In this document: piece after piece, positions 1 through 43,474 of the stretch
Position numbering within the stretch: position 1 is the stretch's first letter
Layout of the letters: every line of letters starts with the position of its first letter
Source: a virus
DNA length: 43,474 nucleotides
Strand: one strand, 5' to 3'
Virus record (IMG/VR): IMGVR_UViG_3300013022_000002
Location: 1-43,474 of that record
Translations under genes and position numbers: made by a program
The notes under the pieces: model-generated
What the model saw: the letters and a program-made list of their open reading frames with translations, nothing else
What the model was told of the DNA's origin: nothing
Databases searched by the model: none

Positions 1-23
1 AAAAAACCGCCCAAAGAGGCGGC
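1..23 (-). terminator. Intrinsic terminator downstream of the tRNA fragment (duplicated with the att core)
   Basis: The minus strand reads GCCGCCTCTTTGGGCGG followed by TTTTTT (5-bp GC stem at 7-11/18-22, A-run at 1-6 on the plus strand). Confidence 0.7.
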
Positions 24-115
24 TTAAACGACATTGCTACTGCTTGATTTTATTGGTGTTTCAATATGGTGCCCGGGGCGGGACTTGAACCCGCACGACC
101 TTACGATCGAGGGAT
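1..115. repeat. Left copy of the 115-bp perfect direct repeat (prophage att core; junction lacking the tRNA 5' half)
   Basis: Bases 1-115 are identical base for base to 43360-43474. The repeat contains the tRNA-Leu 3' part plus its downstream terminator. Both copies touch a window edge, so the true length may be larger. Confidence 0.9.
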
Positions 116-123
116 TTTAAATC
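67..123 (-). pseudogene. 3' fragment of tRNA-Leu(UAA) (anticodon loop to CCA end; no 5' half)
   Basis: The reverse complement reads GATTTAAAATCCCTCGATCGTAAGGTCGTGCGGGTTCAAGTCCCGCCCCGGGCACCA: anticodon loop TTTAAAA, long variable arm, T-arm and CCA. Upstream sequence (aaacaaac) cannot supply the AGGGA strand needed to pair with TCCCT, so the copy is truncated at about 123. Confidence 0.8.
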
Positions 124-254
124 GTTTGTTTATTACAATATTTTCAATAAGTTACATCAAAAATTCATAATTTTAATATTAATTACTGCCCTTTAAATTC
201 AGTCACTTACAATCTTCATAGCAAGATTGTTATGAACATTAATATATGACGTTT

Positions 255-1202
255 TTAGGGGAAAGGGTCAGAATCTCCGAATATTTTTTTTATTTCTCCG
301 TATGTTAAAATATTAGAGTAATGCTGCATATACTCTTCTTCATCTACTCTATAGCGTTTTAATTTAAAACCATCACCAACATTAGAAACTTTCCAAAATT
401 TGATCTCTCTTCTAAATCCTAAAAAAGCATTAATAATTAAGGCAATAGTTGATTCTTTGCAATTCATACCAAATATTACTGATTTCATAGATGGCTCGAT
501 GCCTCCGACACCTATTTTACCAAACAATCTCCATTCGGATTCATACCTCCAATCTCTAGATTTAGTAAGCATACAAACGTCTTCAATTTCATTGGGCATT
601 TTCCCAGTGTCTAACCACTGCTCAATCAAACTTACTTTAAGGTTTCGTGATCCTCCGTAAATAATTTTTTTTGCTATCCCATCATCAACATCACTCATAT
701 CATATTCGATGCATATTCCTTTATGATTATTAGCATAATGGGACCACATCAATGGACTGTCATATTTACTACTAAGGCACCATACTCCCTTCCTGAAAAC
801 ACTTACAATTTCTTCCTGAATCGTTTGCTGAAAACGATATTTTTTATAGTTATCAGGTTCTAAGTTTTCATTTTCATTGGAATAATAATTTACATCTTTT
901 AAAAATGACAACACATCTGATTCTGATAATAAAGAAACTTTCCTTTCCGATTCAGAGTCATTAAATTTAAATCTTTTAGTCATTGACGATAGTTCTTTCT
1001 CACTTTTCATCCTTATTAGTTTGCATGCCACTTTTTCAAGAACATCTAAAGAAACATCAACAACCACAACTGGCTTACAATCTAAGGGATCATTAAATTG
1101 GCTGGGATCAGAATAATAAGCAGTATGTGAAATCAAGCATTCCATTGTATTTTCATTAAATGAAAGGTACTTATACAAATTCGATGGGGTTTTATATGAC
1201 AT
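255..1202 (-). CDS. DUF2971-family protein (315 aa), function unknown
   Basis: Motifs LYKYLS...FNDPLD, LMWSHYANNHKGICIEYD and KSRDWRYESEWRL are typical of DUF2971. ATG start with a GAGGA SD 7 nt upstream; TATAAT -10 at 1241-1236 (minus). Strongly AT-rich. Confidence 0.75.
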   Translation of the reverse strand: MSYKTPSNLYKYLSFNENTMECLISHTAYYSDPSQFNDPLDCKPVVVVDVSLDVLEKVACKLIRMKSEKELSSMTKRFKFNDSESERKVSLLSESDVLSFLKDVNYYSNENENLEPDNYKKYRFQQTIQEEIVSVFRKGVWCLSSKYDSPLMWSHYANNHKGICIEYDMSDVDDGIAKKIIYGGSRNLKVSLIEQWLDTGKMPNEIEDVCMLTKSRDWRYESEWRLFGKIGVGGIEPSMKSVIFGMNCKESTIALIINAFLGFRREIKFWKVSNVGDGFKLKRYRVDEEEYMQHYSNILTYGEIKKIFGDSDPFP

Positions 1203-1304
1203 TAAACATCCTCACGAAACAAAAAATATTACATGATTATACTAAAGCAGAACAGTATAAGGGAACGGAGGTTTAAATCCTTTAATGCCGATAGGATCGA
1301 TCTT

Positions 1305-1330
1305 AAAAGCAGCCTGTTATTGCTGCTTTT
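1305..1330 (-). terminator. Hairpin terminator between the 4-TM gene and the DUF2971 gene
   Basis: AAAAGCAGC-ctgttatt-GCTGCTTTT: a 9-bp stem with A/T-run arms, so potentially bidirectional. It lies 55 nt downstream of the stop at 1385. Confidence 0.5.
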
Positions 1331-1384
1331 GTATTTTCTGCACCTTTCACCAGCAAAATTATGATAAAATTTCATATATTATTA

Positions 1385-2059
1385 TTAATTTTCTGGTGGG
1401 ACTGAATCCTTGCTAGCTCCGTTCGTGTCAACAGTTTCTGAAGTTACGTTTGTTACTGGCGTTACATCAGAGGCTGATGGAGCGGTAGTTGTATTCGTTA
1501 TCTTTTTTTTCGGCTTAGGATATATAAAATAGCTTGCAATAATTATTAAGCCAACAGCTATGCCTCCCCCACCAACACCATATATTACAGACCATTTTGC
1601 ATCCTGAAGGATTAAAATCAATATTGCTAATACAGCAAATATTATAGAAGCCACCGATAGCAGCATTGATATTCCACTATTTTTTTCAGACTTCATTATT
1701 TTCGATTCGAAATCAATTATTGATTGTTTTTTTTCATTATCAGTAAGGTGTACACCTTTGGCTTTGTATGTTTCAGTCAAATTTAAAAGAGCCTCTTTAT
1801 CCAAACCTAAATAGCCAGTAATAACACTTGCTATAGACAATACAATTGCAGCAACAAAAACCCCATTGCTAATTGAAACCCAATGTTCGAAGTCGTTAAA
1901 ATTCTGTTTAATCATTAGGGCGGTAAAAATATCCTTCTTTAAGAAAAAGAAATACACGGCCACAAGGATCGAAAGTACAGAAGCAGACAACTTACATTGT
2001 GCTGCGGCATCTCTTGAACGAATAGAATATGTGAAAGAAAAAGAGTCCAGATTATTCAT
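1385..2059 (-). CDS. Four-TM membrane protein (224 aa from the ATG at 2059), function unknown
   Basis: Four hydrophobic helices: LSASVLSILVAVYFFFL, GVFVAAIVLSIASVITGYLGL, GISMLLSVASIIFAVLAILILIL and VIYGVGGGGIAVGLIIIASYFIY. Thr/Ser/Pro-rich tail. GGAGG SD 4 nt before the ATG at 2059; the track start at 2074 has no SD. Confidence 0.7.
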   Translation of the reverse strand: MNNLDSFSFTYSIRSRDAAAQCKLSASVLSILVAVYFFFLKKDIFTALMIKQNFNDFEHWVSISNGVFVAAIVLSIASVITGYLGLDKEALLNLTETYKAKGVHLTDNEKKQSIIDFESKIMKSEKNSGISMLLSVASIIFAVLAILILILQDAKWSVIYGVGGGGIAVGLIIIASYFIYPKPKKKITNTTTAPSASDVTPVTNVTSETVDTNGASKDSVPPEN

Positions 2060-2145
2060 AAATCCTCCATGCATTAAAAAGTCTAATCAGTGTATTTCTT
2101 TTCAATTTTTTCCCCAAATGATATTTACTCATTTTAACTAATTTT

Positions 2146-3408
2146 TTACTTGACAACGGGAAGGTCAATAATGCTTGTCGTGTAAGATGGCGACAACATT
2201 TCACGCTTCATGGCCCAAGACTTCTCAATTCCCTGCCCCGCAAAAAATAAATTAGCCTTGCCGCTCTGGTTGAGCCCATCAACAACACGCATTAAAGCTT
2301 CGCTATTGGGCTGCGGGCGGTATTCATCAAAAAGGTTGAGCTGAGATACTCCCTGGCTGAAAAAGTCGCCCAGCATCACTCCTGCTTTCATATAGCGATG
2401 ACCGTCGAGCCATATCTGATCCAGAGCGTCCATAGCCACCAGGATAATGTCGCGGGTATCGTTAGAAGGTGTCAGTAACTTTCCAGCGGCCTGATTGCCA
2501 TAAAATACTTCTCCCTCTGCGTGCGGGCTGGTACGCACAAATACAGCAATCTGTTTGCAGTACTGCCTTTCTTTTCTGAGCTTTTCCGCTGCGCGTTCTG
2601 CAAAAGCACATATGGCCTGGCGCATATCTATGTATTCGGTGATACGTGATCCAAACGAACGTGAGCAAACTATCTGCTGTTTGGTTGGTGCGAACTCTTC
2701 AAGTTCTAAACAGGGCTCGCCACGCAGCTCCCTGACCGTGCGCTCAAGCACAACGTTAAAATGTTTACGGATGATATATGTGCTTTGGTCGGCCAGGTCT
2801 TTAGCCGTGGTGATACCCATGGCATTTAGCTTTTTACTGATGCGTCGCCCAACGCCCCAAACATCCTCAACAGGCACCAGTGCCATAAGCTTTCTCTGTC
2901 GGTCAATATTGGATAAGTCGAGTACTCCACCCGTCCTGGTCCACTTTTTGGCTGCGTGATTTGCCAGCTTCGCAAGCGTTTTGGTTTGCGCTATGCCAAC
3001 ACCGACAGTCAGGTGGGTTTCCTGTTTAACTCTGGCGCGCACCTTCCGCCCTAAATCTTCAAGTGATGTCAGGCGCTGCATGCCATCCAGGCACATGAAT
3101 GCCTCATCAATTGAATAAATCTCTACAGCCGGGCACATGTCCTCCAGTGTCGTCATGACGCGATTACTCATATCTGCGTAGAGCGCATAATTGGAACTGA
3201 AAACCTGCACACGATGACGTTTGAACTCATTCTTCAGCTTGAAATAAGGTGCCCCCATAGGTATCTGCAACGCTTTTGCTTCCGCTGAACGGGCAATCAC
3301 ACAACCATCGTTGTTGCTCAGAACCACTACCGGCTTACCACGAAGGTCAGGCCTGAAAACCGTTTCGCAACTGGCATAAAACGAATTAACATCAACCAAG
3401 GCGAACAT
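2146..3408 (-). CDS. umuC: UmuC-type Y-family translesion DNA polymerase (Pol V catalytic subunit homologue), 420 aa
   Basis: The N-terminus [45 protein letters not shown] and the internal [25 protein letters not shown] and [17 protein letters not shown] are near-collinear with E. coli UmuC along the full length. Confidence 0.92.
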
Positions 3409-3647
3409 CAGAAGCCACCATTTGGATTGAAAACCTGAAACACGCGGTCCTCACCTTCAGACGTTGAGATGTCACGAAAAGTGGTTGTGTGGGTTTCGAT
3501 CCACTTGTTGGCGGCGCGAAGCGTATAGTGCCAGTTAAGGCGGTCAAGCTCGCGTACAAAGTCGAGTGTGCTGAGTGTGTAACGCCCCTGGCTGTCGCGC
3601 TTAATAGCCTGGCGAAAGGCAATCATGATTTCATAGTCACGGGGCAT
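3408..3647 (-). CDS. 79-aa protein of unknown function occupying the umuD position
   Basis: ATG with a GGAGG SD. Its TGA overlaps the umuC ATG (TGATG at 3410-3406). No S24 peptidase Ser/Lys dyad, no Ala-Gly cleavage site, no resemblance to UmuD or DinI by eye. Confidence 0.6.
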
Positions 3648-3665
3648 TTATCTACCCTCCGTTTT

Positions 3666-3685
3666 TACTGTATATAATTACAGTA
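3666..3685 (-). promoter_or_regulatory. LexA (SOS) box upstream of the 79-aa/umuC operon
   Basis: TACTGTATATAATTACAGTA is a perfect CTGT-N8-ACAG palindrome with an AT-rich spacer. It lies 19 nt upstream of the ATG at 3647. Confidence 0.85.
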
Positions 3686-3839
3686 ATATCAACATATGAA
3701 TTTGATCAAGCCGCTGCGGTTGAGATATTTGTAAAGTCACTGGCGGGAAAGGGATTTTATTTTGAAAGGTCTTTGGCGGGTGACTAAGCCTTAATCACCC
3801 ACCCCGTAAACCTGCAAAGACGGGAGCGGCTAAGTCATT

Positions 3840-3861
3840 GCCCGGTCACCGGGCTTTTTTT
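3840..3861 (+). terminator. Plus-strand intrinsic terminator abutting the tail-fibre stop codon
   Basis: GCCCGG-tca-CCGGGC followed by TTTTTTT on the plus strand. On the minus strand the hairpin is followed by AATGAC, so it is not a terminator in that orientation. Confidence 0.6.
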
Positions 3862-4982
3862 CAGGCATCCAGTCCGTCAATCGCCTTCATCCTTTTCTGA
3901 AGTTCAGAGATTACACTATCCTGCATGCTTACTTTTGCACTGAGTTCTTTGACGGCCTCTATCAGCAATGCAACCGGTCCCGCATAGTCAACAGTGAGAT
4001 AAGATTCCTCAGTTGATTTTCCAGTGGGTAACCAGTTCTCATCGAGAATCGGAGTAAATTTTGTGTTTTTCGTGACTACATCGGGAAGTACTTCGATAAG
4101 TTCCTGAGCGATGACACCAGCAGACGTGGTCTGACTGTCGTTGAGTACAAATGTATAGCCATTAATTTGCTGAACCTTTTCTAAAGCACCATCAATCTTT
4201 TTGATTTTTGACTTCTTGTTCCTGTCTGACGTCTGATTCAGCGCTACACAGGTAACGTTGCCCGGCACAGAAAAATCGCCATTTAATGCAAAGGTTGAGT
4301 ATTTGGGAGTTCCGTTAACGTTTGTGGCGATTGTAATTGAGCCGGAATTTTCCTGATAAACACGCGCAAAGGGAACATTATTACCCTGCCCGGCCATGAA
4401 AGTGAGAAAAGCAGGCCATCCGCCAGACGGGTTTGTCGAACGTATATTGAGATTATTTCCCTCTATGCTCACGCCACCAGTAATTACGCCCCCCGTCTTT
4501 CCGTCTACAGTACTAAATCTGGAGTCTGTCTGAGATGCTACAGATTTGCCAACATCACCACTTTTAAGCGTGCTCGAATACTGTTTTGCCATGTATCCCC
4601 AGCTCGGGCCGGTGAACATCGTTCTGTCCGGGCGAATCACATCAACTGACTGTGCATCACTGTAAATCTTCTGCCAGTTCTGAAAGTCCAGAATGCGTCC
4701 ACGCGCCACGCTGGCAAAGTCATTGAGGATTTTTTGGGTGATTGCCACCTTCAAAGATGCAGGTACTGCATTCCAGGCTAATCCGCTGGTTGTCGGGCCG
4801 TCGAACGCTACTGCAAGGGTCAGTTGTGTGTCTGATGTGATGTTAGCGGCCACCAGCGTGTAAGGCGCGCCACCTACAGTCACGTAAACGAAATCGCCCG
4901 TCTTCAGCTCTGTAGTAAAGCTGGTACCGCTTCCGTTTACTGTGGTTGAGTTATTGGTTAATGCGATAGTACCTGCTGACAT
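3861..4982 (-). CDS. Tail fibre protein with a C-terminal S74-type intramolecular chaperone domain (373 aa from the ATG at 4982)
   Basis: The C-terminal TSDRNKKSKIKKIDGALEKVQQINGYTF...AGVIAQELIEVLPDVV matches the auto-cleaving chaperone domain of phage fibres and endosialidases. GGAG SD before 4982. The track start at 5015 lies inside the upstream terminator. Confidence 0.8.
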   Translation of the reverse strand: MSAGTIALTNNSTTVNGSGTSFTTELKTGDFVYVTVGGAPYTLVAANITSDTQLTLAVAFDGPTTSGLAWNAVPASLKVAITQKILNDFASVARGRILDFQNWQKIYSDAQSVDVIRPDRTMFTGPSWGYMAKQYSSTLKSGDVGKSVASQTDSRFSTVDGKTGGVITGGVSIEGNNLNIRSTNPSGGWPAFLTFMAGQGNNVPFARVYQENSGSITIATNVNGTPKYSTFALNGDFSVPGNVTCVALNQTSDRNKKSKIKKIDGALEKVQQINGYTFVLNDSQTTSAGVIAQELIEVLPDVVTKNTKFTPILDENWLPTGKSTEESYLTVDYAGPVALLIEAVKELSAKVSMQDSVISELQKRMKAIDGLDA

Positions 4983-5003
4983 AGCGATCTCCGGGCAATA
5001 AAA

Positions 5004-5025
5004 AACCCGGCTCAATGGCCGGGTT
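5004..5025 (-). terminator. Intrinsic terminator after the lipoprotein moron
   Basis: The minus strand reads AACCCGGC-cattga-GCCGGGTT followed by TTTTTTATT. It lies 20 nt downstream of the stop at 5046 and just upstream of the fibre gene SD. Confidence 0.75.
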
Positions 5026-5045
5026 ATCTGTGATTGGTTTGTTGA

Positions 5046-5270
5046 TTATTTTTCGCAAGTAGACTGCGTGAAGTTATTTTTTGATACCCACTTCCACCCG
5101 AAGGGGTTACCAGCGTAATACTGTGTCTGGTTGGCCTGCTTTCTGACACCGTATATCTGAACAGTGGTATCCTGACCACCAATGCTGGCTGTTGCAGTGC
5201 ACTGAACAGGTGGTAAAGTCTGACATCCAGAGATCAAAAATAACGGAAATAAAACAGCAATCGCTTTCAT
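5046..5270 (-). CDS. Small lipoprotein (74 aa); possibly Cor/Llp-like superinfection exclusion
   Basis: Signal peptide plus lipobox MKAIAVLFPLFLISGC. Mature part of about 58 aa with 2 further Cys. Sits among the tail-fibre genes, like cor in phi80/N15-type phages. AT-rich upstream region and its own terminator. Confidence 0.55.
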   Translation of the reverse strand: MKAIAVLFPLFLISGCQTLPPVQCTATASIGGQDTTVQIYGVRKQANQTQYYAGNPFGWKWVSKNNFTQSTCEK

Positions 5271-5355
5271 TTTTTCTTCCTTAAACTGGTTTCCATTTTT
5301 TTATTTCATTATGTATATTATTTCAAACTGAACATTCGATCATAAAGATCGAGTT

Positions 5356-6027
5356 CTAATATCTTGACATATCGACAGCAAAAATTCTGTTTCGGAAGTT
5401 TGAATATGTGACGTTTCCTGTACTGTCACCCGGCAACCCTTTATCTAATACTGAGGCAATCGCTGAATTTTTTCCATCATAAAGTGATCTGGCATAGAAA
5501 ATTGACTGAAACGGATAGGGTTGCCCTCCCTGATTGATAACACCATTAATGAGGCCTGTCATTACCGGGCTTATGGCCCATCTCCCCGATAAATTTACTG
5601 AAATATTGTAGCCAGCGTTCGAATCCCCTTCCGTTCCGAGGTTCTGAACATTACTGAGCACCTTAGACTGATTATGAATAATGCACCGGCGCGGAGAGGC
5701 GTTATCAAAAATAGCTATACCGAACTTAGGCGGATTTTGATACTGATATCCGAATGTGTAAAGCGTAATTACGCATGCAGTGTTATTGCCCCCGTATGTA
5801 AGCACCCCGCGATTTTGAGCGTCTCTGGAATAGAACGCATAACCATCACCTCCAGATGCATCGTAGTAAAACAACCTTAAAACATTATCATTCTCATGCA
5901 CAACCGACGATGCTAACCCACCAGAAGGCACTGAAAAAGTTTGTTTTCCCATCAAGGTTAATGGCATGGTCCCTTTTATGTAAAAGGGATTACCTGAATT
6001 ATCAGAAAGAGCAACCCCAAAATCCAT
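5356..6027 (-). CDS. Hypothetical tail-tip/fibre-associated protein (223 aa)
   Basis: Sits immediately downstream of the J-like gene cluster. The N-terminal ~45 aa resemble those of the preceding 103-aa ORF (DFGV..D..G / KQTFSVPSGG versus GFGT.D / GSFSFQVPAG). Confidence 0.5.
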   Translation of the reverse strand: MDFGVALSDNSGNPFYIKGTMPLTLMGKQTFSVPSGGLASSVVHENDNVLRLFYYDASGGDGYAFYSRDAQNRGVLTYGGNNTACVITLYTFGYQYQNPPKFGIAIFDNASPRRCIIHNQSKVLSNVQNLGTEGDSNAGYNISVNLSGRWAISPVMTGLINGVINQGGQPYPFQSIFYARSLYDGKNSAIASVLDKGLPGDSTGNVTYSNFRNRIFAVDMSRY

Positions 6028-6030
6028 ATT

Positions 6031-6342
6031 CTATTTCCTGACGAAAAAAAGAAATGTTCCTGCATAGGCCTGAAGCGTTCCTGTTGAGTAATCAGAATCG
6101 CCTGCGGCACTGATGCTGAAATTATTACCTGAGATACTTACCCTTCGCCTTGCTGAAGGTGATGCCCCCATATTGGCCTGAAAGGTATAGTCAAGGCGAT
6201 AACCAGCCGGAACCTGAAAGGAAAATGATCCGCTCTGCTGACCATTTGCCACTTCAAGGGTTCCGGCAACCAGAATTCTTACTATCCCGGTATTGGTATC
6301 TCGCTTCTGAGCATCCCAGGTACCAAACCCCCAGTTAGCCAT
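6031..6342 (-). CDS. Hypothetical protein (103 aa) coupled to the end of J
   Basis: Its ATG overlaps the J stop (shared base 6342). The next gene follows after 3 nt. No recognisable motif. Confidence 0.5.
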   Translation of the reverse strand: MANWGFGTWDAQKRDTNTGIVRILVAGTLEVANGQQSGSFSFQVPAGYRLDYTFQANMGASPSARRRVSISGNNFSISAAGDSDYSTGTLQAYAGTFLFFVRK

Positions 6343-9300
6343 CAGAACTCTCCAGTTAAACGGCCCACTTGAACCAGCGAACCATCGGCAGACAATACTG
6401 ATATTCCGGTGTTGGTCTGTTTATACTTTCCTTCACCAGATACAGAGCCGTAGTTTTCAATAACGCCGGTTTTAAAGTTAATGCTCAGACCCACCTGATT
6501 CTGCACGTAATTATCAGACTGGAGCACATCAGTGATATTCCCCCTGCCAATCCATGCCTGACCAATGAATGCCTGGCTGATAAGCACCTGTCCGTCTTTA
6601 ATAACGAAGGGTGAATACACGTTATTTCCGCTGCCATTAATAACGACGAACTGGTTAGCATTAACCGCAAAACGCGTGTTGACCTGAGAGCCGTTGATAG
6701 TCACGGCAACAGACATACCCGCGTCATAGTTCACACCGCCATAGCTGATACCGGCTTTCAATGTGTATATGGCGGAACCGCCACTTGCATCAGCATAAGC
6801 CGTCATTTTCTGCTGAATGGCGGCGGAGTTATCCGCGACAGCCTGATTAGTGGCTTTAAATCCGGCTGTAACGGTTGTGTTCAATTCAGCAACTGAGCTC
6901 TGGGCGTCTGCTGCAACTTTTCTGGCCTCAATGATTCCGGCGCGGTTCTCTCCAAAGTTGGCCCACTGCTGCTGCACATCGTCATAATTGGCGAGAATGC
7001 TTTCGGCCAGTGCGCTCGGGTCAGTAATCAGCGGCGTAAGAAGCGCCTTGCCGTCTTCAGACTGGAGGTATTCTTCAACCACGCTACCTATCAGGTCATC
7101 GGCATTGACGTTGGACATACCCGCTTTAAAGTCTGTCCAGTCACCGGTATTACCGATTTTGTCCACCAGCCGCGCGCGGTACCAGCGACGAACGCCAGCA
7201 GGCATCGGCCCGTGCTGATAGCTCACCCCCGGATAGGGCACATAAGCAAGGAACTGCGGATTCTGTCCATCAGCGGTTGTGGCAACCTGAATCTCGGTGT
7301 AAGCCGTGTCACCAGAGCCGTCAGGAAAACCCCATGTGATATCAATAGCCCATACCACATTGTCTGTGGCCATCAGGTTAACCGGCGTTCCCGGCTTGCC
7401 TGCCTTGCCTGTGATTGTCGTGCTGTCGGAAAATCCCCAGGGTGAAGAGACCTCAGCGGCATTCACCGCCCTGACACGCACGTCATAAACACCGCTGTAA
7501 ACGCCCCGGATGCTGAAGCTCTGTGCGCTAGTCTGGCTGACGTTAACCCAGTCGCCCTTGTCCTTGCGCCACTGAGCCACATAGCTGATTGCACCTTCAA
7601 CCCTGTCCCATGTGGCCTGCATGGAGGCAACAGACAGACCCTGCTCAACGTAGCTGACCTCTGCCAGTTTGATACTGGACGGAGCCTTAAGAACATTTAT
7701 GGGGGTGACGGTGATGGGCGCAGGCTCAATACGCACGCCATCATCAATGTAGCGGTACTTGTTCGGGTCATGCTGGACGCCCGCGACGGTAAAGGTACCG
7801 TCGTCATTGCCGGAGATTGAAGTGACGCGAAAATACTGGATAGCCAGATTGTCACTGTCTATCGCCCAGACTGCACCGGCAACAGGCTGCGTTCTGAACG
7901 CGGTAGCAACCGTTACTGTTTTTTTATCGTCACTGACGGCGGATATAGTGCGTGTCTGTGCCGTTCCGTCTGGCAGATTCACCACAAGCCTGTCGCCAGC
8001 GGCGTAGTCAATGGCGCGGTCCAGGCCAAAACTGCGTCCGTTAACCGAACTCAGCCGCCCGCCGTTTTGCCTGCCACTTCGGAACGGGTCAGCAACGCCG
8101 ATGATTTCAGCCGGAACCGGAATATAACCGTCAAGGCCTACACCAAATGACACTGTGCCGTCTTTGGAATTCGACAGAATAGCCCAGCGGCCACGGCGGT
8201 GCGCTTCACTCTGTGACGTACAGCCAATCGCCGTCAGGCTCATTTCCCGGACGTCATAGCGTTGCACCAGCTCTGAATCGTACACGCCCTCAACCGTATC
8301 GGAATAATGGTTTACCGGGTCTGACCAGCTCACCTGACAGGATGAATAGCGGTTTTTGTAACTACCCCCGGCGTAGCTGAACATGCCGTCGATGACGTTT
8401 GCAGCGTGATAAACAAAGCCCACATCCACGTTGCCGCTGGAGTCCACCTGCGGCACGTCAGCGTTGATGAATATCTGGTTGTTGCCCCAGAAAGTGATAC
8501 CACGGAAGATAGCGGCAATGTCCTTCAGAACGGTGTAGGCGTCCTGCTGGCTCTGGATGAATACGTTGCAGGTAAAGCGCGGTTCTGTGCCGCCCGCGCC
8601 ATTGGTCACCGGCTCATCGCAGTACTGCGCAATGCTGTAAAGCTCCCACTTATCAATCATGGACGCATCAACGCGGTTTCCCATGCCGTAAATTTTATCC
8701 AGCACCAGATCGTAGAAAATCCACGCAGGATTGTTGGTATAGGCGTATTTGAAATCGCCGGACCAGCTATCGCTGTAAGTGCGGCTTACCGGGTCATACG
8801 TGGTCGGAACGCGCACCAGCTTGCCTTTAGGCTTGCAGGTGATTTTCGGAGCCTGGCCGTTAAACTGCTGCGCATTGACTTCAATATAAAGCAGGGCAGT
8901 ATTGGGGTAGCGCAGTTTGCTGTCGATGACCTCTGCGAATGAAAAGACTTTGAAGGCGTTAATGAGCTTTGAGGAATTCGAATCTGCGGTGATCCGGCGC
9001 ACGCGCACTGACCAGCCGCTTGTTGCACACGGAAGGGTGATGCGGTGATCGCGCTGATATTCGGACGTAGTTTTGCCGCTGAAGCGACCGTCCACAACCT
9101 GCACCCATGAGCCGCCATCGGTTGACAGGTCGATTGCATACTGCGTCACCGTGCCCACCATATCGGCGTTGTCTTTGTACTGATACTGCACGGGCAGGCT
9201 GAGTTTGATGCGCACGGCATCCAGCGACAGGTTAGTATACTGACGTGTCCAGGGTACAGACTGCGTGACGGTCACACCAACCGAAAGCTCGTTATCCACT

Positions 9301-9584
9301 TCAGGCATGCCCGGAATATAGGTCTGGTCCTGCGTGCCCTTCCTCCAGTCCCATACTACGCCAGTGAAATTATAGGTGCCGTCATCATTGGCAAGCTTCG
9401 TGTCGTTCAGGTAAATCTGCTGCGCCGTTAAGTCTCCCTGAATTTCGCCTTCAGAGATCGCTACCAGCAGTTTTAATTTGGCGACGGAAAGCAGGTCGTC
9501 TGGCTGCTCAACGGGCGTGTGCGCCTCACCGCCGCCACCGCCCTTGTTACCCTGGTAAATAATTTCGCCGTCAAGAAGCCGCAT
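6342..9584 (-). CDS. J: Host-specificity / central tail fibre protein, lambda J-like (1080 aa)
   Basis: The N-terminal KGGGGGEAHTPVEQPDDLLSVAKLKLLVAISEGEI parallels the lambda J N-terminus. Size and position after I are also consistent, and there are FN3-like repeats in the middle. Confidence 0.9.
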   Translation of the reverse strand: MRLLDGEIIYQGNKGGGGGEAHTPVEQPDDLLSVAKLKLLVAISEGEIQGDLTAQQIYLNDTKLANDDGTYNFTGVVWDWRKGTQDQTYIPGMPEVDNELSVGVTVTQSVPWTRQYTNLSLDAVRIKLSLPVQYQYKDNADMVGTVTQYAIDLSTDGGSWVQVVDGRFSGKTTSEYQRDHRITLPCATSGWSVRVRRITADSNSSKLINAFKVFSFAEVIDSKLRYPNTALLYIEVNAQQFNGQAPKITCKPKGKLVRVPTTYDPVSRTYSDSWSGDFKYAYTNNPAWIFYDLVLDKIYGMGNRVDASMIDKWELYSIAQYCDEPVTNGAGGTEPRFTCNVFIQSQQDAYTVLKDIAAIFRGITFWGNNQIFINADVPQVDSSGNVDVGFVYHAANVIDGMFSYAGGSYKNRYSSCQVSWSDPVNHYSDTVEGVYDSELVQRYDVREMSLTAIGCTSQSEAHRRGRWAILSNSKDGTVSFGVGLDGYIPVPAEIIGVADPFRSGRQNGGRLSSVNGRSFGLDRAIDYAAGDRLVVNLPDGTAQTRTISAVSDDKKTVTVATAFRTQPVAGAVWAIDSDNLAIQYFRVTSISGNDDGTFTVAGVQHDPNKYRYIDDGVRIEPAPITVTPINVLKAPSSIKLAEVSYVEQGLSVASMQATWDRVEGAISYVAQWRKDKGDWVNVSQTSAQSFSIRGVYSGVYDVRVRAVNAAEVSSPWGFSDSTTITGKAGKPGTPVNLMATDNVVWAIDITWGFPDGSGDTAYTEIQVATTADGQNPQFLAYVPYPGVSYQHGPMPAGVRRWYRARLVDKIGNTGDWTDFKAGMSNVNADDLIGSVVEEYLQSEDGKALLTPLITDPSALAESILANYDDVQQQWANFGENRAGIIEARKVAADAQSSVAELNTTVTAGFKATNQAVADNSAAIQQKMTAYADASGGSAIYTLKAGISYGGVNYDAGMSVAVTINGSQVNTRFAVNANQFVVINGSGNNVYSPFVIKDGQVLISQAFIGQAWIGRGNITDVLQSDNYVQNQVGLSINFKTGVIENYGSVSGEGKYKQTNTGISVLSADGSLVQVGRLTGEF

Positions 9585-9600
9585 ATTTCACCCATAAAAA

Positions 9601-9620
9601 AGGCCACCCGTAGGTGGCCT
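9601..9620 (-). terminator. Terminator-like hairpin plus U-run between I and J
   Basis: The minus strand reads AGGCCACC-tacg-GGTGGCCT, then TTTTTATGGGTGAAATATG (the J start). Confidence 0.5.
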
Positions 9621-9635
9621 GTCTGATTCTGAATT

Positions 9636-10259
9636 TTACTGCTGGTCGCTGGTAAAACTACCCGCGCTGATGATCGCACCGCCAATTTCCCGCTGGCCGT
9701 AAAGCACCGGCACCGGATACCCCATTGCAACGGTGTTGACCGGTGCGCCAAAGGCATAGTTGGGTTTGTTGTCCGTGCTTGATGAAGCCCCAACGTTAAA
9801 TTTAGGCTGTGGGGTCAGCATCTGAACCACACCGCCCAGCAACATACTGATTCCCAGGCTGGTCAGTGCTGTAGTGGCCAACCCTGCTGCTGTCGCGGTG
9901 CCAAGTGCCGCACCATAGGCTGCAAGAGATGCACCCGCTGTAAAAAATGCGGCCACAATAGCAACAGCACCAATAATAATTTGCAGAGTGCCGCCGCGCT
10001 TGGAGCCTTCAATAACCGGTTCCATTTCAAACTCAGCAGACGCTGAGCACATATCAAACTCCTGTAGCGAGATATTGTCTCTGCCACTGAAGAACGCGAA
10101 ACGAACCCCGTTAAGATGCGCGTTAGATACGTACTTTTTGAAGCCCGGCACCTGTGAACACATAGCGCGGATAAGCTCGCGCAGGTCTGCAACGTGGAAA
10201 CGGTGAACCGGCCCAAACTTTTTTGCCATGATCCCTTTTAAACGCATCGTTTTAAGCAT
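9636..10259 (-). CDS. I: Tail assembly protein, lambda I-like (about 207 aa; start uncertain)
   Basis: GGTLQIIIGAVAIVAAFFTAGASLAAYGAALG and NTVAMGYPVPVLYGQREIGG are collinear with lambda gpI. The ATG at 10259 overlaps the K stop (ATGCTTAA). Alternative ATGs at 10247 and 10229. The track N-terminal extension to 10388 is rejected. Confidence 0.8.
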   Translation of the reverse strand: MLKTMRLKGIMAKKFGPVHRFHVADLRELIRAMCSQVPGFKKYVSNAHLNGVRFAFFSGRDNISLQEFDMCSASAEFEMEPVIEGSKRGGTLQIIIGAVAIVAAFFTAGASLAAYGAALGTATAAGLATTALTSLGISMLLGGVVQMLTPQPKFNVGASSSTDNKPNYAFGAPVNTVAMGYPVPVLYGQREIGGAIISAGSFTSDQQ

Positions 10260-10971
10260 CAGCAAGCTCCTTTCGGCGCACGACACGCACGGTACGGTTA
10301 CGCCAGTAATCGCCATAGGGAACGCGCGTGGATAAATTGCCCGAGTTATGGTGAAGAATGAGGTTGTTACCCAGATAAATTGCCGCATGGTTGGTGACAG
10401 GCGACTGAATGCGCATCATGATCATGTCGCCTTCGCGCATGTCCTGAAGTGACACTTCGGTAAAGCCCTCAGCCTGCCAGTTATCGTCATAACGGTTTTC
10501 TTTGCCATCTACCCACCATTCATAATCCACCGACCAGTTATTCAGCGTGATGCCGTGTTCCTGACGGTAGTAATCCATGATGAGCGTCCAGCAGTCAGCA
10601 AAGCCCAGCACCCACTGACGCCCGACCAGCTCACGCTCACCACGGGGGCTTATGGTGCAGAAGTCGCCGTCCGGCCAGGACATGATCCCCCACTCCACGC
10701 CGGAATAGTCGCACTGCACCCGGTCACGCTCAGACGGGATAAGCTGAGGCACATCAGGGTGAGAGTGAATAACCATCAGAACTGAACCCTGCTGCTCAGC
10801 CTGGCGTTTTTCCTCTGGCGAAATTGCAAAATGCTCGGTTGGTTTCTCTGAAATGTTTTTGCAGGGAATATATATCTGCGCCCTGCCTGACTGAACCACC
10901 AGCCCGCAAGCTTCTTTTGGGTATTCTGCGGCTACGTGTTCGCGTATTGCCTCCATCAGCTTTTCGCGCAT
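10252..10971 (-). CDS. K: Tail assembly protein, lambda K-like (MPN/JAB + NlpC/P60 domains)
   Basis: HSHP JAMM-like motif, EACGLVV, then ADCWTL...NHAAIYLG (NlpC/P60 Cys/His). Position between L and I. Confidence 0.85.
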   Translation of the reverse strand: MREKLMEAIREHVAAEYPKEACGLVVQSGRAQIYIPCKNISEKPTEHFAISPEEKRQAEQQGSVLMVIHSHPDVPQLIPSERDRVQCDYSGVEWGIMSWPDGDFCTISPRGERELVGRQWVLGFADCWTLIMDYYRQEHGITLNNWSVDYEWWVDGKENRYDDNWQAEGFTEVSLQDMREGDMIMMRIQSPVTNHAAIYLGNNLILHHNSGNLSTRVPYGDYWRNRTVRVVRRKELADA

Positions 10972-10973
10972 AG

Positions 10974-11711
10974 CTATTTCCCCTGAAGGTTGGCAGCGGG
11001 GAAGCCGCCGAATGGCAGCGGTTCACTGTCACCAAAACGCGCCTTACAGTCAGCCAGCCGCCCGCCACAAACGTCCTTTGACGGGTCTGATGTTACGGAG
11101 CCGTCTTTGGCGAAATAACGGTTACCGGCATAATCACAGCCGGTCCCTGTCCGGTACCAGCCTCGCATACACCAGGTACAGACGGGCGTGATCTGACGGG
11201 AAGGCAGTTGCAGGCTCTGAATATCGAAGGGCGAACACAGCTCGAAATCAACCTGATTACGGTTTTCGGCGGTCTTGGCATTGACGTAGAAAACCTGAAG
11301 CCGCTCTTCCTGTGGGTTAGCGTTAGGGTTACCCGCCGTCCAGTTGGCCGCATCCAGATACTTCACCATCGTGGTGTGTATTTTGACTTTAGCCTTAACC
11401 ATGTCATCGAACTGAAGGCAAAGCGCGGTGACGTAATTACCCACGTTTCCAACCGAAAGTTTTGGTGTTGGCTGCGTCCCTGAACTGGTCATTTCAACCC
11501 CGGTCAGCTCATAGGGGTGAGGATCGTACTCGTTGCCCTGCCAGATGATGGAAGGCAGGTTTTCAGCCGCAAAAGATTTCCAGCCCTCGGCTGAGATGTT
11601 GTAGGCATGGAAGCGGAGAACGGTATCAAGCCCAAAACTGGTGCCGTCAATTTCAATCAACTGCACCAGACTGCCAGGCTCAAGTGTCTGTACATCCTGA
11701 TTAAAACTCAT
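10974..11711 (-). CDS. L: Minor tail protein, lambda L-like
   Basis: 245 aa with a C-terminal Cys cluster (CTWCMRGWYRTGTGCDY...CGGRLADCKARF) as in gpL. Position M-L-K. Confidence 0.85.
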   Translation of the reverse strand: MSFNQDVQTLEPGSLVQLIEIDGTSFGLDTVLRFHAYNISAEGWKSFAAENLPSIIWQGNEYDPHPYELTGVEMTSSGTQPTPKLSVGNVGNYVTALCLQFDDMVKAKVKIHTTMVKYLDAANWTAGNPNANPQEERLQVFYVNAKTAENRNQVDFELCSPFDIQSLQLPSRQITPVCTWCMRGWYRTGTGCDYAGNRYFAKDGSVTSDPSKDVCGGRLADCKARFGDSEPLPFGGFPAANLQGK

Positions 11712-11729
11712 TTTTCACCCATAAAAAAA

Positions 11730-11745
11730 GGACGCCGGAGCGTCC
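11730..11745 (-). terminator. Terminator-like hairpin plus U-run between M and L
   Basis: The minus strand reads (A)GGACGC-tccg-GCGTCC(T), then TTTTTTATGGGTGAAAAATG (the L start). Confidence 0.5.
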
Positions 11746-11762
11746 TGTAATATCGTGAACTG

Positions 11763-12104
11763 TCACGGCGCAAAAGCCTGCTCAAAGGTAAAAGTGATCT
11801 CCACAAAATCACCGTTGATGAACTTAGGGTTGATTGAATCAGACTTAACCCTGAACAGCTTTTTCTCACCCCAGGGATTGGTCCACCAAAAAGAACGGGT
11901 AACATGCGCCTTGAGAAACAGTCTTAACTCTGCCATTGCGGCTTTTTTACCGTTGCACGTAAGCGGCCAGCTCTCCGTTTCATCATTAATGCCACGCCCG
12001 GACACCTGCCTGTAACCGTCGCCAAACTGCGCGGCATTGGTTGCCACATTAATCTGCTCACTGGCCTGTATCCTGACTTCCCACGTAAAAGTGTCTGTCG
12101 CCAT
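11763..12104 (-). CDS. M: Minor tail protein, lambda M-like
   Basis: 113 aa, directly after the tape measure gene. DTFTWEV...AQFGDGY pattern as in gpM. Confidence 0.8.
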   Translation of the reverse strand: MATDTFTWEVRIQASEQINVATNAAQFGDGYRQVSGRGINDETESWPLTCNGKKAAMAELRLFLKAHVTRSFWWTNPWGEKKLFRVKSDSINPKFINGDFVEITFTFEQAFAP

Positions 12105-12106
12105 CG

Positions 12107-15100
12107 TTACTGCCGCCCGTTATAAAGCACCCCTCCAGGGGTCATTTGTGATTTGGCCCAGTCGTTTACTTCTTTGCGGATTATGCCCTGTAGCTGTTTT
12201 GCGGCTGATGCAGTTTTTTCAGTGCCTGCATCACCAGTTTCAGACGATCCGCTAATATGAACAACCGTATCGCCAAGATTGATTACCGCACTGCCGCCCC
12301 CGGAACGCCCCGCGCCCGAGGCTACAGGCCGCTCAGTGGGTGCAGTAACCAGACCGCCATCAGCATAGCCGCGCATCATGTCGTAAAGGTTTGAAACGCC
12401 AATACGCTCCGTTGCCTCTTTGGTGAAAACAAATTCACCTTTATGAACCACACCTGCCGGATCGTTCTTGCCACCAACGCCGGTAAAGCCGCCACTGTCA
12501 TATCCCTGATAACTGGTACTCATGCCCATCGCACCGGTACTGCCCGCTGAAGCCGCCACACCGGACCCGACTGCGCCTAAAGCGGAACCGCCGATACTCA
12601 TAAAAGATGACAGTACTGTTTTGGTGAGCAGCGCCTGTGCGGTCATTTCAACCAGGCTTTTGATTACGCTCTGCGCCAGCGAGGCAAACAGGTTTGATAT
12701 GCTCTCCTTAAAAGACTGCGTGCCGGTGAGTAACCCGGTCAGAGAGTTAGTAACCCTCTCCGTCGCCGCTTCCGCCAGGCTCACTATCCCTTTATTCAGC
12801 GCGCTCTGTCCGGCATACAGATTAAAAGCAGCCTGATATTGCGCATCTGCTGAATCCCGAGAGGATTTCTGCATCAGCGCTTCATAGGTTTCCTTGCTGA
12901 GTTTGCCGTTGGCATAGTAGGCATCGTACAGGCTCTGCTGCTGAACAAGCTGATTCTGGATCTGCGCGACCGGGTCAACTTCACCCGCTATGTTCAGCTT
13001 CGGCGCTGCCGTGCGGCTGGCCTGTGCCTGGATGAGCTTTTGAGCGGATTCGTTTGCAAGCGTAATACGTGCCGACTGATATTCCTGCTCTGTTATCAGT
13101 CGGGCGGCATAAAGCTGCTTAAGGTCCCGGCTTGCCTCTGACTCCTGACGCAAAACCGCTTTAGCCGGAGAATACTGCTCAGCCAGTTCCTGACGCTGCC
13201 GCTGATAGTTAGCCGCGTTGAGCGTCATCACGCGCTGAACTTCAGCCTGACTCACACCAGAGGCTTTAGCCTCCTTCAGGATTTTTTCCTGAGATACCTT
13301 TTCCTGAAGGTTGATTTTTTCCAGGCTGGAAGCATGTGCCTGCTCTATCTCATTGCGCAGCGACTGAAACTGCTTAAGCGCCTGCGCGGCCTTTTTGTCA
13401 GCCTTGGCCGGGTCCTCACCGCTCCAAGGTGACTGAACTTTGCCCGCATCAGCCGCCGCCGCTGTCGCCGCCTGAATATCGCTCTGTAGGGCTTTCGCCC
13501 GGTCTGCAACGCCTGTTTTCACCAGGAAGCGGGCGTTGGTTGCGTTAGTGATGTTGTCTCTGGCTGTTGATGCCGCTGAATCAAGGTCTTCAAGCTGCCC
13601 CTTGAGCTGGCGCTTTTCTTTTTCAAGCGTGTCAGCAGAGGGGAAAAGAAACCCAAGCGATGAGCCTTCCCGGCTTTTAGCCAGGCTGATCCGCGTATCA
13701 CTGTAACGTGACAGCTCATCTTTCACTTTTTCACGCTGCGTGTTGATGTTGTTCAACTGCTCGGTGTAATCATCTAATTTTACCGACAATTTCACATCTG
13801 ACAGCTGCATCAACGCTGCTGTGGTCTCAACTACCGCGCCTTTCAGGTCCAGGGCTGACTGACGCGCCTGTTTAGCCTGTTCATGGAAATAAAGCACAGC
13901 AGAACCTGCCAGCATGGCAGCACCTACGGGACCGCCAATAAGCGAGAGTGCGCCACGCGCCAGCCCTGAAGCAACCGATGCCGCCCGCGCACTGAGAGAA
14001 AGCTGTGAATTAGCAGCGGCCAGCCGCTCGGTGGCTGCTGCTTCGGCAATTCTTGACTCTCTGATTGTACGGCTGAGGGCAACCTGTTCTTTCTGATAAC
14101 CGACATTGATGCCCGCTGCCACGTTTGCTGCAGATCGGGTACCAAGATAACGAGCCTCTTCCTGAGCCTGTGAACGCGTGGCCTGTGCCGCCGCGATGGT
14201 CTGCTTGGCGATTTCGGCCTGCTGTAACGCGTTTCTCCTGACGGCCAGTTCGTTAGCGGTCCACGATGTGACACTTTCCCTGAGTCCGGCTGTCAGTTTG
14301 GTTGAGATAACCGGAATCAGCGTATAGAGCGCGACCGAGGCAACAGTATTGAAATTATCAGCCAGGGCGTTAACAGATTCCGTAATGCTCTGAACACCGG
14401 AGCGCAGCGGACCATTACCAGACTGACCGACCTTGATAATCAAACCTTCAAAGGCACTCGTCAGCCCCATCAGATCGCCATTCAGGTTATTAACCCTGAC
14501 AGCGGCCTGCTCATGAGCGGTCTGAGTGCCCGTTAGCGATTTGGTAAGCTCGTCAAGCTTGCTGCGGTTGCTGGTAAGAATGGAGGCAGCGTTGATGTTC
14601 TCTACGCCAAACAGCTTAACGGCCTGCGCCGTAGAGAGGTTTTTGCCTGCCAGATTCTCCAGCGCTTTGCTCAGCCCGACAACAGAGGGCTTGAGCGTCT
14701 TATCTGTACCTTTTTCAAGGTTCAGGATGATATTACGCAGCGCGGTACCCGCTTCACCGCCTTTAATTTCACGCGATGCCAGCACCTGAATAGCGGCATT
14801 GAGCGTTTCAAATCCGATACCGGCTTGCGCTGCGGCCACACCACCATTTTTAATCGCGGCGGCGGTATCATTGATTTCAGATGCACCGAATTTGGCACCC
14901 GCAGCCAGCACGTTAATATAACGATCTGCCTGCTCAGCACCCGCGCCGAACTGGTTAAGTGACAGCGCCAGCGTGCGGGTTGCATCAGGCAGCGTACTGC
15001 CGCCAGCCTGAGCTAACAAGAGTGCGCTGTTTGTCGCCTTTTGCAGTCCGTCAGCCGTTTCAAGCAGTTCCGGCTTAGCCGAAGCCATCAGCTTCAGCGC

Positions 15101-15478
15101 TTCAACCGCCTGGCTGGCACTGTACTCTGTGGTGCGCCCCATCTGCTGCGCGGCCTGATCGAGCGCGCGGAGCTTGTCACCCGTTGCACCGGTGATAGAT
15201 GACAGGTCAGACAGTGCCTGCGAATACTGGCGCGAAGTCTGGATGATCGCACCCAGCGAAAAACCGACGCCAGCCAGCCCGGCGATGCGACCAGCAAGGC
15301 CGCTTACCGTGGAGGTTACGCGCTTGTATGCCTCTTCAGTCTTTCTGGCATCATCCTGCGCCTGTCGGTTGAACTGGCGCGACTGTTTGTTGGCATCATC
15401 ATACGCGCCGATAAGCTGCGTTTTGAAGTTAGCCGCATTGAGGTGAAGCCCTACGGCAAGCGAAGCGACATCAGCCAT
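12107..15478 (-). CDS. H: Tail tape measure protein (1123 aa)
   Basis: Very long, Ala/Gln/Leu-rich and helical, with a Gly-rich C-terminal part. Position after G/T. Its ATG overlaps the T-frame stop (TAATG). Confidence 0.9.
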   Translation of the reverse strand: MADVASLAVGLHLNAANFKTQLIGAYDDANKQSRQFNRQAQDDARKTEEAYKRVTSTVSGLAGRIAGLAGVGFSLGAIIQTSRQYSQALSDLSSITGATGDKLRALDQAAQQMGRTTEYSASQAVEALKLMASAKPELLETADGLQKATNSALLLAQAGGSTLPDATRTLALSLNQFGAGAEQADRYINVLAAGAKFGASEINDTAAAIKNGGVAAAQAGIGFETLNAAIQVLASREIKGGEAGTALRNIILNLEKGTDKTLKPSVVGLSKALENLAGKNLSTAQAVKLFGVENINAASILTSNRSKLDELTKSLTGTQTAHEQAAVRVNNLNGDLMGLTSAFEGLIIKVGQSGNGPLRSGVQSITESVNALADNFNTVASVALYTLIPVISTKLTAGLRESVTSWTANELAVRRNALQQAEIAKQTIAAAQATRSQAQEEARYLGTRSAANVAAGINVGYQKEQVALSRTIRESRIAEAAATERLAAANSQLSLSARAASVASGLARGALSLIGGPVGAAMLAGSAVLYFHEQAKQARQSALDLKGAVVETTAALMQLSDVKLSVKLDDYTEQLNNINTQREKVKDELSRYSDTRISLAKSREGSSLGFLFPSADTLEKEKRQLKGQLEDLDSAASTARDNITNATNARFLVKTGVADRAKALQSDIQAATAAAADAGKVQSPWSGEDPAKADKKAAQALKQFQSLRNEIEQAHASSLEKINLQEKVSQEKILKEAKASGVSQAEVQRVMTLNAANYQRQRQELAEQYSPAKAVLRQESEASRDLKQLYAARLITEQEYQSARITLANESAQKLIQAQASRTAAPKLNIAGEVDPVAQIQNQLVQQQSLYDAYYANGKLSKETYEALMQKSSRDSADAQYQAAFNLYAGQSALNKGIVSLAEAATERVTNSLTGLLTGTQSFKESISNLFASLAQSVIKSLVEMTAQALLTKTVLSSFMSIGGSALGAVGSGVAASAGSTGAMGMSTSYQGYDSGGFTGVGGKNDPAGVVHKGEFVFTKEATERIGVSNLYDMMRGYADGGLVTAPTERPVASGAGRSGGGSAVINLGDTVVHISGSSETGDAGTEKTASAAKQLQGIIRKEVNDWAKSQMTPGGVLYNGRQ

Positions 15479-16094
15479 TACATTAACGCCCTCATGACAG
15501 CATCACACTGCTGACTGACGTCAGGTGCAGTTGCGTTACCTGCCGGGTGATGCGGGGTTGCGACAGAAGAAGTGTTTTCAGGGCCAGGCTGTTTCAGAAT
15601 TCCCTGTTGAAGGAAGTACGCCCGCCAGTGGTTCAGCACGTCACAGGGCAGCGCCGCTATGACGGAGGGGTCAGGTTCGCCCCACCTGTCAGCCAGCCAG
15701 AAAATAAGCTGGAGCCACGGCGAGCCCGTCAGTTTTTTTCCGCTTCTTCCAGCTTGCCGATAGCGTGCGTTTTAACGCGCTCAATCGCTTCCATCAGGGT
15801 TGGATTGTCATGCGACTCAATCAGCTCAGCCGCCGTTGGCAGCAGCTCTGCGGGAATGGCTGAACCGTCAGCATTGACCAGACTGTCGATGACAAGCTGA
15901 ACGCTCATTTCTGAGATAGAGCGGACGTTGCCGCTTTCCTGCGCCTTATCAAGTGCCTCTTCATAGCTGATAAGCTCGCCAGCGGTGCGGCGTCGGATAT
16001 AAACAGGAGTACCGAACATTTCAGTTTTTACGGCGGTGTTTTTTGGCTGCAACAAAAGCGATTTGAGCTTTGAAATATCGAAATTATCTGACAT
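15478..16094 (-). CDS. T: Tail assembly chaperone G-T fusion made by a programmed -1 frameshift
   Basis: Slippery heptamer A AAA AAC at 15738-15732. Hand translation of the -1 frame stays open for about 84 codons (KLTGSPWLQLIFWLADRWGEPDP...DVLNHWRAYFLQQG...MRALM*) and stops at 15480-15478, overlapping the tape measure ATG. Confidence 0.8.
15729..16094 (-). CDS. G: Tail assembly chaperone G
   Basis: 121-aa acidic protein between the tail tube and tape measure genes. Ends in the slippery run GAA AAA AAC TGA. Confidence 0.85.
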   Translation of the reverse strand: MSDNFDISKLKSLLLQPKNTAVKTEMFGTPVYIRRRTAGELISYEEALDKAQESGNVRSISEMSVQLVIDSLVNADGSAIPAELLPTAAELIESHDNPTLMEAIERVKTHAIGKLEEAEKN

Positions 16095-16120
16095 CAGATT
16101 CTACCTGCTGAGGGATTAAA

Positions 16121-16137
16121 GCCGCCATGACAGCGGC
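16121..16137 (-). terminator. Weak hairpin/attenuator after the major tail gene
   Basis: GCCGC-7 nt-GCGGC followed on the minus strand by TTTAAT. Lies between the stop at 16148 and the G start at 16094. Confidence 0.35.
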
Positions 16138-16147
16138 GACGTTAAAA

Positions 16148-16600
16148 TTAAGAGCCGGAAGCAACGCCCCACTGGATGTTGTTTTGCTTGCCCTGAACGG
16201 TAATCTGAATAACTTCACTGGCAGGCGCGGTGATTTCATTCATCTGCCAGCCAGACAGCGCCAGCACCATGTTGGCGGTGCGACCGTTTGGGAGTTCGAC
16301 GTAAAACTGCACCGTCTGACGGTTTTGCGCGGCGTTAAGGAAGGTCGCAAAATCGGTGTTAGACGGGTCGTCCACAAATCCGAGTGACTTTTCAGGCCCT
16401 TCAGGCAGGTCAGAAATAAACTGTTTGCTGGTATCAATGAGCGTGGTGCAGTCAACGAAGCCGCCCGTCTGGCCCGTTGCGCCGAGCGCTTTACAGTTAA
16501 TCAGCGGTTTCATCGCGGAAACCGCTGCGCCAGCCGCGCCCCACATAACCACGGTGCCAGCAGGCAGCATCGCGTATTCTGGCGAAGTTTTATCAGCCAT
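16148..16600 (-). CDS. Major tail (tube) protein, 150 aa
   Basis: Position immediately upstream of G/T/tape measure. Size and composition are typical of short siphovirus tube proteins. Confidence 0.7.
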   Translation of the reverse strand: MADKTSPEYAMLPAGTVVMWGAAGAAVSAMKPLINCKALGATGQTGGFVDCTTLIDTSKQFISDLPEGPEKSLGFVDDPSNTDFATFLNAAQNRQTVQFYVELPNGRTANMVLALSGWQMNEITAPASEVIQITVQGKQNNIQWGVASGS

Positions 16601-16632
16601 GATTTTTCTCTCTGTTGAAGTGGTAGCGGCTG

Positions 16633-17040
16633 CTACCCGTTGTTTTGAATACGGTCCCGTATTTCAACCGCGAGGATTTTAAGGACGCGTGATTTGTTGT
16701 AATCCAGCGCCGGACGAATAAAGGGGGAAGGAACCTGTTTTACTGTGCCGAACTCCTGAGCCAGCGCTTTAATGAAGTGCTGCTTACTGGGTCCGACACG
16801 AAGCACGACGACTGCATTACCTTTGGTGCGGGTGGTTGAACGAATTTTGATAGAGTCACGCATGTGAGGGCCCTTTTCGGCCTCGTTGTACCCTGCGTGC
16901 TCTTTCATGTCCTGCTCAACGATTTCAAGTGAAGCGCGGCCAGCGTCACGCAAAACTTTTGTACCGGCTTTTTCACCCAGGGCAATAAGCTGACGTTCAA
17001 GCTCATCAAGCCCTGTAACCTGCATGCTCAGCACATTCAT
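16633..17040 (-). CDS. HK97 gp10-family head-tail joining/tail completion protein
   Basis: The pattern VTGLDELERQLIALGEKAGTKVLRDAGRASLEIVEQDMKEHA...MRDSI is typical of the HK97 gp10 family. Confidence 0.7.
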   Translation of the reverse strand: MNVLSMQVTGLDELERQLIALGEKAGTKVLRDAGRASLEIVEQDMKEHAGYNEAEKGPHMRDSIKIRSTTRTKGNAVVVLRVGPSKQHFIKALAQEFGTVKQVPSPFIRPALDYNKSRVLKILAVEIRDRIQNNG

Positions 17041-17420
17041 ACCTCACTGAAATAGATAATGAAATCTCTGCTCAGGCGGTACTGAACTGCGTTATTAGGC
17101 AACGTGTATTTATCCTGTTGCAGAGAGCCCCGTTCAACGTACTGAACCGGATAGCCGCCAATATCACCATGCCTTATGCCCTTCCACATCTGCCAGATTT
17201 GATTATCCAGCGCCAGCAGGCCCGAATAGTCAGATACTTTGACAAAGGAAATCTGGAAGCGCCCCGCCACCAGCGATGTTCTGACGAGCCCGTTTTCAAT
17301 CTCGGGGTCAGAAATGCGCTGATAGGTAATGCCCTCCTGCTCAGTATCAGGAATGAGCAAGGGGTAAACCTGCAGTTCGGACAGCGCCTGAAGGGATTTG
17401 TAAATTCCTGACTCAATCAT
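17037..17420 (-). CDS. Neck/tail-completion protein (DUF3168-like), 127 aa from the ATG at 17420
   Basis: The start at 17420 overlaps the upstream stop (ATGATTGA). IYKSLQALSELQVYPLLIP...ITYQRIS resembles DUF3168. The track start at 17498 overlaps the preceding gene by 86 nt and is rejected. Confidence 0.6.
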   Translation of the reverse strand: MIESGIYKSLQALSELQVYPLLIPDTEQEGITYQRISDPEIENGLVRTSLVAGRFQISFVKVSDYSGLLALDNQIWQMWKGIRHGDIGGYPVQYVERGSLQQDKYTLPNNAVQYRLSRDFIIYFSEV

Positions 17421-17748
17421 GACGCACATCCCTTTCAGCAGTAATGACGGCTCGATCACGCCTGCTGCGATCAACGGCCCTGATGGTATAAACCTCATTA
17501 CCCCAGCTTATTTTCCAGTCCGTCTGAACATCCATGCGTGGCCGGATAGTGAACTGCCATGTCTCAACAATTTGCTGCTGATCCATACTGCGGATTTTGC
17601 GGTTTGAAATGTTTTCAGCTTTGGCCCAGATAAAGGGTGAACTGATAACAATCTGACCCGGCAATACTTCACCAAGTGGCCCGCGTTCTGATTCAGTGCG
17701 CTGTACCCTGATGCGTTTATCAAGCTCGCCAGCAGCCAGCCCTGTCAT
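17413..17748 (-). CDS. Head closure / head-tail adaptor protein
   Basis: 111 aa. LDKRIRVQ...IWAKAENISNRKI...TIRPRMDVQTDWKISWGNEVYTIRAV fits the phage head-tail joining family. Confidence 0.75.
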   Translation of the reverse strand: MTGLAAGELDKRIRVQRTESERGPLGEVLPGQIVISSPFIWAKAENISNRKIRSMDQQQIVETWQFTIRPRMDVQTDWKISWGNEVYTIRAVDRSRRDRAVITAERDVRHD

Positions 17749-18071
17749 AGACCGTAAACCCTGTAGGGTTGAAGAAGCGCATCCACTGCCAGAGGCATTT
17801 CACTGGTTTTTTGTTCACTGACCGCTTCGCGGTTTGCATACCAGTGGCCAACCAGAAGCAAAATGACCAGACGGATGTCATCATCAAGCAGCAGACGATC
17901 CTCGTCGGTATCAAAGCCCGCATCAGCATTGGTTTCATAGAGGTTTCGGCGCGTCCATTTTTCAACGTGTCGCTTTGCCGCACCAACGTAGATGGTTAAC
18001 AACGAATCTTCGCTGGTATCGTCAGCATCTATACGGCAATGCTCTCTCACCGTTTCAAGATTGATAATCAT
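17745..18071 (-). CDS. gp6-like head-tail connector protein
   Basis: LETVREHCRIDADDTSEDSLLTIYVGAAKRHVEKWTRRNL is the typical N-terminus of the DNA-packaging/connector gp6 family. It is the first gene after the capsid gene. Confidence 0.75.
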   Translation of the reverse strand: MIINLETVREHCRIDADDTSEDSLLTIYVGAAKRHVEKWTRRNLYETNADAGFDTDEDRLLLDDDIRLVILLLVGHWYANREAVSEQKTSEMPLAVDALLQPYRVYGL

Positions 18072-18083
18072 GATGAGAATCCT

Positions 18084-18108
18084 GAAAAAAAGCGGCCCAG
18101 AGGCCGCT
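18084..18108 (-). terminator. Intrinsic terminator directly after the major capsid gene
   Basis: The minus strand reads AGCGGCC-tctg-GGCCGCT followed by TTTTTTT. It lies 6 nt after the capsid stop. Confidence 0.75.
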
Positions 18109-18113
18109 GAGGG

Positions 18114-19328
18114 TTACGAACCGCTTTCGGCACCGCTGAAGTTGCCGAAAACAAACGCTTCAGGACGCTTAACAGCCAGTGCAAGTCGCTCTTCGCAACG
18201 AATTGAGATCATGTTCTCTTCGAAGTCAGTACCGTTTTCGGTCGAGATAACAACGTTAGAATCTTCACGGTCAAAGAGCTGAGCGGCCACATTGAACGCA
18301 CCTGTCAGGAACTTGCCAACGAATTTGCCTTCTTCAGTCGCAACAACAGGCAGTCCCCAGAGGGTCGGTCCGGTCAAAGCAGAAGGGTTAGCCAGGATAT
18401 AGCGTCCCAGGCTGTCTTTGGTCAGTTCGATCTTTGCCCAATCAATAAAGTGCAGAACGTGACCTGATGCAGGGAAACGAGCCAACTGAGCCTGCAGCAT
18501 AGCCAGGCGTAAATCATCGATACCGCTCTGCTGAGCGACCTTAAAGGCAGGATCAAACTTGGATGCCTGCGGAACAATGCCTTTCAGGTGAGCACCGCTG
18601 CCATCGCCAAAAAGAATCTCCTGCTCTTCTACGTACTTCAGACCGTAACGCATCTCTGCATCAATGGTTGACTGAAGTTGCGCAAAGTCATCAAGAATCT
18701 GTTTTGATGCTTTGAACATGTGCGCAATGGTTGTGACAGGTGTGATTTTGGTTTCAAATTTGATGTCGCTGTAAGGCTTTTTCTCACCTTCTGGCACCAC
18801 TTTGGCAGCGTTAGTGAAGCCGGTTTGCTGAACCCAGAAAATTGCGGGCGAACCAGTACGACCCGGCGCAATAAGATCGCGAATAAAAAGTCGCTGCTTA
18901 GGCGCTGTATCGATACCGGGCAGTCGCTGTGGTTCCACAACACGATCCGGCAGGTCTGGTGAAGTTAGCGCTGAGTTGACGGGAATACTCAGTCGCTTTC
19001 CTGATTCAACGCTGGAAGCAAACGTTTTGAGTGCTTCGCTCGAAATGACAACATGGCCTGCAGACTGCGCAACCTTCACTGCATTTTGCAGAGGCATGTT
19101 AGCTACATGCTGCTCCAGATCACCCAGCGCGGCCTTCAGAGTTTTTTCAGCTTCGCGAAGCGCGTTAAATTCCGAAGCCATTTTATCAACAGCCGCTTTT
19201 GTCTCTTCTGAAAGAGAGCCGGACTTTTTAGCCTCTTTCAGCGCTTCTTCCGCTTTAGCACTGAATTTGCTGTTGGCTTCTTCAATGCTTGCAGTAACTT
19301 TTTTCAGGATTTCATTTACTTCTGACAT
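18114..19328 (-). CDS. Major capsid protein, HK97 family (404 aa including the delta domain)
   Basis: Coiled N-terminal scaffold-like domain followed by an HK97-fold region. Follows the ClpP-type prohead protease. Confidence 0.9.
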   Translation of the reverse strand: MSEVNEILKKVTASIEEANSKFSAKAEEALKEAKKSGSLSEETKAAVDKMASEFNALREAEKTLKAALGDLEQHVANMPLQNAVKVAQSAGHVVISSEALKTFASSVESGKRLSIPVNSALTSPDLPDRVVEPQRLPGIDTAPKQRLFIRDLIAPGRTGSPAIFWVQQTGFTNAAKVVPEGEKKPYSDIKFETKITPVTTIAHMFKASKQILDDFAQLQSTIDAEMRYGLKYVEEQEILFGDGSGAHLKGIVPQASKFDPAFKVAQQSGIDDLRLAMLQAQLARFPASGHVLHFIDWAKIELTKDSLGRYILANPSALTGPTLWGLPVVATEEGKFVGKFLTGAFNVAAQLFDREDSNVVISTENGTDFEENMISIRCEERLALAVKRPEAFVFGNFSGAESGS

Positions 19329-19337
19329 GGTAATTCC

Positions 19338-20186
19338 TTATTTGCCGAACGCCGCTAGGGCGTCCTGGAGTTGTTTAAGATTTTCGGGGTTTACTTCATC
19401 GGTAGCGCTCGGCGTACCCTCTGGACTGGCAGCAGCGCCCGGCGTGCTGCCTGATAAAGCTTTGAGAAGTTTTCGCCGCTCTGAGCGCGGCGTTTCAGCT
19501 TTGGCTAACAGAGCGTCGAGCTTACGTAATGCAGCAGCAGGGCTGTCATCGTCATCGGATATTTCGTCGGCAGACAGGAGACGGTCAGCGAAACCTTTAT
19601 CAACAGCATCACTGCCACCGATATAGGTTTCACCATCCATCATTTCAGCAATGTCTTCAGCGCTGAGGCCTGAGCGATAGGAGTAGATATCTCCCATTGC
19701 CTTATCGAATGGCTCCATATCCGCTGCTATCTGAGAAAGGTCATGACGATTACCCATCGCATACACCCAACAGTTATGGATCATCAGGAATGCACCACGA
19801 CCTATCTGGATATCATCGCCAGCCATCGCAATAATTGAGGCCGCTGAAGCAGCCAGGCCAAGGACTTTTACGGTCACTTTTCCTTCGTACTCACGCAGGA
19901 GGTTATAGATGGCGAGCCCTTCAAACATGTCACCGCCAGGTGAGTTGATATTCACGGTAACGTCGGCACCATTCATAGACCGCAGAGCGCCCGCGATACG
20001 GCTGGCAGTTACTCCATCTCCCCAGTAGTCAGCACCGATTACATCAAACACGGAAATGCTGTTTTCATCTGGCTTAGCGGCTTTGATACCGCCGTTCCAG
20101 CGTTCCATTGCAGCAGACGGCAAATCCCGTTTTGAGAGTGCAGAAGGCCGTCCTGCCGGCGCAGCCGGAAGGCTTTTCAGTGTCAT
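19338..20186 (-). CDS. Prohead maturation protease, ClpP/S14-like
   Basis: VNINSPGGDMFEGLAIYNLL...AASAASIIAMAGD...FLMIHN carries the ClpP Ser/His motifs. Lies between portal and capsid. Confidence 0.9.
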   Translation of the reverse strand: MTLKSLPAAPAGRPSALSKRDLPSAAMERWNGGIKAAKPDENSISVFDVIGADYWGDGVTASRIAGALRSMNGADVTVNINSPGGDMFEGLAIYNLLREYEGKVTVKVLGLAASAASIIAMAGDDIQIGRGAFLMIHNCWVYAMGNRHDLSQIAADMEPFDKAMGDIYSYRSGLSAEDIAEMMDGETYIGGSDAVDKGFADRLLSADEISDDDDSPAAALRKLDALLAKAETPRSERRKLLKALSGSTPGAAASPEGTPSATDEVNPENLKQLQDALAAFGK

Positions 20187-20197
20187 TTGGGTAGCTC

Positions 20198-21502
20198 CTA
20201 AGCCGCGTTCTTAAGCGGGGATTGTTCGAAAGGAATATCCGGGAAAACGTAGTTATGTATTTTCAGAAGGTTAGCGGCTTGCGCTGCTTGGCTGTTTTGC
20301 TTGAGGTCTTCCAGTGGTGTTAGATTCAGTTGTACGGTGTAAATCTCACCCCCTTCAATCGGCGGCATATTTTCCAGGCGACGAACGTCATTACGAGACA
20401 TCCACCCGTTCTGAAGCGCTGTTGTGTAGTAGGCAGAACGCCCGGCACTGTCTGCACGTAATAACCCTTCAACCGAGAATTCCGCAAATAACTCTTCGTC
20501 ACCATCAAGCAGGCATCGTGAAATTTCCTGCTCAATGTTCACAAGAAGCGGCCTGAGAGTATTTGTCAGGAACTGAAGGTTCATGCCTTCAACACTTGAA
20601 GCCCAACTGCTTTGCTTGTTTGCATGGCCAACCATGAAAGGCGGCACCCTGAACCAGCGACATATTTCTTCAATACTGAAAGCCCTTGACTCAAGCATCT
20701 GCGCCGCTTCGGGATTCATTGTCACATTCTGGTATTTAAGCCCGCCTTCAAGGACCATGATTTTCCCGGCGTTACGGGAACCGGTGAATGCCTGCATATA
20801 GCCACGCAACCTTTCACGCTGATCTTTATCAAGGGCGCTTTCTGCTGAGAGAAATCCTGAACTCTGAAGGCCGTTTTCAAAAATTTTTGCCGCTGACTCT
20901 TCTACTGCCATAGCCGCGCCGATGACATCACGACCCTCCATCATCGGCATCATCCCGCAGACACCATCAAGCCCGAACCCACGAATATGCATGATGTTTT
21001 TAACGGGTATCACGCGTTGGGAGGATGACTCGGTGTAGGTGTACTGCAGGGAACCATCATCAAGACGCTTAACAACCATGTTTTGCGGCAGAAGCGGAAC
21101 CAGCGAAACCAGCTTGTTGCCGATCATCTTTTTTTCGACAAAACCATTACCACGAAGACAGATACTGGCAACAAGCATCAGCATGAATCGCGATGGTGTC
21201 ATCTCCAGATTAGGGCGCCGACAAAGCACCTGATAAGCAGGATGTTGCGTGGCTGGCTTTCGTGAACCATCAGCCTGACGCTGATAGATTTTCAGCGGCA
21301 GCGTTGAGACAGATTCGCTCAAGAGCCGGACGCAGGCCCATACAGCAGAAAGCTGAATAGCTTTATCGGCTGAGACAACCTTGCCGCTGCTGCTCATCCC
21401 CATCCATTCCTGCCAGAAAGTTCCCGTTGTTAATCCAATCGGTACGCCTAACCAGTTCAGCAAGGCTGATTTAACCTTGCCAGGCTGCTTTTGTTTTTTC
21501 AT
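20198..21502 (-). CDS. Portal protein, HK97 family
   Basis: 434 aa, directly downstream of TerL (shared base 21502). Typical portal-family length and order. Confidence 0.9.
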   Translation of the reverse strand: MKKQKQPGKVKSALLNWLGVPIGLTTGTFWQEWMGMSSSGKVVSADKAIQLSAVWACVRLLSESVSTLPLKIYQRQADGSRKPATQHPAYQVLCRRPNLEMTPSRFMLMLVASICLRGNGFVEKKMIGNKLVSLVPLLPQNMVVKRLDDGSLQYTYTESSSQRVIPVKNIMHIRGFGLDGVCGMMPMMEGRDVIGAAMAVEESAAKIFENGLQSSGFLSAESALDKDQRERLRGYMQAFTGSRNAGKIMVLEGGLKYQNVTMNPEAAQMLESRAFSIEEICRWFRVPPFMVGHANKQSSWASSVEGMNLQFLTNTLRPLLVNIEQEISRCLLDGDEELFAEFSVEGLLRADSAGRSAYYTTALQNGWMSRNDVRRLENMPPIEGGEIYTVQLNLTPLEDLKQNSQAAQAANLLKIHNYVFPDIPFEQSPLKNAA

Positions 21503-23232
21503 CAGACGCCTATCATTATCGGGTTTTCGAAGAATCCACTGAGGTCCTGCGCATCCTCGCCACCGTTAACCAGCATTCGGCTTTTGGCAGTGAACAGCGC
21601 GACCGGCCCGTCAATCTTGTTTTCAGGCGTGGACTTGTTTGGGAAAATGTTGTCGTTTTTGTCAGGCTTAACCGTGACGTTTGACATCATCCAGGTCATG
21701 ACAGGGTTTTCGTCATGGTGGAATTTATTGCCGTAAATCTCTGCCTGAACAGATTTCATTGATTCCGACAGGTTTTTTACCGTCTGAGTCACCTCAACCA
21801 GCGGTAAGCCCTCTTCAGCAAGAGACAGGCTGAACTGAACTGCACTCCAGGGATCAAACGCAATCTCCTTAATATTTTCCCCCTGTACCCACCTCACTAT
21901 GTCCGCCTTGATCATGGCGTGGTCTATAACGTCACCATCGGTAAGCTCAAGATAACCGGCCGCAGACCATTTTCTGTAAAGCTCAGCAATGTGAGCAGGT
22001 GCGGTTTCAAGCCTTCCCTCCGGTATCCAGAAACGTGACTGCATGTGAGTTTCACCGGATGGGTCACGCCATGTCTTAACCGCTGCGCAGATATCAATCT
22101 TATTGGCGAGGTCAACACCCACCCACATCGGCCACGTTTTACGGTCTTCATCAACGCCGAGTTTCGGCATTTTTGACCAGCGATCCATATCCATCCACGC
22201 ACTTTCAGCCGTAACCCAGATGTTGAGGTGTTTGGTGAAAAAGTTTGGACGGGCTGCAACCTGCTCTTTAGCCTTTTTGGCAAGGCGGCGCATATCGTCC
22301 CAGCGCTTACAAATACCGAGGCCGGGATTAGCTTTAGGCCAGTTTGCTTCATCAAACGGATCGTCTTGCTCATCAAGCGTGTAAATCACGGCAAAATACG
22401 TGTCATCATCAACCACACCGCGTAACACTTTTATGGCGTAATCACGCTGCTCAAAACAGATGCCCTCTTTGTTGGTCCCCGCTGTGGTAATGGCAAACAG
22501 CAGCGACTGAAGACGGGCTCCCGTCGCCGTTTCCAGGACGTCCCAGACATCGCGGGTACGGTGAGCATGAAGCTCATCAACAATTCCGCAGTGAATATTG
22601 AGGCCGTCAAGGTTGTTAGCGTCGCTCGAAAGTGGTTCAAATTTGGATGCTGAACGCTCCTGATGGATGTTCAGCTTCACATGACCGAACAGCCGCCCCA
22701 GCGTCCGGGGCGCTTTCTTTATCATGTTTTTGGCATCGTCAAAAACGATACGGGCCTGATCGCGGGTTGTGGCCGCAGAATAGACCTCTGCGCCCCCCTC
22801 ACCATCAGCACCGGTCATGTAAAGTCCTACGCCTGAAGACAGTGTAGATTTTGCGTTCTTACGGGCCACTTCGTTATAAGCGGTACGAAAACGGCGGACC
22901 ATGATTAAGTCGCCATCTTCATCAAAAACGTGACCGCCCGTCACCTCATCGACCAGAGGGATGACAAAGCCATACAAATTTATGAGGATGAAAATATGCC
23001 AGGGCATCAGCTCTATGGGCTTACCCGCAAGAGCACCTTTGATATGAGGAACAAAATTATAAAAGTCGAGAATATGCTGAGCGCGGTCCTCGCTGAAGTA
23101 GATACCGCGTTCCGGCCCATACTCTAAATCATTGAGAAAACGCTGACACGCCAGGCGTACCAGTTCGCCAGCAACGATCTCGCCAGACAGCACGCGCTCG
23201 GCGTACTGAATACCAGCCTGAACAGTTGCCAT
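21502..23232 (-). CDS. Terminase large subunit
   Basis: 576 aa. ARKNAKS (Walker A-like), IVDELH (Walker B-like) and a C-terminal nuclease part. Follows TerS. Confidence 0.92.
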   Translation of the reverse strand: MATVQAGIQYAERVLSGEIVAGELVRLACQRFLNDLEYGPERGIYFSEDRAQHILDFYNFVPHIKGALAGKPIELMPWHIFILINLYGFVIPLVDEVTGGHVFDEDGDLIMVRRFRTAYNEVARKNAKSTLSSGVGLYMTGADGEGGAEVYSAATTRDQARIVFDDAKNMIKKAPRTLGRLFGHVKLNIHQERSASKFEPLSSDANNLDGLNIHCGIVDELHAHRTRDVWDVLETATGARLQSLLFAITTAGTNKEGICFEQRDYAIKVLRGVVDDDTYFAVIYTLDEQDDPFDEANWPKANPGLGICKRWDDMRRLAKKAKEQVAARPNFFTKHLNIWVTAESAWMDMDRWSKMPKLGVDEDRKTWPMWVGVDLANKIDICAAVKTWRDPSGETHMQSRFWIPEGRLETAPAHIAELYRKWSAAGYLELTDGDVIDHAMIKADIVRWVQGENIKEIAFDPWSAVQFSLSLAEEGLPLVEVTQTVKNLSESMKSVQAEIYGNKFHHDENPVMTWMMSNVTVKPDKNDNIFPNKSTPENKIDGPVALFTAKSRMLVNGGEDAQDLSGFFENPIMIGV

Positions 23233-23235
23233 TCA

Positions 23236-23709
23236 TCATTTGCGCTTTTTAAGAAACTTTTCAAGGGGATCGGCTTCAGCAGGGCCTATAACACCAACCT
23301 TAGAACGGCTGGCCGGGGTCATGCCAAATTCAGTGAGCATCGCCCGAATGCGCTTCCACGCATCGGACTTCATTACTGCAGCCGGGTGAGCTTTGACAAT
23401 ATCTTCGCCTGTCGCGGACACCGTTTTGTAGGTGTAGCCTTCTTCAGCCAGAACATCGCAGTGTTGACGGTACTCGGTGTAGGCCTCAATCAGCAGCTCA
23501 AGGGCTTTTCCGTCGAGCGTGGTCATCACGCCAACAGCATCCAACTCTTCGCCAATTCGCTTGAACCAGTACTTCCCCATCTTATCCAGATGCTTTGGAA
23601 TTGGGGGGACCCCAGACTTCGGTTTTGGCTCGTTTTTATTTATAGCGCGTTTTGATGGGTTCCCCTTCACCAAAGCCAGATGTGTCGGGGTTTTCGGCGG
23701 TCCTGGCAT
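23236..23709 (-). CDS. Terminase small subunit, P27 family
   Basis: MPGPPKTPTHLALVKGNPSKR...W..I..EL...GV.T..D is the characteristic P27-family N-terminus. Confidence 0.85.
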   Translation of the reverse strand: MPGPPKTPTHLALVKGNPSKRAINKNEPKPKSGVPPIPKHLDKMGKYWFKRIGEELDAVGVMTTLDGKALELLIEAYTEYRQHCDVLAEEGYTYKTVSATGEDIVKAHPAAVMKSDAWKRIRAMLTEFGMTPASRSKVGVIGPAEADPLEKFLKKRK

Positions 23710-23909
23710 AATCGAAAACTCCTATTAATAACTGGTTGGGTCACCCCAAAAAAAGTTTTCTAACCTGCGGCGATGCGAAAAAAGGTTAGGCGGCGGTCCT
23801 TAAAGGCGAGAGGGGTGAACTTTCGACCCGCCCTCCCCCTGACAAATGACAATGACTCTCATTTGAGGTGAAATAGTTACATTTGAAATCACTTTGATGA
23901 TATTGATTC
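23710..23909 (-). other. Putative cos (packaging) region between HNH and TerS
   Basis: A 200-bp non-coding gap in the HK97-type HNH - cos - TerS arrangement. The exact cos cleavage site cannot be identified from sequence. Confidence 0.35.
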
Positions 23910-24260
23910 TCATTTCAACCTTTCTTTTGCGGTTTTGCTGCGGTGGCAGGGCCAGCACAGGGCCTCAAGGTTGATGTCATCATCGGTGCCCCCATGTGCT
24001 TTGGGTACGATGTGGTCAACGGTCTTGGCTGCTGTTGGCCTTCCGCTTCTTAGGCAGTTTTGGCAGAGATGCCGATCACGCTGCAGGATACGGGCCCTTA
24101 ACACATCCCACTTGCTGCCATAGCCGCGCTCATGCCTGCTCTGTCCCTGCTGATGTTGCTCCCAACCATGATTGCGGTGAGCCTCACAGTAACCTGAGCG
24201 GTCAGTTGTGGTCTTGGCGCAGCCGTGCTTCCTGCATGCTCTTGGTATCAGTGCTGGCAT
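23910..24260 (-). CDS. HNH endonuclease (terminase-associated), 116 aa from the ATG at 24260
   Basis: MPALIPRACRKHGC...CQNC...VDHIVPKAHGGTDDDINLEALCWPCHRSKT. GGAGG SD 4 nt before 24260. The track start at 24317 is a TTG with no SD. Confidence 0.85.
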   Translation of the reverse strand: MPALIPRACRKHGCAKTTTDRSGYCEAHRNHGWEQHQQGQSRHERGYGSKWDVLRARILQRDRHLCQNCLRSGRPTAAKTVDHIVPKAHGGTDDDINLEALCWPCHRSKTAKERLK

Positions 24261-24843
24261 CAAGCCTCCACGCCCTGCGGCGCTGTGTGCGTTGCTCATT
24301 GTCCGGGTGCTGCTCAACTATGTCCGAGTCTGCATGGTCAACAAGTGAATAGCATGGATAGATAACGTCGCCGCCATATGCATCACCAACCGCATAGTCG
24401 GCTGGCTTTGCGCTGTCCCATCTGGTCAGCACATCAGTGATACGATGCTGCGGTATACTGTAACAGACGCCGTGAATCAGCCTGCTCATGGTGATGTAGT
24501 CAGTCTGGCGCTGGTCGCTGTCGATAAGCTTTGTTGCCACCTCAAGCTGATACTGCGGAGGCCTGCCGGTTCCAAGATAGAAAGACAGGAGATCGTCAGG
24601 GAACCGGTTAATCCAGGCTTCAACCTTATCAGCGAACCCATCTACCAGCAGCGCATCATCTTCCATGATAACCACCCGACAGTTCTGCTGGCCTGCCCAC
24701 TCGATAGCGCGGCAGTGATTGGCGTTAGCGCCAGCGCCAATGTCATCAAGAAAAACGTATGCTTTAAGTGGTATCGCAAGATTAATGGCTGCTTCATATC
24801 GTGAGGGATGCGCCACAATGGCAAACTTTACTTGTGCTTCCAC
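24202..24843 (-). CDS. Putative GT-A-fold glycosyltransferase (213 aa)
   Basis: FAIVAHPSR...VVIMEDDALLVDGF (DXD-like) pattern. GTG start with an AAGGAG SD. Overlaps the upstream GT by 16 nt and the HNH gene by 59 nt. No TM segment. Confidence 0.5.
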   Translation of the reverse strand: MEAQVKFAIVAHPSRYEAAINLAIPLKAYVFLDDIGAGANANHCRAIEWAGQQNCRVVIMEDDALLVDGFADKVEAWINRFPDDLLSFYLGTGRPPQYQLEVATKLIDSDQRQTDYITMSRLIHGVCYSIPQHRITDVLTRWDSAKPADYAVGDAYGGDVIYPCYSLVDHADSDIVEQHPDNEQRTQRRRAWRLDASTDTKSMQEARLRQDHN

Positions 24844-26285
24844 AAGGCAAACTCCTTACCAAGGCCGTCAGACTTAAACACCGTGTGGATGCGCGGGCCT
24901 GTGACCAGTCGGTCACGGTACCGATAGGCAACAATGCCGAAAGCGATCATATCGCCAACGGATGATGCTGACTGCTCTTTTCCCCAGAACCGCAACGATT
25001 CGATGTGGTAATACAGCCGGACAATGCCATGCGCTATTGCCATCACATCAGCGCGGGTGCCACCCAGCAGGCCAGCGTTAAGCATCACATCATTTTGGTG
25101 CTCAGCAATGAATGTCTGAAAGATGGCTTCGGGATGAGACCGCTTAGCCCAGGTGTCGGCGTAAGTCTTTGGCTCAGAGCCAACGTAAATCTTTCTCTCT
25201 TCCATTTCCTGCCAGGGCTGCTGAAGCATTTCTACATCAGTGCCATCGGTACACCAGACAAATTGATATTCAGGGTGATCGCGCAAGTGCTGCCAGATAT
25301 GCAGCCAGCGCCTGAAGTAAACATTCATCTTCACATCAGGCACACGAAATAACTCGGTATCTGCCGGAACCGTGTCCAACTCATCAGCCAGGACGATGCG
25401 GCCACAACCACTGAGCGATGACGCCCACTTAGCCAGCAGGTCAGGTGAAGGTGTTATCTTCGTGCCGCGCTGTGGGTCCGGCTGGCTGGTCAGTAACGTG
25501 GTGATGACCACATTGCGCTTGTCGCGGTACTCAGCATATCCGGTATAGCCACTGTTACGGCGCTCGTTGTGAATCGTAACATTGCGCTTAACCTGTGCTT
25601 CACGATCTGGCTTTGGTACAGAACGCTCAACGGCCTGATGCTCATCAAGCGAGTAGATAAACTTTTGCGAACCGACCACATCAGCGAACGCCCATGATGT
25701 CAGGCCGGCATTGTGAATGCGCAACGCTAAATCTGAGTGCTCATACATGCCGCGCTGATAGATAGGATCAAAGCCACCCACCTTTTCAATCACACTGCGA
25801 TGGTAGTACAGCATCACGCCGCGCTGGCCTGTGTAGGCAACGTGTTTATCGTCACGGTACAACACGGCTATGTCATTGAGCTTTTGACCCGTGGCGAAGT
25901 CCTGAAACTGATAGGCAAGGTGCGGTTCGGGTGATTCGATATAGGGTCGCTCCCATCCACCAGCTACAGGCCATGCGTCATCATCCCACAGGAAAAGATG
26001 CTCACAGCCTGCATCAATCAGCGTCTGTAAGCTGGCGTTCTTAGATGCCACGATGCCGCGTGACACGTCACGGCGAATACCCCTGACACCAGCCGGAACA
26101 GCTACAGGAGTGTTTGACCCGTCATCTATCACAACCACCAGCGCACCAGCAGGAAGAAACTTAAGCTGATGCTCAAGGGCGCGGGATAAAACGTTATGGC
26201 GGTTGTGTGTGCTGATGGCTATACCAACATTTGATGCCCGGTCAGTAACTGGCGCATAGGCAATTCCATCAATCACCACTTCCAT
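24828..26285 (-). CDS. Two-domain glycosyltransferase (N-terminal GT2-like domain plus a second nucleotide-sugar-transferase-like domain), 485 aa
   Basis: GIAISTHNRHNVL...LVVVIDDGSN, HLFLWDDDAWP and VGGFDP are GT2 hallmarks. The C-terminal half has FVWCTDGTDVE and NAGLLGG motifs. No TM or signal peptide. Confidence 0.7.
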   Translation of the reverse strand: MEVVIDGIAYAPVTDRASNVGIAISTHNRHNVLSRALEHQLKFLPAGALVVVIDDGSNTPVAVPAGVRGIRRDVSRGIVASKNASLQTLIDAGCEHLFLWDDDAWPVAGGWERPYIESPEPHLAYQFQDFATGQKLNDIAVLYRDDKHVAYTGQRGVMLYYHRSVIEKVGGFDPIYQRGMYEHSDLALRIHNAGLTSWAFADVVGSQKFIYSLDEHQAVERSVPKPDREAQVKRNVTIHNERRNSGYTGYAEYRDKRNVVITTLLTSQPDPQRGTKITPSPDLLAKWASSLSGCGRIVLADELDTVPADTELFRVPDVKMNVYFRRWLHIWQHLRDHPEYQFVWCTDGTDVEMLQQPWQEMEERKIYVGSEPKTYADTWAKRSHPEAIFQTFIAEHQNDVMLNAGLLGGTRADVMAIAHGIVRLYYHIESLRFWGKEQSASSVGDMIAFGIVAYRYRDRLVTGPRIHTVFKSDGLGKEFALWKHK

Positions 26286-26402
26286 TCAGATTTTCCTACT
26301 CATCAGATAGATATAACCCTCGGCAATGGTTATACCACCAGCCGATGATTCATTGTGTTTATGCTGAAAAGTGAACTCATAGAATTCAGTTTTTAGCACA
26401 AA

Positions 26403-26426
26403 ATAAAAAACCGCCCGAAGGCGGTC
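26403..26426 (-). terminator. Strong intrinsic terminator after the DUF4411 gene
   Basis: The minus strand reads ACCGCC-ttcg-GGCGGT followed by TTTTTTTATTTT. It lies 25 nt after the stop at 26451. Confidence 0.85.
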
Positions 26427-26450
26427 TCGTAAATAACTTTTTTACTTTAA

Positions 26451-26951
26451 TTATGCAGCCATAACAAATGATGCATTTAATGCATGTAGCAAAGCAAATG
26501 TATCTGTGTAAGCCACTCCAAAGTGGTTACAAATGTTAGGAATGAGAAACTTTCGCTTGCAATCAAGGTTAAGTCTCTCATGCGTAACTATTGTCGCCCC
26601 AGTAGTTATGGCCTTAGCTATTAACCAAGTATCTGCTCCTCTAAGAAACTCATTCATAGCACCGGGGCTCATACGTCCTGTAGCCTGTTGCTGTGCAACA
26701 TGAGCAACTACAGACGCAAGGTTTTGCTGAGTAGTATTATCACTCACAGGCAGAAAAAAGTTACGATTAGCCTGAGCCCATACCTTAAGCTCATCATTTC
26801 CATTAACAAGCTCTTGATATATATTTTGAATGCTAAAAAGCCTACCGCCTTCGCAGCCATGTAACAACCAGTCCCAAAAGGCAGGGCAAAATGCCATATG
26901 GTAATATTTATTTTTAGCTTCTATAAAAACGTTCGCATCAATCAGATACAT
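26451..26951 (-). CDS. DUF4411 PIN-like domain protein (166 aa), putative nuclease effector
   Basis: MYLIDANVFIEAKNKYY...FCPAFWDWL...ELVNGNDELKVWA matches the DUF4411 pattern (PIN-like N-terminal Asp). Its ATG shares a base with the upstream TAA. Confidence 0.75.
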   Translation of the reverse strand: MYLIDANVFIEAKNKYYHMAFCPAFWDWLLHGCEGGRLFSIQNIYQELVNGNDELKVWAQANRNFFLPVSDNTTQQNLASVVAHVAQQQATGRMSPGAMNEFLRGADTWLIAKAITTGATIVTHERLNLDCKRKFLIPNICNHFGVAYTDTFALLHALNASFVMAA

Positions 26952-28093
26952 TAGGCACCAATTTCCGTTGCAAATTTTTTTAGTTTGGCGGGAGCTACAC
27001 CCAGTAGTTTACCAGCATCTCTCAACAAAACTCTGCCACTTAGAGCCTCGTCTAGTAATGCCCTGCTAAATCTCGCGCTGTTCTTATTCTGCGCACTAGC
27101 ATAAAAATTACCACCGCTGCCTTCTGCCTCATCAAAATCTCGCATGAGAGCACGGTAGTAATCTTGATAATCATCGTATGTAACCAAATTCAAATCATAT
27201 GCTCTTCGAATTACAACATACCGACTTACGTGGAAATGCCTAGCAATATTAGCAATGTTCACACTTAATTCTTTAAGTTCATCCCATAATCTCAGAACAC
27301 TAGCCTGAGGAGCTAAAAATTCACCCGCCACTTGATTGCAGAACCTTTCAACATGCAATTCTTCGTTGGCACTCGCAGAAGATATACCGCTCTGCCCAAT
27401 CCATAAATGTGCTAACTCATGGATTAACGTAAATAAACGAGCTGCAGGAGCATCCTTCAAATTAATGAAAACAATAGGAGCTAATGGGTCGCTGATGGCA
27501 AAACCACGAAATTCATTTATATCTAAGGGTCTATGTGTGTTGCTATCAACGATACCGCTTCTCATTACAAGGATGCCGGCATTTTCTGCAGAATCAACAA
27601 TGGTACGCTGGTATTGTTCCCAAGTCATACCCGCAGGATCAACTTCATTTAAACCGAGATAATTTTTAATCCTGATTGCGACATCAACAGGGTCATTTTG
27701 CAAAGTGATAGAACCTACAAAGTCTAGTGGAGAGGCTCCCTGATCCCGCAAGTAATCCTTGTACCAATCCTGTCTTCTTAAAACAGTAAAAATAGTGTCT
27801 TTGAGATTCACGCTGATGTTATCACGCATACCTACGTTTCTAATTGTACGCAGATCAGGTAAAGGAATAAGCTCATGAGGTGGCTCAGGCAAAAAAAGAT
27901 AAGCAAATGGTATACAAAGGCGGCCAGCCACCTTCTGAGCCTGAGAAAAAGTTGGTTTATCAACGCCTTGAATCCAACTTAAAACCTTTTCAATTTTGGC
28001 CCCCGTAGCGCGAGACAAATCCTCCTCAGAAACGCGAGCTCGGCTCTGCGCCCAAGTGATGATGTCAGGATTGATATAAGCTAAGTCAGCCAT
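26951..28093 (-). CDS. XRE-type HTH fused to an ImmA/IrrE-family (COG2856) zinc metallopeptidase, 380 aa
   Basis: N-terminal HTH region (LSRATGAKIEKVLSWIQGVDKPTFSQAQKVAGRLCIP). HEXXH motif in LIHELAHLWIG. About 100 aa of C-terminal extension. Confidence 0.8.
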   Translation of the reverse strand: MADLAYINPDIITWAQSRARVSEEDLSRATGAKIEKVLSWIQGVDKPTFSQAQKVAGRLCIPFAYLFLPEPPHELIPLPDLRTIRNVGMRDNISVNLKDTIFTVLRRQDWYKDYLRDQGASPLDFVGSITLQNDPVDVAIRIKNYLGLNEVDPAGMTWEQYQRTIVDSAENAGILVMRSGIVDSNTHRPLDINEFRGFAISDPLAPIVFINLKDAPAARLFTLIHELAHLWIGQSGISSASANEELHVERFCNQVAGEFLAPQASVLRLWDELKELSVNIANIARHFHVSRYVVIRRAYDLNLVTYDDYQDYYRALMRDFDEAEGSGGNFYASAQNKNSARFSRALLDEALSGRVLLRDAGKLLGVAPAKLKKFATEIGA

Positions 28094-28135
28094 AATTGCG
28101 CGCTTCAGTTTTTAAATTCCTTCATGTATGGATTC

Positions 28136-28165
28136 ATACTATAAGAAAAAACAACTTTTTTCCAA
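28136..28165 (-). promoter_or_regulatory. Candidate sigma70 promoter of the ImmA/DUF4411 cassette
   Basis: The minus strand reads TTGGAA (28165-28160), an 18-nt spacer, then TAGTAT (28141-28136). AT-rich gap between the Rz1 stop and the ATG at 28093. Confidence 0.4.
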
Positions 28166-28207
28166 GAATGCAAAAAAGATTGTCACCAAGTAAAGCCGTT
28201 TTCCTTA

Positions 28208-28495
28208 TCATCTTTTTTGCTCTAACGACAAGACCGCCGCCCGGTCGATGTTGCACTGGCCCACTATGCCGTATAGCTCTGCATTGAGGCTTACGCTGTC
28301 ACCGAAAGTCATCATTTCTGGCGGCGCTGGCGCTTCAATCGGGCTGGTCAGGTCAGCGGGTAGTGGTACCTTTGGCTGGCTGATTGTCCGGTACTCCACT
28401 TGCGGCTTTTGCTGCACTCCGCAACCTGTCAGCAGCATCAGCGGGAACAGGAGCAACAGCGCACTTATCCGCTGCAAGATATTGCTTGATTTCAT
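28208..28495 (-). CDS. Rz1: o-spanin (Rz1-like outer-membrane lipoprotein)
   Basis: Lipobox LMLLTGC and a Pro-rich mature part (PKVPLPADLTSPIEAPAPPE). Starts inside Rz in another frame and extends past its stop (overlapped architecture). Confidence 0.8.
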   Translation of the reverse strand: MKSSNILQRISALLLLFPLMLLTGCGVQQKPQVEYRTISQPKVPLPADLTSPIEAPAPPEMMTFGDSVSLNAELYGIVGQCNIDRAAVLSLEQKR

Positions 28496-28787
28496 TCTGT
28501 AGTTTCCTGTTCTGCTGAGCTGTTACGGCGCGTTGTTCGGTGACCTGACCCATTACTTCATTCTGGTGCTTAACGGCTGTCACAAGCTCGTTAACGCTGG
28601 TAGCGAGGCCGTCATTTTTGGAGCGCAGGTCGTTAATCTGCTCATCTTTGCTGTTTGCCAACTTCTCAAGGCGTTGATTCGTTGCCTCAAGCTGTGAGCT
28701 TCGGGCGTTCAGCATCCAGAGTGCAAGGCAGATAAGGCCAATGACGATGACAGGTGAAAAAGTTTTGACAAGATTTAATGGATTCAT
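28353..28787 (-). CDS. Rz: i-spanin (Rz-like)
   Basis: N-terminal TM (VIVIGLICLALWML) followed by a long coiled coil. ATGA overlap with the endolysin stop. Confidence 0.85.
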   Translation of the reverse strand: MNPLNLVKTFSPVIVIGLICLALWMLNARSSQLEATNQRLEKLANSKDEQINDLRSKNDGLATSVNELVTAVKHQNEVMGQVTEQRAVTAQQNRKLQNEIKQYLAADKCAVAPVPADAADRLRSAAKAASGVPDNQPAKGTTTR

Positions 28788-29209
28788 GAGATGAACACCC
28801 CTCGCTCTGCGGCACGGCGTTTAACAAGGCCTGCTAATTTCTTTCCGCCTGCGTTGACCCACTTGCCGAACTCATCTGCTGCGCCAGCGAAGTCGCCTGC
28901 GTTAAGCTTTTTAAGCAGCGTGGATTTTACGAAGTTGCCGGAACCCAGGTTGAACACAAATGACGCCAGCGCATCAAACTGATTTTGTGTCAGCTTCACT
29001 TTAACGTTGGTGTTAATGGTCAGTTCTGCCACCAGCAAATCTTCACGCAGATATTTGTCAGCCTGTTCGCCGGTAATCACATCCCCCATCTTTACGTCGT
29101 GGGTATGCCCATAGCCGATAGTGGGAATCCCTACGCTGTCGCGATATGCCTCAAGCTTCAGGCCTTCGAAACGCTTAATCAGGTCCATGCCCTTATTGCT
29201 GGTTTGCAT
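28784..29209 (-). CDS. R: Endolysin, GH24 (T4/P22-type lysozyme)
   Basis: GMDLIKRFEGLKLEAYRDSVGIPTIGYGHT is the catalytic Glu/Asp/Thr motif region. Confidence 0.92.
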   Translation of the reverse strand: MQTSNKGMDLIKRFEGLKLEAYRDSVGIPTIGYGHTHDVKMGDVITGEQADKYLREDLLVAELTINTNVKVKLTQNQFDALASFVFNLGSGNFVKSTLLKKLNAGDFAGAADEFGKWVNAGGKKLAGLVKRRAAERGVFIS

Positions 29210-29546
29210 CAGTATCCCCGGTTTTTCTGGCTATCCACCCGCGCAACTTGTCGCTGATGTAGTCATTACCCACATACCCGATATAAACCGCGAATACCTG
29301 TGCAGCGGCGTCAGGAATGTTCCAGTTAAATAAAGCGCCCATTACCTGAAGCGTCGGGCCAGCGAAGAACGCCAGCGCACTACATGAAACAGCGTCGAGA
29401 ACCCGCTTGCTCCACGGGCTTTTTGCATAGGCACTGCGTAATAGTGAAAACATGCCTGCTACCCCGGCATATCCCCATTCTGTTTTATGGGCGTACAGCC
29501 ACAGCAGCACTGTGGCCCAGAAGCCCGGGTCTTTTTCTGGAGGCAT
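29193..29546 (-). CDS. S: Class I holin, lambda S family (117 aa from the ATG at 29546; possible upstream GTG at 29564)
   Basis: MPPEKDP..., VLDAVSCSALAFF and AVYIGYVGNDYISDKLRGWIARKTG are collinear with lambda S ([44 protein letters not shown]). Confidence 0.85.
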   Translation of the reverse strand: MPPEKDPGFWATVLLWLYAHKTEWGYAGVAGMFSLLRSAYAKSPWSKRVLDAVSCSALAFFAGPTLQVMGALFNWNIPDAAAQVFAVYIGYVGNDYISDKLRGWIARKTGDTDANQQ

Positions 29547-29649
29547 GCGCTTAGTTCCCGCCACCGGAATGATGGCGGCTTGTTGTTGAGGAAAAGATTG
29601 CGCATCGCCACGGCGTCAAAATATGAGTGGTTGCTGATTGGCGAGCGCA

Positions 29650-29682
29650 AAAACGAAAAAAGGCCGCTCAATGGCGGCCTTT
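29650..29682 (-). terminator. Intrinsic terminator between the 82-aa moron and the holin gene
   Basis: The minus strand reads GGCCGC-cattga-GCGGCC followed by TTTTTTCGTTTTT. Confidence 0.75.
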
Positions 29683-29716
29683 ATGTTTGCTTTATGTGAA
29701 AAAAGTCTTCGACTCT

Positions 29717-29965
29717 TTAGTTACCGTTAAGCTTTGTTGACGGTGATTCAATTAACGACTCGATGAATTTTTTTTGCTGCGGGTTTAGATTGAGTTTCTG
29801 GATTTTCTTGATATCGACCTGATGGCTGGACTCACCTGGCTGAATCTTAGGAGCAACTCTTTCATTGTTTCCAGCGAAGGCAATAGCAACGACAATGCTC
29901 CATACAACGACACAAAACAGAATAACCAGTATCCATGTAACTCTTCTAGAGACTTTCAAAACCAC
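29717..29965 (-). CDS. Small N-terminally anchored membrane protein (80-82 aa), unknown function
   Basis: TM segment WILVILFCVVVWSIVVAIAFA followed by a Lys/Gln-rich soluble tail. The start is GTG (29965), or TTG (29959, 7 nt after AAGGA). AT-rich. Followed by its own terminator. Confidence 0.5.
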   Translation of the reverse strand: MVLKVSRRVTWILVILFCVVVWSIVVAIAFAGNNERVAPKIQPGESSHQVDIKKIQKLNLNPQQKKFIESLIESPSTKLNGN

Positions 29966-30258
29966 GTCCTTATCATGTGAAAGGAGTGATTAAGACAAAT
30001 CCGATCATCATAAGTTCTGTTTTTTTCATAACAAAGTTCTATTACCACTCAGAAAAACTTTGCGAAACAATACAGCGCATGAACAACCCTAAAAAGTGGT
30101 ATCTACATAGCACCTTAATTAGAAAATTTAACCAATAAGAGCTATTAGAACCATACGTGACCGAGAACAACTTAGTATTTGATGAGAGTCAATTAATAAC
30201 TTCACAAAACTATATTATTATAAAAAAGGATTTTCCCTGGAGTTGGCCGTTTTGGCCT

Positions 30259-30315
30259 CCCTCAAGTCATCCCTCCCAGGTTGCCGAGACCGTTGATGAC
30301 TTGAGGGAATTTTTT
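30259..30315 (+). terminator. Large plus-strand hairpin with a T-run (antisense to late transcription)
   Basis: Perfect 12-bp inverted repeat CCCTCAAGTCAT (30259-30270) / ATGACTTGAGGG (30296-30307), then AATTTTTTATT. Confidence 0.6.
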
Positions 30316-30474
30316 ATTAAAAATCGTGACAGGTTAACGATATGACTCGACCAAGAGCCTTCAATGTAAAGAAATACCTAACTTAATCCTCACTTCTCAG
30401 CCCATCAACCTAACCCGAAAGGGTTAATATTACTTTACTGGTTGAGTCCAGGAAGTAATTCATTTGTGTACTTG

Positions 30475-30509
30475 CCCGCCGTAATCCTTGGTTAGCGGCG
30501 GGATTTTTT
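30475..30509 (+). terminator. Second plus-strand intrinsic terminator
   Basis: CCCGCCG (30475-30481) / CGGCGGG (30496-30502) followed by ATTTTTT. Confidence 0.6.
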
Positions 30510-31223
30510 AAAACCCATTCCCGTACTCTTCACTGTAGAAATGCCCATACCAATAAAAAAGGGCACACTAAAGTGAGCCCTAAACCTTACAGTTTTTTCT
30601 TTTTCTGATTCCCAGTATGAGAGCAGATAATACTTAAATCTGTGAATAGACCTGCAAATGTGAGCGCTGACATTACCTAAGTCACTCTCGCTTCATCATG
30701 CATATGACTTTATGGTGAATCCAAAAAATTGCCCCACCCGGCGCTTGTCTCCGGCACTCGCAATGGCTTAGCTCTTGAAGGGGCTATTTAAATTTACAAT
30801 GATCCTTAATCTTGTTTTTTGCAAAAAATCACATTTTTTAAAATCGGATGCGGGAATTGAAAAAGGCCCGCCAGAGCCAGTCCTTAAGTGCTGTGAATTG
30901 TGGCTAAAAGTCTGCGGTGCTAGGTGCCTCCCAGTAAGCCTGTAATCCGTAAGCAGGCCTGCCATTGCAAGAGCGTTATTAACGAATTTTAGTTGGCCCC
31001 ACCGCACAGGGGGATACACCGCATTAAGCACAATGTATCAGCTAATTAATAAAACTAATACAAGCAGTTAAAAGCTCTGACGCCAATGCGATTAACAAAC
31101 TGGCACGTCTGCCCAGAGCAATCTTTTCGTAAAATTCACAATATGAAAGGCGCTACAGGTTTGCAGTCCTGGACAGAACGGTTAAACCGGCTGCGCTCAG
31201 TGCCTTTGGTATTGTGTGGAAAT

Positions 31224-31250
31224 GAAAAAACCCCGCCGTCTGGCGAGGTT
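31224..31250 (-). terminator. Candidate tR'-type terminator about 75 nt downstream of Q
   Basis: The minus strand reads CCTCGCC-agac-GGCGGGG (one mismatch) followed by TTTTTT. This is the position expected for the Q-dependent late-leader terminator. Confidence 0.55.
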
Positions 31251-31322
31251 TCTAATTTAAGAAGCTATGCGTTGTTACCACTCTTAACAGATTACATATA
31301 GAAATTCGTAACGAAAAGCAGA

Positions 31323-31724
31323 TTAAGCGGTTTTTTGAAAAATAGTTTTCTGAGTCGCTTCATACATCTCCAGCCGGGCATCTGTCATCAGTATGCAGGC
31401 ATCAATAAACGTTTCGGCTATCATAAGCTTTTGCCGCACTTTCCCTTCCGAACATTTAAGCCAGCGGGCTATTGTCGATTTGGATACGTCATAACGGTAG
31501 TGCGCCATAATTAAATCTAGCTCATCCAGGCGGCCAACCTTTTTAAGCATGCCGACTGCGGTATCTATAATCATGCCGTCATTGTCACAGCAGGAAGCAC
31601 GGCTACTGGTGCTTTTAGGCAGCAGTGTAATAAACATCGGGCTGGTTGGATTCCAGCTAATCTGAGTGCCTTCGCTTGCAGCCCAGCCGCCCCAACGCTC
31701 TAAAACCAGTTGAATGTCACGCAT
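31323..31724 (-). CDS. Q: Late-gene antiterminator Q (133 aa from the ATG at 31724)
   Basis: MRDIQLVLERWGGWAA... is a typical Q-family N-terminus. GGAGG SD. Last gene before the late leader and lysis genes. Confidence 0.8.
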   Translation of the reverse strand: MRDIQLVLERWGGWAASEGTQISWNPTSPMFITLLPKSTSSRASCCDNDGMIIDTAVGMLKKVGRLDELDLIMAHYRYDVSKSTIARWLKCSEGKVRQKLMIAETFIDACILMTDARLEMYEATQKTIFQKTA

Positions 31725-31745
31725 ATTAAATCCCCTCCACACACT

Positions 31746-32759
31746 TTATTTTTTATCTGTCCCAATAACGCCAACTGCAATAGCGTGATCAAGAAACCGG
31801 AATAAAAGTTCAATCTGACTGCCGTAATTCGACTCAAAAAGTTTTGGGTCGCGGTGTAACTCGTCGTGATGCGCCCTGCAAAGCGGAATCACGAATAAAT
31901 CATGTGCCTTTGTTCCCATCCCTCCCTGACCATGCCCAATGATGTGATGCGGGTCATCTGCCTGATTAGCGCAGCATGCGCATTTCTGAACCTTGACCCA
32001 CTGCGTGTACTTCTGGCTCTCCCAGCGCTTACGCTTTGGCCGTCTCATGAATGACTCTGGCGATTCAGGGTCAGCAACCAGATTTACGATCCTTTTTACC
32101 TGCTCAGCGGCCTGCTGTATGACCTGCTTAGGCTGGCGTTCTGGCGCGATGTGCGATTCCTTTAGCTCACCTGAGACGATGCTTACTGGCATGCGCAAAA
32201 CACGCCGTGCTGGTGCTTCAGGTATCAAGTCGATAAGGTCATTCAGTGAGGCCCACCAGCAAAGCTCTGGCAGGGTAAGCTGATGTTCGCCATGAAAACC
32301 AAGCTGACTGCAAACCATCCTGATTATCCACAGTGCTGTGTTTCCCCTGGCGATGTTATCGAGCTTGCCAGGCGTACCATGCTCCCTGAACTTATTATCG
32401 TGGCTGTAACACAAAGACACGAGGCCGGATTCAGTTTCGTGAAGCGTGTATTCATGGTGATGCCATGTCGCATCGTCGTGCCACTGGCAGCATTCAAAGC
32501 CACGAACGAAACCAGCCAAGCCATTAGCACCACCAGCAGTAGCGATAACCCGATCATGACTGAAAAAAGGTAAAAGGGATGGCTCATCGAGTAGCGGCTG
32601 TGTGCCGTCATTGAGCCTGCCTGACGGAAGGTCCGCCATGTCAGCTGTCGGTGTACTCACCAGAATGCGGCCACAAAACATCCCAATCAGGTCTGAGCCA
32701 GGTTTGAGCAGCACTATCCCTGTGCGCGGAGCAACTTCAGGTGTAAGCAGTGCTCTCAC
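31746..32759 (-). CDS. DUF968-family protein (YdfU-like; HNH-like C-terminal metal-binding motif)
   Basis: The C-terminal CACCANQADDPHHIIGHGQGGMGTKAHDLFVIPLCRAHHDELH is characteristic of lambdoid nin-region DUF968 proteins. Confidence 0.7.
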   Translation of the reverse strand: MRALLTPEVAPRTGIVLLKPGSDLIGMFCGRILVSTPTADMADLPSGRLNDGTQPLLDEPSLLPFFSHDRVIATAGGANGLAGFVRGFECCQWHDDATWHHHEYTLHETESGLVSLCYSHDNKFREHGTPGKLDNIARGNTALWIIRMVCSQLGFHGEHQLTLPELCWWASLNDLIDLIPEAPARRVLRMPVSIVSGELKESHIAPERQPKQVIQQAAEQVKRIVNLVADPESPESFMRRPKRKRWESQKYTQWVKVQKCACCANQADDPHHIIGHGQGGMGTKAHDLFVIPLCRAHHDELHRDPKLFESNYGSQIELLFRFLDHAIAVGVIGTDKK

Positions 32760-33475
32760 TCATCACCCCTTTTCACTTTTTCAGCCGTCCACAGTCCGCC
32801 AATCCATTGAACGCCCTTGGCAGTAAAGCGGGACTGACTGAACGCATAATTTGAATCGGTAGTCGTGCCGGTTCTGACTTCAAACCGACCGGCTTCGATG
32901 TGCTGGCTATAGGGAGTCATGACGCCATTGAGTCGATACATAATCCGGCTATCAAGCAGGAACAGACGAAGCTCGGGCTCTTTAGCCTCAAGAAGTTTTG
33001 CCACTTGGCGGAATGTCATTGAACCTGTGGCCGTGACATAACGATCCACGAACGCGACCTTTGGTGCAGCTTCGGTAAGCTGTAGCTGTAGGCGTTCCTT
33101 CGCCTCTTCCATTTCGGCGGCCAGGCGGAGTGCCTCAGCAAAGGTCTGCGGGGTTTTAACTGGCTGACTTTCCTCTAACTCATGCAGCCGCTTAATCACT
33201 TTCATGCGGAGCAAGGCATTATATCCGGTAACTAAGCACTCGGTGTGCTCGCGGTCCAGCCGGAATTCCGGGTATTGCTGTCCGTTTTGGGGGTGTATCC
33301 AAAAATGGAGATACCCTTCAGGATTGGCATTTAGCTCTGTGAACATTGAGTAAATGTCGCGCATGACATGTGCGTGCTGCTTTCCGGTAAGGTCAGCAAT
33401 TTCACGGCTGGTCATGACTGGGGATTGAATGGCACTGACTACAGGCGCATTAGCGCCCGCTGATTGATTTAGCAT
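32756..33475 (-). CDS. Rha-family regulator / KilAC-domain antirepressor (239 aa from the ATG at 33475)
   Basis: VMTSREIADLTGKQHAHVMRDI (Rha N-terminus) and APKVAFVDRYVTATGSMTFRQVAKLL (KilA-C/Ant). GGAGA SD before 33475. Confidence 0.75.
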   Translation of the reverse strand: MLNQSAGANAPVVSAIQSPVMTSREIADLTGKQHAHVMRDIYSMFTELNANPEGYLHFWIHPQNGQQYPEFRLDREHTECLVTGYNALLRMKVIKRLHELEESQPVKTPQTFAEALRLAAEMEEAKERLQLQLTEAAPKVAFVDRYVTATGSMTFRQVAKLLEAKEPELRLFLLDSRIMYRLNGVMTPYSQHIEAGRFEVRTGTTTDSNYAFSQSRFTAKGVQWIGGLWTAEKVKRGDE

Positions 33476-33745
33476 CGTATCTCTCCACACACTGTTTTTG
33501 AACGGTCCCGCCCCATCACCTGCAAGTGAGCGGGACCAACCTTTACCAGTGGCATCTGCAACATGCCCCGGTATTAGTACTATAACCGCTATTTTGATCG
33601 ATTTCACTTCGACCTTTAGAGGTTAGGCTGTCAAGCTTTCAAATTCTAATTTTTATCGGAGTTGATGTAAGATTAGAAGGAAGATATTTAATGTTCTATT
33701 CAAGTTGATTTACCAAGGCAGCTCTTGGGTCCTTTATATAGTAGA

Positions 33746-34285
33746 TTAAATTTTTTCTCTCATAACGCTCCCATATCTTATGTCTAGAAAGAATTCATCT
33801 AACACCAAACCCAGTTCTTGACCAATCCATGCTGAAATCTCCCATATTCCTGACTCAGTCTGCGTTTCGTAATCACTTAGTGAGATTTCTGAAACCTCCT
33901 GTGCTATCTCGTCTAATCCAGAATCAGTATCAATGCCAAATTCAATATCGGTCTTCTCATCCGTCTCCTGATCTGTAGAATCGAAGATAGGGCCTGAGAC
34001 TTTCTTTCCATTAGGTAATGGATATGCAATGGCTACATCATAAATGCTACCGTCGATTTCAACCCATGAGTGATCAAAGTATGCACCACTTGAAGGCTCA
34101 CGCACTTCGCCAATACAGAGTTTGGGATTAAAACCTAATTCTGAAGCCAGTATATAAAATATCGCTGATGTATCATGGCAGGCACCCTTACGCCCAGTAT
34201 TGACGATGAAACTCTCTAGAAGACTAAACGCAGTAAAAAGTTGATCTTCAGCACTTAAAATATCTAATGGCTCCATATCTGACAT
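33746..34285 (-). CDS. Transglutaminase-fold (papain-like) cysteine peptidase-like protein, 179 aa
   Basis: Ordered Cys/His/Asp motifs GACHDTSAIFYILASELG ... FDHSWVEIDGSIYDV, and an acidic C-terminal half. GAGGA SD. AT-rich island. Confidence 0.55.
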   Translation of the reverse strand: MSDMEPLDILSAEDQLFTAFSLLESFIVNTGRKGACHDTSAIFYILASELGFNPKLCIGEVREPSSGAYFDHSWVEIDGSIYDVAIAYPLPNGKKVSGPIFDSTDQETDEKTDIEFGIDTDSGLDEIAQEVSEISLSDYETQTESGIWEISAWIGQELGLVLDEFFLDIRYGSVMREKI

Positions 34286-34664
34286 ATCTTCCTCAATTTA
34301 AAACTGATTAAAAAATGCACTACCAATTGAATGCAATCCTTTCATCAAGCATTATCAAGTAGTTATAAATCAAGCCCAAAAAATTTTGCGCTTAGTTTTA
34401 CATAATGCAAGTATCAATAACTTTACTTCTAAGAGATGATTTCTGTACAGAAATCTTTTTAATATTTTTGTGAAGATGAGTTATTCCTTCTTCGTTTTAT
34501 CACGTTAATCGAACAATCTGTTCTGTGATGCACACTGCCCTAACATTTTTAACGCGCCAGAATTAAAAAAATTTTACTTTCTACTTTGCGCCATGATAGA
34601 AGTATATTTTAATGTGCCATTTTTAATAGCTAACGTAGAGATATTTCTATAAAGGGAGTTGAAT

Positions 34665-34937
34665 ATGAAGACTCAAAAAGGGATTTATGCCGAATTTCCA
34701 GGCGGTGGATGTGAGGTAGAGGCCCTTAGAAAGAGTGGCAGGGCATTCAAAATGCATGCTAAAGCCCTATATTTTACTTGGAACAGCGCTCAAGGGAGAG
34801 TTTTCATACACTTTGCAGGCGATAAAGCTGGAGAAAGCTATTCCAAACTCGAGATGCCACTTGACGCAGACTACCTCAGGCAAACGGCCGATCAACTTAT
34901 AGATTTAGCTAAGCGACTTGAAGACGGTAGTTTGTGA
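34665..34937 (+). CDS. Hypothetical 90-aa protein, divergent from the transglutaminase-like gene
   Basis: ATG at 34665 with an AGGGAG SD 6 nt upstream (the track start at 34659 is TTG). Followed by the bidirectional terminator at 35006-35036. Confidence 0.55.
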   Translation: MKTQKGIYAEFPGGGCEVEALRKSGRAFKMHAKALYFTWNSAQGRVFIHFAGDKAGESYSKLEMPLDADYLRQTADQLIDLAKRLEDGSL

Positions 34938-35005
34938 TCATTGTTTGTAGAATTTATTGAATAGCAGCGCGCTTTTGTTAAACCCTAACTTTCAAACTTT
35001 TTCTT

Positions 35006-35036
35006 AAAAGCCAACTGCCCTTTGCAGTTGGCTTTT
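35006..35036. terminator. Bidirectional intrinsic terminator
   Basis: AAAA-GCCAACTGC-ccttt-GCAGTTGGC-TTTT. It lies downstream of both the plus-strand 90-aa gene and the minus-strand ParB-like gene. Confidence 0.8.
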
Positions 35037-35173
35037 ATTAGCTTCTATCAAGTAATATACGTTAGCGAATGTCTAATTTTTAATGTGTAAAATGCTTATC
35101 CTTTTCTCTCATAAATTCCTTAAATTATTTATTATTTAACAGTTAACACTTGGTGGAAATGGCAGGGCTAGTT

Positions 35174-36481
35174 TCATGCAGCAGCGCCCTCTTTGCCTAA
35201 AAGCTCTTTGACTGCTCCACGCAGCAGGCGAACATTGTCCCAGCTGTTAGGGTCTGTCTGCTCCACCAGCTCAATGAACTCACCAACGGTGCAGGGTTTA
35301 ACAAGGCGGGTTTCAACCAGTACTGAATGAAAGCGGCGGAATCGGAAGCTGTCTTCATCAGGCCCCTCCAACTTTTCAGCAACCCAAAGTTTTAATTCAA
35401 GATCGTCCTGATGCTCCTGAATGAGTCGCTTTGCTTTCTGGATGGTTTCAGGCGGCACAACCAACATCTCGGGGCTTTCGACTGAATCTGAGGCCCAGAC
35501 GTGGGCGTATTTCGACTCACTGAAGGTGTATTCGTGTTTCATGCCGAATGCGGCCACAACACAGGCCATCGTCTCAACGCCGCTTTGTTCCAGAATATCA
35601 ACACGCTTAAGCGGTAACTCTTCGCCGCCCTGCTGCTCTTGTACCAGCTCTGGTTCCGAAGCTTTTTCAGCGCCGGGGATGCCTTCACGATAATCAGCCA
35701 GGATAGACATGATCTCATCTGTGTAGCTGGAATTGTGGTAAAGCGCTGTCATGCCGTCTTCTTCGTCGCCTGACTGCGCATCACAAAGCAGTTCCACCAG
35801 CCGACGGGCCTTAGCAGCGCTGAACTGAGGCATTGCAGCAGCTTTGGTCAGTTTCTTTTTGCCTGCGGCTTTGGCTTTTTCCATCTGCTGCTGAGCGACA
35901 CTGGATGCCTTAGCGCCATGCTCACGCTGTAAGGCAATCGCAGTAGTGGCGGCAACCTCGCCAGACTTGACCATATCAATCAGGCTATCGCCAACGGTCA
36001 GAAGCTGGAGGTGCTGTTCAGCGTCAGTGACTGAGCGCTTAACCTTCTTCGCTATCTCTGCCGGTTCCCAGCCCTGATTGACCAGACGCTGATAGGCGGC
36101 GGCACGTTCCAGCGGGAGTAACGCCCTGCCCTGGCTGCTTGTCACCATGAAGGCGATGCGGTCTGCTTCACTGCCTACGAAGTCTTTGCACTCAAGGCGC
36201 AGCTCATGGCCCGCTTCCTGTGCCAGCTTCGCACCGAAGTAGCGGTGATGCCCGTCGATAACCTTGATGCCATGCTCAGTGACCTGAACGGCCAGCGGCG
36301 GCACATGCTCACCCGCGATAAACGCATCACGGAATTCTTCAACGTGGGTCTGGTCAATCTCGCGGACGTTGTAGCCAGGCTCGACGTAAAGCTCATCCAC
36401 ACTAAGCAGGTAGGTTTTGCGCGTAGTGATATTGGTGCCTTTTTCGTCTTTACCTTTATAAACCTGAGATAAGTTAGTCAT
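35174..36481 (-). CDS. ParB-like nuclease (ParB/Srx fold) domain protein, 435 aa
   Basis: The N-terminal LSVDELYVEPGYNVREID...PPLAVQVTEHGIKVIDGHHRYFGA is the ParB N-terminal domain signature. Confidence 0.75.
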   Translation of the reverse strand: MTNLSQVYKGKDEKGTNITTRKTYLLSVDELYVEPGYNVREIDQTHVEEFRDAFIAGEHVPPLAVQVTEHGIKVIDGHHRYFGAKLAQEAGHELRLECKDFVGSEADRIAFMVTSSQGRALLPLERAAAYQRLVNQGWEPAEIAKKVKRSVTDAEQHLQLLTVGDSLIDMVKSGEVAATTAIALQREHGAKASSVAQQQMEKAKAAGKKKLTKAAAMPQFSAAKARRLVELLCDAQSGDEEDGMTALYHNSSYTDEIMSILADYREGIPGAEKASEPELVQEQQGGEELPLKRVDILEQSGVETMACVVAAFGMKHEYTFSESKYAHVWASDSVESPEMLVVPPETIQKAKRLIQEHQDDLELKLWVAEKLEGPDEDSFRFRRFHSVLVETRLVKPCTVGEFIELVEQTDPNSWDNVRLLRGAVKELLGKEGAAA

Positions 36482-36600
36482 AATATGTGTAACTCCATAA
36501 CCAGAGTGATAATCAGTAACAGGATGATTACCAGCACTTCCGGCAATGACCTGTAGAAATATTCGTTTTCTTCGAAGTGGCGCTTAAAGGCTGATTTCAT
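36478..36600 (-). CDS. 40-aa hydrophobic peptide, translationally coupled on both sides
   Basis: MKSAFKRHFEENEYFYRSLPEVLVIILLLIITLVMELHIL. ATGA overlaps at both ends (36600-36597 and 36481-36478). The track N-terminal extension is rejected. Confidence 0.4.
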   Translation of the reverse strand: MKSAFKRHFEENEYFYRSLPEVLVIILLLIITLVMELHIL

Positions 36601-37028
36601 CGGTTCAACTCCCTCAGCCCTGCATCGCTTACCTTGCCGCTGGCTATGCCGCCGTAATGGCCACAACGCATTTTTGCCCTGGACATGCACTTGTCGCGGC
36701 TTACCTTGGCGTTCTGCCTGTTGTCATCAAACTTTGCCAAGACCATTGCCCGTAACCAGTTATGGCTTGCCCTCTGCCAGAGGCCTTTAGCCTGCAACTC
36801 CGTGGCTGTCTTGACTGCCTCAAGGTAACCAGCGTTTTCTAGCGGGCGCTCATAGGTCGTTATCGAATACGTGTAGTCCTTGTTGCGGCTCAGGATGTGC
36901 TGCTCATACAGTCCGGTTAATGAATACCTGACAGCGGCATTAGATAATCCGGTCTTTGCGCAAATCTTCGTGATGGTCATTGACCCATGCTTACGCAGGC
37001 AGTCGAGAATGATTTCAACGTTGTCCAT
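36597..37028 (-). CDS. Winged-helix protein with a PerC/ANR-like C-terminal motif (143 aa)
   Basis: N-terminal wHTH-like region (ITKICAKTGLSNAAVRYSLTGLYEQHIL). C-terminal ELQAKGLWQRASHNWLRAM...RDKC resembles PerC-family regulators. Weak call. Confidence 0.4.
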   Translation of the reverse strand: MDNVEIILDCLRKHGSMTITKICAKTGLSNAAVRYSLTGLYEQHILSRNKDYTYSITTYERPLENAGYLEAVKTATELQAKGLWQRASHNWLRAMVLAKFDDNRQNAKVSRDKCMSRAKMRCGHYGGIASGKVSDAGLRELNR

Positions 37029-37037
37029 GAATCCCCC

Positions 37038-37916
37038 TTAAGCGCCACGGAAGCCATCAGGGATGGCGTAATCGGTTGAAGGAATATCCGTAACCTGACG
37101 AATCCATTTGCCGTTCTCGCACTTTGGGCGGCCTGCCTGATTCCATTTCTGAGCGGAACCCAAATACGCGGGGAACTTGCCGGGGCGGAAAATAGTCTCC
37201 GGGCGAACGTACTCACTCATTCTGCTGTCCTGCATCCACTTGGCGATGGTGTAATCCACAGTCAGGATCAACTCATCAGCGGTGAAATCTTCAGCCAGGC
37301 GACCACGAATAGGACCGAGTGACGATTTTGATTTCTGAAAACGGAGGCCAGAGGCGCGGTTAAGATGCTCAAGAACCCGAAAAGCATCTTCAGAAGAATC
37401 ACTGTCGGGTTTCGCAGAAACCGGACAAGAGTCTTTACCTGTAATCTCTGTAGTATTCTCTGTTGTATTCTCTGTAAGACGAGGGCAATTTGCCCTGATG
37501 GATGAGTGCATGTTGCCCTGCTCGATGAGTGCAGACTGCCCCACTCGATCAGTGCAATTTGCATTCTTCGATGAGTGCAAATTGCCCTCATCGGTCAATA
37601 AAGGGTTTGCGTGGTTAATTGCGTAATAATTAGTCCGGTCATGCTGAGTTTTTTTCAACTGTTCGACGAAAATCAGGTCCCGCTTTTTAAGCGACGTAAG
37701 AGCACGTTTAACAGTGTCAGATGACCAGAATGGAAACTGATTTGTCCATTCGTCGATAGTGTTATAAACCCAGCGTTTGCCGTCATATTCGATGCCTGAT
37801 GTGGTGTCTTCCAGCCAGTAGCAAATCTGTTGAAGCACAATGGCTTCATTGAGGCCAATGCGGCTGGCAAGCTCAGGACTCACCACAAGCGGCTTGACCT
37901 TAAGCAGTAAACTCAT
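37038..37916 (-). CDS. Replication initiator / replisome organiser (lambda O analogue), 292 aa from the ATG at 37916
   Basis: N-terminal wHTH (LNEAIVLQQICYWL...). C-terminal conserved phage domain (FRVLEHLNRASGLRFQ...ILTVDYTIAKWMQD...YVRPETIF). Iterons lie inside the gene. ATGA overlap with the upstream ORF. Confidence 0.75.
   Translation of the reverse strand: MSLLLKVKPLVVSPELASRIGLNEAIVLQQICYWLEDTTSGIEYDGKRWVYNTIDEWTNQFPFWSSDTVKRALTSLKKRDLIFVEQLKKTQHDRTNYYAINHANPLLTDEGNLHSSKNANCTDRVGQSALIEQGNMHSSIRANCPRLTENTTENTTEITGKDSCPVSAKPDSDSSEDAFRVLEHLNRASGLRFQKSKSSLGPIRGRLAEDFTADELILTVDYTIAKWMQDSRMSEYVRPETIFRPGKFPAYLGSAQKWNQAGRPKCENGKWIRQVTDIPSTDYAIPDGFRGA
37478..37592. repeat. Origin iterons: five tandem 23-bp repeats inside the initiator gene
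   Basis: GACGAGGGCAATTTGCCCTGATG / GATGAGTGCATGTTGCCCTGCTC / GATGAGTGCAGACTGCCCCACTC / GATCAGTGCAATTTGCATTCTTC / GATGAGTGCAAATTGCCCTCATC. Each has internal dyad symmetry. Two adjacent 12-bp repeats of GTATTCTCTGT lie at 37453-37475. Confidence 0.8.
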
Positions 37917-38095
37917 GGTGATACCTTCTTGAACTTCTGGCTGAACAACACACGCGGCAGCATGCAATCGTGGGGGTAATTAGGGCGACGGAAAATCACG
38001 CGGTGATTAACCGTATCAACGCCGACCGTAGTGACCGGGACTCCACGCAGATCGGTGTAGCGCTCAACCCAAGGCTTAATGATTTCAGTTTCCAT
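37913..38095 (-). CDS. Hypothetical 60-aa protein
   Basis: ATG with a GGGGTGA SD. Translationally coupled to the initiator gene (ATGA). Confidence 0.45.
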   Translation of the reverse strand: METEIIKPWVERYTDLRGVPVTTVGVDTVNHRVIFRRPNYPHDCMLPRVLFSQKFKKVSP

Positions 38096-38282
38096 GATTC
38101 ACCCCGGCACCTGCGGGACGACGATAAAACTCTGCCCAAGCTGATTCGACTACCAAACGCGGCACGCACTGGTAGTTGTTGGCCTTATCCGCTGAGGATA
38201 TGATTTGTTCATAGACAGGAACGCCAGCCTGATATCGGCAGCGGAATTGCCCTGACAACGGTTTTTGATTTACAATGCTCAT
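38085..38282 (-). CDS. Hypothetical 65-aa protein
   Basis: ATG at 38282 with a GGAG SD. This is the only part of track ORF 38085-38615 that does not overlap the CII-like gene. Confidence 0.4.
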   Translation of the reverse strand: MSIVNQKPLSGQFRCRYQAGVPVYEQIISSADKANNYQCVPRLVVESAWAEFYRRPAGAGVNHGN

Positions 38283-38382
38283 GCGATGAGTCTCCACACA
38301 CGTTGATTTACTCGCACCGAACGCCCTAGGCTGCAACCCGGGGCGTTCACCTTTACTGACCCCTGTTAAATTTGTAACCACT

Positions 38383-38919
38383 TCAAATGTCCTGCGCGTC
38401 GAACTGCATTCCGGCAACATCAGCCTTCCTCCCGGTTGATACGAACATGTCCACGGCGTGATCTGCTGTGCCTGCGCTGAAAAGCGCAATGAGGCCAAAA
38501 AATCCGTGAACCTGGTGAGTGAGTTTTTTGCGGAACAGCGCTGACAGTGTTTTTTTCTCGTGATGGTCGATGACGCCGTCTGCCATAGCTGCAAGCTGTG
38601 CTGTAGCCAGTTCACCCTCTGCGGCCTTGGCCTTCATCTGCGTATCGAACAAATCAACCTTGTCCATTTCGCCAGCGGCCTTGATGTCCACCAGCAGCAT
38701 TCCATGACGAACGGCCATGAACTCTGCTACGCAATGGGTGCCGGATATAACCTCCATTTGCATCAGCTCATCCAAGGTAAAAAAACGACTGCCACACTTG
38801 CGATACAGATGGTTATGGAACTGATCGATGCTCATGCCTAAATCAGCAGCCATACCTAAGCGACCGTGCTTATGTGCCTTACACATCTGGCGAACTGCAT
38901 GGTTAATCGTGTCTACCAT
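38383..38919 (-). CDS. CII-type lysogeny regulator (phage 186 CP76 family-like), 178 aa from the ATG at 38919
   Basis: LGMAADLGMSIDQFHNHLYRK...FTLDELMQMEVISG and a later ELATAQLAAMADG...EKK segment are collinear with phage 186 CII. AAGGA SD. Confidence 0.55.
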   Translation of the reverse strand: MVDTINHAVRQMCKAHKHGRLGMAADLGMSIDQFHNHLYRKCGSRFFTLDELMQMEVISGTHCVAEFMAVRHGMLLVDIKAAGEMDKVDLFDTQMKAKAAEGELATAQLAAMADGVIDHHEKKTLSALFRKKLTHQVHGFFGLIALFSAGTADHAVDMFVSTGRKADVAGMQFDAQDI

Positions 38920-38938
38920 TTTTTTTATCCTTGAGTAG

Positions 38939-39154
38939 TTACGACTTAACTGACGAATCAGTAGTCTTCCCATAGAGGGATGGGTCAAATTTAAGCTTTC
39001 CTTTAGTTCTCAAAGCCGCTTCAGTTGCACGACCTTTGGGAATCAAGCCACCGGGGCGTTTTCGCCATTGATAAAAAGCTTCTGGTGAAACACTAAAGAA
39101 AGCCGCTGCCTTATTTGGTGAGCCGAAATACTTCTCTAAATCAGTTGTTGTCAT
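38939..39154 (-). CDS. cro: Cro-like repressor (YdaS/Cro HTH family), 71 aa
   Basis: LEKYFGSPNKAAAFFSVSPEAFYQWRK HTH. First gene of the rightward (minus-strand) early operon, divergent from cI. Confidence 0.7.
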   Translation of the reverse strand: MTTTDLEKYFGSPNKAAAFFSVSPEAFYQWRKRPGGLIPKGRATEAALRTKGKLKFDPSLYGKTTDSSVKS

Positions 39155-39163
39155 ACCTACCCC

Positions 39164-39240
39164 CTAAGATTTCTTAGATAGTATTTTCTAATTTTACTTT
39201 GATCAATAAAAACTAAGATAACTTAGTTAAATTTTCTTAG
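39164..39240. promoter_or_regulatory. OR-type operator cluster and pR between cro and cI
   Basis: Palindromes CTAAGATTTCTTAG (39164-39177) and CTAAGATAACTTAG (39213-39226), plus a TCTTAG half-site (39235-39240). pR on the minus strand: TTGATC (39206-39201), 17 nt, TACTAT (39183-39178). Confidence 0.65.
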
Positions 39241-39243
39241 GGG

Positions 39244-39894
39244 ATGGTGGTGAGTTCATTAGGCGGGCGCTTAAGAGCGCTAAGGCAAGAACGAAAGTTA
39301 ACTCAGGGCCAGCTTGGAAAGGCGGTGGGTGTTTCTGACGTTACAGTGGGATACTGGGAACGTGATTTGAACACACCCGGGGGTAAATCACTTTCTAAAT
39401 TGGCCTCTTACCTAGGGGTAAGCGAAGCATATTTGTTGTACGGTAAAGAAGATGAATCCAACGTTGCTGCAGCACCAGTCGGAGCTCTCAAGGTACCGGT
39501 GATAAGTTATGTACAGGCCGGTCAATGGAGCCCGGAGAGTGATGCGCGGAATCTAGAAGGGAATATTGATTACGTGCTTAGTACCGGAAATTTTTCTAGA
39601 GGCACTTTCGCCTTAAAAATTAAAGGAAAGTCGATGGAGCCTGAGTTTGTCGAGGGTGATCTTATCCTTGTCGATCCAGAACTTAGACCCCAGCCTGGCG
39701 ATTACGTGGTTGCAAAAAACGGCGAAGATGAAGCTACTTTCAAAAAGTATAGAGCTCGTGGGGTCAATCAAGAAGGTAATGATATATTTGAATTGGTCCC
39801 ATTAAACGACGACTTTGCAGTGAGAAGCTCAGACAAAGAAAAGATCAATATTATCGGGGTCTTAGTCGAGCATAGGCGATTGATGCGCCGCTAA
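39244..39894 (+). CDS. cI: CI-type prophage repressor (XRE HTH + S24 LexA-like autopeptidase)
   Basis: HTH in LRQERKLTQGQLGKAVGVSDVTVGYWER. Ala-Gly site in VQAGQW. Catalytic GKSMEP Ser and FKKY Lys. Confidence 0.9.
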   Translation: MVVSSLGGRLRALRQERKLTQGQLGKAVGVSDVTVGYWERDLNTPGGKSLSKLASYLGVSEAYLLYGKEDESNVAAAPVGALKVPVISYVQAGQWSPESDARNLEGNIDYVLSTGNFSRGTFALKIKGKSMEPEFVEGDLILVDPELRPQPGDYVVAKNGEDEATFKKYRARGVNQEGNDIFELVPLNDDFAVRSSDKEKINIIGVLVEHRRLMRR

Positions 39895-39914
39895 GGCAAC
39901 AAGCAGCCATGAAG

Positions 39915-39943
39915 AAGCCTAAATAATTTTAGGCTTTTTTCTT
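39915..39943 (+). terminator. Intrinsic terminator after cI
   Basis: AAGCCTAAA-taat-TTTAGGCTT followed by TTTTCTT. Confidence 0.8.
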
Positions 39944-39970
39944 GACCTAAAATCTAAGTTAACTTAGATT
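39942..39970 (+). promoter_or_regulatory. pL-type early-left promoter with an embedded operator
   Basis: TTGACC (39942-39947), 17 nt, TAGATT (39965-39970). The spacer contains the perfect palindrome TCTAAGTTAACTTAGA (39953-39968), the same half-site as at OR. Confidence 0.65.
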
Positions 39971-40335
39971 AAACATAAGATATTTATTTAGATGCTGTTT
40001 CAAAGATGCAGTAGCTGTGAAAGTTAGGAAAGAGAGAGTGTTGTACTTGGCGGTTACTCCGGGGCTTTCATCCCATAAGGAGAGCGAAGGTAATGTTCAC
40101 CCGGTTTAACCGCACTTTTTTGCACAACGATGAGAGCATTTGGCGGGTGCTTCAGGCCGCGCCACAGAGGCGCTGAGTGTTCTCTTCGTTGTGACATGTC
40201 ACAACAACCTTCAAGTGTGGAGGCCCGGCTCTGGGTTGTTGCAGTAACCCAGCAGCCAATTAACTAAATCCCAAAAGTTTTATTGTCATCTTCGGCAAGG
40301 GATTAGTGCAACCAAAAATCGTGTGTGGAGTATTC

Positions 40336-40494
40336 ATGGAAAAGTCAGACGACCCAATCACCGTTGGCCGTATCACCCTGCCCTATAGCCATGTGCTCAA
40401 TGGCTGGCTGATGCCTGACGGTACCGTTATCAAAAATCCAATCAAGGCGCAGAACGAAGCTGAGCGCCTTAACAGCAACATCGTTTTTCACTGA
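40336..40494 (+). CDS. Hypothetical 52-aa early-left protein
   Basis: ATG at 40336 with a GGAG SD 5 nt upstream. The track start at 40306 is a GTG with no SD. Confidence 0.45.
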   Translation: MEKSDDPITVGRITLPYSHVLNGWLMPDGTVIKNPIKAQNEAERLNSNIVFH

Positions 40495-40505
40495 GGGCCA
40501 CCAGC

Positions 40506-41027
40506 ATGTTATCGAATAAATCAAACAAAGAACTTGTTGAGGCTGGTCATCAGTTCGCTAAAGCGCTTGATGCTGATATGCCACTTACTGAAATCGCAAA
40601 GCTTGTCTCTGCCCTTTCTACTCGCCTGGATTGCGCTATCGTCCGTGGTGATGAGTTGCAGCAGAAGCTGGATACGATGGCGGCTGAGAAAGCGGCGCTG
40701 AAAGATCGCCCGCATGGTTTCTTTGCATATGACAGCGGTTGCGGCTACGAAGAGTTTCAGACCGCCAAGGAAGCACAGGATTTCGCTGAAACATCGATTT
40801 CAGAGTATCGCGGTGAAGCTTGTGATGGATGGTCTGATGAAGTTGGCAGCGTTGTCTGGGGTGTCATCATGCAACGCGCAACTATGACCGGATTGCGGCC
40901 TGTTGAAGAAGGTGACAATTGCGCGGAAGGTATTTCTGAATGGTGCGATTACACGCTGCTGCCGAAGTATGAAGTCGGAACTACTTTGACCGCTTTACCA
41001 GTAGAGCGCGATCAATACGGCTACTGA
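40506..41027 (+). CDS. Hypothetical early-left protein, 173 aa (coiled N-terminus; possibly Ea22-like)
   Basis: Coiled segment ELQQKLDTMAAEKAALKD and an acidic Cys/Trp-containing C-terminal half. Ends at a TGA that is in frame with the next ORF. Confidence 0.55.
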   Translation: MLSNKSNKELVEAGHQFAKALDADMPLTEIAKLVSALSTRLDCAIVRGDELQQKLDTMAAEKAALKDRPHGFFAYDSGCGYEEFQTAKEAQDFAETSISEYRGEACDGWSDEVGSVVWGVIMQRATMTGLRPVEEGDNCAEGISEWCDYTLLPKYEVGTTLTALPVERDQYGY

Positions 41028-41096
41028 TCACATCCTGCCTATCTGGCCTTTTGTGATGGCCGTGAATCTATACCTTATTCTGAGTTTGAAGAGTGG

Positions 41097-41288
41097 ATGG
41101 AATCGAAAGGCCTAGAGTGGAGGGTTGATTATCGCGATGAAGAAGAAATTGACCCTGACGTTGATGGTTATGACCTCTCCACATGGAATCCTGAAGCACC
41201 TGCGGGTGATGGCTGGTTCGTTGGCTCTATCCATGACACTGATAGTGGCGCGGTCTGTATCTGGCTTCGTGCTAAGGCGAGTGTGTGA
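41097..41288 (+). CDS. Hypothetical acidic 63-aa protein (same frame as the preceding ORF)
   Basis: Open from 41028. The first ATG is at 41097 and no obvious SD was seen. Confidence 0.4.
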   Translation: MESKGLEWRVDYRDEEEIDPDVDGYDLSTWNPEAPAGDGWFVGSIHDTDSGAVCIWLRAKASV

Positions 41289-41378
41289 TGGCTGAGAATA
41301 TTAAGTATCTATTTACAGAAAAGAGCCCGTATTACCAGGCTCTATTGGAGAATTGTAACTTAACCGCTCTTACGCTTT

Positions 41379-41549
41379 TTACTGGATGGTAACTTTTAAA
41401 ACGAATGTTGACTGTAGTAGCGCACCCAAGAGCAGGTAAAGCTCAGTGACTTCTTCTATTTGCTCGGCACTAATAGTTTGTTTATCAGTATGAGTGAGCA
41501 GGCCAAGAAGATCGAACAGACGAGTTGATACTGCGTTGTGTGTGTCCAC
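41379..41549 (-). CDS. Possible 56-aa ORF (GTG start), divergent from the 114-aa gene
   Basis: Hand translation: VDTHNAVSTRLFDLLGLLTHTDKQTISAEQIEEVTELYLLLGALLQSTFVLKVTIQ*. AGGAA 5 nt upstream. Below the track size cutoff. Confidence 0.3.
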   Translation of the reverse strand: MDTHNAVSTRLFDLLGLLTHTDKQTISAEQIEEVTELYLLLGALLQSTFVLKVTIQ

Positions 41550-41682
41550 GGTGTTCCTAAAATTTTCAATTCACTCTATAGATTTATAGAGTGCTAGGTA
41601 AGACCGGTTAAATGTAGTCAATTTTTGTACAAAAGCAATTAAGTTGCATTAGAAACGCATCTTAAGTGTACGTGAGGTATGC

Positions 41683-42027
41683 ATGCCCAAATCACCTGCT
41701 GAACGCAAAGCAGAGCAGCGAGCCAGACAGGCCGCTGCAGGGGTCAGAAAGCTTGAGATTGTTCTCGATGAGCAGGAACTGGCGATGCTGGAGCAAAACT
41801 GTACCGTTCGCCGTCCAGGGCGTGAGCCCTACGAAATGGCAGAGTATATCGCTCTACTTATTCGCCAGGACGATGCGCGGGTACGTAGCAGGATCAAATC
41901 GATGAGTAAGCGCCAGTGCGGTAAGTGTGGTGATTGCCTGCCTGTGCAGGATTGCCCGCTGAAAGAAGAGTCAGCCTGTTGGGTTCGCCTAGGCTGGCAT
42001 GAAACTAAATTGGTTATAGCGCCGTGA
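41683..42027 (+). CDS. Hypothetical 114-aa protein (basic N-terminus, Cys-rich C-terminus)
   Basis: PKSPAERKAEQRARQAAAGVRKLEIVLDEQELAMLEQ suggests a DNA-binding arm. CGKCGDC...C cluster. GAGG SD. Confidence 0.55.
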   Translation: MPKSPAERKAEQRARQAAAGVRKLEIVLDEQELAMLEQNCTVRRPGREPYEMAEYIALLIRQDDARVRSRIKSMSKRQCGKCGDCLPVQDCPLKEESACWVRLGWHETKLVIAP

Positions 42028-42072
42028 CCTGTCACGGCTTTTCAAACCTGTTGCAGCGGGAGTGTGTGGGGT

Positions 42073-42300
42073 ATGAATCAGAGCAATAACGAAATTATTT
42101 CTGACGCCGACATTGAACAACTTACAGGCTATAAAACGCCTTCAAAGCAATGCCAGTGTCTTAAAAATGCAGGAATATTTTTTATGGTGCGAAGGGATGG
42201 CAGACCGCGAACCACGTGGCAGCATTTCAATGATCCACTGGCATCGCGTAAGCAGACCACCAATGATATGAATGAGCCAGATTTTGGAGCGTTAGACTGA
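42073..42300 (+). CDS. DUF4224-type small protein upstream of int (putative excisionase/directionality factor)
   Basis: IEQLTGYKTPSKQCQCLKNAGIFFMVRRDGRPRTTW is the DUF4224 pattern. Its stop overlaps the int ATG (TGATG). Confidence 0.6.
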   Translation: MNQSNNEIISDADIEQLTGYKTPSKQCQCLKNAGIFFMVRRDGRPRTTWQHFNDPLASRKQTTNDMNEPDFGALD

Positions 42301-43355
42301 TGGCAAGAGTCAGACAGAACAAGGAAGATAACTGGTTACCGCCCCGCGTTTATCGGGGCCGTTCTGCTTACGAATTTAAGCCTAAAAACGGCGGCACAGT
42401 CCGGCTTTGCGACATAGACAGTACGAAGGCTCAGGTCTGGATAGCATACGAAGCACTTATTAACGAACGTAAGCGTGAAGATGCATTCGAAGGCCTGGCG
42501 GAATCCTTTTTTAATTCCCCAGACTTTTTCGAATTAGCCAAAGAAACCCAAAAAGACTACCGAAAATACTCGGTTAAAGTTTTGGCCGTCTTTGGGAATA
42601 TGCCCCCTGATTCCATTAAACCGGAACACATCCGAAAATATATGGACAAGCGCGGCTTGAAAAGTCGTGTTCAGGCTAACCGGGAGAAGGCGTTTATTTC
42701 ACGTGTTTATCGTTGGGGATATGAGCGTGGATTGGTGAAGGGAAATCCTACGAAAGGGGTCAAACAGTACAAAGAGAAGTCACGTGACCGTTATGTAACA
42801 CATGAAGAATATGCAGCCTTGTATAGCCTTGCTTCGCCTGTTGAGAAGATAGCCATGGAGCTAGCCTATTTATGTCTGGCGCGGCAGGCTGACGTTCTTT
42901 CAATGAAGAAAACCCAGCTTGTTGAGCAAGGGATATTGATCAAGCAAAGCAAAACTTCAGTTGCTCAGATAAAGGGCTGGAGTGAAAGGCTCCGTTCTGT
43001 CATCGCCCTGGCAGAGTCATTACCCCTTAATAAAGGAATGAGCAGTATTTTTATCATCCACCAGCCTTCCGGTGCCGGTTATACAAGAGATGGTTTCAAT
43101 GCTAGATGGAGGAAACTTAAGCAGGAAGCAAAGGAGAAATTCCCTGACATCGATTTCAATTTTACGTTTCATGATCTGAAGGCAAAAGGAGTTTCAGATT
43201 TGAACGTTGATATTTACGAGAAGCGGGCGATTTCGGGTCACAAGAATGTCGAACAGACGGCACGATATGACAGGAAAATCGCTGTGGTTCCGGTAGTTGG
43301 GGCTGAGCTGGAAGCACTTCATATTCTGAAGCCATATTCTGAAAAGCAGAAATAA
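42300..43355 (+). CDS. int: Tyrosine integrase
   Basis: C-terminal catalytic region: ELAYLCLARQADV (Arg), FHDLKAKG, SGHKNVEQTARYDR (His-x-x-Arg ... Tyr). Adjacent to the att core. Confidence 0.92.
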   Translation: MARVRQNKEDNWLPPRVYRGRSAYEFKPKNGGTVRLCDIDSTKAQVWIAYEALINERKREDAFEGLAESFFNSPDFFELAKETQKDYRKYSVKVLAVFGNMPPDSIKPEHIRKYMDKRGLKSRVQANREKAFISRVYRWGYERGLVKGNPTKGVKQYKEKSRDRYVTHEEYAALYSLASPVEKIAMELAYLCLARQADVLSMKKTQLVEQGILIKQSKTSVAQIKGWSERLRSVIALAESLPLNKGMSSIFIIHQPSGAGYTRDGFNARWRKLKQEAKEKFPDIDFNFTFHDLKAKGVSDLNVDIYEKRAISGHKNVEQTARYDRKIAVVPVVGAELEALHILKPYSEKQK

Positions 43356-43359
43356 AAAC

Positions 43360-43382
43360 AAAAAACCGCCCAAAGAGGCGGC
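43360..43382 (-). terminator. Intrinsic terminator of the tRNA-Leu gene (right copy)
   Basis: Identical to 1-23. It lies about 45 nt downstream of the tRNA CCA end on the minus strand. Confidence 0.7.
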
Positions 43383-43425
43383 TTAAACGACATTGCTACT
43401 GCTTGATTTTATTGGTGTTTCAATA

Positions 43426-43474
43426 TGGTGCCCGGGGCGGGACTTGAACCCGCACGACCTTACGATCGAGGGAT
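43426..43474 (-). tRNA. tRNA-Leu(UAA), 3' portion; the gene continues beyond the right window edge
   Basis: Same sequence as 67-115 (acceptor/CCA end, T-arm GGTTCAAGTCC, variable arm). It sits next to int, as expected for the reconstituted tRNA at an att junction. The 5' half is not visible. Confidence 0.7.

Follow-up and report, generated by a model that had tools for sequence, protein, structure and literature searches.

A probable VapBC52-type toxin–antitoxin module in a lambdoid prophage of a Pantoea-like host

The two-gene cassette described here is probably a VapBC52-type member of the type II toxin–antitoxin (TA) modules, and it sits as a moron in a lambdoid, HK97-like prophage whose host is Pantoea-like. 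The window is the whole stretch of viral DNA that we analyzed, the 43,474 nucleotides of IMG/VR record IMGVR_UViG_3300013022_000002. Sequence comparison and structure modeling indicate that gene 1 encodes a predicted antitoxin in three parts, namely, an XRE-type helix-turn-helix (HTH), a flexible linker with a D-L-R motif, and an ImmA/IrrE peptidase with a four-helix C-terminus. By the same means, gene 2 is predicted to encode a PIN-fold nuclease that retains the full conserved acidic set. It is plausible that the cassette acts as a phage-defense or addiction module of an already characterized kind, and its most likely role would be to shield, through abortive infection, a population of lysogens against superinfecting phages, with stabilization of the prophage as a side effect. 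A TA family with one experimentally studied member, that of Mycobacterium tuberculosis, now extends to enterobacterial temperate phages.

Organization of the Cassette

The two minus-strand open reading frames overlap (table 1). Base 26951 is common to the TAA of gene 1 and the ATG of gene 2, as the original prediction, made from the letters of the window, had it, and this arrangement indicates that the pair is translationally coupled. That prediction also described the cassette as more AT-rich than its neighbors, and GC content is indeed 0.40–0.42 across positions 26200–28200 (about 41%) versus 0.50–0.55 on both sides. Of the position that it assigned to the cassette, between Rz/Rz1 and a GT/HNH/terminase block, most stands: There is an Rz1/LysC match upstream (E = 8.6e-10), and an HNH gene (3.9e-15) and the terminase lie downstream. 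The "GT" label does not stand, as the 485-aa neighbor that bore it has only a sub-threshold match to Glycos_transf_2 (E = 0.032).

Table 1. Features of the cassette and the signals around it, in coordinates of the window
Feature	Position	Strand	Basis or remark
Gene 1, probable VapB52-type antitoxin, 380 aa, 43 kDa	26951..28093	-	HTH + ImmA/IrrE M78 peptidase + C-terminal helical domain
XRE-type HTH, five helices, residues 9-67	27893..28069	-	AF2, superposition, profile match
Linker motif P79-D80-L81-R82-T83	27845..27859	-	Aligns to the "FR" self-cleavage motif of VapB52
Peptidase_M78 (ImmA/IrrE), residues 170-298	27200..27586	-	Pfam 1.6e-13
H225-E226-x-x-H229 (HELAH)	27407-27421	-	Zinc site HExxH
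C-terminal four-helix domain, residues 330-377	26963..27106	-	AF2; conserved LSGRxLLRDAGxLLG motif
Gene 2, probable VapC52-type DUF4411 PIN-fold toxin, 166 aa	26451..26951	-	Pfam 1.9e-47, full length
Promoter-like element TTGGAA-16-TATAGT	28138..28165	-	Scan; ~45 nt 5' of gene 1 ATG
Imperfect palindrome (repeat I2) CTTTTTTGCA-ttct-TGGAAAAAAG	28155..28178	.	Overlaps the -35 hexamer
Intrinsic terminator GAGACCGCC-TTCG-GGCGGTTTT + T-run	26398..26428	-	Hairpin 26428..26407

Domain Architecture and Conservation

Gene 2 had been assigned to DUF4411, with the PIN-like acidic motif LIDANVF at its N-terminus. The full-length Pfam match confirms this assignment, and the aspartate of the motif, D5, is invariant in 39 diverse relatives together with E47, D53, D107, and E125. 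The AF2 model (pLDDT 95.3) has a PIN/VapC fold whose best matches by fold in the PDB are VapC11, FitB, VapC15, and Shigella VapC.

For gene 1, the original prediction named an XRE HTH and an intact HELAH peptidase, and both are upheld. Pfam detects no XRE HTH in the gene 1 protein itself; the domain is recognized through homologues that carry HTH families PF01381/PF13560, through a family profile that matches C.Csp231I and MBF HTH proteins, and through the AlphaFold model, in which the helices of the N-terminal domain (residues 9-19, 23-30, 34-41, 49-59, and 63-67) superpose on C.Csp231I with an rmsd of 1.4–1.6 Å. In the peptidase, H225, H229, and the third zinc ligand, E249, are invariant in 198 of 198 relatives, and E226 is kept in 197. 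The peptidase region includes an embedded HTH motif; its closest structures are CapP (7t5t), IrrE (3dti), and PprI (8slm/8sln), and PrpR was also matched.

The linker lies within residues 76-91, the sole long low-confidence segment of the model (pLDDT about 37). D80 and R82 of its motif are invariant in all 198 relatives, and the residue between them is L in 195 and F in 3. The C-terminal domain is modeled as helices at residues 330-337, 340-351, 357-364, and 368-377, with conserved residues G353, L356, R358, and A360.

Relationship to VapBC52 of Mycobacterium tuberculosis

The PDB fold library that we used (entries to April 2026) was without 9vzy and 9vzz, the two VapBC52 entries, so that searching by fold yielded no structures other than those of VapC, CapP, and IrrE; the link to VapBC52 comes from a sequence search of a newer copy of the PDB. 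Entry 9vzy is the complex of the antitoxin VapB52 (Rv2515c) with the toxin VapC52 (Rv2514c) (Singh et al., NAR June 2026; PMC13273310). When the gene 1 protein was searched against the whole PDB by sequence, 9vzy_A alone was found (E = 2.3e-18, residues 9-349), and the family profile reached E = 2.9e-35 over profile positions 7-354. The gene 2 protein found only 9vzy_D and 9vzz_A; for 9vzy_D, E = 1.9e-09 with the single sequence and 6.2e-18 with the family profile. Furthermore, the structures matched by gene 1 (CapP, IrrE, PprI, PrpR, and C.Csp231I) are the homologues listed for VapB52 (PMC13273310).

The two systems are alike in several respects. Both pair a DUF4411 PIN toxin that has the same catalytic residues, with D5 of gene 2 aligned to D6 of VapC52, with an antitoxin of about 380-415 aa that comprises an HTH, a linker, an IrrE-type HExxH peptidase, an HTH motif, and a helical C-terminal domain. 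In both, the antitoxin gene precedes the toxin gene, and an aromatic/Leu-Arg motif is kept at the junction of the N-terminal domain and the peptidase, where P79-D80-L81-R82-T83 aligns to D-F-R of 9vzy_A. They differ in that the motif is D-L-R in the cassette and D-F-R in VapB52; identity is roughly 25-30% over the aligned parts, and the C-terminal neutralizing domain of the cassette, which is not alignable to that of VapB52, agrees with it in predicted secondary structure only. The carriers also differ, a gammaproteobacterial lambdoid prophage here as opposed to an actinobacterial chromosome for VapBC52.

Makarova 2009, which names Rv2515c (PMC2701414), and Matelska 2017, with DUF4411.1 downstream of HTH-DUF955 (PMC5499597), predicted this TA architecture; TASmania 2019 reported that Rv2514c is a toxin whose effect Rv2515c relieves (PMC6504116). 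The experimental work that we found in the literature concerns the M. tuberculosis pair, and we found none on proteobacterial or prophage members. The view that the pair is uncharacterized thus fails at the level of the family, given that toxicity and rescue (PMC6504116) and the mechanism of VapBC52 (PMC13273310) are published; because VapBC52 has been characterized, the cassette falls, at family level, into a system that already has a name.

Proposed Mechanism

In M. tuberculosis, VapC52 is a tRNase that cuts within the anticodon or variable loop, and its D6A mutant is inactive. VapB52 binds the toxin dimer with a 1:2 stoichiometry, its N-terminal domain lying on the outer face of the dimer and being essential for complex formation, and ssDNA leads to self-cleavage at the "FR" motif, by which VapB52 removes its own N-terminal HTH domain, that is, the toxin-binding element (PMC13273310). 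By analogy, we hypothesize that a single antitoxin would clamp a dimer of the toxin, its N-terminal domain packed against the outer face and its C-terminal domain covering the active site, with predicted occlusion of that site. Infection or DNA damage would give rise to a signal (ssDNA in the case of VapB52) that switches on the peptidase, which would then cut its own linker between L81 and R82, the D-L-R motif being a putative autocleavage site on the evidence of the alignment, and the complex would disassemble. The freed PIN toxin would attack tRNAs at the anticodon loop or the variable loop, and translation would halt. The original prediction had a sensor protease with an HTH control a PIN nuclease in a TA or abortive infection system, which homology to VapB52/VapC52 supports. 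It also had the protease cleave a separate cognate repressor, and this part must be abandoned because the homologue VapB52 instead cleaves its own N-terminal HTH domain.

The activation step may differ from that of VapB52 because the auto-inhibitory cysteine is replaced by serine. In VapB52, Cys229 is a "cysteine switch" that ligates zinc in the inactive state, and such a switch auto-inhibits both VapB52 and CapP. The aligned residue of gene 1 is S238, and this position is near-invariant in the clade of the cassette (Ser in 196 of 198 relatives and in 57 of 58 viral-contig copies); the model still shows a short beta-strand there (residues 236-238). The switch is likewise absent from IrrE and from 67% of CapP proteins. 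Thanks to this Cys-to-Ser difference, one could test concretely whether members of the family require the proposed switch in order to be activated by a signal. It is possible, if rather unlikely, that the Ser-bearing proteobacterial and prophage clade is triggered by another mechanism or signal than VapB52, and the placement of the cassette in the late operon means that it could therefore couple superinfection defense to the induction state of the prophage. Candidate triggers would be a protein of a phage or the same ssDNA/SOS signal to which the prophage responds, via its LexA-like CI repressor, with induction, and Q-dependent read-through could replenish the antitoxin during the lytic growth of the prophage itself.

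Distribution, Linkage, and Biological Role

A full-length homologue of gene 1 lies directly upstream of a gene 2 homologue, on the same strand, in all 80 species genomes sampled, and in nearly all of these the genes overlap or are separated by ≤10 nt. The pair is also adjacent in 58 of the 60 viral contigs sampled, the other two ending at the contig edge. This survey of gene neighborhoods had been suggested along with the original prediction, and it finds that the two genes co-occur. Values of dN/dS for the pair range from 0.04 to 0.22 and indicate that it is under purifying selection.

DNA nearly identical to the cassette is absent from 50,697 phage records and 5,426 Escherichia coli genomes, and the exact proteins are absent from a collection of 5.8 billion clusters, where the closest entries reach 91% and 89% identity. 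Among deposited phage genomes, searched at the protein level, the only matches were two uncultured phages at 26% identity, and the module is thus essentially unrepresented among isolated phages. Within prophages it recurs at accessory sites of the late region: A 91%-identical copy occupies the same site, between Rz and the packaging genes, in Pantoea ananatis prophages with two different packaging modules, and 64%-identical copies lie between Q and holin in Klebsiella and Salmonella prophages.

We consider it unlikely that the cassette is mainly an addiction module, which would stabilize the prophage or the cassette itself through post-segregational killing and give no defense against other phages. 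The same proteins in the same architecture would suit either role, yet a simple labile-antitoxin module would need neither a signal-responsive peptidase, which is conserved and apparently active in gene 1, nor an invariant motif for self-cleavage. Relatives of the pair are found on 46 plasmids, of which 25 are conjugative, and as isolated cassettes among housekeeping genes, a distribution typical of selfish TA loci, whereas recurrence at the late-region sites of prophages, sometimes beside type I/III restriction-modification (R-M) genes, argues for defense. The complete VapBC52 pair gave no protection against phage D29 (PMC13273310), although related systems with ImmA-type antitoxins (RosmerTA) do defend against phages. 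As the protection seen in the VapBC52 study came with VapC52 over-expressed alone, defense is no more than a candidate role of the intact module even for VapBC52. If a defensive role of the cassette were demonstrated, a module that combines a self-cleaving antitoxin with a tRNase would join the superinfection defenses encoded by prophages. Association of the pair with defense islands, counted without a background set, is only suggestive: The 137 immediate neighbors in about 70 genomes include a few type I/III R-M genes and integrases and many transporter and metabolic genes, and outside prophages the neighbors are heterogeneous, with R-M genes making up only about a tenth.

A reading in which gene 1 would serve as an anti-repressor like ImmA, or would regulate the prophage's own lysis–lysogeny switch, with gene 2 as an accessory nuclease of the lytic cycle, is very improbable. 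The ImmA/IrrE proteases of mobile elements classically cleave the repressor of the element (ImmA/ImmR and IrrE/DdrO), and the cassette has the same orientation as the late operon; however, the closest characterized homologue cleaves itself and no separate repressor, and this prophage has its own LexA-like CI repressor (HTH_3 + Peptidase_S24, 39244..39894). Moreover, the pair is self-contained in 80 of 80 genomes, most often outside prophages, its site varies between prophages, and in the related phage mEp390 the site is empty. We rejected a prophage switch of the ImmA/ImmR type on the grounds of the resident S24 repressor and of a pair that is mobile and independent of prophages.

Comparison with Other Defense and TA Systems

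PADLOC (v2) does not recognize the pair as a system: It reports no complete known defense system for the cassette, and gene 2 matches none of its families at E ≤ 0.01. RosmerTA (RmrT/RmrA) resembles the cassette in being a two-gene TA system whose antitoxin has an HTH and an ImmA-type zinc peptidase. It has a proven anti-phage role, some members are encoded by phages, and its toxins are swappable (Millman et al. 2022; Ernits et al. 2023); the D25 antitoxin node of NetFlax is also tied to PIN-like toxins. Unlike gene 2, the characterized RmrT toxins depolarize the membrane and are not PIN nucleases. Fifteen PADLOC RmrA models match gene 1, all in the peptidase core only (best 1.9e-16, residues 191-318, model positions 161-282 of 363), and gene 2 has no RmrT match; we therefore did not file the cassette under RosmerTA. 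The NCBIfam model of the spr1629 antitoxin scores 45.7 bits on gene 1 against a cut-off of 335.

CapP/CapH of CBASS and IrrE(PprI)/DdrO provide the best structural matches to the core of gene 1 formed by the peptidase and the HTH motif. These systems sense DNA damage or ssDNA and then cleave an HTH protein. Their HTH repressor is a separate substrate, whereas in the cassette the HTH is fused to the protease, and their C-terminal domain is a GAF domain where gene 1 has four short helices. Their output is a regulated defense or repair operon alongside; the cassette, in contrast, adjoins lysis and packaging genes, and its predicted output is release of a nuclease. Canonical VapBC systems share the PIN-fold toxin with the cassette, but canonical VapB is a small DNA-binding protein (8-13 kDa, about 70-100 aa), as opposed to the 380-aa, 43-kDa product of gene 1 with its enzymatic domain. 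Stoichiometry also differs, being 1:2 in the homologue VapBC52 and 2:2 or 4:4 in canonical VapBC.

PD-lambda-2 (Vassallo et al. 2022) is a defense locus of Enterobacteria that has in common with the cassette an Xre-HTH/peptidase fusion and carriage by prophages or other mobile genetic elements; it differs in having three genes, a HigB-like partner, a P4-type antitoxin, and a toxic peptidase fusion, and in lacking a PIN protein. A reversed or more complex assignment of roles of this kind, in which the HTH-peptidase would be the toxic or effector component and the small protein its modulator, is highly doubtful: The E. coli PD-lambda-2 fusion is toxic when over-expressed alone and is rescued by its HigB-like partner, and gene 1 has a weak match to PADLOC PD-Lambda-2_B (E = 5.5e-4), but this match is limited to some 80 residues within the peptidase core, gene 2 encodes a predicted PIN nuclease with an intact active site rather than a HigB-like protein, and in the direct homologue toxicity resides in the DUF4411 protein, which the fusion protein neutralizes.

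Transcription Signals

The context suggests that in the lysogen a promoter of its own would drive the cassette and that its terminator would insulate it from the late operon. A promoter had been proposed as TTGGAA-18-TAGTAT; our scan retains the same stretch but reads it with a spacer of 16 and TATAGT. Promoter-like matches in the region are no rarer than chance (3 found versus 4.7 ± 2.2 in shuffles), and the case for this element therefore rests on its position and on its conservation in close relatives, namely, the Pantoea prophage copies. The palindrome over the -35 hexamer is, speculatively, a candidate operator for autoregulation. When we looked for an operator common to the family, we found a T6...A6 palindrome, over the -35 and at -80 to -84, that was confined to the window and to the Klebsiella and Salmonella prophage copies. 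It occurs in 10 of 93 upstream regions, most of which are non-independent, and in the Klebsiella and Salmonella relatives it overlaps the T-tail of the upstream terminator; we dropped it as a feature of the family.

The strong terminator placed earlier at 26410-26425 plus a U-run is recovered as a hairpin with a 9-bp stem (5 G-C pairs) and a 4-nt loop, followed by a T-run. A hairpin and T-run also stand 3' of gene 2 in the Pantoea and IMG/VR relatives, and in the Klebsiella version the hairpin and T-run after gene 2 are made from a different sequence.

Relationship of the Cassette to VapBC52

In sequence searches of the 2026 copy of the PDB, each cassette protein has essentially one relative, a chain of 9vzy, with 9vzz in addition for the toxin alone. 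The match to 9vzy has E = 2.3e-18 (single sequence) and 2.9e-35 (family profile) for gene 1, the candidate antitoxin, and 1.9e-09 and 6.2e-18 for gene 2, the candidate toxin. Both entries are the Mycobacterium tuberculosis VapB52–VapC52 complex (Rv2515c/Rv2514c; NAR, June 2026; PMC13273310). VapC52 is a tRNase of the PIN type whose cuts fall in anticodon or variable loops, and one 43-kDa VapB52 binds each VapC52 dimer, with an HTH-like N-terminal domain on the outer face of the toxin dimer that is essential for binding, an IrrE/CapP-like zinc peptidase in the middle, and C-terminal helices that occlude the toxin active site; with ssDNA, VapB52 undergoes self-cleavage at an FR motif that is conserved where the N-terminal and peptidase domains join (PMC13273310). 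The toxicity of Rv2514c and its rescue by Rv2515c were known from earlier work (PMC6504116), and the architecture had been predicted in 2009 as a three-component TA system, with Rv2515c named (PMC2701414), and in 2017 as DUF4411.1 downstream of HTH-DUF955 (PMC5499597). Thus, the statement in the original prediction that the pair was experimentally uncharacterised does not hold at the family level, where VapBC52 is known, named, and mechanistically characterised (PMC13273310). On balance, the cassette is most readily interpreted as a TA module of the VapBC52 type that the prophage carries as an accessory insert.

The assignment of gene 2 to DUF4411 with a PIN-like acidic motif is borne out by a Pfam match spanning the full protein (1.9e-47), by an AlphaFold model with a PIN fold (pLDDT 95.3), and by the invariance of D5, which like E47, D53, D107, and E125 is unchanged in 39 diverse relatives. 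The best PDB fold matches of the model are VapC11, FitB, VapC15, and Shigella VapC, and the protein belongs to PHROG 11126, a function-unknown family.

Gene 1 is covered over its full length by PHROG 2439 and matches Peptidase_M78 at residues 170-298 (Pfam, 1.6e-13). The predicted HEXXH is intact, and the HExxH + Glu zinc site of VapB52 is kept, with H225, H229, and E249 invariant in 198 of 198 relatives and E226 in 197. Pfam detects no HTH in gene 1 itself, but the XRE-type domain is recovered through its homologues, many of which carry PF01381/PF13560, through the family profile, which matches C.Csp231I and MBF-type HTH proteins, and through the model (overall pLDDT 82), whose residues 1-67 superpose on C.Csp231I at 1.4-1.6 A. 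For the C-terminal domain, the resemblance to VapB52 is limited to predicted secondary structure. The D-F-R of VapB52 aligns with P79-D80-L81-R82-T83, in which D and R are invariant and the middle residue is L in 195 and F in 3 of the 198 relatives; more distant viral-contig relatives have P-D-F-R-T. This motif falls within the one long stretch that is modelled with low confidence, as might be expected for a cleavable linker. In VapB52, the auto-inhibited state has Cys229 as a zinc ligand (the cysteine switch), whereas the aligned residue of gene 1 is S238 (Ser in 196/198 relatives and 57/58 viral-contig copies), so the activation step cannot simply be carried over. Signal-dependent activation may nonetheless operate; the switch, common to VapB52 and some CapP proteins, is present in only 33% of CapP and absent from IrrE/PprI.

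Features of the cassette and of nearby regions
Feature	Position	Strand or location	Size or basis
Gene 1 ORF	28093-26951	minus	380 aa
Gene 2 ORF	26951-26451	minus	166 aa
Promoter-like element, TTGGAA-16-TATAGT	28165-28138	upstream of gene 1	motif scan
Terminator, 9-bp G+C-rich hairpin + T-run	26428-26407	downstream of gene 2	scan
Five-helix N-terminal domain		start of gene 1 protein	AlphaFold model
Disordered linker	residues 76-91	gene 1 protein	AlphaFold model
Peptidase core, then helical HTH-like sub-domain		middle of gene 1 protein	AlphaFold model
Four short C-terminal helices		end of gene 1 protein	AlphaFold model
rydB	30724-30784	minus	Rfam, 77.5 bits
STnc100	30853-31054	minus	Rfam, 65.1 bits
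Small membrane-protein-like ORF	29717..29965	Q-holin gap	
Tail-fibre gene with Peptidase_S74 chaperone domain	3861..5015		
UmuC-like Y-family polymerase	2146..3408		IMS 1e-39
Unassigned 229-aa ORF	1385..2074		
DUF2971 protein	255..1202		

Organization and Distribution

The ORF coordinates agree with the proposed overlap, base 26951 being common to the gene 1 TAA and the gene 2 ATG, and the cassette is indeed AT-richer than its phage neighbours (GC 0.40-0.42 at ~26200-28200 vs 0.50-0.55 on both flanks). A strong terminator follows gene 2, as had been claimed; relatives also have a hairpin and T-run there, which the Klebsiella copy builds from different sequence. The proposed promoter site is present, but such matches are no commoner in the region than chance would predict (3 found vs 4.7 expected), and we base the call on where the site lies and on the fact that close relatives conserve it. 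In our preferred reading, the cassette has its own promoter, and the terminator insulates it from the late operon. It lies between Rz/Rz1 (LysC, 8.6e-10) and a block of 485-aa, 213-aa, HNH, and terminase genes, as predicted except for the glycosyltransferase label: the 485-aa and 213-aa proteins (24202-26285) have no significant Pfam match, with Glycos_transf_2 only at E = 0.032. Both genes are kept at the same position in Pantoea prophages and the related phage mEp390 (~75% DNA identity), and in mEp390 the 485-aa gene follows the lysis genes without a cassette between.

Conservation of the pair was confirmed in 80 species genomes encoding a DUF4411 relative (35-69% identity), all 80 of which have a gene 1 homologue directly upstream on the same strand, with an overlap or a gap of ≤10 nt in nearly all; they span Acidobacteria, Spirochaetes, Gemmatimonadota, Cyanobacteria, and several proteobacterial classes. 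In 76 of them the gene 1 homologue is full-length; it is cut at a contig end in two (L049, L058), interrupted in one, and truncated in one. The interruption, in Vreelandella massiliensis (L067:6606-8001), is a ~1.4 kb insertion that leaves the toxin gene intact, and in L077, a gammaproteobacterial MAG, an intact toxin gene is preceded by no more of gene 1 than its last ~90 residues; both may be decayed or otherwise neutralised modules. The pair is likewise adjacent in 58/60 IMG/VR contigs, the other two being cut at the contig end, and both genes have dN/dS values of 0.04-0.22 when compared with Pantoea and IMG/VR relatives. Many Comamonadaceae/Burkholderiales copies (L004, L006, L007, L013, L016, L033, L038, L046, and L047) have a hexamer resembling TAGAAT or TAAAAT whose end is only ~6-10 nt upstream of the start codon of the antitoxin gene, a spacing that points to transcripts with little or no leader in this clade.

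The nearest relatives are Pantoea ananatis prophages with the cassette at the same exact site (gene 1, 91% identity), at least two of which differ in their packaging modules; the best database relatives of gene 2 (P0001 and IMG/VR contig L096) are 89% identical. Lambdoid prophages of Klebsiella and Salmonella have copies with 64% identity in the interval from the Q antiterminator to the holin, and a Rouxiella copy lies just after Q. Only 2 of 50,697 deposited phage genomes carry the module (26% identity), and 46 plasmids do. Outside prophages the neighbours are mixed, with type I/III R-M genes and integrases in a minority. What is new here, though modest, is that a proteobacterial, prophage-borne clade joins the VapBC52 family, that late-region accessory placement recurs in lambdoid prophages, and that the cysteine switch is absent from this clade.

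Proposed Mode of Action

By homology to VapBC52, we judge sound the suggestion that a sensor protease controls a nuclease in TA-like or abortive-infection fashion. A three-step abortive-infection mode seems most likely: the antitoxin would clamp a dimer of the toxin; a signal arising from infection or DNA damage would activate the peptidase, which would cut at L81|R82; and the freed PIN toxin would cleave tRNAs, stopping translation and aborting the infection. Over-expressed VapC52 protected M. smegmatis from phage D29 (PMC13273310). A serious rival is that the cassette is purely an addiction module, as the intact VapBC52 pair gave no phage protection in the same study (PMC13273310). It is unlikely that gene 1 is the prophage's own anti-repressor, given that a LexA-like CI repressor is among the prophage's genes and that the mobility of the pair does not depend on prophages. 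An exchange of roles like that in PD-lambda-2 is also unlikely in view of the behaviour of the VapBC52 homologue.

PADLOC calls no system on the cassette. Matches to its RmrA (RosmerTA antitoxin) models are confined to the peptidase core of gene 1, and no model matches gene 2; we therefore do not file the cassette as RosmerTA, which works along similar lines.

Other Accessory Regions

In the Klebsiella prophages with the 64%-identical pair, a protein of the Acb2/Tad1-hairpin family, an anti-CBASS/anti-Thoeris sponge fold, is encoded just after the lysis genes (L087:11479-11772, L090:11479-11772), and thus defence and counter-defence cargo share the late region. In the window, the gap between Q (31323..31742) and holin (29193..29564), a classic accessory site where the Klebsiella and Salmonella prophages carry their copy of the TA pair, spans 29565-31322 (1.76 kb, GC 36-43%, mostly non-coding) and is ~1 kb longer than in L081, a related Pantoea prophage. 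Beyond the tail-fibre gene, 255-3408 appears to form a second region of cargo genes, at the end of the prophage.
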